Assembly (NCBI GenBank): GCA_951406725.2
Contig: OX597817.1
Coordinates: forward strand, 19,716,001 to 19,780,000
DNA: 64,000 nucleotides
Origin: Octopus vulgaris
Taxonomy: Eukaryota
Direction of reading: 5' to 3'
Shown here: positions 1-64,000 of the stretch, in pieces
How the letters are laid out: every line of letters starts with the position of its first letter
Position numbering within the stretch: position 1 is the stretch's first letter
Position numbers and translations under genes: made by a program
The notes under the pieces: generated by a model
The model's database searches: none
What the model was told of the DNA's origin: nothing
Seen by the model: the letters and a program-made list of their open reading frames with translations, nothing else

Positions 1-99
1 TTCCAAATTTGAAACAAATATTACAAGTAGATGATAAGTGAAATGTTTTGTGTATAACTATTTTGAGATTGCTCATTCTTTGCATATTTTTTATGTAAG

Positions 100-900
100 T
101 GTGAATGTCTCTTCTATTTTTTAATTATTATAAATCTTCCACTGAGGAGTGAGCTGGTTTCCAACAAAGATACAATGCTCTATTTTTGAGATATAGTTAA
201 CAGACAAATTCAGATTTGGAACTTGAGCAAAGACTTGTATATACTTTTGATGTTCCACTCACACATTGGACGTCAGTTTCTCTTTCTGAAAATCAGTTTA
301 TCCAGATTCTCATTTAAGCATTTACTAACAAAATCTAGTGCTCCAATTATCATAGGTATGAACATGAATTCATAGTCTGGATATTGAAGCTGGAGGTTTC
401 GAAGAAGTTGTCTAAAGATATCCATTTTTCTTTGATTTTCGAAGAGATCTTTATATCTGCAGGGTAGCTAACCTGTATGATGGTACATACCTTAGCCCCA
501 CTGTCCCAAACAACATTATTCAGCATGTTAAACTTACATTTGACAGAGATTTAGATGGGAATATTCCACCAGTATTCCTTGAGATGGTGTTTATGAATGT
601 ATTCCATAACAGTAGGATTTTCTAAGTTTATTTCAGAACAGTCTTTATTGCGGATGGCATTGTAAATTGTTTTAGCAACAACATCGTGCTTCACAAGGAA
701 GTATTACCATGACAGTTTAACTACATCTGTTAATCACATGCGTAGTGTCTTCTACTGCCTTCTTCCATCTTCCGAGCAATATAAATTTGAATAGTTATTT
801 TTGTATGCTGAGTGCTTTCCATACAGGTATAGGAGCCCACCTGTTTTGGGCCGGTATAGAAGATCACCAGGAAGAGAATTCTTCTTGATGAGTTCACTTC
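100..900 (-). mobile_element. Decayed 3' part of a non-LTR retrotransposon with restriction-like endonuclease (R4/Dong-like)
   Basis: Minus-strand translation across stops and frameshifts gives ...AVEDTTHVINRC (CCHC knuckle remnant), KHDVVAKTIYNAI, YWWNIPI, VVWDSGAKVCTIIQVSYPADIKI..KIKEK and YEFMFIPMIIGAL, the RHD / PD-(D/E)xK RLE motif order. A 3' UTR-like stretch lies at about 100-200. Confidence 0.8.
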
Positions 901-959
901 TATGTATGTATGTATATGAGTGTATGTATATATATATATGTACATATATTTATACACAC

Positions 960-1004
<45 letters not shown>

Positions 1005-1041
1005 AATGCATACATACCTAAATACATACATATAATTACAT

Positions 1042-1075
<34 letters not shown>
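900..1075. repeat. Compound (TA)n/(CA)n microsatellite
   Basis: Dinucleotide runs seen directly; source of the YIYI/THTH ORFs. Confidence 0.95.
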
Positions 1076-1887
1076 TGTATAGAGGGCATTATTACACATA
1101 AATGCCGCACGCTTGGAGGAACCCTAGATTCATAACTACCAAATATAAACAGATCGTACCGAAAATTTCTCGTTAAGATTTCTTATTAAGATTTTATCCT
1201 TATTTTTTAAATTTATATATATATATATTATTGAGAGAGAGAGAGAGAAAACAAATCATGGAGACACTATTAGTCTCGGGAAAATAATTCATAAGCTCTT
1301 TGTTGGTTTACCAGGCTAACACATTTGATTGCAAAAAGCTCCAAGCAATCTATTGCTAGGTTCCAATGTTATGGCTCATCACAATTCTATATTGTGATTC
1401 CGTGAATGAGCTTCTGATAAACTGGTTTTTACAGTGAAGTATATAACCGACAAGTTAAGAATACTAGTAATTAATTATAATTCCTTTATTGCAGCAAATT
1501 TCACTAACATCTGTTTCCAGTAGTCATTATAGATAGGTTTACTCAGTTCATCAATTGATTAATTGAGGTAAATTGAACACCTAACAAAATTAATGCTACT
1601 TTCGTTAGAGCCATTGCTGGAAATAACAACGTATTTGAATGGTTACTGTATGGGGAAATTTGGGGAATATTGGGATGTTTACGTAGAATAGGTGAAGGCA
1701 GGTTACAATGTGGTAGGAGAAATTGACGGAGTAGTAGTAGTAGTAGTAGGAGGAGGAGGAGCGTTGTATTGCCAAATCTGAAGAGGGACACTCACAAACA
1801 GATTATTAACCATTAACATATTGTCATTGCATATGGGTAACATATTCTCTACTGGAAACTGTTGCAAGGCACATGGGCTCCGTATAT

Positions 1888-1920
<33 letters not shown>

Positions 1921-2008
1921 ATTTATGTATATATGCATATGTATGTGTGTGTGTATGGAAAAAGAAGTCAAGGTAGAAAATACTAAAATAATTTTATAAA
2001 AACCTTTT

Positions 2009-2044
2009 CAGTACCGTTTTCAGCCATTCAGACTTTTTCAACTG
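2009..2044 (-). ncRNA. Minimal type I hammerhead-like motif with U3:A8 core variant
   Basis: Minus strand CAG-TTGAAAA-AGTC tgaat GGCT-GAAA-ACGG-TA-CTG. Helix I CAG/CTG, helix II AGTC/GGCT, near-palindromic helix III, GUA triplet. Sits in an ~240-bp insert between microsatellites. Confidence 0.5.
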
Positions 2045-3039
2045 TAAGGATGGAAGACAATTAAATTTTGAAAAAAATTGAATGAAAACATTTTTCAAAG
2101 AATATTTGCATAGTACTCAAATGCAAGAGGCATTCTCCTTCTTTTTGCCAGTGTCTTTCTCTCTTGTTTACTCTTGTTGGAGTGGGTTAGAGGTCTATAT
2201 ATATATATATATATATATATAGACATATACACTTATATGAAGTAAAACCATCGATAACAGTGTAGGATTCAACATACGAATATTAACGCATTAGTATGTT
2301 AAAAATGTAAAGTAATTAGTATTCGTGACTATGCAGCATACACACACACAAAGCACACACACACTCACACACGCACACACACACACACACTCACACACAC
2401 TCACACACTCACAAAGCAACACACACACACACACACACGGAGCACACGTACATATATATACGATTGAATGTATGTGTGTAATCCTATGTATATATATATT
2501 TTCTGTATATGTCTGTATCTTTATGCATGTGCCAAATTGTATATTCAGAAAACGTATATGCTGCTGTGTATATAAAATATGCAATTTTAATCTGTCAAAT
2601 AATATAACATATGGGATTAGGAAGACGCTTTTCAAAGATTAAACCTAGAACAAATAAGTAAATAACTAAAGAAATAATGCTATCTTCTCCATTCAATATT
2701 ACACAATCAAACTCTGAATTTAAAATATATTGCCATTTATCATAACAACTAGAAAAATATAAATGAATCTATATTCAATATATACTTATAGACATACAGA
2801 GAAACTAAAAGAGATAACGGTACCTCTCAAACAAACTCAGCCGCCATCTCCCTGTTCGAGCGTGTTTTAAGACTGCGTGAGCCTGTTCTTCAGAATTTGT
2901 ATAAATTATTGTTTACTTATGAGTGGATACATAGGAATACATATTTTGTAGTTGTAAATGCATTATGAAATAAATATAAATTGTTCTTGTTTTGTAATGA
3001 TAAAAGCAATAACTATGACTACTATTACTACTTTCTACG

Positions 3040-3245
3040 AAAGGAACAAGGCCTGGAATTTGTGGGGAGGAGACATGTCAATTACAGCAACACCAGTGTT
3101 TCACCGGCACTTTATTTATCGACCACGAAGGGAAGAAAGGTAAAGTCAAACTCGGCGATGTTTGAACCCAGAACGTAAAGATGGACGAAATGCCTGTTTT
3201 TATTTCGTCAGGCACGGTAACGTTTCTTCCAGCTCGCTGTCTGAA
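3040..3245 (-). mobile_element. Degenerate tRNA-derived SINE, family A
   Basis: Matches the reverse complement of the 12671-12900 copy (tttatcgacc..gaaaggtaaagtcaaactcggcg..tttgaacccagaacgtaa..ttccagctcgc). Confidence 0.8.
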
Positions 3246-3749
3246 GTAATAATAATTATTATTTTTATAACTATAGTATAACCTTTTCTGTTTTTTAAAC
3301 CCTAAGGGTAATAAACATTGGAGACGGTGCAAGATTACAAAACAATACAATGTGTGCTGCATCTGTTCAGAGTAGGAAACGAACTTACAGAAATAGATTG
3401 GATAATTTTCAGAAATAAATTCTCATTTGGAGAAATCTTAGGATTATGTAGAATTAGGAGGACAATCAAGTGGATTTATAAATGTGAAAATTTGAAAGAT
3501 ATATTGTATGCACGAAACTAATAAAGGAGAAAGTATAAAGCTAGGAACGATTGGTTTTGATGAATGTAGTTGTATTCTATCAAGTTAAAAATATTAATTA
3601 ATATCTATAGAATGAGTGTCATGTCAACATTCTTACATAAGTATCTTATTTTCTCTTGCTTAAATTTGAAATGTTATTACATGTTATCTTTTTCGTTTAA
3701 TGAAAAAATATTATACATATCCTATATGTATATATATATATATATATGT

Positions 3750-3782
<33 letters not shown>

Positions 3783-3789
3783 CATATAT

Positions 3790-4075
3790 ATGTAAAACAG
3801 TCCTTGGACGAAAATTGTACGCACATTTTGCTTTGACAGTTAATGGCGGCCGAACGGAGGCTAGGATCGAGTGGAAAATTGGCAGAGATACTAAATGCGT
3901 GGTGAGGATGAGACCGACGATGGTTAAAATTCGCAAGCTATAAAGATGTGGTTGCTATGTCAAAAAGAGTGATTTTTTTATCGATTCAAGGGGCCCCAGC
4001 ACCCCTCTAGGTTTGTGCGATTGGCTTTTAATGCCCAGTGGAATGCACTGCAGGCTGTCGTGCTTAATAAACATA
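3790..4075 (+). mobile_element. Possible 3' end of an L1/Tx1-like LINE
   Basis: GC-richer block after (TA)n ending in aataaa; peptide ARIEWKIGRDTKCVVRM is only weakly suggestive. Confidence 0.25.
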
Positions 4076-5074
4076 TATTTGTCGCGAAATTCCGGCTATT
4101 AGGAAATGATTTTTCTTTGTGAAAAAACGAGTGCTTTTTGCCCTCATTTTCTTTTTAATATTTTTATAAAAATGAAAGGATTTCGTCTTTATTTCTGCTG
4201 TTCACTTACGACGGTGATTCAGTTGAGTAGGAAACTTATACGTGATGACTATCCAATACCAAACTATCTTAATCTACATATTGAAACTGCATTAAACTTT
4301 GGCAAGCTTACCATTACCTATTCTGTGTTACTTGAAAGGTTATGTTCCCTTCCCTCTCTTCTGTTGATACATTTTTTGTTTTACTTTTGATACCGTCGTT
4401 GCACTTTAAGGATGCTTCTTTACCCAGTCATTATGATATTTCGACTGCTGTCCATTGTTTCATATAGGTTTTAGCATTGTCATTCTAACCTTTTTTAAAC
4501 ACTCACATATAATTCTTCCCAAAGAATCAACCTTTAAATGAGAGTTTTGCTTCCACTAGTGAAAGCTATATGTATCTTTCAGGAAGCTCCATACCAATTT
4601 AATTTTATGCAGCATTCGCTGTTAGTTTAAGTGCACGCTATGTGGGAAAATAGAATAAAGAGGCTTTTGTTAGCTTTTCTCTCCGAAAAATATAGCTCCC
4701 TTTGCTGTTGAAAAAAATAAACTCGCAGAGGGGAAGTTTCAACATCTTCCTTCAATTTCCTTACACCATATACGTGGCTGTTTCTGATAAACAATTTCGC
4801 TTTCATGTAAACCCACTATATTTTGTAGTCATTATCCGTAATCTACTCCCAAAATACTTCAGTAGCTCTACTTTACATCGCTTGCAAACTTATATGTTCT
4901 ATGATAATCAAAGTGCAACGACCTCCACAATAACCAGCCTTCAATTTGATTTTCCGTCCCTAGGTTAATCGGAATCAGATTGCCATGCTACACATAAACC
5001 TTCTCGGTAGTTCAATTATTTGGTGAAAACAATTCCACGAAAGCAACATAAAACGTCCAAAGGACGGGTGCGTG

Positions 5075-5118
<44 letters not shown>

Positions 5119-5121
<3 letters not shown>

Positions 5122-5472
5122 GAAAGAATGGAGTCGAACGACGATTTAACAAAATTCCTTTAATCTCGACATATGTTTCGAAGACTGCATATTCCTAATT
5201 CCGAAGGAATAAATGGTGCATTATGCCGCCTTCTCATCAGGAAAGACAAGGAACTTATGTCAGCATCATGACGAACAAAAACTTTTAGATGACTGCCCAC
5301 ACGGAGTCCATAGTGATAATGAGTGTTTCTTTAAAAAAAACACAAAAATTTCCACACGAAAGCACGGGATCTCTGCCCTTGGCATGTAGCTTCAACCGTG
5401 TTTTCTGACGTGAATTTGCTACCCGGGTATCGGTTAACCGAATTATCCATACTAGGATAATTCATTCAACGA

Positions 5473-5475
<3 letters not shown>
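5119..5475 (-). mobile_element. Short hammerhead-bearing element (Penelope-like/retrozyme-like) inserted in (TA)n
   Basis: About 355 bp of non-coding sequence flanked by (TA)n on both sides (5077-5118 and from 5476), containing the HHR at 5164-5244. Confidence 0.6.
5164..5244 (-). ncRNA. Type I hammerhead ribozyme, canonical core
   Basis: Minus strand TTTC-CTGATGA-GAAGGC(g)GCATA...TATGC(a)GTCTTC-GAAA-CATATG-TC-GAGA. Intact CUGAUGA and GAAA, G10.1-C11.1 pair, extended helix II, palindromic helix III (ACATATGT), GUC triplet, 4-bp helix I. Confidence 0.85.
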
Positions 5476-5556
<81 letters not shown>

Positions 5557-5564
5557 TGTATACT

Positions 5565-5985
5565 AGTCACCAGGGACTGCACGTACAAATGACGAAGAAC
5601 TAGAAAACATTGAATAGTACATACTGCTAAAAGACGAAATTGCAAAAAGGTGGACTACCAGGAGATTGTCTGTCATCCCTGTAGTTATAGGATCACTTGG
5701 ACCACCAACAACCAAGTTCGAGAAATATGTCGGAGAAATCAGAATTGACATTGAGAGCACGAGCAAGCCTAATAAAGGGCTCTGCTGTGGACAACTAAGC
5801 GTTTAAGATGGGTACTTGGATCTTGAATGTCTTACACGATAATTAACAACCATTATCAAACCCTATAATGTACGGTAAGAGACCCTATGAGACCTTTGAC
5901 AACAGGTTGCTGTCCTCTCCCACAGAATCAACCACAGCAAACAAGACCGAGCGCTCCGAGAAGTAACAGGATAATAACAATAATT
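5565..5985 (+). mobile_element. 3'-terminal fragment of an R4/Dong-like LINE (RLE C-terminus plus 3' UTR with TAA tail)
   Basis: Plus frame reads SPGTARTNDEELENIE*YILLKDEIAKRWTTRRLSVIPVVIGSLG..KFEKY, then RALLWTTKRLRWVLGS*, matching the Dong/R4 pattern EK..KY..L..E...W...VIPVVIGALG..ALLGTARILR.VL. Ends in ataataacaataa. Confidence 0.8.
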
Positions 5986-7046
5986 CAATGTTGTAGTAAT
6001 AAAATAATATATGAAAACATATCTCGCCGGCCGACGTGGTAATGGCGCAAGGCATAAAAAATTGTGCTTACATCCGTAAGACATTTTAGTTAGTTATGTG
6101 GACATCATAGATTGAATTATTAAGGTAGCCAATCATCTGTTTGTTATGAAATCAGTTACCAAATCTGTGGTCAAGATATGTTGCGACCTGAATCTCAGAT
6201 TTATACCACGGCTATTGTGACCCTTGCTCCATGAATCTAAATGGCCTCGCTCATGTATTCTAAGGTCCCTGTCTCTTCAGTATATCAGATACGTGGAATA
6301 AAGGTATATTGTCCTACACCAACTAAACATTAAGAAACATTAAGGGGTCCTTAATTGCATCGAGATCATTATCTCCGAAGTCTTGCAAACATTCTGTGCT
6401 TACCCTATTCTTCCATAAAAAAAGTAAGACAGTAATAAAAATTATGTTCATATGAGGTAACGAACAAAAATTCCCCTCTCAAACTTGATTTTCATTCATT
6501 CATTAATTGTGTGAAATATCTTCGTAGGGATATGTATACAGCCTGAAATTCATTCGCTTCGAAGTAACCATTTTATTGTTAGTAGAGTGCCATCGATCGT
6601 TTATTTGGCCTCTCTTACCATAGATGTTTTGTGTAAGCGTCCATAATTGTTATTCGTTTATCAACTGCACATGAAGCAATATATTTCCATTTGCTTCACC
6701 GCGCGCATATATATCGACCGTAATGGCCGACATATTTAAACGATAGTAGAATTATTGACGTTAATTGTTTCCCGGTATCACTTGATCTTAGATTGCCAAT
6801 CCACTAGCTTCTAAGCGTACATCGTTTTCTTTATTCCTTCTGTGATTTTATATTTAATAAGCAGTCACCTCACAAGCATAACATTACATATATGTCTTTT
6901 TTCCGAGTTTTCCTTCTAGTCCTGTACATTTTTCAAACTGCTTGATAATTTCCGTGCATGGTTTAGGACGGCGATTTCATAAGTGTAAACTTGGAACGCT
7001 CTAGATGTTTTCCTTAAAGGAATTCCATGACATAATGCACTCAATG

Positions 7047-7089
<43 letters not shown>

Positions 7090-7150
7090 TGTGTAAGTAT
7101 GTATGCATGTATGTATGTATATATGCATATACATTTATGTACATATACAT

Positions 7151-7215
<65 letters not shown>

Positions 7216-7220
<5 letters not shown>

Positions 7221-7419
7221 ATACAATAATATGTTACATTACTCGATAGTCAAGATAAAACTCTGAGTTTCAGATGCCGAAGTGGGAATCCACGACATCT
7301 CTTCGGTTATCTGGCTATTTTCAAATAACCGAAGAGAGGTCGTGGATTCCCACTTCGGCATCTGAAACTCAGAGTTTTATCTTGACTATCGAGTAATGTA
7401 ACATATTATTGTATAGATA
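7216..7419. repeat. Long inverted repeat (95-bp arms, 14-nt spacer) carrying mirrored hammerhead-like motifs
   Basis: 7216-7310 is the reverse complement of 7325-7419 with one mismatch (agatgtcg vs agaggtcg). (TA)n lies on the left. Confidence 0.95.
7253..7312 (-). ncRNA. Hammerhead-like motif with CCGAAGA core (mirror copy on + strand at 7325-7380)
   Basis: AGATAA-CCGAAGA-GATGTCG...CGGCATC-T-GAAA-CTC a GAG-TT-TTATCT. 6-bp helix I, 7-bp helix II, short helix III, GUU triplet. U4 is replaced by C and there is one extra nt before GAAA. Confidence 0.55.
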
Positions 7420-7614
7420 AATGTCCTCAATTTACATAATATTGAGGTCTCTTTCTTTCTTTTGTTATCTTACCGTTTTACCAATATATATATACACACA
7501 CACACACAAATATATACATACATCCATATCAAAAAGCAGTTTGAATTTCAGGATAGGAAATGTCGATGGTTGTGTCAAAATGGATATTTATACACCCCCC
7601 ACACACACATGTCT

Positions 7615-7850
7615 ATTTATTTCATTATTGCCCAGAGGGGGCTAAACATAGAGGAGGAAAACAAGGACAGACAAGCAGATTAATTCGATTACATAGACTC
7701 TAATGTGTAACTGGTACTTATTTAATCGATCTCCAAAGGATGAAAGGCAAAGTCGACCTCACCAGAATTTGAAGTCAGAACGTAACGGCTGACGAAGTAC
7801 CGCTAAGCATTTCATCTGGCGTGCTAACAATTCTGTCAGCTCGCCGCCTT
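7615..7850 (-). mobile_element. tRNA-derived SINE family A, copy 1 of a tandem pair
   Basis: Reverse complement of the 12671-12900 sequence; ends at cagctcgccgcctt. Confidence 0.9.
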
Positions 7851-7859
7851 ACGGGAGAC

Positions 7860-8097
7860 GAAATACCTATTTTTTACTAGCCACACGGGGCTAAACACAG
7901 AAGGGACAAACAAGGATAGACAAACGGATTAAGTCGATTACATCGACCCCAGTGCGTAAGTGGTACTCAATTTATCGACCCCGAAAGGATGAAAGGCAAA
8001 GTCGACCTCGGCGGTATTTGAACTCAGAACGTAACGGCATACGAAATACGGCTACGCATTTCGCCTAGCATGCTAACGTTTTGTGCCACTCCGCCAG
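7860..8097 (-). mobile_element. tRNA-derived SINE family A, copy 2 of a tandem pair
   Basis: ggggctaaacacaga..atcgaccccagtgcgtaa..ccgaaaggatgaaaggcaaagtcgacctcggcgg..gaactcagaacgtaac. Confidence 0.9.
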
Positions 8098-8487
8098 ACT
8101 CACGAGCATGTTTATTAGTACACACGTATGCACACACACACACACATATTGGCACAATAATATTTATTGTAGTCATGAAAATAAACTTTTGCAAATAAGT
8201 TTATTTACCAATCGCTTTCCAAAAGGAAATGATTAAAAAGCATTAAATGGTGAATATATTATACAAATATCCTGAGATATTTAGTGTTTCGCTGGAAACA
8301 TTCACGTAACACTACGTGGATGAATATGCTTTATGCAAATAAATACATTATCAATGGAAGTGGTATGCGACAGTCGTGTTTTTATTCAGCATTTTGTGCA
8401 TATTTCGTTTGCGATTTGAAGTGTTGCACTTGTTTTGAAAAGTTGTTTTTTGTGTGTAGTGCAAACAAAATTTCCATACTAAATTAT

Positions 8488-8902
8488 AGGCGCAGGTGTG
8501 GCTGTGTGGTAAGTAGCATGTTTACCAACCACATGGTTCCAGGTTCAAACCCACTGTGTGGCACCTTCGGCAAGTGTCTTCTACTATAGCCTCGGGCCAA
8601 CCAAAGCCTAGTAAGTGGATTTGGTAGACGGAAACTGAAAGAAGCCCGTCGTATATATGTATATATATATGTATGTTTATGTGTGTGTGTTTCTGTGTCT
8701 GTGTTTGTTCCCCTAGCATTGCTTGACAACCGATGCTGGTGTGTTTATGTTCCCGTCACTTAGCTGTTCGGCAAAAGAGACCGATAGAATAAGTACTGGG
8801 CTTACAAAGAATAAGTCCCGGGGTCGATTTGCTCGATTAAAGGCGGTGCTCAAGCATGGCCGCAATCAAATAGATGAAACAAGTAAAAGAGTAAAAGAGT
8901 AA
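8488..8902 (+). mobile_element. tRNA-derived SINE family B, full length with internal microsatellite
   Basis: A box tggctgtgtgg, B box ggttcaaaccc, CORE/V-like ggcaccttcggcaagtgtctt, internal (TA)/(TG) tract, tail (gtaaaaga)n. Homologs at 37.2, 39.2, 40.3 and 56.1 kb. Confidence 0.92.
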
Positions 8903-9423
8903 ACACAAACGTAATGAAATGCAGCGATTAATAATTACTCTCAACCAACGGACAACGGATCAGTTTAAGAGGATGTACAACATATTTTTTCTTATATGCT
9001 TTGTTTTCAGTTCATGTCGCTATCTTACTATTTATCTCTATGTTAGACATGAAATATCTACTTACTAAGGTAACCGATTTTGTCAAGCCTTACATATTAA
9101 TATATTTCATCGCACTTTATAAGTTTAATTTCCTTAGATCGCCTTATTATACAATCATTGAAAAGCCATACTTGACATTCCACGAATCTTTCAAATACAC
9201 ACAATCGAATTATATATTATTCCAATCGGCGTGTATGACAATTTTTCAACCTCTCATACGCATTTCAGTGGAATTTGTTGAACATTCTTATCGTTCGCTA
9301 TGCATCATTGATTTATGTTACTCTGCATATACACAGACGCATACACATTGCCTTATATCTATATAAGCTTAGGTGCATGTGTATATGTTCGTATATAAAA
9401 CTGGGTATAAGTATTGCGTGAGC

Positions 9424-9456
<33 letters not shown>

Positions 9457-11149
9457 AATAGATTATGTAGCAGCATTTATTGTCAGGTAATATCCATTAG
9501 TAAGATTGAGCGCCTCGCGATTCATGCCCCCTAAGGAGATATATTTGTTGAAGTGTGGTTGATATGCTGCTTCATATATGCTTAAACCACCCTTACCCAT
9601 GCAGTGTCTATTATAAATATAGTCAACTGAATATGTTTTCGTTTCATATGATAACAAAATATTACACACAAACAAATACGGAGATACCTTATAAATTAAA
9701 TATCCTCACAACATATATTCATTTTTGCCTGGATGTCATAATATGAAAACACATAGATAAATTCAGTTGTAATGCATACAGTGAAGCTATTGTATACGAT
9801 ATCATTCCGAATGATTAGATACAGTGATTGTGAAGAGTTAGGTACCCCTTCATCAATACATAATGGTGTACGCTATGCGTAAAATGCCATAAGTTGCACA
9901 CCGATACCATACCTCTTCAATAACATCGATGATGTTGGTGGTCACATATTAATGCAAGATACAAATTTAAATTACACAGTTCATAGAACACAGTGCAACA
10001 GCTTACATTCTCTTATATTAAAGGCAGTACATTTATTTGGAAGTTAACGATGGCATTCCCCAAACTATCAGAAGTCGTCATTAACTCAATAAAATGGTAA
10101 CATATTCTCTGATGTTACCATTCAACACATTGTTTTCAGAAATGGCACACCCTGTCTAAACGAATGCGTGTAAGATATACTTGTCTCCTAACTTCTTGAA
10201 ACATACAAATTAGACATATATTTAACATATAGCATACACAGAATATTTGCTTATACCAAGCAGACATGTCCCCATACATAAAACCTAACTTCAACGCCAA
10301 ATACGGATACTCAATATATAAAGTCCACACATTTGCATATCCATCTGTTTTACAATATGATGTTAACACCTTGTTTAATTGATGTTTTAAGAATTTTTAC
10401 GACACAGGTCTAATTTTGGCATACATTACAGCTTTAATACAACGACGAATTTACTTGGGTAAATTCTAAACGGTTGTTAAGGGTATTCTAAGCACTTTCA
10501 GCGGTGATAGTTTAGGGAGAGCCTTGCCACATGCTGCTCCAAAATGCATCACAAATTTTCGATTATATTGAGCTCCGCTGAATTGGGAGACAAATCAAAC
10601 TGGTCTGTTTCAATTTTGTGCGCTTTGTACCATTTTTGAATAAAGTTAGCCGCGCAAATCGGCGCACTATTGCTGGGAAATTGTACTACTATTGGAGATT
10701 AATGTTTTTATATAGATTGGAGGTGCTCAGTCATCAGGTAATGCTTGCCGTTAACTCTTGTCACCTAGAACAAATAAAGTGTCAAGAGATTTCAATGATA
10801 TGGCTAACTAAATCATCGGAGACTATCTCTATGTTACAAGGTGAGGACTAAACAGGAGTCAGTTCTGATGGCGTCTCTGATCTCTCTCCAGACATAAACT
10901 CGGCCCGAAAAGGGAAAAAGGGTGAATGATAATTCATCAGAGAATACCTTACCATTTTATTGAGTTAATGACGACTTCTAATAATTTGGAGAATTGTTTT
11001 GCTTATTTATATTTACGGGGAACATATGACAAGTGTAGCAATTGCCTCTGGTGTCCAGTTTTATGAATCTCATAGTATTTTTTTTGCAGTTGCCTTCTAC
11101 ACAGGTTTGGCAGCTTTAGCTGCAATATTCCGAAGGTTTCGTTCCCTGT

Positions 11150-11670
11150 CTATGAGAGTAAGGTGAAAGTGTCCTGAGTTGATTATAAAAGATTGATGCT
11201 AGAGTTGTGAAATCTGGCAAGCATTAATTTCAACCCTTTTATATAAATTCTGCATTGCTTCATTCCAAGTAAACTGACATCTGACTCTTCAAAGAAGGCT
11301 TCATAACTACCGAGTAACCACTACTCTTGCAAATAGACAAAATTTGGCATCGTGCTATTATCAAGTACCTGCAGAAAAAAGAGTTTAATCTACAAGGACA
11401 TTCGGGCTGGTATGATGGCTATATTAGGGGATGAGGCTTCAGCTTTATAAACACTGCAAAAGTGAAAAGCTGAACTCATCGCAGAGATGACGACGTCATG
11501 TCTGTTGCTGATGACTTTTTTTTACCAGCTGGATGAATGTTTCTTCACCAATGGGATACAGACAATGTAACAACGGATGGAGGAAATATCCGGATCACAA
11601 AGTGGACTCTGTTGAAAAATAAACCTTGTTTGCTCTTTTTTTCGACTTAGCCTTCCGTTCAGAGTTATAT
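11150..11670 (+). mobile_element. Internally deleted mariner-type element related to 59747-60935
   Basis: Shares gatgctagagttgtgaaa and ggcatcgtgctattatcaagtacctgcagaaaaa with the 60-kb element. The N-terminal HRAIIKYLQKK region is joined to a C-terminal remnant ending DSVEK*, similar to mariner GDYVEK*. Confidence 0.75.
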
Positions 11671-12295
11671 CTGTGAGAGATGGTTTTACCATTTTCCTTG
11701 AAAGCCAACATGATTTCATACACTGTAACTCACGAAACAGTTAGTAAATCATGTTAGTATTATAGAAACAAGGTGAACAATTGATCTGTTTCAAAGACTG
11801 AACTTCCAACTCGCCACGTGCCGAAACATTGCCATATTAGGAAATTATATAACTGGTGCATTGTAACATGTTGTAATATAAATATCACCAAAGGAAGAGT
11901 CAACAGTGAGTATATCATGACGTGCAAGGCATACTTGATACCTGTAAACATATGTACTCTGGTCCTGATTTGCCATACTGTCTTCTAACTTCTAAAGTTG
12001 CCATACAACTTTATATCTACATTAATTCAATGTAAATATAAAGTTGTTTACTTTGCCCAACTCCAGTATAGTTGCATGATCAAGCAGTAGATTACCAGTT
12101 CAGGTCAGAATATTATTCAAATTATTAATGAACGTGCCGTCAGGATATTGTTTATAATATTAATGATCTCACTGTCAATAATATTCTTTTCTAAGCACAG
12201 ACACACGCAAACACACACACACATATGTACACATGTGTCTTGCAAACAACTTGCACATGCAAGTGCTACCAGTTAAAAGCTCCGTATACCGGAAG

Positions 12296-12407
12296 CTAGC
12301 AAGTGTATGGGGTCATCAGGAGAGAATGCGCGCCGTTTCGGGGCCTACCTCTCGACGGCATCAATGCGCACCGGCCCCCCTCACTGATATGAGGCCCCGC
12401 TTGCTAG
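12296..12407. other. GC-rich self-complementary island containing hammerhead sequence parts
   Basis: Terminal inverted repeat ctagcaag/cttgctag; internal pairings gagag/ctctc, gccgt/acggc and ggggcc/ggcccc. CTGATGA, GAAAC and GTC occur on the minus strand. Confidence 0.6.
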
Positions 12408-12670
12408 ATCATTAATGCAAAGTACTTAACATTTTGAGAGTTTAGTGATGTATACATCATGCAAGCACTCCGATTGTGAAGTGAAACGGCAAAACGACCA
12501 CAAAGAGGTTTTGTGCAGCTAAGTCTGCTTTTCTTTTTAATTTTCGTCCTTAGAATCTAAAATATTGACTAATAATATTGACTCTCATATTTATCATTAT
12601 TAACGTTGACGATCATTATTAATGTTGCTACATTCATAGAGATATCAGTGCCTATATATAGCTCTAATAA

Positions 12671-12900
12671 GGCGGCGAGCTGGCAGAAACGTTAGCACGC
12701 CGGGCGAAATGCGTGGCCGTTTTTCGTCTGCCGTTACGTTCTGAGTTCAAATTCCGCCGAGGTCGACTTTGCCTTTCATCCTTTCGGGGTCGATAAATTA
12801 AGTACCAGTTACGCACTGGGGTCGATGTAATCGACTTAATCCCTTTGTCTGTCCTTGTTTGTCTCCTCTGTGTTTAGCCCCTTGTGGGTAGTAAAGAAAT
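12671..12900 (+). mobile_element. tRNA-derived SINE family A, near-intact, with 14-bp target-site duplication
   Basis: A box tggcagaaacg, B box gagttcaaattcc, central gactttgcctttcatcctttcggggtcgataaattaagtacc domain. TSD tatatatagctcta at 12653-12666 and 12904-12917. Confidence 0.93.
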
Positions 12901-14803
12901 ATATATATATAGCTCTACAGTGCGCGAACATGTTGCACTATATTAAAAGCTACATGAAACCGACGATGCTATTTTGCTTACGAATGGTGAACCTCTTATA
13001 TTTTGAATTACTGTATCTATTATCGAACAAGTATTATCCGGTCAATAAATTCATGAGCATCCACACTAAGCCTCATTCATATGCATATCTATACATATAA
13101 AACAATGTGCATGCTAGTATTTTTGGTGATCAATAATGTTATTACACTTGCGCCGTTTCTATTTTGATATTTGAATTTATACTTACGCATTCATTTTCGG
13201 ACCATACTAGCCCAAAAGTTTAAACTCTATATGCTTATAAGTCATGTACCGGCGGTATGATTCATCTCCAGTTCCCTTCAGGTACGTGATTTTGATAAAT
13301 CATAAAAATGGTGAAGCATCGATGTCAATCACCCCTGAATGAGATAGGGGATGTATTGTCTTGCTTGTCTTTCAGGTTTTTAACCTCCCGTGTTTTGAGG
13401 GAGCAATCGCGACTACGCCCCCGGGCAGTCTAGCGCCCATCACGTTAAGAATTATGCGTTTTCGACAATATATATGCAATCACATTATGTAGAATAGGTT
13501 CTGATCTAATGATCCAAGCTGTGTCTTCTTGAAGCACATATGTTTGTTCCAGTACTCTAAATTATAAGTTGAAATTATACTTGCGTGAGGTATGCATAAG
13601 AAAAGTAAAAGTAATTTTTTTTGGTCGTATGATTACATATTAAACCAGGAGGTTGCAAAAAAACGGATTTATTATTTATTCACCGTTATACGAGTTTCAT
13701 TTGCTATTAGGTGTTACAAAATAGTGCATATTTCTCTTACATGTATAATATCTTAACTTCCCTTAGCAAATGAAACTCATGAAATTGTGAATAAATAATA
13801 CCAGATTCTTTCAAAATTTCCTGTTATATATATATTGTAATGAATATTCTGCTAGTCATCATATAGGAATTTGATACAAGGAGGATTACTTGGTTAAACA
13901 ATTCTCTACAATAATCAAATTATGGACGGCTTAAATACAAACATTAATAAATTTTGTAATACATACAAAGGCTATATTGTGCATTCCAGTTGCCCGTGTG
14001 TATTATAGCCCTGTTTAGATTGAGTGTAAATGATCATATTTGATATAACTTTGAAACTCTCACCTGGATATTCCTGAGACGTTAAACAATGTGCAGAAGT
14101 TTATGATACAGAACAATACTACTGCATAATATATGTAAATATAAAACGGTAAACATAGGGATTCTAGTGTTCATTGATACATTATAATCACTTCTACGTG
14201 ATATACATTCTTATTTGTCTAGTTAATGATTTGATCTTTTAGACATCTTTATTTCAATATTCAATATATGGTGACAGAACACACTACATCAAATATAGAC
14301 AATATTTTATGAAACATACTTTAGTCTGTACATAAAGTAATTTAACATTATGACTAAAGTGTTATACAAATTAAACTGTTTATCTAATACGAATAACAAC
14401 ATTATCTTGTTTTTAATTACAACTCGAAACTATTTACGATTTTCGTCAGTAAATTTACTATTGAAACATCAATGCTTTCCCTCGTTCTTCGTAAATATTG
14501 GTTTCAGACAGCTTACGTTATCAAAGTTTTATTAATTTATTTCCAAATGCTTTGATCAATCTTCCATATAGACATGAATGTGAAAGACAGTATTACTAGC
14601 ATGTCGCTGGTGATTGGAATATCACCGAAGCGGCACAGTAACAATAGTTGAAACACATATTCTGAACTGGGTCAGTCGTCATCATATTAATGTGGGCAGC
14701 TCAACTCTAACGTAAAGTACATACGAACACATACATGCACAATTTTTGTCATATATAGATATACATTTATACACGATTACACATATGCAATTACACATAC
14801 AAA

Positions 14804-14945
<142 letters not shown>

Positions 14946-15324
14946 GCATATCAATGTGTATACATGTATATATAAGTTTTATATTGTATTATTTCTAAAC
15001 TATTTGTCTTCCTTGCTTGTTCGACCACACGCTTAAAATTAGAATTAAAATAAGAATCCATTTTCTGTAGTTTTCCACCATAAGAATATTTTGTACATAC
15101 TTAGCAAATGAATAACGTCTGCATAGATAAAAAACCAACCATCATGAAAAAATAAGAAAAAATGAGAAAGTGACTGTAGGAATCATATATACAAGTTTAT
15201 TAGTTAATACAAAAATTGAAGTTAAAATGAATATGCGTGACACTGGTTAAGGAGTCAAACAATAATAATACAACATTCGTATTTGGATGAAAAATCTTTA
15301 GAAAGAGTTGAACAAAAGAAATAA

Positions 15325-15359
<35 letters not shown>

Positions 15360-15516
15360 GTATAGAAAATTATCTCGAAATAATTCAAAACGCGGCCATG
15401 ACAAATTTTCCTCCTCTTCAGAATAACTTTGTTAGTTGTCTGGTTGGGAAGGAATATTTTGTCCGTGAAAGTATGAAAAGTGCGCAGAAATGGCAAAGAT
15501 AGCTCTTCTAGAGTAA

Positions 15517-15572
<56 letters not shown>

Positions 15573-17466
15573 CGGAAGCTCAGTTATGTATGGGTGCGTA
15601 AGTGGGTGTGGGTTTGTCTATGTTTGCGTTGGTTTAAACATCATATCTTTCTCTGTCCACTTCCCTGTATTGTTTGGGGTCAACACACTGAAACACTTAG
15701 CCGCACTTAATAAAGGGACATTAAAATTTGTTGAATCTAGTGAACTGATATTACTGATGAAATTCAATAATCCTTTCAATGGGGAACATGTAAAGGTCTC
15801 CAATAAGATGAAGTGATGTATCGTGCTTTTATTATTCCTCTGAGAGTTGAGAAGATAAAGAATTGCTATGTGTGTAAGATGCATACTGAAGTTGAATTAA
15901 TGTGTGAATTTAATATTCCGTGTGTTATGGCGAATCCATTGAGAGAGCATAGGAGTAGTGTTCTATAATGTGGGAGGAAATTATAAAAACGTTTTTACAA
16001 CAGAAGTGTACATTGAGCTAAATGGTATCAAAATAAAAGTGTTCTGTCAGTGAGTGTTTAACGACAAAGTAAATAGAGATGAATAAATAGAGATGAATAA
16101 TAGAAGGGAAAATTTGTGATTCCTCTACTTAGGCTATTAAATAAATTTTAAAATAATATCCCGTACTTTACATTAAAAATGCAAGGAACGAAGCATATTT
16201 TACATTCGTATCAAACAATTAAACGAGAATCAATAAAATAATTTTCCCTTTGCTTATTGTCCGCGTACTTAATGACGAAGATTCAAATGACTTGTTAGAG
16301 ATTCGAAATATGTAACACACAGGAAATATTTCTCTTGTGATTCTTTCTTGCATAGCAGTGCTACACCACAAATATTGTATTTAGAGGCAGTAAATAATTT
16401 TTATTATTCTTACAGGTCATCTCACACCGATAATCGACGTTTCTTCGCTCCCTAAACGTTCTCTAAGTATATGTTAATCATCTATCATATCGTTAAACGA
16501 AGAACTGGAAAATCAAGGAAGAGAGAATGGTCTTATTGTATGTTCTACTCAAACTTCCCTTAAGCTAACGCTTGAGTGTGGCGGTTGATTTGTCTCTTTT
16601 TTTAAATTTCAGCAGATGGGTAACCTTTGCTTCTCGGTTAATACTTCCTGTTTGTGGGGTGATAATGTCAATTTTTAGCAGAGGTGATTTGTTAGTATTT
16701 CAATTTGAAAACACTTGCCATGCTTCAGGTAGTGTCCAACGACTATTGAAAGATTAATATTGTATGAGAAGTAACTCTCTTTACATACACACGCCAACGC
16801 CAACGAACACACACACATACAAAACACACACATACACATTCTCACTGTCTGTCTGTCTGTCTGTCACTTTTTTCTCTACCTTACGGTATCATCTTCAACC
16901 CAAACTATAAGCTCTGCTGAACTGAGAGACAAATGACACTTGAAAACAATTGAACAACTTTTGTTAAATAGATCGCATGAATGTGGACACTGCAAGTGAG
17001 AAATAATTGGAAACAGTGCTACAAACGGTAAGAGAATTAATTAGATATGTTGGTATCAAATACAGGTAGAAATTTCTATCTTATAGAGGTTGCGTGTAGC
17101 ATTTTAGATAAAGTAACAGTGAGAGGTACAGAAATGAAATAAAACAAATAAATATTATAGCTCCAAACATTATATTATACACAAATAAAATATTATGATA
17201 AATCTCAGAGCGAGTTATAAACAGTAGCGGCAACACATCGTGACGTATATTTGTCCGTGTGTATCATAAGTTGAAGACGGGAAGGATGACTTCCCTTCAC
17301 AAATACTGATAGGGCACAGAAAGTGTGTCTATAGCCAGCTGGAAGAGGTGTCTTCCTGGGGCTACAAACTACAGTAGCATCCACCCTTACGGGTTAGCCA
17401 TATTCAAATGGCAAATATACGTCACAAAATAAAATATAATTTTTACGAAAAAAAAAAATATATAGA

Positions 17467-17814
17467 TGCGTGATTCCCAACGTCCGGAGCATGCGCACCG
17501 GTGTGGCATAGTAATATTTTGGTGGGGCATGGTAATACTTTGGTGAGGCATGCGTAGGGTTATTTTGAATATTTATACATTTTGTACACAATGTTTAGTA
17601 TACCAATTGAGAAAGGGGACAGTTCGAGAGTTAGTTATTAAAAGAAGTTCTTTGCATCTGTTCTGTGGACAATTTTATCAAATTTTGGAGACTTTAGAGA
17701 CAACAGGTCATTTTCATTTTATACATAATAGCAAAATTTAAATATCACCAGGGGACATCAGGATTTTAGAAATGATTCGGTGGAGCATGGCCAAAAATCG
17801 GTTGCGAACCACTG
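17467..17814. mobile_element. Non-autonomous hAT (Charlie-type) MITE
   Basis: Right end ggttgcgaaccactg; left end gcgtgattcccaac resembles the cagtggttcccaacc TIR. Internal ggggcatg-type subterminal repeats. Confidence 0.6.
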
Positions 17815-18599
17815 CTGTACATATTAAATCACAAACAATATATGTGTTGAAGGCATCAATTATAATAATAATTAAGACTATTCAAGACGAAGTAATTATC
17901 TATAGTAATAATTTCTAAGGTTTCACACGAAGTGAATTAATAAGTCTTGATAATGAAGCTGCATTTCGAAATGCAATGCAAAGTATAGGGTGAGTATTTT
18001 ATTTGCTACAAGCACATAACTCGAGTGACCTCACTTACTGAAAAAAATATTACATGCTGCAAGAGCATCTACAAAATATAAATATATAAAATTGCTTCAA
18101 GTCTACCTAATTTGGGAGATGCTCTGTCGATTAAATCGGCGCCAATACATGGAACCTTATATTATCGATACATCAAAGCATATTTCACCTCTGCAAATTC
18201 GTACACCACACATATAGATCAAGAAATGATATAGTCGTGTAATTTATACGACGCACTATCGATTTTACAAACTTGCCGCCATGTAACTTGCATAAAATAA
18301 AAATAAAATCTAGTACAGATAGTGAGAAATCTTAAATAGGACAGAAACAGCTTTCGGTTTACTATGAAACGATGTACTGTAAAATTGGGTGGAAATAATA
18401 TAAATATCAGGTTGAGTAAAAGGTAAGCAACACTTTGAACCATGAGGAATTTGTACCGGATTTTTGCAGCATTTTCAAGTTTCTTAAACAGATGTGATGC
18501 TCAAAAATCTAAAATGTGACCACGACGAATTACCGAAATGCAAAGGAATGATAAAAAGGGATAAGAGCGAAACTAAAATTACCCCTCCTAGTTGAGACA

Positions 18600-21520
18600 A
18601 CGCATAAGGGTCTTCGATGTACGACAATCTGTAAATCGTTTTTGTTAAAATGTAAAAAAATTGGACATGGCCAGCAAAGACGCTGTCGAGTTGTCTGAGA
18701 CCAAGGGGAACCAAATATGCCACGATTGAAGTGCGTTTTAAGACCGAAGAAAAAGCCACGCAGGCGTCGATGGAACCTCTAAGAACACCAGAGGTGGTGC
18801 TCCTGCTAAAATATCTTGGCTGGTGGCTTCATCACCGCGAGCCTGGGGGACAAATTAATTATCCTCCAAGCCACTACTTCGGCCCTCCAAAATTTGTAAG
18901 AGCAGGGGCGGCCCCTGCTGGCCTAGAAAATATCATTGGTAGAATACTGGTGAGAGAGACCATGCTGCGGGTGATAGTTGAGGAGAGGAAGCCTCGTTGC
19001 TACAAATGTGACCAACCTCCCCACCGAGAAAGAGATGATTTCCCCACCTACTGAGAACGGAGGAGGAAGAGATGGAAGAAAACCAGGAGAAAGGATGGCA
19101 GGTGAAGTCATCTAGAAAACACAAAATAACGTTAACGGCCTAATCCAACTTCACTAGCCCCACAGCAAAAAAAAGAAAAAGAAAAAAAAGACGAACAACA
19201 GAATACACAAGCAACAAAACCCCCCCAACTTAAACTATTCCCAAGCTATCTGGTAAAGAAACTTACAGAAGTCAATACTAACAATAAAGCACTGGTAATG
19301 AAATTAAAAGACACCTCAGTAACAGCTAAAGCAACTGAAACGTTTGGGGTGGAAAACATTCCGGATAATATTCGAATTTTTGCTATAGATAGACAAAACT
19401 ATAACATGTTAAAAAGCCAATATAAAAATGTCAATTACACTTCAAGAATGGATTTCTCCCGTCTAATTTATGAGGATCTGGTCAATAATACCCCACAAGC
19501 CTCAGATGCAATGGAATAAGATGGGTTTACTAGTCCATCTGTAACTATAAGAAAACGTTTTTATGGATACACTCAAAGTAGGCTGCATAAATGTGCACGG
19601 CCTGGGGTCAAACTGGAAACAGAGTCTTTCCCTTAATGACCTCAGTAGCATAGAATGGATATTACAGTTGCTGCAGACTCTAGACCGAGTAGTAAAAGAG
19701 ACTTTGCCACCCTCCTAAATGGATACGAGAAAATTATTTCTCCATGCCTACCTGGAGGACGGAGAGGCGTCGTTGTGCTACTCAGGAAAAACCTGGATTT
19801 AGAGACAAGAACTATCTTCATCGACCCGGAATGTAGCTTGGTTGTTCTTGACGTGACACTTAGCAATGGTAAAGAATCAAGGCTGGTAGCTGTCTACGCT
19901 TCCCCGGGAACTGGACAGTCTAATATTTTTCGAGGCATGGAGATGTTTCTTGGGACGTCTCACACCATAGTAATGTTAGGTGATTTTAATGTAATCTGCG
20001 ATGCACGCGTAGTTTACGTTCGCTCGTCTACTGATAGGAGAGGAAAACCGTGCTTCAAAAATCTGCTCATTCGATTTCAGCTGGCAGATAGGTGTAGATT
20101 AGATGCCGCAGACGCTTCATTGTGGACATGGACTAATAATGATGGGTCATCTAGATCTAATTTAGACAGGGTTTTAATTAGGAAATAGACAAAAACCCAG
20201 ATGGCCGTCCACAATTTCACTATGTCAGCTACAGTTATCACAAATTTATGACCTGTAGGTTGGATTTAGATAAGCTACGTAGACAGGGATTCGGTTACTG
20301 GAAAATCAATAAGTCACTTTTGGCTCATGAGGAGTCCAGGAGTCGGATTAGAGAGTTATTGATGAGGGCATTGTGTAGTGCCATTATTACCAACAAAGGA
20401 TAATATGCCCTCAAAAGAGCTATAAAATTTGAATCTAATAAGTATAGCAAAAATTTAGTGGGTAAGAAAAATAGAGTAGAAAGGAATTTATTTATGGCCC
20501 TAGACGAAGCACTGAAATCTGGCTGCGCACCCCGAGTTTTATCTGCGAGAATGGCGCTTAACCATCACCTCAAGGCTAAAATCGAAGGATGCATAGTCAA
20601 GGCTAAGCAACGTGCAATGGGAATCAAAGCGAAGCAGGAATCCCGAGGCAGGAAGCGGAGAGTTGTGGGGAACCGATCACAGCTACGCAGGTGTAGGAGG
20701 ATTTGTTGTACTGCGGCGGAGACAAGTCGCTTGGACTTGATGCTCTCCCCTACGAGCTTTATAACAGTTTGCTAGACTTTTTCGGGCACCTACTGACATG
20801 CCTCTTCAGTAACTGGCATGGCAACAAAATGGGTTTATAACCAGATCAATGAGCCGATGAGTGGCGACGCTACTTAGAAAGGAGCCAACGAAGGGGATAT
20901 TATAGATAATTCCAGGTCCATCACTCTGCTTAACACAGAGTTAAAGATGTTGGCCAAGGTATTATCAAAAAGGTTGCCCCGTGTCGTTGATGGAATCGTC
21001 GGTGAGGCACACACTTTGCTATTTCTGGCAGATACAGACACAAGAATCTCAACCTTCTATGCTACATCTTAGAGAAGGTCAATGGGTCTCTTGGCAAGGG
21101 TGGGGCACTGGCAAATTTAGACCAAACCAAGGCTTTTGACAGGCTTGAATATCGGCATGTTATCTCGGTACTCGCAGCATTCGGGCCCGGCCTCGTCTTT
21201 CATTGGTGAAGCATTGCTTTATATAGCAACATCAACTCGATCGTTTGGGTGAACGGGTTCTTCTCGAAGCCTCTCAACATGAAGTGCTGTATTCATCAAA
21301 GGTGTACCCTTTCCCTGCCTCTGTATGTGTTGGCTCTAAAGCCATTACTGCGGAAGTTGGGGGCCTTGAGAAGCGTCCCACACGGTCTAGGGTGCAGTAA
21401 GAAAGTTTCGGAGTACACAGTTCACATCACCATCATCGTGTCCGAGATGGTATTCCTACGGAGGGTAGGTAAAGCCATTAAGAACTACGAACCGGTGGCA
21501 GAAACAAAAGTTAACCGCGA
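18600..21520 (+). mobile_element. Decayed L1/Tx1-clade LINE (ORF1 zinc knuckle, APE endonuclease, RT), 3'-truncated
   Basis: ORF1 remnant RKPRCYKC (~19000). ORF2 starts at ATG 19563 MDTLKVGCINVHGL, followed by LVAVYASP, MLGDFN, SRSNLDRVLI, GFGYWKINKSLL, RSITLLNTELKMLAKVL, LDQTKAFDR and IHQRCTLS. YADD has decayed to YTVH. Many stops and frameshifts. Confidence 0.92.
19563..20188 (+). pseudogene. Apurinic-like (EEP) endonuclease domain of the LINE ORF2
   Basis: ORF 19655-20188 plus an upstream frameshifted N-terminus; GGRRGVVVLL, YASP, GDFN and LDRV motifs. Confidence 0.9.
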
Positions 21521-21825
21521 TATGAAAGACTACAAATTAATAGCAACAAAACCCCGATATATTTTACACGTGTATCCTTTTTCTTTTAAATACTGAGAGT
21601 ATACTACTTACATTGCATTCATTACAGATGAACAAAAATATATACAACGCGAACATGTGACAGCATGATGTATATAATGAAACATAGATACCGCGATTAC
21701 ATATATTTCAGCACTGCAAATAATAATAGTAATATTAATCATTTATACAGCCACCCGTAAATACTTGGAATATATGTAGAAGAACATGGAAGTTTGAAAA
21801 GCAAACATATGATCAGAAGAATATA

Positions 21826-21942
21826 AATTTGTATATATTCAGTTAATCTGCTTAATTTGTATGTATTCGGTTAATCTGCTTAATTTGTATATATTTGGTT
21901 AATCTGCTTAATTTGTATATATTTGTTTAATCTGCTTAATTT
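21826..21942. repeat. Minisatellite, 28-bp unit, about 4 copies
   Basis: Unit aatttgtatatatt(c/t)(a/g)(g/t)ttaatctgctt, abutting with no spacers. Confidence 0.95.
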
Positions 21943-23049
21943 TTTTTTTTGCAGCGTCGGGACCGCATTGCTGGCTTCCCAAATAAATTTCCTATGAATA
22001 GCAATATACATAACGACACCTTTATGCCAAAGCCAACAATTCTAGTATAGTAGGAATTTTTATGATGAGAACATGATTTGCATTGGTGACAATCAAAATG
22101 ATCTTGGTGGAGGAAAGGATGATGGTGATGAGAACAAGTTCGGTGAAAATGATATTGATTACGATATAAATAAATGTTAAGTTTGAAATTTTCACTCAAG
22201 AACGTAGATGTGAAAGAAAATTGGAAAAAATGGTACAACTGTAAAATAAATTGTTTTCCCAATATTCAATGCGCTACTTGAAGTGCATTGTATCTTATTA
22301 ACTTGTGTAAGTCTATAAGAAAATCAAAGATTTGTATTGCACAAAACAATAGGAAATAAGCCGAACTCTTTGTTTACAGAAAATTTCTACTCTTTTAAAT
22401 TTGCATCTCTTTTATCAAAGTAATTGTGATAGGATTTTCTTGAGAGCTATACAAATTGTTTCGGGTTAGAAAATTTGGACGAATCTTTGTAAGATATTAC
22501 TTAAGATATCGTTTTATGATTAACATAGCTGTTTGGGTGTGGAAAATATAGATTGAAGTAGTAGATATAATTTCAAAAGCTATATGTCTCTTTATTTAAA
22601 AAAAAATATTTAAAACAGAGAAATATATGTATGTTATTCGGCGTATGTGCACATTTTCATATGATATGCATATATATACACACACAAACACACACACACA
22701 CATGCACATATATACGCACACATATTCACATATAAACGAACGTAAAAACATAAAACACACATGCATATATAGGTTACGTATGTACACACATATGAACACG
22801 TATGTTTTCTAGAAGGAGGGATAGAGAGACTGAGAGAGAAAAAGAATGTGTTGCGAGATGAACCAGGGTATCGCAGTTACAAGATAGGGGGGACCGACTT
22901 CCAATAAATTTTATGCAGTTTGATAGTTTGGAATTCAACCCGTTGCTTGACTAACCAGTTTTAGTTGTACCTAGGAACAATCCCAGAGAATAAGAGGATC
23001 ATATCAACGTATTCGCTAGAGTGAATTGAATCAGATACCGTCCGTTTCT

Positions 23050-23410
23050 ACATAGAGGGTGCGTAAGATATTTGAGGACAGATTTATGTCTATAAAAAAA
23101 CCCATTTATAATAACAGATAATAACTTTATCAAAAGATGCAATTAGGATAACAATAACTCTCGTTTTCTATAATGTTATTTAATAAAGCCTACCTTCAGC
23201 TTTAACAACTGCTTCTATATGAGATTTAAATCATCTACATCCTTGAATTGAATGGTCCTGGGACATTTTAGACTTTACTCTGACTATGACAACTTTCAAA
23301 TAATCTTTTGTGTTATGGGCATGTTCATTGACTTCATTCAACAATGCAGCCAGACTAACTTCCGTAAAATTTCTTTTACACTGATTTTTATTTCCCCCAA
23401 TTGAACCATT
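23050..23410 (-). mobile_element. 3' end of a Tc1/maT-type transposon
   Basis: Minus frame EVNEHAHNTKDYLKVVIVRVKSKMSQDHSIQGCR*FKSHIEAVVKAEG matches the Tc1/DD37D C-terminus (HNT..LK.AI..M...AC..FR.R.EAV..AEG). TIR-like tacatagagggtgc at about 23050. Confidence 0.65.
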
Positions 23411-23448
23411 GATCAGAACTACCAATGCAAGAATAATTAACGATAGCA

Positions 23449-23715
23449 TTATAAAGGAAAAGAATACAACGTTTTAATAATACTTATTTGGTGCAATGCA
23501 GCTAGTGCAGATACATTCGGTTTCAAACTTGTCAACTTTAACCGCATGTCACCTCTATATGTCACATCCAGTCCGAATGTTTTATGGGAAAGTAAAGTTC
23601 CAACATGGCTTAAACCAGGTTCGACCATGTTCGAGGTAAGGAAAGCAAACAAAAGTAATTTCAGGTGCTTCCACAGACTGGGGTACGAGTTCAATATATT
23701 TTGATGGTACCCCAA
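23449..23715 (-). pseudogene. C-terminal fragment of a hAT Buster/Charlie-type (ZBED5/SCAND3-like) transposase
   Basis: YPSLWKHLKLLLFAFLTSNMVEPGLSHVGTLLS..RGDMRLKLTSLKPNVSALAALHQ matches YP.LW..V..LL.AFPTSYLVE.GFS.V..RGDLRL.LT.L.PN..L...HQ. Confidence 0.85.
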
Positions 23716-23936
23716 ACCTTAGTTGCCATTACGGCAAATACATCTATTTATGTATTTATATATTTTTAAAATACCAACATATTTTTAAATATTAAATATT
23801 TATAAGTTTTAATACTGTATTATCTGGAACTTTATATTGATTTATTAATGTCCAATGAATGTACACATAAATATTGAATATTCTACTGGATAATAGAACA
23901 TGTTCCTCTAGTTTTCCGCTAGTATTGCCTCCATTC

Positions 23937-23981
<45 letters not shown>

Positions 23982-23983
<2 letters not shown>

Positions 23984-24305
23984 TTAGACCCCCTTCGATC
24001 ATGACTAACCATGGCATGCACCTAGGAAGTTATCCTCCCAGGTACAAATCCGGGCAGGGTTCTTCATGGACGACCGGCGATCGCCCATGCATACCGGCCT
24101 CCGCTTTCCACGCCACCAGTGTTATCCAAGGGAAAGGCAAAAGCCGATACAGTTTGGCACCTATGACGCCGCAACTCATTTCCGCAGCTGAGTGAACTGA
24201 AGCAAAGTGAAATAAAGTGTCTCGGTCAAGAACACAAACGCAGCCCGTTCAGGGATTCAGATTCACAACCTCACCATCGTAAGCTCCACACTCTACCCCC
24301 TGATC
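23982..24305 (-). mobile_element. tRNA-derived SINE family C (V-SINE-like centre)
   Basis: Minus strand: decayed tRNA head, then gtgttcttgaccgagacactttatttcactttgcttcagttcactcagctg, then a LINE-like tail abutting (TA)n. Confidence 0.7.
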
Positions 24306-24559
24306 AACTGCAGCTTTTCGGTAAAGTCGTTGTAGGACACATAATCGGGGGAACCAGATACAAAAGGGATCAATCTAGGTGCCTATTCCTCTTATTTATA
24401 TATGTAATACAATACATAATCCTCGCACATTTTTTTAAGTATGCTAGACACTGGTTTAAATTAATATAATTAATAATATTAATTTCTACTCTCATTATTT
24501 AAATTACGCACACACAAACACACACACACATATATATATAATTAATATGTATATAATAG

Positions 24560-24597
<38 letters not shown>

Positions 24598-24606
24598 CAT
24601 ACATAA

Positions 24607-24617
24607 ATAGATAGATT

Positions 24618-24697
<80 letters not shown>
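24607..24697. repeat. (GATA)n microsatellite
   Basis: Seen directly. Confidence 0.97.
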
Positions 24698-24699
<2 letters not shown>

Positions 24700-24724
24700 G
24701 AGGTAAGTGAGATTTTTATTTATT

Positions 24725-25014
24725 TATGCGACCTTTTCAAGCCTAACCAACTTCATAGGCCAGGTTTCCCGGTTTCTATGGCGTACGTATTCCCCCCAGC
24801 TGGATAGGACGCCAGTCCATCGCAGCGTTAAGCACGAAACAGCAAGAAAGTGTGAAAGAAAGTTGGGGCGAAAGAGTACAACAGGGGTCGCCACCACCCC
24901 CTGCCGGACCCTCGTGGGGCTTTAAATGTCTCGCACAATAAACACACACAACGCCCGGTCTGGGAATCGAAACCGCGAGTCTGCTGTCCTAACCACTAGG
25001 CCATTGCGCCTCCA
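24725..25014 (-). mobile_element. tRNA-derived SINE family D2 (head shared with 49328-49713, different tail)
   Basis: Minus-strand head gtggaggcgcaatggcctagtggttagg..ggtttcgattcccagaccgggcg. Homologous to the 49.5-kb SINE over about 24835-25014; the tail is unrelated. Confidence 0.88.
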
Positions 25015-27929
25015 CAGGTAAATAAGTAGGTAGGTATTTATCCGCAATATTGTTTTCGCTGTTAACAATATTTCATGAATTCGTTACATATTCTTTGGAT
25101 GATTACAGCTCCTTGACCTAAGATTAAGTCGAGTTTACGTCACTTTATATGAGACTAGATACTTGCTGTTGAGAGACTGTCAATGCTATATGACATTGCA
25201 TTCATCATTTTGTTTAATGCTTAATGCCATATCTTACTTTTTTAACGTGTACCGTTTCAGTATTTTTTATATGTGTCGCATACATTAAATTTATGTTTCT
25301 TTTCTCTGTTTGTAATGCTACCATGTGTATTCTTTTTGGCTCATAACAGTTCCACATAAGATGTAAATGGTATTTACTTACTGATACGTATCAGGTGTCT
25401 ATGTATATTGCGTCATATGATGCTTGTCATTGTAAAAAGCAAATGTCTGTTGTTTACTATTTCCCTCGAAAACAATCGCACTTGTAAATGACAATATTGA
25501 TGTCTAAAGGTTTCATAAAAGGGGATGAAGTTTTTATTTTCACGTTTATACTGTGCTTTAAATGTTAGTTTATGTTAGGATTAAATGTATTTTATTCATG
25601 TAATACATTGTATGTGTGGTATAGATTTAGTTGGAGTAGGGAAACATAAATCTACTTTGCAGTTGGTTGATCAGCTTTATTGTTTCTATATCTGCTGTTG
25701 ATTAACTTTTATTTTATTCTGTAAGCTGCTTCCTTTCTGGAAGTGATACAAACTGCTATTCTAAGTTAAGATTATTGCTCTATAAATATGTTGACAGTCT
25801 AAATAAAAGTCAATACGAGTTCATCCATGTTGCCTCGAAAAGAAACGAAAAATACAATTGTATAGAAAAGGAACAGAAATACGATATGTATATCTTACAC
25901 ACAATGTATCATCAAAGATGTTACCAGAATATTTGCATTTAAATGAGATACAGGAAATAACACTTACGTAAAATAAAGTTTACATCCCAACTGACTGTCA
26001 GTTTGAATAAAATATGTTCTAAAAGTAAAATTTAAAAGAGAGACATTGAAATAGATCATTAAAACTTTAGTATAAATAACAATACTATAAAGGACCTAAT
26101 GAAAACAACTGAAAAGAAGTGCAAAACACTATGAAAGTAAAAGATTTTGAGAAAGTAATTCACGAGGGTAATTAGAAAAATGAAAGTTTGAAACATAAAT
26201 CTCAAATCAACATAATGAAACCGTAGAATCCGTAACAGCATAAATGAGAACGAAGTGGGGCTACAAGTTTTCATTCATTCCCTGCTTGGTAATCAACATC
26301 ATCTGCCTCTACATGAAGGCATACTGGATTCTGTAACAAATTATATGTAGTGACACTTAAACCATATATCGTGGGAAGTAAACTTACTGTTTATAAGCTG
26401 GAACTTATAACCAACTACAGGCGGTAAACTCACACAAGATGTGTGCAAATGTAATAAACAGAATTTCGATTGCAATCGATCGTAAGTTCGTTAAATCAGG
26501 AGTGAAAAGAGAAAATGCTTCCAAACTGTAATGATAATTCAAGTTTTTAAAATAACAAGTGAATAAAAGATGTTATTAAAAATTTGTGATAGTTGTATAG
26601 AAACAATTAGTTACATTTTTTCACAGTCTTCTCTCTTAACTAAAAGACACATGTGTACGTGAATATAACAAAGTTTGAAATTGCATATTTCCAGAATTAG
26701 GCCAGTAATATGAAATACTGAAATGAGGGTATACATATGAATTGGAATAAAGTCTCAGAATGGCATACTGGAATATGCTGATCGATACAGAGCCGACAAT
26801 ACATAATTTTTAAAGATCAGTAGAAAAATGACACCTGATCGGAGTATCGGTCACACCATATAATAATGGCGGTATTAAATGACTTAGCACAACCGTTTGG
26901 ATATTGATTGTTCGGCGCAGCTCTTTGTGTATAGCGCCTGTTTTGGTGATAGTACTTTCTGGCTCTGGAGTGAAACAAACACACAAACCACACGCACGTA
27001 CATACATATATACATACTCATACGTATACACACATAAGTACAAACACGCACGCACACACGCACACATGCACACACGCACACATGCACACACGCACACATA
27101 AAGCCCGTGCGCTCAGTGATACAGAGATTTTAGAAAGAGTGAGAGGGAGACGGACATTAAAATTTAGCAACTGAGCATATTGGCATAAACTCTTCCATTC
27201 TTTTTCATACTCACAGAGAAATATGTTCACGCATATAAACAGAGGGAGGAGAGAGAAGGAGAGAGAGAGAGACAAAATGTGAGAACACGGGAATAAGAGA
27301 GAGGGGGAGGAAAAGAATTAGAGAACCATCAAAGCACCTGATGTAAAATAAATCACCATTGAATGAATGAGACTAAATAAGAGATGCCAAAACAGCTGTG
27401 CCACAACGTCTCATACGCTAGTATTCTTCTCTAATATAATTCGGAAGAATTATCTAGATATATTAATAAGTAGAAAGCAAAATACACCAACATTTGTTTG
27501 AAAACAGGAGCAGTAAAACGTGAAAGTACATTCTGTATCAAGATAAAAGCAATATGCACTGATATATATATAACCTAAACGCTGGAATATATTTTATGTA
27601 CATTACTTTAATTATCAATATTGCAAACAGAATCAAATATAAAGTTCCATTGATCTGCATGAAAAAGGGAAATGCGTCAAGTTTTCTGTAAAATCCAAAA
27701 GAATGTGTATACTGATTTGAAAATTTGATTTGAACTCAATGCGATTACACTGATAGCGCGACTGTACCCCCAGATGATTACTTTCACTGTACCTCTTGCA
27801 CTGCCGTCTACATACTCCGGCTCAAAACGAATCAAAATTTCCGAGTTAGGCGAAGAATAAATAATCACTTCAGTTCATCAATACCAAATATGTCTGAAAC
27901 AGATCTAGTGCAATAGAATCCATCTGTTG

Positions 27930-27979
<50 letters not shown>

Positions 27980-28128
27980 TAAATATTAGGGAATAAATCC
28001 AAATTTACAGGAAAAAATCAGATTTAGGATTAAATCCAATTTTATAGTAAAATATTATAAAATATTATTAGAGACAAAACCACTATTTTGCAAAACAAAC
28101 AAGGAAAGACAAATAGTCAAAAAAACCG

Positions 28129-28170
28129 CCACTACAATTGTTTCTGTCTTGATCGACAATCTTCAGGTGG
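28129..28170 (-). ncRNA. Type I hammerhead ribozyme, mirror copy
   Basis: Reverse complement of 28217-28259, lacking one A in helix II. Confidence 0.75.
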
Positions 28171-28216
28171 ACTTCCAATAAGTCAGTTTCAAATTTGAAA
28201 CTGACTTATTGGAAGT

Positions 28217-28259
28217 CCACCTGAAGATTGTCGATCAAGACAAGAAACAATTGTAGTGG
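28217..28259 (+). ncRNA. Minimal type I hammerhead ribozyme
   Basis: CCAC-CTGAAGA-TTGTC gatcaa GACAA-GAAA-CAATTG-TA-GTGG. 4-bp helix I, 5-bp helix II, palindromic helix III (ACAATTGT), GUA triplet. Confidence 0.85.
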
Positions 28260-28341
28260 CGGTTTTTTTGACTATTTATTAAAATTTTATGTATTGATTA
28301 AGTCTTTCCTTGTTTGTTTTGCAAAATAGTGGTTTTTCTCT

Positions 28342-28433
<92 letters not shown>

Positions 28434-28444
28434 GTATATATATT

Positions 28445-28931
28445 ATTTAGGACAAACAGTATGTTGTCATTATAGTACTGGGAGTTTCGGATGTCGGAGC
28501 GAAGAGCTACGATGCATTCTCGTCGGCTATTGATGACAATAGGCGCTATGAAAAACGTTGAATAAAAGGGAAGTAATTCTAACAAGTAGAAAAAAAAAAG
28601 AAAACGGAGAAAAAATACACGCAACCATGTTTGTGTGAGTGTGTACGTGTGTAGACGTTATGAACGCAGGAGGTATTATGTTTATATATTGTGAGAATAT
28701 TTTCATCTTTGTTTTCTTTTTAATACATATTTGAGTAACTTCCCTTTTATTTAACAGTTTTTCATAGCTTCTGTTGCCATTAATAGCCGACGAAAAGGAA
28801 TCGTAGCTCTTCGCTCCGATATTCGAAACTCCGAGTACTATAATTACAACTTACTGTTTGTCCTAAATTATAAATATACATATCTACATAATCCTCTATT
28901 TACCTAATATCGAGGTCTCATTATTTCGTTG

Positions 28932-28935
<4 letters not shown>
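28445..28935. mobile_element. Diverged inverted-repeat element (arms ~28445-28575 and ~28737-28868) with CCGACGA hammerhead-like motifs; related to the 7.3-kb element
   Basis: The arms are reverse complements with scattered substitutions. The tail cctctatttacctaatatcgaggtctc (~28893) matches cctcaatttacataatattgaggtctc (~7425). Confidence 0.8.
28783..28841 (+). ncRNA. Hammerhead-like motif with CCGACGA core (mirror copy on - strand at 28472-28530)
   Basis: ATAG-CCGACGA-[helix II with tcg/cga and agc/gct]-GAAA-CTC c GAG-TA-CTAT; GUA triplet. Confidence 0.6.

Positions 28936-28983
<48 letters not shown>
28936..28983. repeat. (ATT)n microsatellite
   Basis: Seen directly. Confidence 0.95.
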
Positions 28984-28985
<2 letters not shown>

Positions 28986-31212
28986 TCATAATACTTGAAA
29001 CAGCTTATGCTCAAAATAGATCTTTCAGAATATCAAAATATACCGCTTCATTTAATAAACATAATGTAAATAAAATAGAAATCTATATCGAAACTATGAG
29101 ACAAGTATATTCTGAATGCTTCCCTCATTCTGCGCCCCGATGAACCCGGAATTGCACCGAAAAGTGATATACAATCTATGGATAATAGACAAATTATAGC
29201 GTAAAATATAATACAAACCGTAACACATTTGCGAAATCACAGGAAATATAAAATATGCCATAATAAATCAACGAAAAGAGAATCAGACCTTTTACAAACT
29301 CAACTGCACTCGCAAACGCAAACACGCCGGCGTGTGCGCACGCACAGGGATACGTACTCGCACACAACGCTCATACACGCAATCACAAACGTACACATGT
29401 TCACACGTTCATACATGCACGCACATAAATAAATAATGCCTTCAGAAACAAACGAAATTTATGTCACATATCGTTGCTTATATAAGCTGTTACAAGTGTA
29501 TAAATATAACACAAGAGAAAAAGCTACTAACAGATGCGTTTTCAAACACAGTAAGAGTGTGCCTGAACCTGAGAGAATAGCACATGCAAGAGAAAAAAAA
29601 AACATGCTCTAAAAAAATCAAAGAATTCTGAGAAAAAAATATAAAATTATAAAAGTGAACGTACATTCTCTATCGCGCCGCTGACAATTAACAGAATAAG
29701 AACACGCAATACAGCGGATTAATCATCGTGAATAATCTGTCAAGTATCGGATATTAACGAAATAATATTGACGCTAATAAATTCAATATGAATCAAGAGA
29801 GATAAATGTCCATCTTAACGATACAAAACGCTTCTATGTGTAACACTATAACAATAGCTAAAAACACATAGTTCCACATGAGAAAAAGAAAATCAAATTT
29901 TTTTTCCACTGACTCATAACCTAACATCAAGCTGTATCACTTAATGTGCACAGTAGCTATACCATTATTGAGGAAAAACAGATTGGGTCTTAATAGAGCT
30001 GAATGCTCGCCAGACAAACAAACCTACAAGAGGAGTGCAGAAAGAAAACATAAGACTAAAGAAAAGCAACACACATATAAGAAAACTTGAAGCAGAAGCA
30101 GTAGTTATAATGGAAGAAATAGAGAAACACATTCTTAAATAAAATTGTAATATCACATGAATAAGTATCGTGGATTTAAAAGGAATATATAAGCACATCC
30201 CTTTCATAAACTAATTCTAAACAGGGTGTTTTGGACACCATATATACGAACTTCCCGAGAATACATTATTTGAAATACCAACTGCTTCTATAGTGATGTG
30301 AATGTATCAACAGCAAAAGGAATAAAAATATTTTGGAAGAAAAGTGAGAACAAAATTCAAACCAAGAACAGAGATTAGTTTAGAAATGAAAGACATGGGA
30401 ACAAAATAAAGAATACCAAATATTTATCACAAACACAATAATGGCTACCAGAATCAGGAAATCGTCTAAAATAGATAAAGTTTCAAAACTCTATCTAAAA
30501 CAAGTAAGGAGAATCCCTGAAAATCTAGTTGTAGCATCTAATGAATTACTCAACAGGTCATAATCCATCCCTAAATGTGTTGAAGAGGGAAAACAGCATT
30601 GATCCCTGGGGTAAAACATAAAATATAAAACAAACAAACATAAGAAACTCAGAATTATATATGTGGAAGCGTGCGTATGTGTGTGTATGTGCGTGCGTGT
30701 AAATGACATATATTTATGCTATGCAACAATTTGGATCTTCGGTTAAGAAGTCATATAATATAAGCAAAAGAGTGTGTCGTAAAACGTTCATATCAATAAA
30801 ACAAAATCACTCGTTGCTGACTTGAGCAATCACTGAAAACAAGAACTAACATCTGATAAACTGAATGACATTTAATGACAAAATAAACATTTGGATATTG
30901 AAAACAGCGCATATGTATAAAGTACCTCTAATATATATGAAAAAAGTGTTATATATCAATGGTGCCTTTTAAATATGGAAATCAAATATATCTTTGCAAG
31001 CGAGGAAAAATGATTAACACCAACTCTTTATCCCGAAGACAGGAGGCTTTTCAGGGAAATGTCTTATCCTCAGAATCCATTAGCACTACTGATTGTGAAT
31101 AATAATATTTACGGTTTTTAAATATATGAATGTATTATAAACAATCTCCTCAATATTGCTGGTTTAAATCTACTTACAAAGGCCAATATCTAGATGGAAG
31201 CTCTATATACAT

Positions 31213-31460
31213 CCATCCTATTTATATAAAAAACAGAGTTTGTGTGTGGATGTGTCTGTGTGCGGAGCGTATGTTTCGTATGTATTAGAAAGCTGAGTTG
31301 CCGATTTTGACGTATGGGGTTTCAAAAGATTCAGTAATTTGTCTGCTACCAAATGAAGTATGTGTTTTGTACACAACTCATTTTTACTACAAAAATAACC
31401 TCGAAAACGAAGACGGGTTGCACAATTCTGAGGACATTTTCGGGCAATATTTGTATTTAC
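31213..31460 (+). mobile_element. Possible 5' end of a non-autonomous Helitron
   Basis: tcctatttatataaaaaacagagtttgtgtgt..gtctgtg..ccgattttgac resembles Helitron 5' ends and the start of the 50.3-kb element. No 3' end located. Confidence 0.3.
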
Positions 31461-34400
31461 TTCTAATCTACGTTGCGAATGTTAATTTGTTTGGTGTCCA
31501 AAATGCAGCAATGTAGGCAGCGGTTTAACAATGTGTTACGAAAAAGGAAAACTATAACTGTCTATCAATTCCAAGGAGTCTCCAAATTAAATTTTGATTG
31601 AATTCTTGTTCACCACCTGAGCAGTTGACAGTATATCCTGTTCTACGTTAAAGAACTGCAGTAGACATAGAAGTCATATGTGTATAAATCTCCTCTTTGG
31701 TTTTGTGCCTACACCATGAAATTTTGAGGCTTCACGATAAATATTGTGTGTGTGTGTTATCATAGTTGAATTTCAGGATTATTCCTCCTAATCCATGTTT
31801 CGAGAACGCTCCTCACGCGTAATTTGAAGTGGCCCACCTTTGCTAACTTTGGAAAACCACTTTACTTTCTCAAAGGCTTTGACGCTTGATGTGAAACTCC
31901 AGACTTATAACTTGCATATTAGAAAGCTATTCTTACTCTCAGCAACATAAACGTAAAGGTAATTAATTCATGATGTAAAAGAAACTCTTCTGTAGTAATT
32001 GCGACTCAAATGATGAATATTTTTCAGTATTAGACACCGTGTGTAATTATTTAACATGTTATGGATATATCACCAACATCCCTCATAAATATATATACAC
32101 TAATTCCAACATGACAAAATTTAAATAGAATTAAGTCTAGTTAACAATTGAAAGAGTATAGAACTTTCTGAAAAATATCACATACCATATACAACTTGTC
32201 TGAGATACTATATAAAATATAACTTTTATACAATAACTAATGGACATTAGAACTATTTAAAAAAAATAATGCTTACCTTCTTCCTTTCTTTGTGGATGAT
32301 CTTGCACTTACATTTGGCTACTCGTCAGGGATTATATCATCGTTGCTTTATTAAATTAAGAAACATATGATATATATTTATAAATTAAACCAAGAAGTAA
32401 TATTTCCTGATATGGAAGACAGCTTTATGCCACAGAGAAAGAAAGAAAGACAGGCAACTTCCCGTAATCATGATTCCTAGTTGACGCTAATTAATACCTA
32501 TAACTCTAACACCATAAAAAAATGGCACAACACCATACTTTCTTCCAATGTAAATATTTAGATCTTAGCAATAGAGAGTTACAACAGTTTTCTGATTTAC
32601 AAACCAGGATGCGCTTTGTTTAATATAGGGCCTTTATAAATGACCGGTGATTCATATTTACCCGAATTATTAATTGTTGTTAATTTACTGGCTCATTTAG
32701 ATAACTATCTTTGGCAAGAAGTGCAATATAGCCCCTAAAGCACAGAAATCCGTAGATCTTCATAGAACCCCGAAGTCATATTTAGACAAATGAATAATCG
32801 TAGCTCTTGCAAAACGAACATATATAGAATTTCCAGATAGAAACGTAGCCTTAGAATGTCGCTCCTCTTTAAATTCTACTTATATAGATACTGGGTAAAT
32901 AATTGTACCTATCTAGATGCTATGTCAATACTATACCATTCTACGAATGGTATTCAGTAGGACATTATTTTGTGAAGTTTCGGGCCATAAAAAGAAATCA
33001 TATAAAAACCTCATAAAAATGAAACGTCTGTTATGGATGTTAAGTTGCAAAGGAGACGATTTTAGTATGGCGATTGTTTGGTAGTACTGTCATTTTTTTT
33101 TATGTTTACTTTATACACATTCTGAAATTATCCAACGAACCATTTTATAAACAATGCTATAGCAAAGTTGTCAAAAACGACACTTCACAGAAACAAATGA
33201 ATATGTCTTGGCTTCATCTTCGCAGAAATAGAATGCAGGCAATATGAACCTACCCCAAAAATGTATCCTTTATTTTGTTATTAATATGCTTCTCAAACAA
33301 AGTACCAATTTTTTCATTAGCATCTGGGTGACTAGTTGTCAAGTGTTTGTGGCTATAATTATCTCTGATGATTACAATTATTCATGGAAAAATCAGCATT
33401 GACGGGAAATGAGCTATAGAAGTAATACGTGCGCTTGCATCGGTTTATACAGCAATTTTATATGAAAATTGCCTTCCAATTCACTAGGGTCTCGTAATGT
33501 CCACATGACTAAAATAATAAACTAACATTCTTGTGAAATAGAAAGGTTTTCCAAATACTTGAAATAGAAAATCCAGAGCTGTGGATCTGTGTAAGGAAAA
33601 GAATTCCAGTGTGCTGGTTTCTTCTGCAGGTAGAAATGGTTACATCGGCTTCTGACGGACTTAAAATGGGGTAGAAAATACAATAAACGTACGCGACGGT
33701 ACATCTGAGTGGATGGTGAATACAAATAGATAATTTCGAGAAATAAATGATATTGTGAGACCGATGGAAAAGTCGGAAAAAGGGAAAGTTCTATCTATGG
33801 ACTACAGTGTGCAGTGTGCTGGTCAACAAATCATTGTTAATTCTCGAAATGATATAATTTGATGTGGTTGTGCATGGCGTTGCCTTTAACAACAGTGCTG
33901 TCCCAGAAAGGTTGTGTATCGCAAACAAAAAATTACATTTCTGATGGGGTGTTTGCTAGTTTTTTTAATGTGATTAAAAAAAATTTCTGGATATGAGATA
34001 CTTGGTTCATATAATCATTTACTGCGTGATTTAATTCGATATCAACCAACACTAGATAGGATAGGACGAGAAAGAGTTTCACCAACAATTTTATTGTTTG
34101 TGTTTGTTTCAAAAATGGGGTTGCTGCATGTCTATCGAATTATGTATTGCAAGATGTGGATAAGAGATATCGAATATGTGTGATAAACTTTAAAAACGGG
34201 ATAAAGTGTATAAACGTTTCTATAGCAAAACATTTTGTTTGAGATAAAAAATAAGGTCATTAACTCATTTGTTGCGAGAAAAAACTTTTTTTATATTTTT
34301 GACTTTCCTGGAACTTTGTTTAAGGGTTACATTAAACACCAGTTACATTGATTTGAACCCAGAAATGTAAAATTCAAAATACATTCTTAAATAAACACAG

Positions 34401-34574
34401 GTGCCATATGACACCGCTAGGGTAATCAAATGTATAATATGTTCCTCTTTTCTGGCAGTGAAAATAACGAAAAGAAATGTGATACATTTTATGGTAATTA
34501 TTATTGATAAGGAAACAATGCTTCTTTATCGTATACTTCATTTATTATGAGTTAATTACGACAGTAACATTATT

Positions 34575-36335
34575 TTTTATGATAATCTGCAAAAAACGTG
34601 ATACGGAATCCCACATTACATTTTTCAATTTCCGCTAGAGTCTATGATTCACAAAATTCTCTCTGATATTTGCGTTGCTTGTTCCCAGCTACTGGTCGCA
34701 CGTAATGTTTAGAACCATTGTATCACATATCAGAATCTCCTGTGCATGATTTCCTTTTTTTTATTGCCGGAACTATTTGGCTCAAACTGAAATCTTGTCA
34801 AGTATGACATGACAACTGCTCTTCTGAAGTCTAGTCGATCTAATGCAGAAGACTTTTCCTCGGGCTAAAGTCCAAGCATTTCGAATGGAAACATCTACTG
34901 TTCAAGTGAAAAACTCAACCACTATTTCCCCACGTATGCCAATGCAATACGCGTTGATGTTTTGGTCCAGTTGATCGGTTCCTCTCCAGTTCCTATTGTA
35001 ATTATAAACTGCCTGAGGAATTGGTACCTCTATGTACTTGGACTCCTCCTTGGGTCAGCGCTTGACATTGTTAACAGGGTTCTCCCCATGAATGGTGGAT
35101 CCTACTGTCACAACAGCGTCATCCTTCTTTCTATCTAGTGATGTTTTCATCATTGGATTCCAGGACTCCGGTGACAATCTCTGAATAACTTCGTTCTGTT
35201 TTATTTTTTATCAAAACAGCGTACAGAAGAAATAGGACACGAAGTATCTAATTTGTTTGCTCTCAATATATCAGCACAGTTATATCCCAAAGGTTTCAGT
35301 TGATTTAGAAGTGGCACTGATGTGAACAATTATCAAAATATGCATGATAAGGAAGGTGTTTTTTCTTCTCACTATAGGAATCCAGTAAATGAAGTACTGT
35401 TGATGAACACTTTCCATAAGACGATTCTAATTCTACATTTCCACAGTGGGTCTTCCCTTGATAGGGATCAAAGTCTATTAGATATCCTGCAAACGAATTT
35501 TGACACCAGATCTTCTATCCGAAACTTATAGATGTATTGCAAATAGATTGCTTGCAGCTATGCTTGCCAAAATATTCTACCATTGCTTCATCATTGTACT
35601 GGAACACAATCTTCCATAAATTTCTTTTGTAAATGAGAAATGAGCTGTCGTAGATTTGCAAATTTTTCACTTTTATTGTTGCACTGAAGTGTAGACAACG
35701 CATTAAAGCATCAAACCGGTCGCATCTCAGCACTACTGATAGCTTCATTGAGCGTATCGGATGTATGTGACCAATACATATGGTGACGAGGTAATTGATT
35801 ATATCCTGAAACTATGAGAATTGCAAGGAACTCTTCGAATTCATTCAATCATTTATTCATATCAGTCCAATACTTTTTCAGGCAGTATTTTGTCATTTCT
35901 TTAATTGAGAGTTCAATTATATCATTGTCATAGAATAGCTCAAATAATTCCACTTCACTAAAATCCCAGTATTTTGAATAGTAGCATTCAGGAAAATTGG
36001 ATGGCATCACATGTGTTTCGGCGTTTTTCCAAGTAATTCGCCATTTCTGTTTTGTTTCCTGCACCTAAAGCCTGTCAGAACTTGCAGCAGAGCTTCCTGT
36101 GTCAATTTTTTTACCTTTTGTTTTAGTACTTTGTGATTGCAATTCTGCTGGGGCACGAAGCTGGTTGCCTGAGAGATTCTGAGTGTGTTGATTGGTGTCA
36201 GCTTGCTCTAAATTTTCCGAATCCTCATCTGCCAAGTCAGTAAGCTCTAGGGGTTCCATGAAAATATCATATGGGTAGTCATCTTCCTCTTCAGGAATAC
36301 TGAAAATGTCATTCAAAGAAAAGATAGTTTCCTGA
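34575..36335 (-). pseudogene. piggyBac transposase pseudogene (DDE_Tnp_1_7, PGBD2/3-like)
   Basis: IFMEP..DEDS..NLSGNQLRAPAEL, VELFELFYDNDII, LRCDRFDALMRCLHF, DEAMVEYFGKHSCKQ, YHAYFDN.FTSVPLL, YN..RGTDQLDQNI..Y.IGIRGK; all three catalytic Asp contexts are recognisable across stops and frameshifts. Confidence 0.93.
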
Positions 36336-36356
36336 AACAAATACACATTTGTGAAA

Positions 36357-36571
36357 AACTAGAAACTGTAGCACTCGGAAAGTCAAGTAGCATGTCCCCC
36401 TACCCCTATAGCTTGGTTTATACCTGATCACATCCAAAGTCTAATCCTATTGTGAACATTTCATCACAATTCATCCATACATTTTAGAGTTATCTTGCTA
36501 ACAAACATGCAGAGAGTCAGAAGAAAAAACCAACGCCGGCAAAAATAAAACCTCCTTGGCGGAGGTAGTAA
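36357..36571 (-). mobile_element. Helentron-associated (DINE/HINE-like) non-autonomous element nested in the piggyBac
   Basis: Minus strand begins ttactacctccgccaaggaggttttattttt, continues gtttgttagcaagataactctaaaa..ggatgaattgtgatgaaa, and ends ccgagtgc..ttctagtt in a T-rich site. Confidence 0.65.
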
Positions 36572-37197
36572 CACGTATAGTAAGAGAAAACTATGCTTCA
36601 ATGGTTGGATGTCCATGTTCCAAAGAAAAATAAAACAAAAATATATGAAATAACACATATGTACTGCGTATTTCCCAGCGGTGTCATATATAGCACCGTA
36701 AAACAATTCAGGAAAACAAACGTCACAGCAATAGATCTTATACATTATTTTCAATTGTTCGTATCTCTAATGAAGTATTTACATATTATTCTACTGAAAT
36801 ACTAGATATTTTAAACATTTTCCTGAATGAACAATGAAATAGTTACCCACCTGTCATCTCCACAGAGGACGTTTTTTCACATTAGCTGACCAACACACAT
36901 GCTCACTCTCCGAAGGTCGCATCATACATTGTGGCGAGAACCATTCCTTATATGTCCAATACATGCTACATGGAAATTAACTGTTCCTGCATTGTTATAA
37001 AGCTTTTTATATTCAATTTTTGTGGTTCCGTCGTGTTATTCGTGTGAAAACTGCGTTATTTACTTCCAAACAGGAGTATTATCTCTCGACAGCATCAGTC
37101 TCATAATCATTGACCATCGCATGCCGTCTAACAACACGACCATGAATGATTGTTATAGAAAAGAATCATATATGTTTCATAAAAACATACTAATGTA

Positions 37198-37319
37198 TAC
37201 ATGGTTCCGGGTTCAGTCCCACTTCGTGGCATCTTGGGAAAGTGTCTTCTGTTATAGCCCCGGGCCGACCAATGCCTTGTAAGTGGATTTGGTAGACGGA
37301 AACTGAAAGAAGCCCGTCG

Positions 37320-37351
<32 letters not shown>

Positions 37352-37571
37352 TGTGTGCGTTTGTGTGTCTGTGTCTGTCCACCTAGCATTGCTTGACAAC
37401 CGATGCTGGTGTGTTTACGTCCCCATCATTAGCGGTTCGGCAAAAGAGACCGACATAATAAGTACTGGACTTACACAGAATAAGTCCCGGGGTTGATTTG
37501 CTCGACTAAATGGTTGTGCTCCAGCATGGCCGCAGTCAAATGACTGAAACAAGTAAAAGAGTAAAAGAGTA
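37198..37571 (+). mobile_element. SINE family B, 5'-truncated
   Basis: Aligns to 8530-8902, including the internal (TA)n and the (gtaaaaga)n tail. Confidence 0.92.
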
Positions 37572-38914
37572 ATGTGTAATTTAAGGGTTAATGATTTTCT
37601 CTGTTGCTTTTATATTCATCGCTTATTAAAATCCATTCTTGTATGTCATTTTGATGAATCTGTTTATAATGAGATAATGCAGCTATTTTTAGTCGCTTAT
37701 CAGTCGTTTAACAAATTAATCAAAAATACTTTTAGAGCTTGAAGCTAAACGTAAGATGTCTTGCGTAGTCATACCTCAATACGAATAGAATTTCTTAGAA
37801 TCCGGCACGAGGTCTTTACCTTTACTTGTTTATATTTTGAAATAAATTATATATTAGCTTATTAATCTTAAAAATTGTCTTCTGAATGAATGTACTTCTA
37901 TACTCGAAATATTGTTCAAAATATTAAGCCCACGCATAAACGGATTTTCTATTTTTGAACAGGAGACCAAACAAAATTTCACGCACATGGTCACTTAACT
38001 ATGTTTGTATAAGACTGTAGGACACTAGGAAAATACAATATATTTTATACACTTCATATTGTCAGTACATATACCAACGTTATCACATACGTGTTGTCTA
38101 TACATATGCTAACAATATCCTGTTATATGCCTACTGATGTCTTAATGCGCAATCGCTCCAAATGGTTTTATCAATGACATTTACAGAATATATATTCTCA
38201 CTTCTACCTGCACCCAACGTATATGGTATGTTCCACTTCTTAGCACCTTCTGAATCATATCAGAACCGAATTAATTTTACTTCCAAGTAATCTTGCAAGC
38301 TCCCCCGAATACTTTCTCTAGGTCCCACGTTTCTATTCATTATACTCTCTCTATTATATCCCACAGAATTTTTAAACTATCAAATGCACAGCTGCCGTCA
38401 TCCTAAACTCAGCGTTTTTATCGAATATGTTTGCGCTTATGTGTCCCACAATATCTGCTCAGGAGATTCAGAACTGGCTATCCTGTAATACTTCGACACT
38501 TAGAATCTCTTCCTCATGGTTTCCGACAGTTTTCAGAATTTGAATTCCGTTTCTTTATATTTTCTCAACTGACTTATGTCCTGTTCCATTATTCGTTGAT
38601 CATGTGACATAACGAAGCTTGCTCACTTTTAGGATACTGTTGCAACACATTCTTTTATCTAGAACATGTCTACACTACATAAATAATTCATTCCACCTTC
38701 TTTCCATGTGCTACTACTCTACGACAAAAAACAAATTGGTACACGAAATACCTATTCTGCGTGGTGTTGCATATTTAGAAAGCATTTCTCTTTGTTTCAG
38801 ATAGCAACACACTCAGCTGGAAGCATAAAAATACTTCTGTCGATTTCAAACTCTCCATTACCCTACTGATATGATTTCTACTCAGTTACCACAACCGCAC
38901 ATGCCTCTCTTCAC

Positions 38915-39557
38915 TTACGCATGAGTCCGTGGTATGAAAGCTGCTTCACAAATACATGTTTTCAGTGTTAGAACTCTACATCGCACATGGAGCAAATGAT
39001 TTCCACCATAGCTGATGGTTAACCCAAACCTTGTGAATAGATTTGGTTGGTGCAAACAAAAGAATCCTGTCATGCCCACACGAACGCATACACACACACA
39101 CGCACACACACACAGACACGCACATACATACAAACACACAGCTTACTTCTCAACTACATGATTCTGGTTCAGTCCCACTGCGTGGCAACTTGCGCAAGTG
39201 TCTTCTTCTATAACCTCAGTCCAACCAAGGACTTGTGAGTGGATTTGTTAAAAGGAAACTGAAAGAAGCCTGCCGTATATATGCACATATGTGTGTGTAT
39301 GTGCGTGAGTTTGTACGTGTGTATGCGTGTATGTGTGTATGTATATATTTATTTGTCTGTGTTTGTCCGCACCATCGCTTGACAACCGATGCTGGTGTGA
39401 TTACGTCCCTGTAAATTAGCGGTTCGGCAAAAGATACCGATACATTAAGTTCTAGGCTTACAAAGAATAAGTCCTAGGGTGAATTTGCTCGACTAAAGGC
39501 GGTGATCCTGCATGGCTGCAGTCAAATGACTGAAACAAGTAAAATAGTAAATAGTAA
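38915..39557 (+). mobile_element. SINE family B: an old partial head followed by a second, more complete copy
   Basis: 38915-39075 is a degenerate head; 39150-39557 aligns to 8520-8900. Confidence 0.85.
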
Positions 39558-39811
39558 TGAGATTTATTAAGTTGAGGAAAATGTTCGTGTGCCGTGTTAA
39601 AATAATGCTTTTTTGTATATTTTTGTGGTATGTGTGTTCATTCAGTTCATGTTATGTTCAATGGTGACTATCAGCGCAAGAACTTTGTTTTTCAACTTAG
39701 TATATATAGACAATTCAGACAGACAATCAATTCAAATAAACAAATAAAATCAACGGACAAGAAGACGTGCACAAGGAATATATTTGTTTGACGATCGGTA
39801 AAAAGATATTG

Positions 39812-39846
39812 CTTTGACGTTTCGAGCATAACTCTTCCTCAGAAAG
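39812..39846 (-). ncRNA. Minimal type I hammerhead ribozyme, Penelope-type
   Basis: CTTT-CTGAGGA-A-GAG ttatg CTC-GAAA-CG-TC-AAAG. 4-bp helix I, short helix II, palindromic ACGT helix III, GUC triplet. (TA)n starts about 70 bp to the right. Confidence 0.8.
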
Positions 39847-39912
39847 GAAAAAGGGAGAAGTCCAATTGCTAACAGTACTTGTGTAGTTACATTGTTGAAG
39901 TATATACATACG

Positions 39913-39966
<54 letters not shown>

Positions 39967-40117
39967 CCTAACCGATGCATCTATCTATACTCACATTCTG
40001 TAAAATGAAATGATCGTAAATGCCACCCTCATTCTCTGTTTCTTACTTCTTTGTTACCTATTTAATTAAAGATATGCTAGCGTAAACCATGAGTTTCCCA
40101 TTGTTATTATATCCATT

Positions 40118-40175
<58 letters not shown>

Positions 40176-40194
40176 CGTGTGTGTATGTGTGTGC

Positions 40195-40236
<42 letters not shown>

Positions 40237-40254
40237 TCGTGTGTGTATGTACTT

Positions 40255-40480
40255 TTATGTATCTTTGTGTTTGTGTTTGTCCATCGCAATGGCTTGACAA
40301 TCAGCCTTTATTTGTTTATGTCCACATAACAAAGTAAAGGTTCTTCGAAAAGACCGATCAAGTTAGTACCAGTCTAAGAACCACTATAAGTGCGGAGTTT
40401 CGTGTTGCTCGAATAAACCCTTCAAGGTATCACCCCGGATTGGCTACTGTCAAACAACTATAACAAAGTGAAAGGTAGAA
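40255..40480 (+). mobile_element. SINE family B 3' half, degenerate
   Basis: gtgtttgtcc..gcttgacaa..aaaagaccgat..gtaccag..ccttcaagg follows a compound microsatellite. Confidence 0.7.
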
Positions 40481-42014
40481 GATAATATGCATGTGTGTGT
40501 GAGCTTGTGTGTGTGTGTATGTGTGTGTGTGTATGCATGTGCGTGTGTATGTACAATAATACACACAGGCAAAGGAACGCACGATTTGCACATATTCATC
40601 CTTTGATAAACATTTAATTACAAACCTACACGCATGCATAATCTGTTGTGTCACACTTCATGACCTCTTTTCCGTTTTTGCTTATTTCTATGAATCTCAG
40701 ATTTTGGAAAGGAACATTTCATACACTTTTAATTCAGTTGTACACTGAATTTTGAGTTGTAGTTTGAAAACTTAGCATGTAGTCATATTTACTCCCTTTA
40801 TCTTCCTTTCTGTTGCCAACGAATGTCAAATGTTTAAAAGATTAATTTACTTATATTCTCTGGATTGTATAATTATATTCCCCTTCCATTTATTTGCTAT
40901 TTCATTGGTTTTCCCCGAGAAATTGCTTATATAATTATCAATTTAATACTAAATTACATATTGACGTATAAACGTATGATTATTATTTAAAAATGAAATT
41001 ACCATCATTACCAGATTAACTGAGAAGATGAGGGGATCATTTTGTACTCTTTATTTGAATGCGAAACCCCGTAACAGTATATTATTGTCTGTACGGGGGA
41101 AATTTATCGCCTTATATATTTTGTGTTCGCTCTGTTAATGTAATGGAATTTGATATGACATACGTTCACATTAGCTCTCAGCTATGATATCTGCATCTGT
41201 TTCTGACAGATAACGAATAGTTTGAAGCATGCTTATTTCCCCAGCAAATGAAGTATTTCAAAATGTATATAAATGTACAGTTGTCTCGGGTTATCTTCTA
41301 ATAACGCTGGTTCTTAATTTAAAATTTACTTATACCTCCTTTTGCAAGCTGTCATATGTTAATTCAATTGAGTACGCATTCGTGACGTCGAAGAATATTT
41401 AGTTAGCATATACAATGTTTATATAAATGTGAGTGTTTTTATAACTCTCTGTGCATGTGATTGTGTATGCATGCGTGTGTTTGAAATATATAGCATATTG
41501 TAGTTTAAGGCCATTACTATCAAGTATTGACTCTCTTTCACATAATCTATTTCTCCATACAGCTTATCTGTCGTTCCCCAAATTATCAGATCTTCATATG
41601 CATTATCGATACACTATCATCATAAAACCTTCATATTTCTGATCTAGCAACTTTAATAATAATTTTTAGTGGAGTGACTAATTGATATCAATATAGCCAG
41701 CGTAACATACGACCCAAGGGTATATTTTATTTAACTTTAATATTTCAATCGTCCAAACCGCCTATTAACTTGAATCTTTTGGTTATAGATTTTACGTTTG
41801 AATATATACGTTAAAAGATGCATGGTTATTGTATCATTGATGTCTTACTGTTACTACACTCTATGACATTTCAGCAAATTTACATACAGGAAAGCACAAT
41901 GCCACGCGAAATTTCACTTTTGACAGTGAACCCTTTATCTCGAGAGTTAAGCATTCAGTACGTTTAGTAAAATGAGGTATATTGAATTACACAAATCGCA
42001 CACTTCATAAATAT

Positions 42015-42120
42015 GTGTGTTACTGTGAGAAATCACAATATAAATTCTAATACTACGCTAAGATTTGTGAGTTACTGTGAGAAGTCATAATATAAATTAT
42101 AATACTACACTTCTAATTTG
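42015..42120. repeat. Tandem duplication, 52-bp period, 2 copies
   Basis: gttactgtgagaa(a/g)tca(c/t)aatataaatt(c/a)taatactac at 42019 and 42071. Confidence 0.9.
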
Positions 42121-42778
42121 AACGTCTAGGTGAAAGTATATTTATTGCCCGTATATAGAAATAAGTAACTCTGCTAACTTGCCCAGATTTAAACACCACA
42201 ATTACGACGAGTACTGCAATAATCGGGTCTTATATATTATAATATGTTAAGCAAATGCTTTAATGCCCAGCAAATACAGGTCGTTATGTTATATAGATTA
42301 GATAGATATTTCTGCAGCAGTCGTTCAATTTAACACCCACTGCTACATTCAATATTATTTTCTTACCATCATGTGGTTTCTCCGTTATCTGTCGAACTTC
42401 CTTCTCATCTGCCAGCCATAATGAAAATTGATGGTTGGTCAGATAATGCAGTCGCTTGGATAAGTAATTTTACCTTATAAAATATTTAAGACAACCTTAT
42501 TAAGTATTAAACACCTTAATGGATATAATATCTATCACTAAGTTCCTATTGTCAGTGCTTCTTCCCCCAATTATTTTTGTTGTGTCTAACTTATTCCTAC
42601 TCAATCATTATATAAGAAAATTTTCAGACTAATATGGGCTATTATTTTGAATTTGAGTCTTTCATACATACAAATACTCAGAAGTACATTATGTATTAAA
42701 CAAATTTACTACAGCTAAGCAAGGATGAAAAGAAATGCACTGACATTTGTATGCGCGTGTGTGTGTATGTTTAGATTA

Positions 42779-42826
<48 letters not shown>

Positions 42827-42844
42827 AACGCACACTCGTATTTT

Positions 42845-43058
42845 CTCTTCTACTCTAGGCACAGGGCCTGAAATTTTGGGGGAGTGGGCCAGTCGATTAG
42901 ATCGAACCCAGTACGCAAATGTTACGTAATTTATCGACCCCGAAGGGGTGAACGTCAAAGTCGACTTCAGCAGAATTTGTACTCAGAATTTAAATACAGA
43001 CGAAATACAGCTAAGCATTTCGCCCGGCGTGCTAACGTTTCTGCCAGCTCACCACATT
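42845..43058 (-). mobile_element. SINE family A variant with an alternative tail
   Basis: Family A head and centre (gaccccgaagg..aaagtcgacttcagcagaatttg..cgcccggcgtgctaacgtttctgccagctc). Its tail ctaggcacagggcctgaaattttgggg is also seen at about 3045. Confidence 0.85.
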
Positions 43059-43244
43059 GGACAGACTTATATTTTAAACTTATTGCACAGGTTTTGTTTA
43101 GTTACGAGCTCACTACACAAAAAAGGATGAGTATGTGTTTGTATCAATACTTGTACAGATTCTGTGAAATTTTATGAGGCATCCTGCTAGGGAACTTTTG
43201 TACTTGATATTGCTTTACATCTTTCGAAGAAAAATACTATTGAC

Positions 43245-43290
<46 letters not shown>

Positions 43291-43959
43291 ATGTATATAT
43301 ATGTATGTATATATGTATATATTTATATGTATATATGTATATATATATTTATATTGATATACACATATATATATATAATGAGATCTAATCGATCGTTGTA
43401 AAACTGCTAGTTAGATTCCAGGATATTCTCGGCATGTATAGATTATCCAACTCGAGACTAAATCGATCAATTAAAATTTATTAACCAAATGCAATTTGAG
43501 TTGGGAGTTGCGTCAACTTCACTTGAGAAGAAAACCATGCTGAAACACCCGTCATTGACTGGGTTGAAAACGCTGCCAAAGTTTCACTATGAATATTTAA
43601 AGTTATTCACTTAGATTCTACTGAACGAATATAAGAAATGGTTGTTAACTTTTATGTAAACTGTAGAACTGTTTTCTTCTGGCTAATATCATCATGGATG
43701 CATATAAACTTCTGATCTATGATCTATAGTATTTCAGTCTATACATGAAGTAAACTTCACACAGACTTTAGCTTATGTCTAGTAGAAGATAAGTAGATAA
43801 ATTTTCGGGGAAAACTATGTACATATGTATAATCTGTAATTTATTGAACTTCAGTATTACAAGAAATAGAAATACAAATAGCTTTTCTTAGACGAATATA
43901 GTTTTGACAATATCCATCCAAAGTTATTAATCAGTCTGCAAATTTTAGTTTGTTGATCC

Positions 43960-45830
43960 CATGGTAAAAAAATTCCTTATAGATAATGTTTCGGATTTTA
44001 CCAGTCGGGGCAAAATTGAAAATATTGTTCTTCCGCCAAAAAGTCCTCTTCTAATTGGAAACCAGCAACTTTGAAAATTTGGCCTTGGGACTTATTAATG
44101 AACATTGCAAGAGACAGATGTATTGGAAATTGAAGTTATTTTAACTCGAAGTACATATTGGAATGTGTTAAAGCTAAACGAGAAATAAAAACATGTTCAC
44201 CTTTTCCAAAGCTAGAATTTTTTGTGGCCTGCATGACATTTCTCTTTACTTTCTTGGCAGGTGTTGTGCCATAGCGTAGCTTTGGTTAAGAAAGGTTGCA
44301 CAGAAGCATGATTAGAGCGCCTATTGGAAGGTAATAAGGAGGAGCTACTGGTTGCTGCAGTGGATTTATAAACTCAACCGGGTAATTGACTAATTCTTAT
44401 TCACCCACAACAGAGTCATAGATTTGTAAGTATGTTCGTTTCCAGCTAAAAATTTCTTGAATCTTTCATTTAAATTTCTCACAGTAACGTTCTTTCGAAC
44501 TATGATTGCTCTTTCGCAAAACCAAGCAGCATTTGTGTTAGTTGAAATTATATTTGGAAACTTTTGCAATAAGTTCCTCTACTGAGCTGACGGAGGTGCA
44601 GATTTTTGACGTATACAAGTCTCTTTCATGGTTGATATCTAGCATTCCTTCTCCAAGTTGCAAAATAGTATGGGCAAATTGTTCCAACAGGTGACCCCCA
44701 GGAAAATGTGTCCTCATATTTGCAGAAAGTTTTAAAACTTTGATATGTTTCGATAGAATAAAAGATTTCAAGCATGCTTTCAATTCGTCCTCCTTTGTTC
44801 CCCTCGTAATCATTGGCAATTTTCTTCTGAAATCACCTGAAACTACAGCTGTTACACGTCGCATCAAACCTTAGTCGAGCACATACAGCAGAATTCTGTT
44901 AACAGCTTCTATTGAATTTTTATGGGGCATTGTAGCTTCGTCCTAAAGAACAATACATGAGAACTTGAGCTAAAGAAGTACTTTTATTAATATTGCATAC
45001 GGGTTCATCATTTGAAGTTAGTTTGAATAGCAGCTTTAATGCTGTGTGAGCTGTTCGACATCCCGTGAGTAAAGTCGGAGCAATTCCAGAGCTCGCTACA
45101 GCTAAGGCTACTTCCATTTTCTGCCGGACTAAATTTGTAACAAAAGTTTTTTTTCCGGTTCCTGCAGGTGTGTCTAAAAAATATGATCACTCTCCCTTAT
45201 TTGTCACTTGATCAATCATTGTTGCATATGCAAGTTGATGGTCTGGCAAATTTTTCTGGATATTTTCTTCAGGGAATCTTGTTAATGAATCAATATCGTA
45301 TGAGCTTTCTCGCAAAAATTCTGTGATCAAATTATTCACATTTCGATGAATTTCAAGTAAGCCAAACTTATCGAGCTCCTCCCCTCTCATTGAGGCAACG
45401 CTATCTTCAATATTAACCAACGCAGAATTGTATATGTCATCGGCGAATGCAATTTTTTTCTCAGGGAATATCAATTGTGCTTCATATTTGTAGTGTCCTG
45501 ATAAATCATTCTTATATTTGTGCTACAACGCCACTGAATTACTTACTTCACAATTCAGGAGAAATTCCTAAAAGATCTCTCAAAGAAATAGATGTGCGTG
45601 ACACTGAAGCCTCAGCCATTGTTCTATCGCACTGGCTGTCATCTTCTAATAAATTTAAGGCTAAACGGGATTCTCTAAAAGTACACATAGTTTGACCGTC
45701 AATCGGTCTGAGGAAGTCGGTCGTCATATTTCGTGAAAAAGTAGCCTCAGAAAGAAACATTAATAGTGAATTGGATGCACGGATAAATCGGAGCAACTTC
45801 TTCCGATTGTCGAGTCAAATAATTTTATAC
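43960..45830 (-). pseudogene. Helitron PIF1-type helicase (Rep/Hel C-terminal half), decayed
   Basis: GQTMCTFRESRLALNLLEDDSQ, Walker A remnant GTGK, ALAVASSGIAPTLLTGCRTAHTALKL, SGDFRRKLP..ACLK, LSANMR, QFPIHLSLAMFINKSQGQ and terminal NIIYKE. Confidence 0.93.
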
Positions 45831-45909
45831 TTGTGTGACCTTCAACGTCAGCTCCTTTAATTTCTTATAGCGGTATAAAGTAATTGATGTCATTACAGTT
45901 ACACGCACA

Positions 45910-45959
<50 letters not shown>

Positions 45960-46499
45960 CACAACGACACACATGTGTGTCTTATATTACACGCATGGCA
46001 TACATACAGAAGAGTGCCCCACCGAATTTTTTTCGTCCTATGTTTAGGAAAAATGAATATATTCAAATAAAAAAATATGTATAAATATGCTGAAGTGAGA
46101 TAGGAAAATGGCCGCTGATCTCATAAATGCTGATGTGGAATGCGTGATACAAAGGGAAAATGTTGGAGTGAAATCTAAGTCACAGCTTTCTATTCTGAAG
46201 ATAAGCAGATAATAAAAAGAAACTGATCTTCTACAGTTCATGTTGTGGAGTTATGCACCGAATTAAAGAAAAGTGATCTGCTGCAGATCTATATATAGAA
46301 TGAATGCAAAATAATACTTATTAAGTAATAATGATAGCAAAATGAAGTAATGGAGCTCATTACAGTTATACACCCCCCACACACATACACGCACACACGC
46401 ACACGCACATTATTACCTGTGTCGCTATATATTACATACGGCATACCTCCAGAAGATTAATCCTATAAAAATTATGTCCCTGAAGCAGGTTTTTCATCT

Positions 46500-48085
46500 T
46501 TAATTTGGTTAAATTTGGCCTCACAGTAATCCTCCTTAAATCGTGCAAACGTGCCCGGGCAAAATCACAACAGATTCTCTTCTCGCGTTTTCTTGCAAAT
46601 GGCAAGGTAGCAAGCGAACTGAAGCAGGGAATAATTTACCCAATCCATAAAAGAGGAAGCAAAGCAAATGCCAAAAATTATAGGCCTATCTCTCTGACTT
46701 CACACATTAGCAAAGTCGTCGAACGAATAGTCAGAGGAGAATTAATCGCATTCCTTGAAGAAAACGAGTTGCTGAGTTATACCCAACATGGTTTTCGACC
46801 AGGTAGGAAATGCCTGACAAAGCTCCTACAGTATTATGACTGGCTGCTGAAGTGGTTACTCGACAATTCAACATGGATGTACTATAACCTGACTTTGCAA
46901 AACACTTTTGATAAAGTTGATCACGGTAGGTCACAAACTACGCGATTTTGGCATATCTGGAAAACTTGGAGAATGTTTAGGTACGTGACTTTCTGAAAGA
47001 CAGAGGTCAGACAGTCGTGGCCGACGGAGCCACCTCGAAAGAAACACAAATAGTGAGTAGTGTTTCACGGGGTACTTTCTTGGGACTACTGCTTTTCATA
47101 GTGGTCCTCTCAGATATGCCTTCATCTGCCCCGATAGCCACCCTTGTTAGCTACGAATCCGATATGAAAGTCTCGTAGAAAATAAAAAACCCTAGCGATT
47201 TTGCGTGCTTCCGGCAAGAGTTGGCCGCAATTTACAGATGAGCTGTGGATAATAACGTGCAGTATAATGCTGGAAAATTCCAAGCTCTGCGCTACCAACT
47301 CCCAAAACTGAACGATAAACGTATTGTGTACACTGGCCCAGAGGGATTACCATCCCCAACCCTAAATCAGTGCGTGACCTGGATATCGACATGGGTGATG
47401 ATACCTCTTTTCAAGTGCACATTACCAAGATGACGACAAAGGGTAGACGGCTAGCTGGGTGGTTCCTGAGTACCTTCAAAATGAAAGAGTAGAAAACCAT
47501 GATGGCTCTCTAGAGGAAAGTTGTCCGCAACCACCTGGACTACTGCTCCCAACTCTGGCCACGCCACAGTGTAAAATTAACAGCAGACCTTGAAGCAATC
47601 CAACCAAGCTTCAGAAAGAAGATCGCCGTACTGTATCAGCTCAGCTACTAGGAAACGCTAAAATAGCTAAGACTCTACTCCCTGGATCGACGGCGAGAGA
47701 CATATGCAGTAATATACCTCTGGAAGTTCCCGGCACGGATTGTGCCAAATTTTGTCATTCAAAGCTACAGGAATGCCAGAACGGGTCGCCACTGCGCAGT
47801 GCTAATGATCCCGACCATGCTGTCGCTCTTCAAGACCAATTATTGCAACAGCCAGTGTTTCAAGGGCCCATATATTTTCTAATATTCTCCGAAAGAGACC
47901 GAGGAACCTATGCAAACTGGATAGAGGTGTTTTCAAAACAAAACTGGATGTCTTTTTGTCGAGAGTTTCAGATGAACCTCGTGGCAAAAGGCGTGAATGA
48001 CGGTAGCGACATCAAACTCCCTTATTCACCAAATGCAATATATTAAATGAGGTTCTCAGTAATAACAGTGTAGCAAAACGGTGTT
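46500..48085 (+). mobile_element. 5'-truncated CR1-group LINE (RT and C-terminal region), decayed
   Basis: IYPIHKRGSK..KNYRPISLTSHISKVVE, QHGFRPGR, FDKVDHG, VSRGTFLGPLLF, YESD (decayed YADD), LDYCSQLW, LYSLDRRRER. Confidence 0.92.
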
Positions 48086-48419
48086 CCTGATGTGTTAATG
48101 ATACGGAAATTTAGACTCTGGGATTTTGTAATATATTATTTGTTTAAGTATATGGTCTCCGGCGATGTACTTTTATTATATATTCATGTGCACGATAGGA
48201 TGTGTACATTGGCTCATGTAGTACATGAGCCAATGTACAGATGTGGCATATGTATTCCTGTTAGGTTTATTCTCTTATATATTTGCTGTATTATATTTGT
48301 GTCAGAATTCTATGAAAGCTTGGTCCAGTGGCCTATTAGAGTATCAGCTGTAAGGTACTATCATGTTTTAATTCTGTGTATTTACTGCTGTAGAGCATTA
48401 TTTATTGAGGAGCATATAA

Positions 48420-48615
48420 AACGCTCGTATAAACAGATGAAAAGACCTTGGATTCTCCACTCATATCAGCTTTCCAAATAGAGAGCAAAACGATACCAAA
48501 ACATAAACAAGCAATATACACTAGATACGTAGATGTGATATTAGCTGTAATAGATACACATAAGGAAATTGGGAGACTAAAGGAAGACTTAGAGAACGAC
48601 ATTCATAAAATTTGA
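48420..48615 (+). pseudogene. Penelope-like element RT fossil
   Basis: YKQ, then LDSPLISAF (cf. MGSPL) in another frame, then ESKTIPKHKQAIYTRYVDVILAVIDTHKEIGRLKEDLE (cf. KP.IY.RYVDDI..E..LK..FE). Order and spacing fit PLE RT motifs. Confidence 0.6.
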
Positions 48616-49253
48616 TATCCAAAATAACAGAATTGAAACACCTTTTTACGCATAAATATACATGCCGAAGGTAACTGATACATTACGTCAGGATAAAACA
48701 CAGAATCATGCAAATGCATACACATACACGGATACAGTTAGTGCCCATGCATTTATTATTTGTCAGTAGCAATGTGACTCCTCAGCCTTTTCACTCTTGT
48801 GTTGCGTAAGTTCAGCTCAGTTCAAGTAGAATATATTTTTCTCATGCTGTTGCAACATTTTCCTTTTACCTTGGTGACGTTCTTCACCTTATGAAGAGAA
48901 GATAGATTTATCTTTGCTTTGTTTACTGTCATACCATATCTTTCTCGATACATTTCGTGGAAGATCTTCTTTGAGTGATATCTATATTTTTTTCCTTCTG
49001 TTTTTGTAGAATTGCTTTTATTTTTAAATATGTTTTCCTAATTGAAGCTACGATACAAGTGGTGTTAAAATCTGATGTAGTTGTGCCCTGTATTTAGGAT
49101 TTTCCTAATTCAAATTTACAACTACCCCACTATTCGTAGTAATAAAATTGTTTTAAAATACGTATCTAGGAGCTTAAATATAAGTAGTTAAATGTATGGT
49201 AAGTACTCGAGTATAAAAATGAAGAAAATAAAATTTAAAGATAATTACGTTAA

Positions 49254-49788
49254 GGGTGACTTTATATTCATATAGAAAAGGGAATAATTTCTAAGAAGCT
49301 CGTGCAGTTGGTTACAATATAGAATGTGGATGGAAGCACTCCGTCGGTTACGACGATGAGGGTTCCGGTTGATCCGAATCAACGGAACAGCCTGCTCTTG
49401 AAATTAACGTGTAAGTGGCTGAGCACTCCACAGGACGTGTAACCTTAACGTAGTTCTCGGAGATATTCAGCGTGACACAGAGAGTGACAAGGCCGGCCCT
49501 TTGAAATACAGGTACAACAGAAATAGGAAGTAAGAGTGAGAGAAAGTTGTGGTGAAAGAGTACAGCAGGGATCACTACCATCCCTGCCGGAGCCTCGTGG
49601 AGCTTTAGGTGTTTTCGCTCAATAAACACTCACAACGCCCGGTCTGGGAATCGAAACCGCGATCCTATGACCGCGAGTCCGCTGCCCTAACCACTGGGCC
49701 ATTGCGCCTCCACTGGGTGATTTTATAGTTATATAGAAAAGGGAATAATTCCTAAGAAACTCATGCAGTTGGTTACAATATAGAATGT
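49254..49788. repeat. 74-bp direct repeat (49254-49327 and 49715-49788) flanking a SINE
   Basis: Manual alignment: 68/74 identical, no indels. Confidence 0.92.
49328..49713 (-). mobile_element. tRNA-derived SINE family D1, near full length
   Basis: Minus-strand head gtggaggcgcaatggcccagtggttagggcagcggactcgcggtcataggatcgcggtttcgattcccagaccgggcg with A and B boxes; LINE-like tail ending gacggagtgcttccatcc. Confidence 0.9.
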
Positions 49789-50127
49789 AATACACTGAAC
49801 AATAACAGTGTGTTAAATGTTATTTTATGTGGAAGAAAGTATAACCAATGAATCGTAATTGCCGCTGAGCGGTTCAATGATCTTTGTCTGAATAATCAGA
49901 GTGATTGATAAAAATAATAAATAAATAAATAAAATAATAGAGCGTTTGATATTGGTTCAGAACTCCCACATTAAAAGCAAAAGAAAATAATTGGCCACGT
50001 ACGCACACACACACACACACACGCATATATATAACTACATTTCCATACATAAATATATACATACTTATATATATATATCTAAATATCTATTAATATATGT
50101 AAATGTATATACATGCATGTGCGTGTG

Positions 50128-50716
<589 letters not shown>

Positions 50717-50855
50717 TATATATATATATATATATACATAGGTGACTGTCTGATATTGCCTCCCTTTTCGTGGTCCTAAACCTTTTGAGGTATTATTACA
50801 TGTTACTGTTTTTTTTTCTAGCAAACACACACATACACACACACATATACACACA

Positions 50856-50945
<90 letters not shown>

Positions 50946-51299
50946 GACGGGAGATATTGGTGTAAATAAGCACGCTTGGACTTGATATATAAATAATACA
51001 AACGTAAATATGTATGTGGATATATATATGAACAGAGAGAAAAACTGAAAATATTCAGAAGATAAATACTATTGCATAGGCAGTTAGATATTTATATACT
51101 GACAGAACAAATTTACATGAGATACAAAGAAAAAAACATAAAGTACGAGGGTTTTACGTCCATATATGTATGTGTGTGTTTCTCTGTGTGTGTGTCTGTG
51201 TCTGTGTGTTTATGTGTTCATACTAGTAAGAGAGAATAGTCATAGCCAGCAGCTATGTACGAGTCATTGATTCACTGGGTAGATTGCACCTGCTCCCAG

Positions 51300-51760
51300 T
51301 ATAGAGAATAATATTTCTGCTTGGAACTTCGTCTTTTACTAATCGATTTATTTTTGGGTTCGAACTTTGAACAGTCGTTTATTGAGTATCCTGAAAATCC
51401 TCGGTTTTGTGGAGTGATCTGCCTTCGCATACATTCTTTTATCGGGAATAGTGTAAGCTTAAATAAAAGAAAAATATTCACCAAATTCAGAGTCTGTTTT
51501 ATAATCCTAATGCTTGAAAGATCACGTTCCGTCTCACTAGCTTCAAGTTGATACAACTCTTCAATCCTTTTACAGAAGTTGAAAGCCATTTCTGGATTAT
51601 CCAAATAATGTGTACTTTTTTGCATATCTTTTTGGGAAGAAGCCACGAGAGGTGATTCATCAAAGAATCATTTCACTAATGCACTTGTCATGACATTTTC
51701 TAGTGGAGTTGAAATTAGAGGTGTCCAGCAAGCTAAAACTATCTCTTTCGCAGCTATGTT
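51300..51760 (-). pseudogene. Possible decayed hAT transposase C-terminal dimerisation region
   Basis: PEMAFNFCKRIEELYQLEASETERDLSSIRIIKQTL loosely fits P....K....L..S.A..ER.FS....IK..LR. Confidence 0.3.
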
Positions 51761-53064
51761 CGAATAAATACTGTACACAGAAATATTATGAAAATATTTG
51801 CAGTTAGTATTCACACGTTTTTATTCCATACGCAGCTGGAAATCAGGCCAACTGTCACTCACCAAAGGGGTCGTCGCATACATAATTTCCTGATACTGCC
51901 TTATTGATTCAGCAATGCTTCCTCTGACACTCATATGCATCTATTTTGCATACCCTATATTCCTTGTTTGATGGAGTCAAAATAAGTCAGTTGTGAAAAA
52001 TGAAAAATGCTATAAGTCAAATTATTTTCGTTTCCTTTTCAACTCCAAGCCTTTTACTGATGCTGTGCAAGTAGGACATACCTTGTAGAATCTATTTATG
52101 AAACTAGAAGATTTACTTCAATAGGTCTTAATTTACATAATCAGCTACATGAAAACTGGAAAATGCCAGAAATGCTTCCATTACTTTTTTAATAAAACAT
52201 TTAGTACGTGAGATCTAAATACAGAAACATAGACCGTTACGCATTTATGGCGCATGGATTTACAGTACTGTCCTTTGCTACCTATTGGCAATAATTTTCT
52301 CATATTCTTCAAAATGCTAATGTTTATGGTATCGCATTAAAGAATATAGTTTCAAGAACAGAAGATGTATTGTCAACATCTAGTTCTTTTGCTCAAGGTC
52401 AAATCATAATGTTATATCTGAACAGCGATCACTGACATTTTAACTGCACGATATTTATCCTGAAGATTACTTCTCATATATGTTAGGCGGTACAGATGTT
52501 ATAAATGAAAATATTCTACATTGCATTGAAGAAATTATTTCCGAATTCACTCGGAATGTCTAGAAAATTCATCTAAATTGTTTAACGACTGATTATGATT
52601 TATCCTTTCGTCCTCGTTCTCTTTTGCTTCATGGCATAATAGTCATCGGCTTAAACAATATTAAAAATGTACCAAATGCCTCAACATAACACATCACAAG
52701 AGCTTTTCCCGATCATATTATATCTCGAATGTCAACCAACATCACAAAGAGGCTGAAATTAAACATCAATTAGACTTTAGAGGTAATCACTACCGCATCT
52801 TTTGAGAAATAGAAAGCAAATATTGCTCTCATACAGCACGTCTGCTCTCGCGCTCCTACTGCATAACAGGTTAACTATATCACGTGTTATACTGCTAAAT
52901 GCTAAGAGGAACCATATCCGTATAGTTGCATCCTCACAGAATTTTTTTCTTTTGATTTGTAAATTTAGGAGGAGTTGGTAATTACTTCTAATGCATTAGT
53001 AATATGACAAATAACTGTATTTGATCTACACATATTTAGATGGGTGTGGATTTCCACTGACATA

Positions 53065-53220
53065 AAATCTCAGTACTTGATTCACTCGTTATCTTATCGG
53101 CCTCAAAATGATGAAATGCAAACTTGACATCAGCAGGATTTGAACTGAGAAGGTAAAAGCTGGAACGATTAAGGCAAAGCGTGCTTCCGACTTCCTAACG
53201 ATTCATACAACTCACCGACA
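53065..53220 (-). mobile_element. Old SINE family A copy
   Basis: ttatcggcctcaaaatgatgaaatgcaaacttgacatcagcaggatttgaactgagaa..aactcaccg. Confidence 0.65.
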
Positions 53221-54263
53221 GTTGGTACGTATCATATTATAAGAACTAGTGCATATAAGGATATGAAAATAACTGGGATGTGACATAAGCGGTATTGATG
53301 GGGCGGCGGTTAATCAATGAGCTCGACTGTAATACTAGAATAAACATTTTATTTTATTCACAAACAAAGGAGGCTAGGCAAACTTCACCTGGGTGAAGAA
53401 GATAACGATATTAACTCAGAAGATAGCAATATTATTAAAACTTGAAATTCATACGAACGATAAATAGACTTGTAGGCAAATATCCGATAAAATTATTATG
53501 CGTTCCTTTCACACAATATGTGTAACAGAGTCCAAGCAGAACCAGCCAGTTTGGAACTCGGAATGCTTTCAGTCTGTTAATGTTTGCATTTTCGCCTCGT
53601 TACAATTACCATGGACACATATAATATTTTTTAACAGGTACAGATCTATAAAGTTGTGTAGAGAGATAAGTCAAAAATTTGTCTCATAGCATTGATTTCG
53701 ATGTGATATGAAATCAGAATTGAAATGTCGATAACTAAATATAGCTAGCGATTTTACCGGATGTTCTAACGCTTCTGCCAATCTACTATCGTATCATAAT
53801 TACAAATAATAGATGTTTACTAATAAATTAACATTTATTTCCAAGAAAGTAACAGAAGATGCCAAAATATAAGAAATAATCATTTTCTATTACATTCTTA
53901 CTCTAGTACCATTAGAGATAAACATTACAGATAATATTTATAGAGATACGTTTTATTCTATCCTATTCTTGGATGCCTGTAAAGATAAAGCAAATTTCAG
54001 AAATAAAGTCATTATAGGGAATATAACTATTATATATGTCTGCAGAAATTAGCGTTGCATACCTTAAAGTACTTATTTAATGGTCCATAAAAAATTCCGT
54101 TGGACAAAGATAGGGAATAGCAAGATTACATTATGAGATAAATATTCTTTCTACTTATTTAAAAAAAATATTTTGTTTAAGTGTGATTGCACTTTCTCGT
54201 GTTTATATAATTTTGAGTAATTGTTATGGAACACACACACACACTCACACATATATATGTGCA

Positions 54264-54384
<121 letters not shown>

Positions 54385-54934
54385 GCATCTATGTACGAAT
54401 ATGTCTGTTTATTTATGCACACAAACATATGTCGTATGTGTAATTTTAGGATGCGTGTGCGCCTGTTTTTGCCATTTTATAGCTTTGTTTTAAACCCAAA
54501 GCTCACATCAATCTATCAAGTCTACAACCAAAAGTATCCCATTTGCGGTTATGGCGTATTCATAAGACATCGAATGCATTTTTCTGTCCTTTCGATCTGT
54601 TTTTTACTCTGACAATGTATGTAATTTCAGTGAATGCGCTTAAAGTGACAATGCAAGCGGCTTGATTAAGTGCGCAAGTGCTAAGGAAGTTTCCTTACGA
54701 TTGCGTTATTATTAACATTTGCAAGTACATATGTAGAGACATAATATATTTTAAAATATGTGTTCTAGAGTCGCGGTAAAGAGTGTAGCTACAAATTATT
54801 GCAGTTAATGAAAATACAGAGTAGGCACAATTACACACGTCTGAAAATCTATAGGTAGTAATAATTTCCGATGTTGGCAATAGCCAACAAATTTGAAAAG
54901 AGGGGATTTATTGATTACTTTAATCTCACTACCT

Positions 54935-55066
54935 GAGTTCTACAACCTTTTAACGACAGTGAAAGGCAGAAAACCTGAGCGGATTTTGAGCTCAGAGCCT
55001 TATGAATGGGAACAAGTGTCCCTAACCAATTTATTAGATGCGATAACGTTTTTGTCTGCTCGCCGA
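54935..55066 (-). mobile_element. Old SINE family A copy
   Basis: gaaaggcagaaaacctgagcggattttgagctcaga..aacgtttt..gctcgccg. Confidence 0.55.
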
Positions 55067-56079
55067 GCTTGGAAAGGGAAATGAGTATAGCCGATTTCAT
55101 TGACTGAAGTCAATCTTCTTGAATAAATAAAACGAGCAAATGATGGAAATTGAAAATTAAAGGAGAGCAACATTCATCATTTACTGCCGTCTTCTACTGT
55201 CCTTATCTGCACAGTTTTAAATTGTCAAATAGTGTACCTGTTTACAAATATGCATGAAAAAACAATTCACCTTAGCAATAGCGATATTACAAAACGCGAA
55301 ACGCAGAAGTTAATAGACTTCAAACGAATTATATTGAAATTTCATGGCAAAATATGGAGATTTCTTAAAAAATACACATAAGATTATATACCGTTATGTC
55401 ACTGTAATATTCTATCCTATTTTGAATGGCAGGTAATCTGGTGTAAGAATTAGACAACAATCAGTTACGTTCTTAAATTCTGCATTCCAGTATACACTAC
55501 TTCATTAAAAGTAATTATTAAATACAGCAAGATATGAACGTTTGCTACCATAAAGGTTTAGAATATTTATCACACCTGCATACTGCATTTACATCATAAT
55601 GTATATATTAAAAATGCGTATGTTGTCTATTATCGACGGGCTTGAGAGCTTAATCTTTTCTGGTAGCTTTTACGACCCTTATTGTAAATTTGGAACAACA
55701 TTCCTAATTTCCATCCCCAATACAATATCTAAATGAATAATTACAAATATAGAAATAAATAATTTGCATTTTCAATCTAATTTAATTAGGAGGCTACAGC
55801 TTTTACGACAGTTCAGTTTTATCCAGTTTTTAGTTTGAATAAATAGCTATGCAATACTAGAGAATAACCATACAAAAATTGTTGATGAAAGGGATCTAGA
55901 AATAAAATGCACTGGGCAGCTTTTGGTAAACGTCCCAAGCTATTGCTTTAAATTGGAAGATTGGAAATGCCCAAGGTAATTAGTCTATAAACCCTGAAGT
56001 CGAAGTACTTTGAAACTGAAGTTATAGCGTTGCTCAATTTGCTATCACAAAATAATTCCAATTTAAATACAAAATGTCT

Positions 56080-56472
56080 TGGCAATGTAGTAAAAAGGTT
56101 GCTTCCCAGCTACATGGTTCCAGGTTCAGTCTTACTGCGAGGCATCTTCGGCATGAGTCTTCCACTGTAGCCTCGGGCCAACCAAAGCCTTGTGAGTGGA
56201 TTTGCTAGACGAAAACTGAAAGAAGTCTGTCGTATATGTGTAATCATATATTTATGTGTGCGCATGTCTTCATGGGTGTGATTGGCCCCGACCACCACCG
56301 CTTGACAACCGGTGCTGGTGTGTTTGTGTTACAGTAGACTAGTGGTTCAGTAGAAGAGATCGTTAGAATATGTACCAGGCTTTAAAAAATAAGTACTGGG
56401 GCTGATTCATTCGACTAGAAATTCTTCAAAGTGGTGCTCCAGCGTGATGACTGAAACAAGTGAAAGATAAAA
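56080..56472 (+). mobile_element. SINE family B
   Basis: acatggttccaggttcagt..tagcctcgggccaaccaaagccttgtgagtggattt..gcttgacaaccggtgctggtg..gactgaaacaagt. Confidence 0.9.
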
Positions 56473-58189
56473 TATATATTTAATCAAATATGTTTTCCCT
56501 CTACGCTTTATTATTCATTGTTAGATATTTCGTTAAGCAATAGTGGCATCGGCAGCAATAGTTTATAGAAATTTATTTCTAGAAGATGCAAACAAAAATG
56601 CAGCAACTAATATTATGCTTAATAAACCATTTATTGAATTAAATTTCCAGATGATGAAGATACTTATCATAGCATGTGAGATGGAAGGAGAGAGGTTGAA
56701 CGAGTCTATGCAAATAAAATTGCCATTAATGTTTGATCATAAGAACGTCCTATTTGCGTATATGTAAATTTAGGAGACTGGATGTAAAAATTATATCTGT
56801 TAGTAGGCGTTACTAGATTAACAGCGACAACTTTTTTCTTCTTTATCATATTATATTAAACATTGACTGATATAGTTTCAGATATACTTATCCAAAGGAA
56901 TATAAGGTAGTGATGTTGGCAACATAATTGGTAAAACAACTGGCACGAGATAAAAAGCGCATATCGTACATATCTAATATAGCATATTTCGAAAATTATA
57001 ATTGATTTAGATCCCTGATAATGTGCAGTAGGAAACTTAATCCATACTTTTCATCTTAAACAATGCAACTGTTCTTACGATGCTAAGCTAGATAATTTGG
57101 AAAAGGAAAGTTCGACAGACGTGTAATTTAGTGCTGAGAAGAAAGCCTAAAAACAATAAGGTTTTAGATGTGAAAAATGAAAAGACGAGTGTAGGGGTTT
57201 AAATGTTTATTTGTCAGTGTGGGGCTGAAGTTGCCATTTAAAAAGATGGCATTTTTGCCAGCATGGTAAGCAGTCTGTCAATACAAAATTAAAGATCTTA
57301 TTTTGCTACAAACTATTCAGATATATACAGAATATCGAATTGTTTGTGAATAAAGTACATAGTACAGCAACACAATGTGATAATATTCAAATAATAACAC
57401 GTAAGAAAGGAGACATAGCGTGAATACTTCCAAAGCTATACTCAACAGCTCGATGGGGATGAATGTAGTGTGAGCTGTTAATAATTTTAAGACTGGTATC
57501 GATCTTTGTTCCCGATACAAATATTATATTTGTTAGATGGTTCTGGGGTTGATGACAACAAAAACGACGACGAGCGCGGTTATGATGATGTTGAAGATGG
57601 CAATGATGATACTGATGAAAATACTGTGAAAAGATAGAGAAATATGAGAAAGTATTTGTGACATACATGAAGACAAACCTGTTTGATACAAGTAAACACA
57701 TATGCAGATAATCTGCAGTACGGTCACTTACAGATATTTATTCTCAGGAAACTACAGTTAAAAGGAGAACATTACGTAAATATTACCATTTAGACTCCAG
57801 CAAAATAATGCGGCACGCTATTATTTTGCGTGATTACAGTAAAAATTTTCAGTAAAGCAAAATTGTAAGTATTATGTCTATAAATAAGATGTATTATATT
57901 CAGCCGTACAGATCTACATCAATGGAACTTTGGTAAAGCTAAATGAGTTGCTGGCTCTCCTGAAAGCAAAACGGAAATCCCAACTATATATGTCTTCATT
58001 GCCTGGGCTTCACAGATTTCTGGGGTTATAGCGCACATCAAAAATTCCTTGCGTGAACTATTCATCGAAATAAAAATTCACATTGTTTCCATCTTTGGCC
58101 AGAAAGTGAAAATTGCCTTCTCTTGTCAACTGGCTATGACGAACAAATTTGTATGTAGGTATGCATATATGTATGCAAGTATGTATGTA

Positions 58190-58260
58190 TCTTCTATTTT
58201 CTAATTATTATAATTCTTCCACTGACGAGGGAGCCAGTTTCCACAAACATACAAGGCTCT
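58190..58260 (-). mobile_element. Isolated 3' tip of the RLE LINE family seen at 100-900
   Basis: cttctattttctaattattataattcttccactgacgagggagccagtttcc..acaaggctct matches positions ~110-181; lies within (TATG)n-like repeats. Confidence 0.75.
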
Positions 58261-58784
58261 ATATGTGCATGTATGCATGCATGCATGTGTTTATTTATTT
58301 CTTATTTATATATTCATTTATTTATTTGAAAACCCAGGCAGTTGTGGATTTTAGTGAATGTTAAGTTTTGGGAATTTTCATATCTCTATACTTCATGATT
58401 TAATAACCGTAGATATCGTTGTTTGCATATTACTCTGTGGAAATATTTAACTTCAATTTTAAAACTAATATTAATACTTTATACATTTTGTGGTTGTGCG
58501 TGCGTTTTTGTGAATGTTTGTGCGTGAATTTGTCTGGGTGTGTACCTGAACGCAGGCATGCATTGTGTTAAAAGTTCCATGAATCATTACTCTGAGATTC
58601 AAACTCCGGATTAGTTTAATAATAACCAATAGCCTAAAGGTCAGAGTATATTTAAGCAAATGTTTTTCATATGAAATACATTACTTATTTTATGCACCAC
58701 CAATCCATTCTGATATTTTCATAAATACACCCACATAGTTGTACACGTACACACAAATCTATACATAGACTTATATATATATAG

Positions 58785-58879
58785 CACCCACACATATGTA
58801 TATGTGTATATGTGTGAATATCAATATATGTATGCGTACACATATATAATTCTGTGTGTGTATAGTGTATATATGTATT

Positions 58880-58921
<42 letters not shown>

Positions 58922-59007
58922 TACTTATATACACAAACATAATTATATATGTGTACGCATACATATATTGATATTCACACATATACACATATACATATGT
59001 GTGGGTG
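58785..59007. repeat. Perfect 67-bp inverted repeat around a (TA)n tract
   Basis: 58785-58851 is the exact reverse complement of 58941-59007. Confidence 0.93.
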
Positions 59008-59746
59008 TTGTGTGTATGTGTGTGAATATGAAGCAGGTTTGTCTTCGTGTTTTGTATGAATATGAATATAGGTATGGGTACTTGTATTCATATTTATACA
59101 CACACACACACACACCTACCTACACATACACACTTACACACACACTTATGCGCCAAACACACACACACATACACACAGAAATGCTGGTTGTCAATATCTG
59201 ATTATTGTGTGTAAAGTATTTTTTTTAAACTTACAAATATAAATAATATTATATTTGCCAATTTACGTTGTTATTGACAAATATACTAAGTATCTAAATT
59301 CACTTACTCTTTTGTCAATTGACTATAGCAATTAGTTGAAATATTTATACATCATATCTATTACTAATTTATGTACTCTAGTATTATTTGAAATCTTCTC
59401 ATTAGAAAATTGTCTAATATTTTAAAAGTATTTGTTGAAATCATGGCAATAAATACTTTTCGTTGTACATATCAATAAATTATTAAGGAGTTCCTTTAAT
59501 TCGCTTCAATTATTATCTTTGTTGCGGTTCTCGTCTTGAGAGAATTCACCCATTTAATAGCCTTTAACACAATGCATTTCATATTTTTTTTAAACAATGC
59601 GTCTGTTATAAATAACCTGTTTACATTTTCCACTCATATAACTTTGTTTCTTTTCACAATGCCTACCACTAAAATTGAAATAGTACATTAATGATTTGAG
59701 ACAATTTGCGTCTAAAATACAGAAGATTTGAAAACAAAAAGTTAGC

Positions 59747-60935
59747 TACGAAGGTTGCCTGAAAAGTTCATAGGCTGACCAAATGAGGTTTGTTTTTCAA
59801 AACAGTCCTCCTTGAGTTCCACACACTGCTTGCATTACATGGGTTGACTACCATTGGTGATGATGCTTAAATATTGTTAGTCAAAAATATCATCAAGAGA
59901 GCCTATGACGTCATAATCGTTGCGACACTGATTTCCTGCAATGTGTTAGATGGGGCGAAAACAGAAGACAAGGGATGGTGATAAACCGGATCAAAACCAG
60001 TGACTATAACAGCCATTGGCAGCAAGGACTAATATGCTAGAGCAAACTTTCGTTAGTTTTTCTGGACTTTTCGTCTTGATAGACTTTTCTAATTGCCTCT
60101 GAAAATTGGCATCCCACTTCCCCTTAATTATGCGGCTATTTTGAAGAGAGTCGATAAACACAATGCCCTTCGCATCCCAAAAAGCCGAAGTCATCAACTT
60201 CCGTGCAGATGAAACGGCCATGGCCTTCTTTGGAAGAGGTGAGGAGGGGACTCTTCTACTGCATGGGTTGTCTCTATCTTCCACTGCATGGCCTGTCTCA
60301 AAGTGGTGATTCCCACAATTTTCCTGAACTATAAAACGTTAAAAACAAACATCTTGACCTGTCATAATACGATATTTTCCCATGGTGTATTCATCCCAGG
60401 TTCGCTTTAGATCAGTTGTTAGAAGACTTGGCATCCACAAAAGAGAAACTTACGTCATGCTAAGTTCATTGTGTAGCATATTTTCAGTCCTCTTACGGGT
60501 TATGTTAATTGCATTGACCATCACCATGTGGTGAACACCCAATATTTTCTTCGGTTGTGGCAGTTGCAGGTCTTCCGTATCCTAGGTCAACTTAAAGATT
60601 ATTCCTTCTCCTTTTAAGTTCAGCGGCCTACTTTTGCACAGTTGATAAACCTGGAGCGCCATCCACTGATGTAGCAACCATTTCAGCCTGAATGTCTTTG
60701 GGGGCTGAAATCTTTTTCTGCAGGTACTTGATAACATCACGATGCCAACATTCATATATTTTCAAGAGAAGCTATTTGTTAATTTTGAAATCTTTGAAGA
60801 AACAGATATCAGTTTACCTGGAATCAAAGAATGGAATTATTATTAAGAAGAGTTGAAATAAAAACCTACAAGTTTTCACAGCTCTAGCATCACCCCTTCT
60901 TGGTAAGCTTATTTACTTTTCGGCCCACCCTCGTA
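59747..60935 (-). mobile_element. Mariner-type transposon with TIRs and TA ends, decayed transposase
   Basis: Left TA-cgaaggttgcctgaaaagttcataggctgacc; right (reverse complement) TA-cgagggtgggccgaaaagtaaataagcttacc. Peptides HRDVIKYLQKK and PKKAMAVSSARKLMTSAFWDAKGIVFID. Confidence 0.9.
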
Positions 60936-61817
60936 ACTAAACTCCAACAAGATGTGGAATAAATACTGTTTTTCTTTCAGTAAATGTAAGAAGAAACCAG
61001 GTTCATTTTACTTCATTTACCTATAGATATCATTCTGCAGGAGTGTATCGCAGGTATTGAGCTCAAGCGTAAGAGCAAAATGAACAACACGTGCAAAGTA
61101 TTATGTGTCTCATACTAAGTTTCCATCTTGTACAAAGAAGTTGTTTGTACTATATTCTTGTTCTGAACTTTTTTCCGATCTGAATTATTAGCATTAACAA
61201 TTTGAGTTTCTATTTAGACATAAAAACCGTTAATCTTTGCTAATATGATAACATTTTATACTTTTCGACTATTGAAACTTACCTCGCTGATAACGTTCGA
61301 TATAAATGCCGAATGACGTGTTTTATGGAAACTCATCACCGATGCTTTAAATAATCAAAACAATTAAAGCAGTCATGCTATAGACTTCTACAATGGCTCC
61401 TTAGGTAGACTTAGGTTAGACATCCCACTGATGCAATGCTGAGACAAGTCACTGAAGCTGTCTCTATACAAGAATACAAAGCCAACCTCAACCGTAAATC
61501 CATGTGCTGTTTAATTTAATTAAAGATGTCTGTTAAGTGAATGTCAAAACAGGAAGTAGTTGTCCAGTTCCTGTGAGTAAGGGGAGACAACTCTGTGGGT
61601 TTTAAGCTCTTCAATTTGGGTTTATCAATTTTTTGTAATAAAGGGTGTTAATAAACCTTAAATTATAAAATTATCATTTTAGCTTCATTTGCATTATCTT
61701 GTTTTATATAATTGTTTGCTAACTTAACATTCAGATTTTAACACTTTATTTATATTGTTTTCTAATTATATAAATTTACATAAACCAATTTATAATTACA
61801 TTTCAGATTGTTATGTC

Positions 61818-62475
<658 letters not shown>

Positions 62476-62810
62476 ATAATAATAATAATAATAACAACTA
62501 TAATAATAATGATAAATAAAGAATATAAGTTTTAGGTTGAAGTGATGACTGTATGGTATCCTTATATATTTATATTAGTCCATCCATGAAACATGAGGTA
62601 GAAAAAAGAAGTATGATCAACGAGGAGTTTATATATTAAGATGCGTTTTGAATTTTTCAATAAAAAGATTCTCCTTGTTAATTCTCTCCTGTGTGGTGAT
62701 TCCGTCTTTACATTGATAGAAGGGGAATATGTAAAATTTGGGACTTTTGTCTTTAGCGCATGAGTCTATGTGGCCACTCAGTGGAATTTACCGACAAATT
62801 CCACTGAGTG

Positions 62811-62857
<47 letters not shown>

Positions 62858-62858
<1 letters not shown>

Positions 62859-63375
62859 ATACAAAATGGGACAAAACATCCAGACAGGTGATAGAAAAAA
62901 CTGACACCAAAACATCCAGAAACACGACACGAAGAAAACAGGGACGTGTGATTCGGAGTTTTCTTTCCTCAGTCGAGGTCCAGATTATCTTTGCAATTTC
63001 GGCTCGTTATTACTCGAGAATGCTCCAATCTGGCCATCCCAAGGAAAAACTAAGCTAAGAGCATTAGATTCCTTGGAAGAAAGCAGCGAATGCATACGGA
63101 AACAAGGCCGGAAAAAACGGAGAATGTTACACAAATACAAATAAGAGGACATAACAACAGATTTCTTTCGACTAAGGACGATTTAAATTAAAGTGGCATG
63201 TGTGGAAATAAATCCTTACAGCAGGGATACAAGATTTCACAGGTACAGGGAGGAATACAGATGTTGCACGGACGACGGCCAAAGCAAGAAAGAATGATCA
63301 GGCTTGGACGAACACCGGTCATGTGGGGAGAGAGGAGAGAGAAGTAGATGCAGAGGGCCAGAAGAATAAAATGCA
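62858..63375. repeat. Unclassified interspersed-repeat-like insert between microsatellites
   Basis: Purine-rich ~520-bp block bounded by (CA)/(TA) tracts; decayed CTGAGGA..GAAT motif on the minus strand. Confidence 0.35.
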
Positions 63376-63423
63376 CATATACACATATATATACACAGAG
63401 ACACGTCTACACATGTGTATGCC

Positions 63424-63469
<46 letters not shown>

Positions 63470-63529
63470 AGTACATAGTACATACATACATATATGCATG
63501 AGTATAGGCATGCACACGTGTACACATAG

Positions 63530-63603
63530 ATACATACATACATACATACATACATACATACATACATACATACATACATACATACATACATACATACATA
63601 CAT
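63530..63603. repeat. (CATA)n microsatellite
   Basis: Seen directly. Confidence 0.95.
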
Positions 63604-64000
63604 CATTAACTAACAGATACTTTCTCAGATGCAGCACGGAATTTTGTCAGTGAACAGGTAGCGGTCTCAAAGCGACAAAAATATCTTGGCAAATTAAATT
63701 TAAAAGTTGAAGTAAATGTTTTGTTTGTTTTTAAATGGCTTATAAACACCTTCCGCTCTGCAACAATTAAAGTAATAATATTTATTTATTATATTTCTGC
63801 CTAAATAAGAGAGATTTCAATTCTGAATAAAAGTATTTTTATATTTATGAAATAGCTTTTCAAAACATAATTTCTGAACGTTAGCATTCGAGGTTTCATC
63901 TAAAATCCAATCGTCTGCCGCACCTACTGAAGTAGTTTATGTTACGTTCTGTCAATTTAACTGTATACACATTTATCAATACGACTGCTTTAATGAAACA

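Follow-up and report, generated by a model that had tools for sequence, protein, structure and literature searches.

The window analysed here is a 64,000-nucleotide stretch of AT-rich animal DNA from the 2.8-Gb genome of Octopus vulgaris. On its minus strand, all of the core letters of a hammerhead ribozyme (CUGAnGA, GAAA and U-H with A15.1-U16.1) are present within a short distance of each other; however, the blocks that carry them follow the order S-G-C and not the cyclic C-G-S order of types I, II and III. An Rfam scan of the window gave no family at gathering score. The locus raises the question of whether such an arrangement could be a working ribozyme and, if so, what it would be doing in an animal genome. 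A preliminary description had named the GUC, GAAA and CUGAUGA motifs, the complementarity of stems I and III beside them, the inverted repeat that closes the unit and the non-circularly permuted order of the blocks, and each of these was confirmed from the letters (Table 1). It had also called the feature a GC-rich island and explained it as a scrambled template-switch product of a hammerhead RNA, a ribozyme assembled from more than one molecule or a MITE with coincidental motifs, all of which are revised below.

The retrotransposon that carries the motif

The supposed island lies in a 174-bp 3' fragment (12238-12411, minus strand) of a high-copy R2-like non-LTR retrotransposon, referred to here as family A. 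The fragment is a 5'-truncated copy in which 58 nt precede the predicted cut and 116 nt follow it, and it shares 99.4% identity with the end of a full-length copy (L176). The genome contains 2,075 candidate copies of the 3' stretch, and the 40 that were scored are all 99-100% identical. Copies have a common fixed end about 60 nt past the 112-mer that forms the ribozyme domain and extend upstream for variable lengths; measured from ribozyme to ribozyme, the unit is 3,738 bp long. The copy in the window is a passive fragment in which the motif is intact.

Upstream of the family A tail is the end of a single ORF of 1,095 aa, in which an RT domain was found, and the best PDB matches of the protein are R2 proteins. 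A zinc finger, a zinc knuckle and a PD-(D/E)xK-like motif can be read by eye in the ORF, and Pfam gave no match for the zinc knuckle or the endonuclease region. The single ORF, the fixed 3' ends and the variable 5' truncation, together with the knuckle and endonuclease motifs read by eye, place family A among the non-LTR elements with a restriction-like endonuclease. A MITE is not compatible with these features, as the parent codes for an RT, has no terminal inverted repeats and carries the 8-bp inverted repeat internally. Fish, amphioxus and many other assemblies contain relatives of the protein with 35-62% identity, and no relative was found in the viral contigs searched. In a tree of 121 relatives, none with a HERO reference name, family A falls in a separate, well-supported sister group to the fish and amphioxus proteins. 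The element is likely a member of the HERO clade, a name given on the basis of its C-terminal motifs and of general descriptions.

Several side observations concern the surroundings of the element. A local tandem array at G000:C29, about 18.63-18.65 Mb (L033, L036 and L039), contains amplified family A 3' fragments with several ribozymes 1.8-6 kb apart. Three contigs filed as bacterial or archaeal genomes (L276, L277 and L278) hold pieces of HERO-like animal retrotransposons and are likely contamination. In the window, a different and very common short repeat is found at about 12655-12900, 250 nt from the element, and recurs in many of the fetched loci; we take it to be SINE-like.

The predicted fold and its conservation

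Table 1. Parts of the predicted family A ribozyme and its tail, in window coordinates
Feature	Position	Strand	Remarks
Whole predicted ribozyme domain	12296..12407	-	Closed by outer helix P0, 12407-12400 with 12303-12296 (8-bp inverted repeat)
Helix Y, 5' strand (GGGG)	12395..12398	-	Pairs with CCCC 12312-12309, directly 3' of CUGAUGA
Hairpin Z	12379..12394	-	6 bp, 12394-12389 with 12384-12379; third arm of the four-way junction
Displaced stem II, 5' strand	12373..12378	-	First base is the G10.1 equivalent; pairs with 12345-12340 just before GAAA
Stem I-II bridging helix, 5' strand (SGC 'I' interaction)	12366..12372	-	7 bp with 12331-12325
Block S: stem III strand, GUC 12356-12354, stem I strand	12348..12360	-	Motif read and strict test; U16.1 is 12355, C17 is 12354; cleavage predicted between 12354 and 12353
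Block G: stem II 3' strand, GAAA 12339-12336, stem III strand	12331..12345	-	Motif read and strict test
Block C: stem I strand, CUGAUGA 12319-12313, helix Y 3' strand	12309..12325	-	Motif read and strict test
Tail from ribozyme to fixed 3' insertion end	12238..12295	-	Two small hairpins, one with arms 12249-12255/12258-12264, the second read by eye

Read from 5' to 3', the predicted order of parts is helix Y, hairpin Z, the stem II strand, the bridging strand, block S, block G, the second bridging strand, block C and the returning strand of Y. Helix Y, hairpin Z, stem II and the core are predicted to meet without an unpaired base, forming a perfect four-way junction that opens the core between A9 and G10.1. 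In ordinary hammerheads no more than 0-2 nt separate A9 from the 5' strand of stem II, which is not the case here; in block C the 3' strand of helix Y stands where a stem II strand would be. Five of the seven helices (P0, Y, Z, bridging and III) are recovered, in whole or in part, in a blind minimum-energy fold, with pair probabilities of 0.92-1.0 for P0, 0.86-0.89 for Y and 0.47-0.96 for the bridging helix. Hairpin Z is present in the minimum-energy fold as well, yet its pair probability is only about 0.28. Nested folding assigns zero probability to stems I and II because both are pseudoknots that cross other helices, which the program cannot place.

The preliminary description had looked for the missing stem II strand on the 5' side, which proved right, and had identified it as ggggcct, which did not; the conserved partner is the displaced strand in Table 1. 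Pairing of ggggcct with aggcccc was rejected, having a pair probability of 0 and being absent in relatives such as L196 and L123. As that description also stated, no pairing is possible between the bases that follow CUGAUGA and those in front of GAAA, which holds for the copy in the window and for 27 of the 29 sequences passing the strict test described below. The repeated gcgcatt, which had been taken for a scrambling junction, corresponds to the two strands of the near-palindromic bridging helix, and L196 keeps this helix while losing the direct repeat. An HDV-like reading of the same stretch was dropped by eye, as it has no P2 partner.

A loose S-G-C pattern has 1,251 matches in the genome versus 49 for a reversed control, and this search exposed two further families, B and C, unrelated to family A, in which the block order is kept and the stems are entirely different. 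It was through comparison of families B and C that the four-way-junction layout was recognised. Related loci were fetched by alignment of the protein C-terminus (80 metagenome and 3 genome-bin loci), and an S-G-C core with stems I and III lies no more than 450 nt from the ORF end in 45 of these 83 loci from other organisms. No core was seen in the other 38, some of which are incomplete or decayed. The 45 foreign sequences, minus 2 incomplete ones, were combined with the copy in the window and 11 host representatives (a twelfth had no core) into a set of 55 sequences, which was reduced to 39 at below 80% identity.

The strict test applied to this set demanded a perfect junction, at least 4 bp in both stem II and hairpin Z, at least 3 in helix Y and at least 5 in the bridging helix, thresholds that were fixed after the real sequences had been seen. 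It was passed by 29 of the 39 non-redundant sequences, including 25 of the 29 from other organisms, compared to 30 of 3,900 controls with shuffled upstream arms (0.8%) and 35 of 1,482 with swapped arms; when the window's own upstream arm was shuffled, 2 of 2,000 passed. Six of the ten failures are old host-genome copies, and these make up all of the host failures (6 of 10 representatives). A looser junction score separated the sequences poorly from controls, with 246 of 1,560 shuffles passing, and the strict test was used in its place.

Among the 29 passing sequences, the first pair of stem II is G-C in 27 and G-U in 2, and pairs 2-4 vary while staying paired. As in known hammerheads, G10.1-C11.1 and C15.2-G16.2 are nearly fixed; the remaining pairs vary, and most helix positions display at least four pair types. 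Stems I, II and III adjoin the core and have both-sided pair changes in the strict-test pair tables; the helix partners were picked by complementarity, so that the tables depend on the shuffle controls, and the related sequences are not independent. The bridging helix has at least 5 bp in all 29, by the test's own rule. A direct route to the 10.1-11.1 pair is possible in only 2 of the 29, and a direct stem II as in type SGC, which could start in those 2 alone, was ruled out. The cleavage-site triplets are only GUC, GUA and GUU, in a search that itself required U-H, and GAAAC is invariant in 28 of 28 aligned rows that had been chosen for GAAA.

In a MAFFT alignment of 28 of the 29 passing sequences (L136 was left out), RNAalifold run blind found stem I only, with both-sided changes in all 5 of its pairs and a covariation score of 0.89 versus 0.23 for the shuffled alignment. 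The other helices were missed owing to misalignment of the 5' arm by MAFFT. Among the variants listed at 10% or above for four other sequencing runs, none falls inside L042 1068-1181 and the only one in the domain keeps P0 paired as U-G; both flanks vary.

These results bear on the origins offered in the preliminary description. A scrambled template-switch product is contradicted by an arrangement that folds in cis and by helices whose letters differ while the pairing persists in 29 of 39 dissimilar sequences. Assembly in trans or as a multimer fares no better, since the fold is again in cis and two identical molecules would offer CCCC against CCCC, with no direct stem II. What speaks for these options, the MITE included, is a short direct repeat and a second complementary G-run in this one family, whereas the same order and helices recur in most of the dissimilar foreign sequences (25 of 29), where the repeat is not conserved and the helix is. 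Jointly, they are regarded as very improbable.

The layout is not restricted to family A. Families B, C, D and E of the same genome are unrelated to it and have an identical layout with different letters, and further patterns reveal families D to I. Family C (1,978 candidates) sits at the end of a second HERO-like ORF, and families B and E are non-coding; their units measure about 0.6-0.9 kb and include both tandem and inverted pieces.

Further observations were made on the repeats of the host genome. The same ribozyme layout is seen in at least six non-coding repeat families (L072-L112, L136-L175 and L279-L308), with family E having 3,430 candidates and the subfamily L105-L107 having two extra U at the junction. 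A decayed family E copy is present in the window itself at 62921-63143 (minus strand, 79% identity), and the S-G-C four-way-junction layout is still legible in it. An abundant endonuclease family (L309-L338; 19,894 candidates, no Pfam match), which we take to be Penelope-like, has an S-G-C core within 900 nt after the ORF in 0 of 30 loci; on the basis of this one family, a connection between the non-coding families and Penelope elements was set aside. At about 28060-28330 in the window, an inverted (fold-back) repeat pair centred on 28193/28194 contains, by eye, a hammerhead of ordinary order with a short stem III and a palindromic loop, of the Penelope type.

Copy architecture and a proposed replication cycle

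Sixteen of 30 family A copies found by the ORF N-terminus cross from the 3' end into the 5' UTR, 13 of them with a whole ribozyme, as counted by eye. Sixteen long copies were chosen from these. More than one full unit is contained in 10 of them, 13 begin with a stretch of their own 3' end about 120-1,855 nt long, and in 14 the end lies 116-126 nt beyond the cut; no target-site duplication is evident at the 16. In foreign loci of at least 3 kb, direct repeats 3.6-4.1 kb apart are present in 15 of 49. Such a fixed start, combined with a variable stop beyond one unit, fits copying round a circle. The joint across GUC is letter-perfect in 13 tandem copies, apart from one point change. As most copies run unbroken over the cut site, any cleavage must be undone or bypassed. 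Contigs of four presumed-RNA runs cover the stretch, contigs being a form of data that cannot show ends or a circle. In a single case, a foreign contig (L209) has its first base 2 nt past the predicted cut and shows the same sequence again one unit further on (1-90 and 3684-3773).

A trace of cleavage was sought in all 60 family A copies that match the downstream anchor exactly and mismatch the three bases 17-19 nt upstream of the cut. Of these, 33 continue beyond deletions and 2 pick up again in the element. The other 25 have clean 5' ends, 7 of which fall on the first base after GUC, with one a base further (P = 9e-7 for a uniform distribution over 45 positions; 4e-5 corrected). Two more copies end at the cut by eye and stand outside the count. 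The truncated copies at the peak are 120-bp inserts that begin at the cut and reach the usual 3' end. Six of the seven have a T immediately 5' of the cut, so the peak is placed only to within 1 nt; this T may be an untemplated addition or a CpG-decayed C17. RT stalling at the structure could add to the peak, but an RNA with its 5' end at the scissile bond would be the simplest cause, in which case the peak provides genomic evidence of the predicted cut happening in the animal. In family C, matches in the corresponding truncation search were swamped by point variants.

Alternatively, the motif could be a hammerhead-derived fold that does not cut and instead docks the element's protein, with the tandems arising through read-through transcripts or insertion beside an earlier copy. 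Element proteins of this kind bind their RNA near the priming end, and the motif is located 60-120 nt from it; in addition, the core is interrupted where no junction is known to be tolerated, and most copies pass the site unbroken. A docking role alone, however, sits poorly with the retention of all core letters and of G10.1-C11.1 and C15.2-G16.2 across very different sequences and non-coding families, with the narrow choice of cleavage triplets (U-H having been required) and with the pile-up of 5' ends at the scissile bond. This alternative is considered improbable, and ribozyme activity of the family A fold is strongly suggested.

The reading that we favour, and consider fairly likely, is that the family A tail contains a hammerhead with an A9/G10.1 four-way junction which cuts the element RNA at GUC, and that the resulting unit RNA is probably circularised and internally primed. 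As the 3,738-nt unit is flanked by the motif on both sides, cleavage would trim read-through transcripts of more-than-unit copies to unit length. The ribozyme helices, if the three-dimensional fold is as we infer, would hold both ends of this RNA together, and the ends would probably be ligated to form a circle. Reverse transcription would next be primed by the element's protein, about 120 nt past the cut, the tail likely being where it starts. On an unjoined RNA, copying would run off the end and leave a 120-bp insert whose start is the cut; round a circle it would continue and produce a more-than-unit copy with a variable 3' piece of its own in front, thereby regenerating two ribozymes.

As a separate observation, five successive small hairpins with GAAAGA loops are found past the priming point in the family A 5' UTR, 120-300 nt after the cut in L176 and also in L238, and a similar hairpin follows the priming point in one foreign relative. 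These are possible binding sites of the element's protein.

Cleavage could also lead to the same more-than-unit copies through a jump of the RT from the 5' end of the cut RNA to the 3' end held alongside, with no covalent circle. Template jumping by R2-type enzymes is established, the truncation peak shows that linear ends are copied, and one copy (L376) breaks off at the cut and is taken up again about 1.4 kb further upstream in the element, which is the pattern of a jump. Template jumps often add or lose bases, however, and the GUC joint of the tandem copies is almost without change; 5' overhangs of up to 1,855 nt also fit continuous copying. A jump in place of ligation is thus held to be unlikely, though worth some weight, and the docking fold is less likely than this. 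Extending the circle model beyond family A, it appears slightly better than an even prospect that an entire R2-like clade and several non-coding families replicate via a ribozyme-made RNA circle with internal priming, the core being split at A9/G10.1 and reconnected by the four-way junction, with the remainder of the element as one arm of the ribozyme.

Comparison with known systems

In the literature covered, which excluded most subscription journals and Repbase Reports, there was no permuted hammerhead in a retrotransposon, no HERO hammerhead and no A9/G10.1 four-way junction. Natural type-SGC hammerheads (HRIMA-1 and variants) have the S-G-C order and a helix bridging stems I and II, and their cleavage has been shown (Eckert et al. 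2023, PMC10085705). In that paper, block C is assumed to be uninterruptible, with no insertion of more than 1-2 nt known there, and the motifs are described almost only from metatranscriptomes, with none in a eukaryote genome. Family A shares with these the S-G-C order, all core letters, stems I and III, the short link between stem I and stem II and the helix bridging these stems, which is in places joined directly to stem III. The two differ in that the strand after CUGAnGA is stem II in type SGC, whereas here it forms the extra helix Y, and the stem II and bridging strands are found 5' of block S, behind hairpin Z, which creates the A9/G10.1 four-way junction. They also differ in their hosts, animal retrotransposons in the present case. 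Compared to the definition of the type, the order and the bridging helix are present and an intact block C, with stem I, CUGAnGA and stem II in one run, is not. Judged from the letters, the motif is a real, conserved new hammerhead variant that falls outside strict type SGC by one feature. If true, natural hammerhead topologies would extend past the six block orders thought possible by breaking the block assumed unbreakable, and a non-circularly permuted ribozyme would be present in animal genomes in thousands of copies.

Penelope-like elements also have a hammerhead, placed in the terminal repeat, and form partial tandems arranged head to tail; a circle model has been proposed for them, and an extra base between 9 and 10.1 is tolerated there (Cervera and de la Pena 2014, PMC4209133). 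The proposed steps of cutting, ligation and more-than-unit copying are the same as those suggested here. The Penelope hammerheads, however, have the ordinary strand order, often act as dimers and belong to elements with a GIY-YIG endonuclease, whereas family A has a non-circular order, a predicted monomeric fold and a host with a restriction-like endonuclease.

With HERO elements, as described in the accessible parts of PMC4640811, PMC10294476 and PMC7650587, family A shares a single ORF with an N-terminal zinc finger, RT, zinc knuckle and PD-(D/E)xK-like endonuclease, dispersed insertions that are not site-specific, and relatives in fish and amphioxus. The comparison is one of descriptions, and those parts mention no ribozyme or circular template. 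R2 elements with a 5' HDV-like ribozyme (see PMC13580325) are similar to the proposed model in that a self-cleaving RNA frees an R2-like template from a read-through transcript. The ribozyme is of another class, and R2 copies start at the cut and are primed at the 3' end of the RNA, whereas family A would be primed about 120 nt after the cut and be copied across it. The mechanism offered here for head-to-tail non-LTR insertions would thus involve an R2-like enzyme that primes inside a circular RNA and not at a 3' end.
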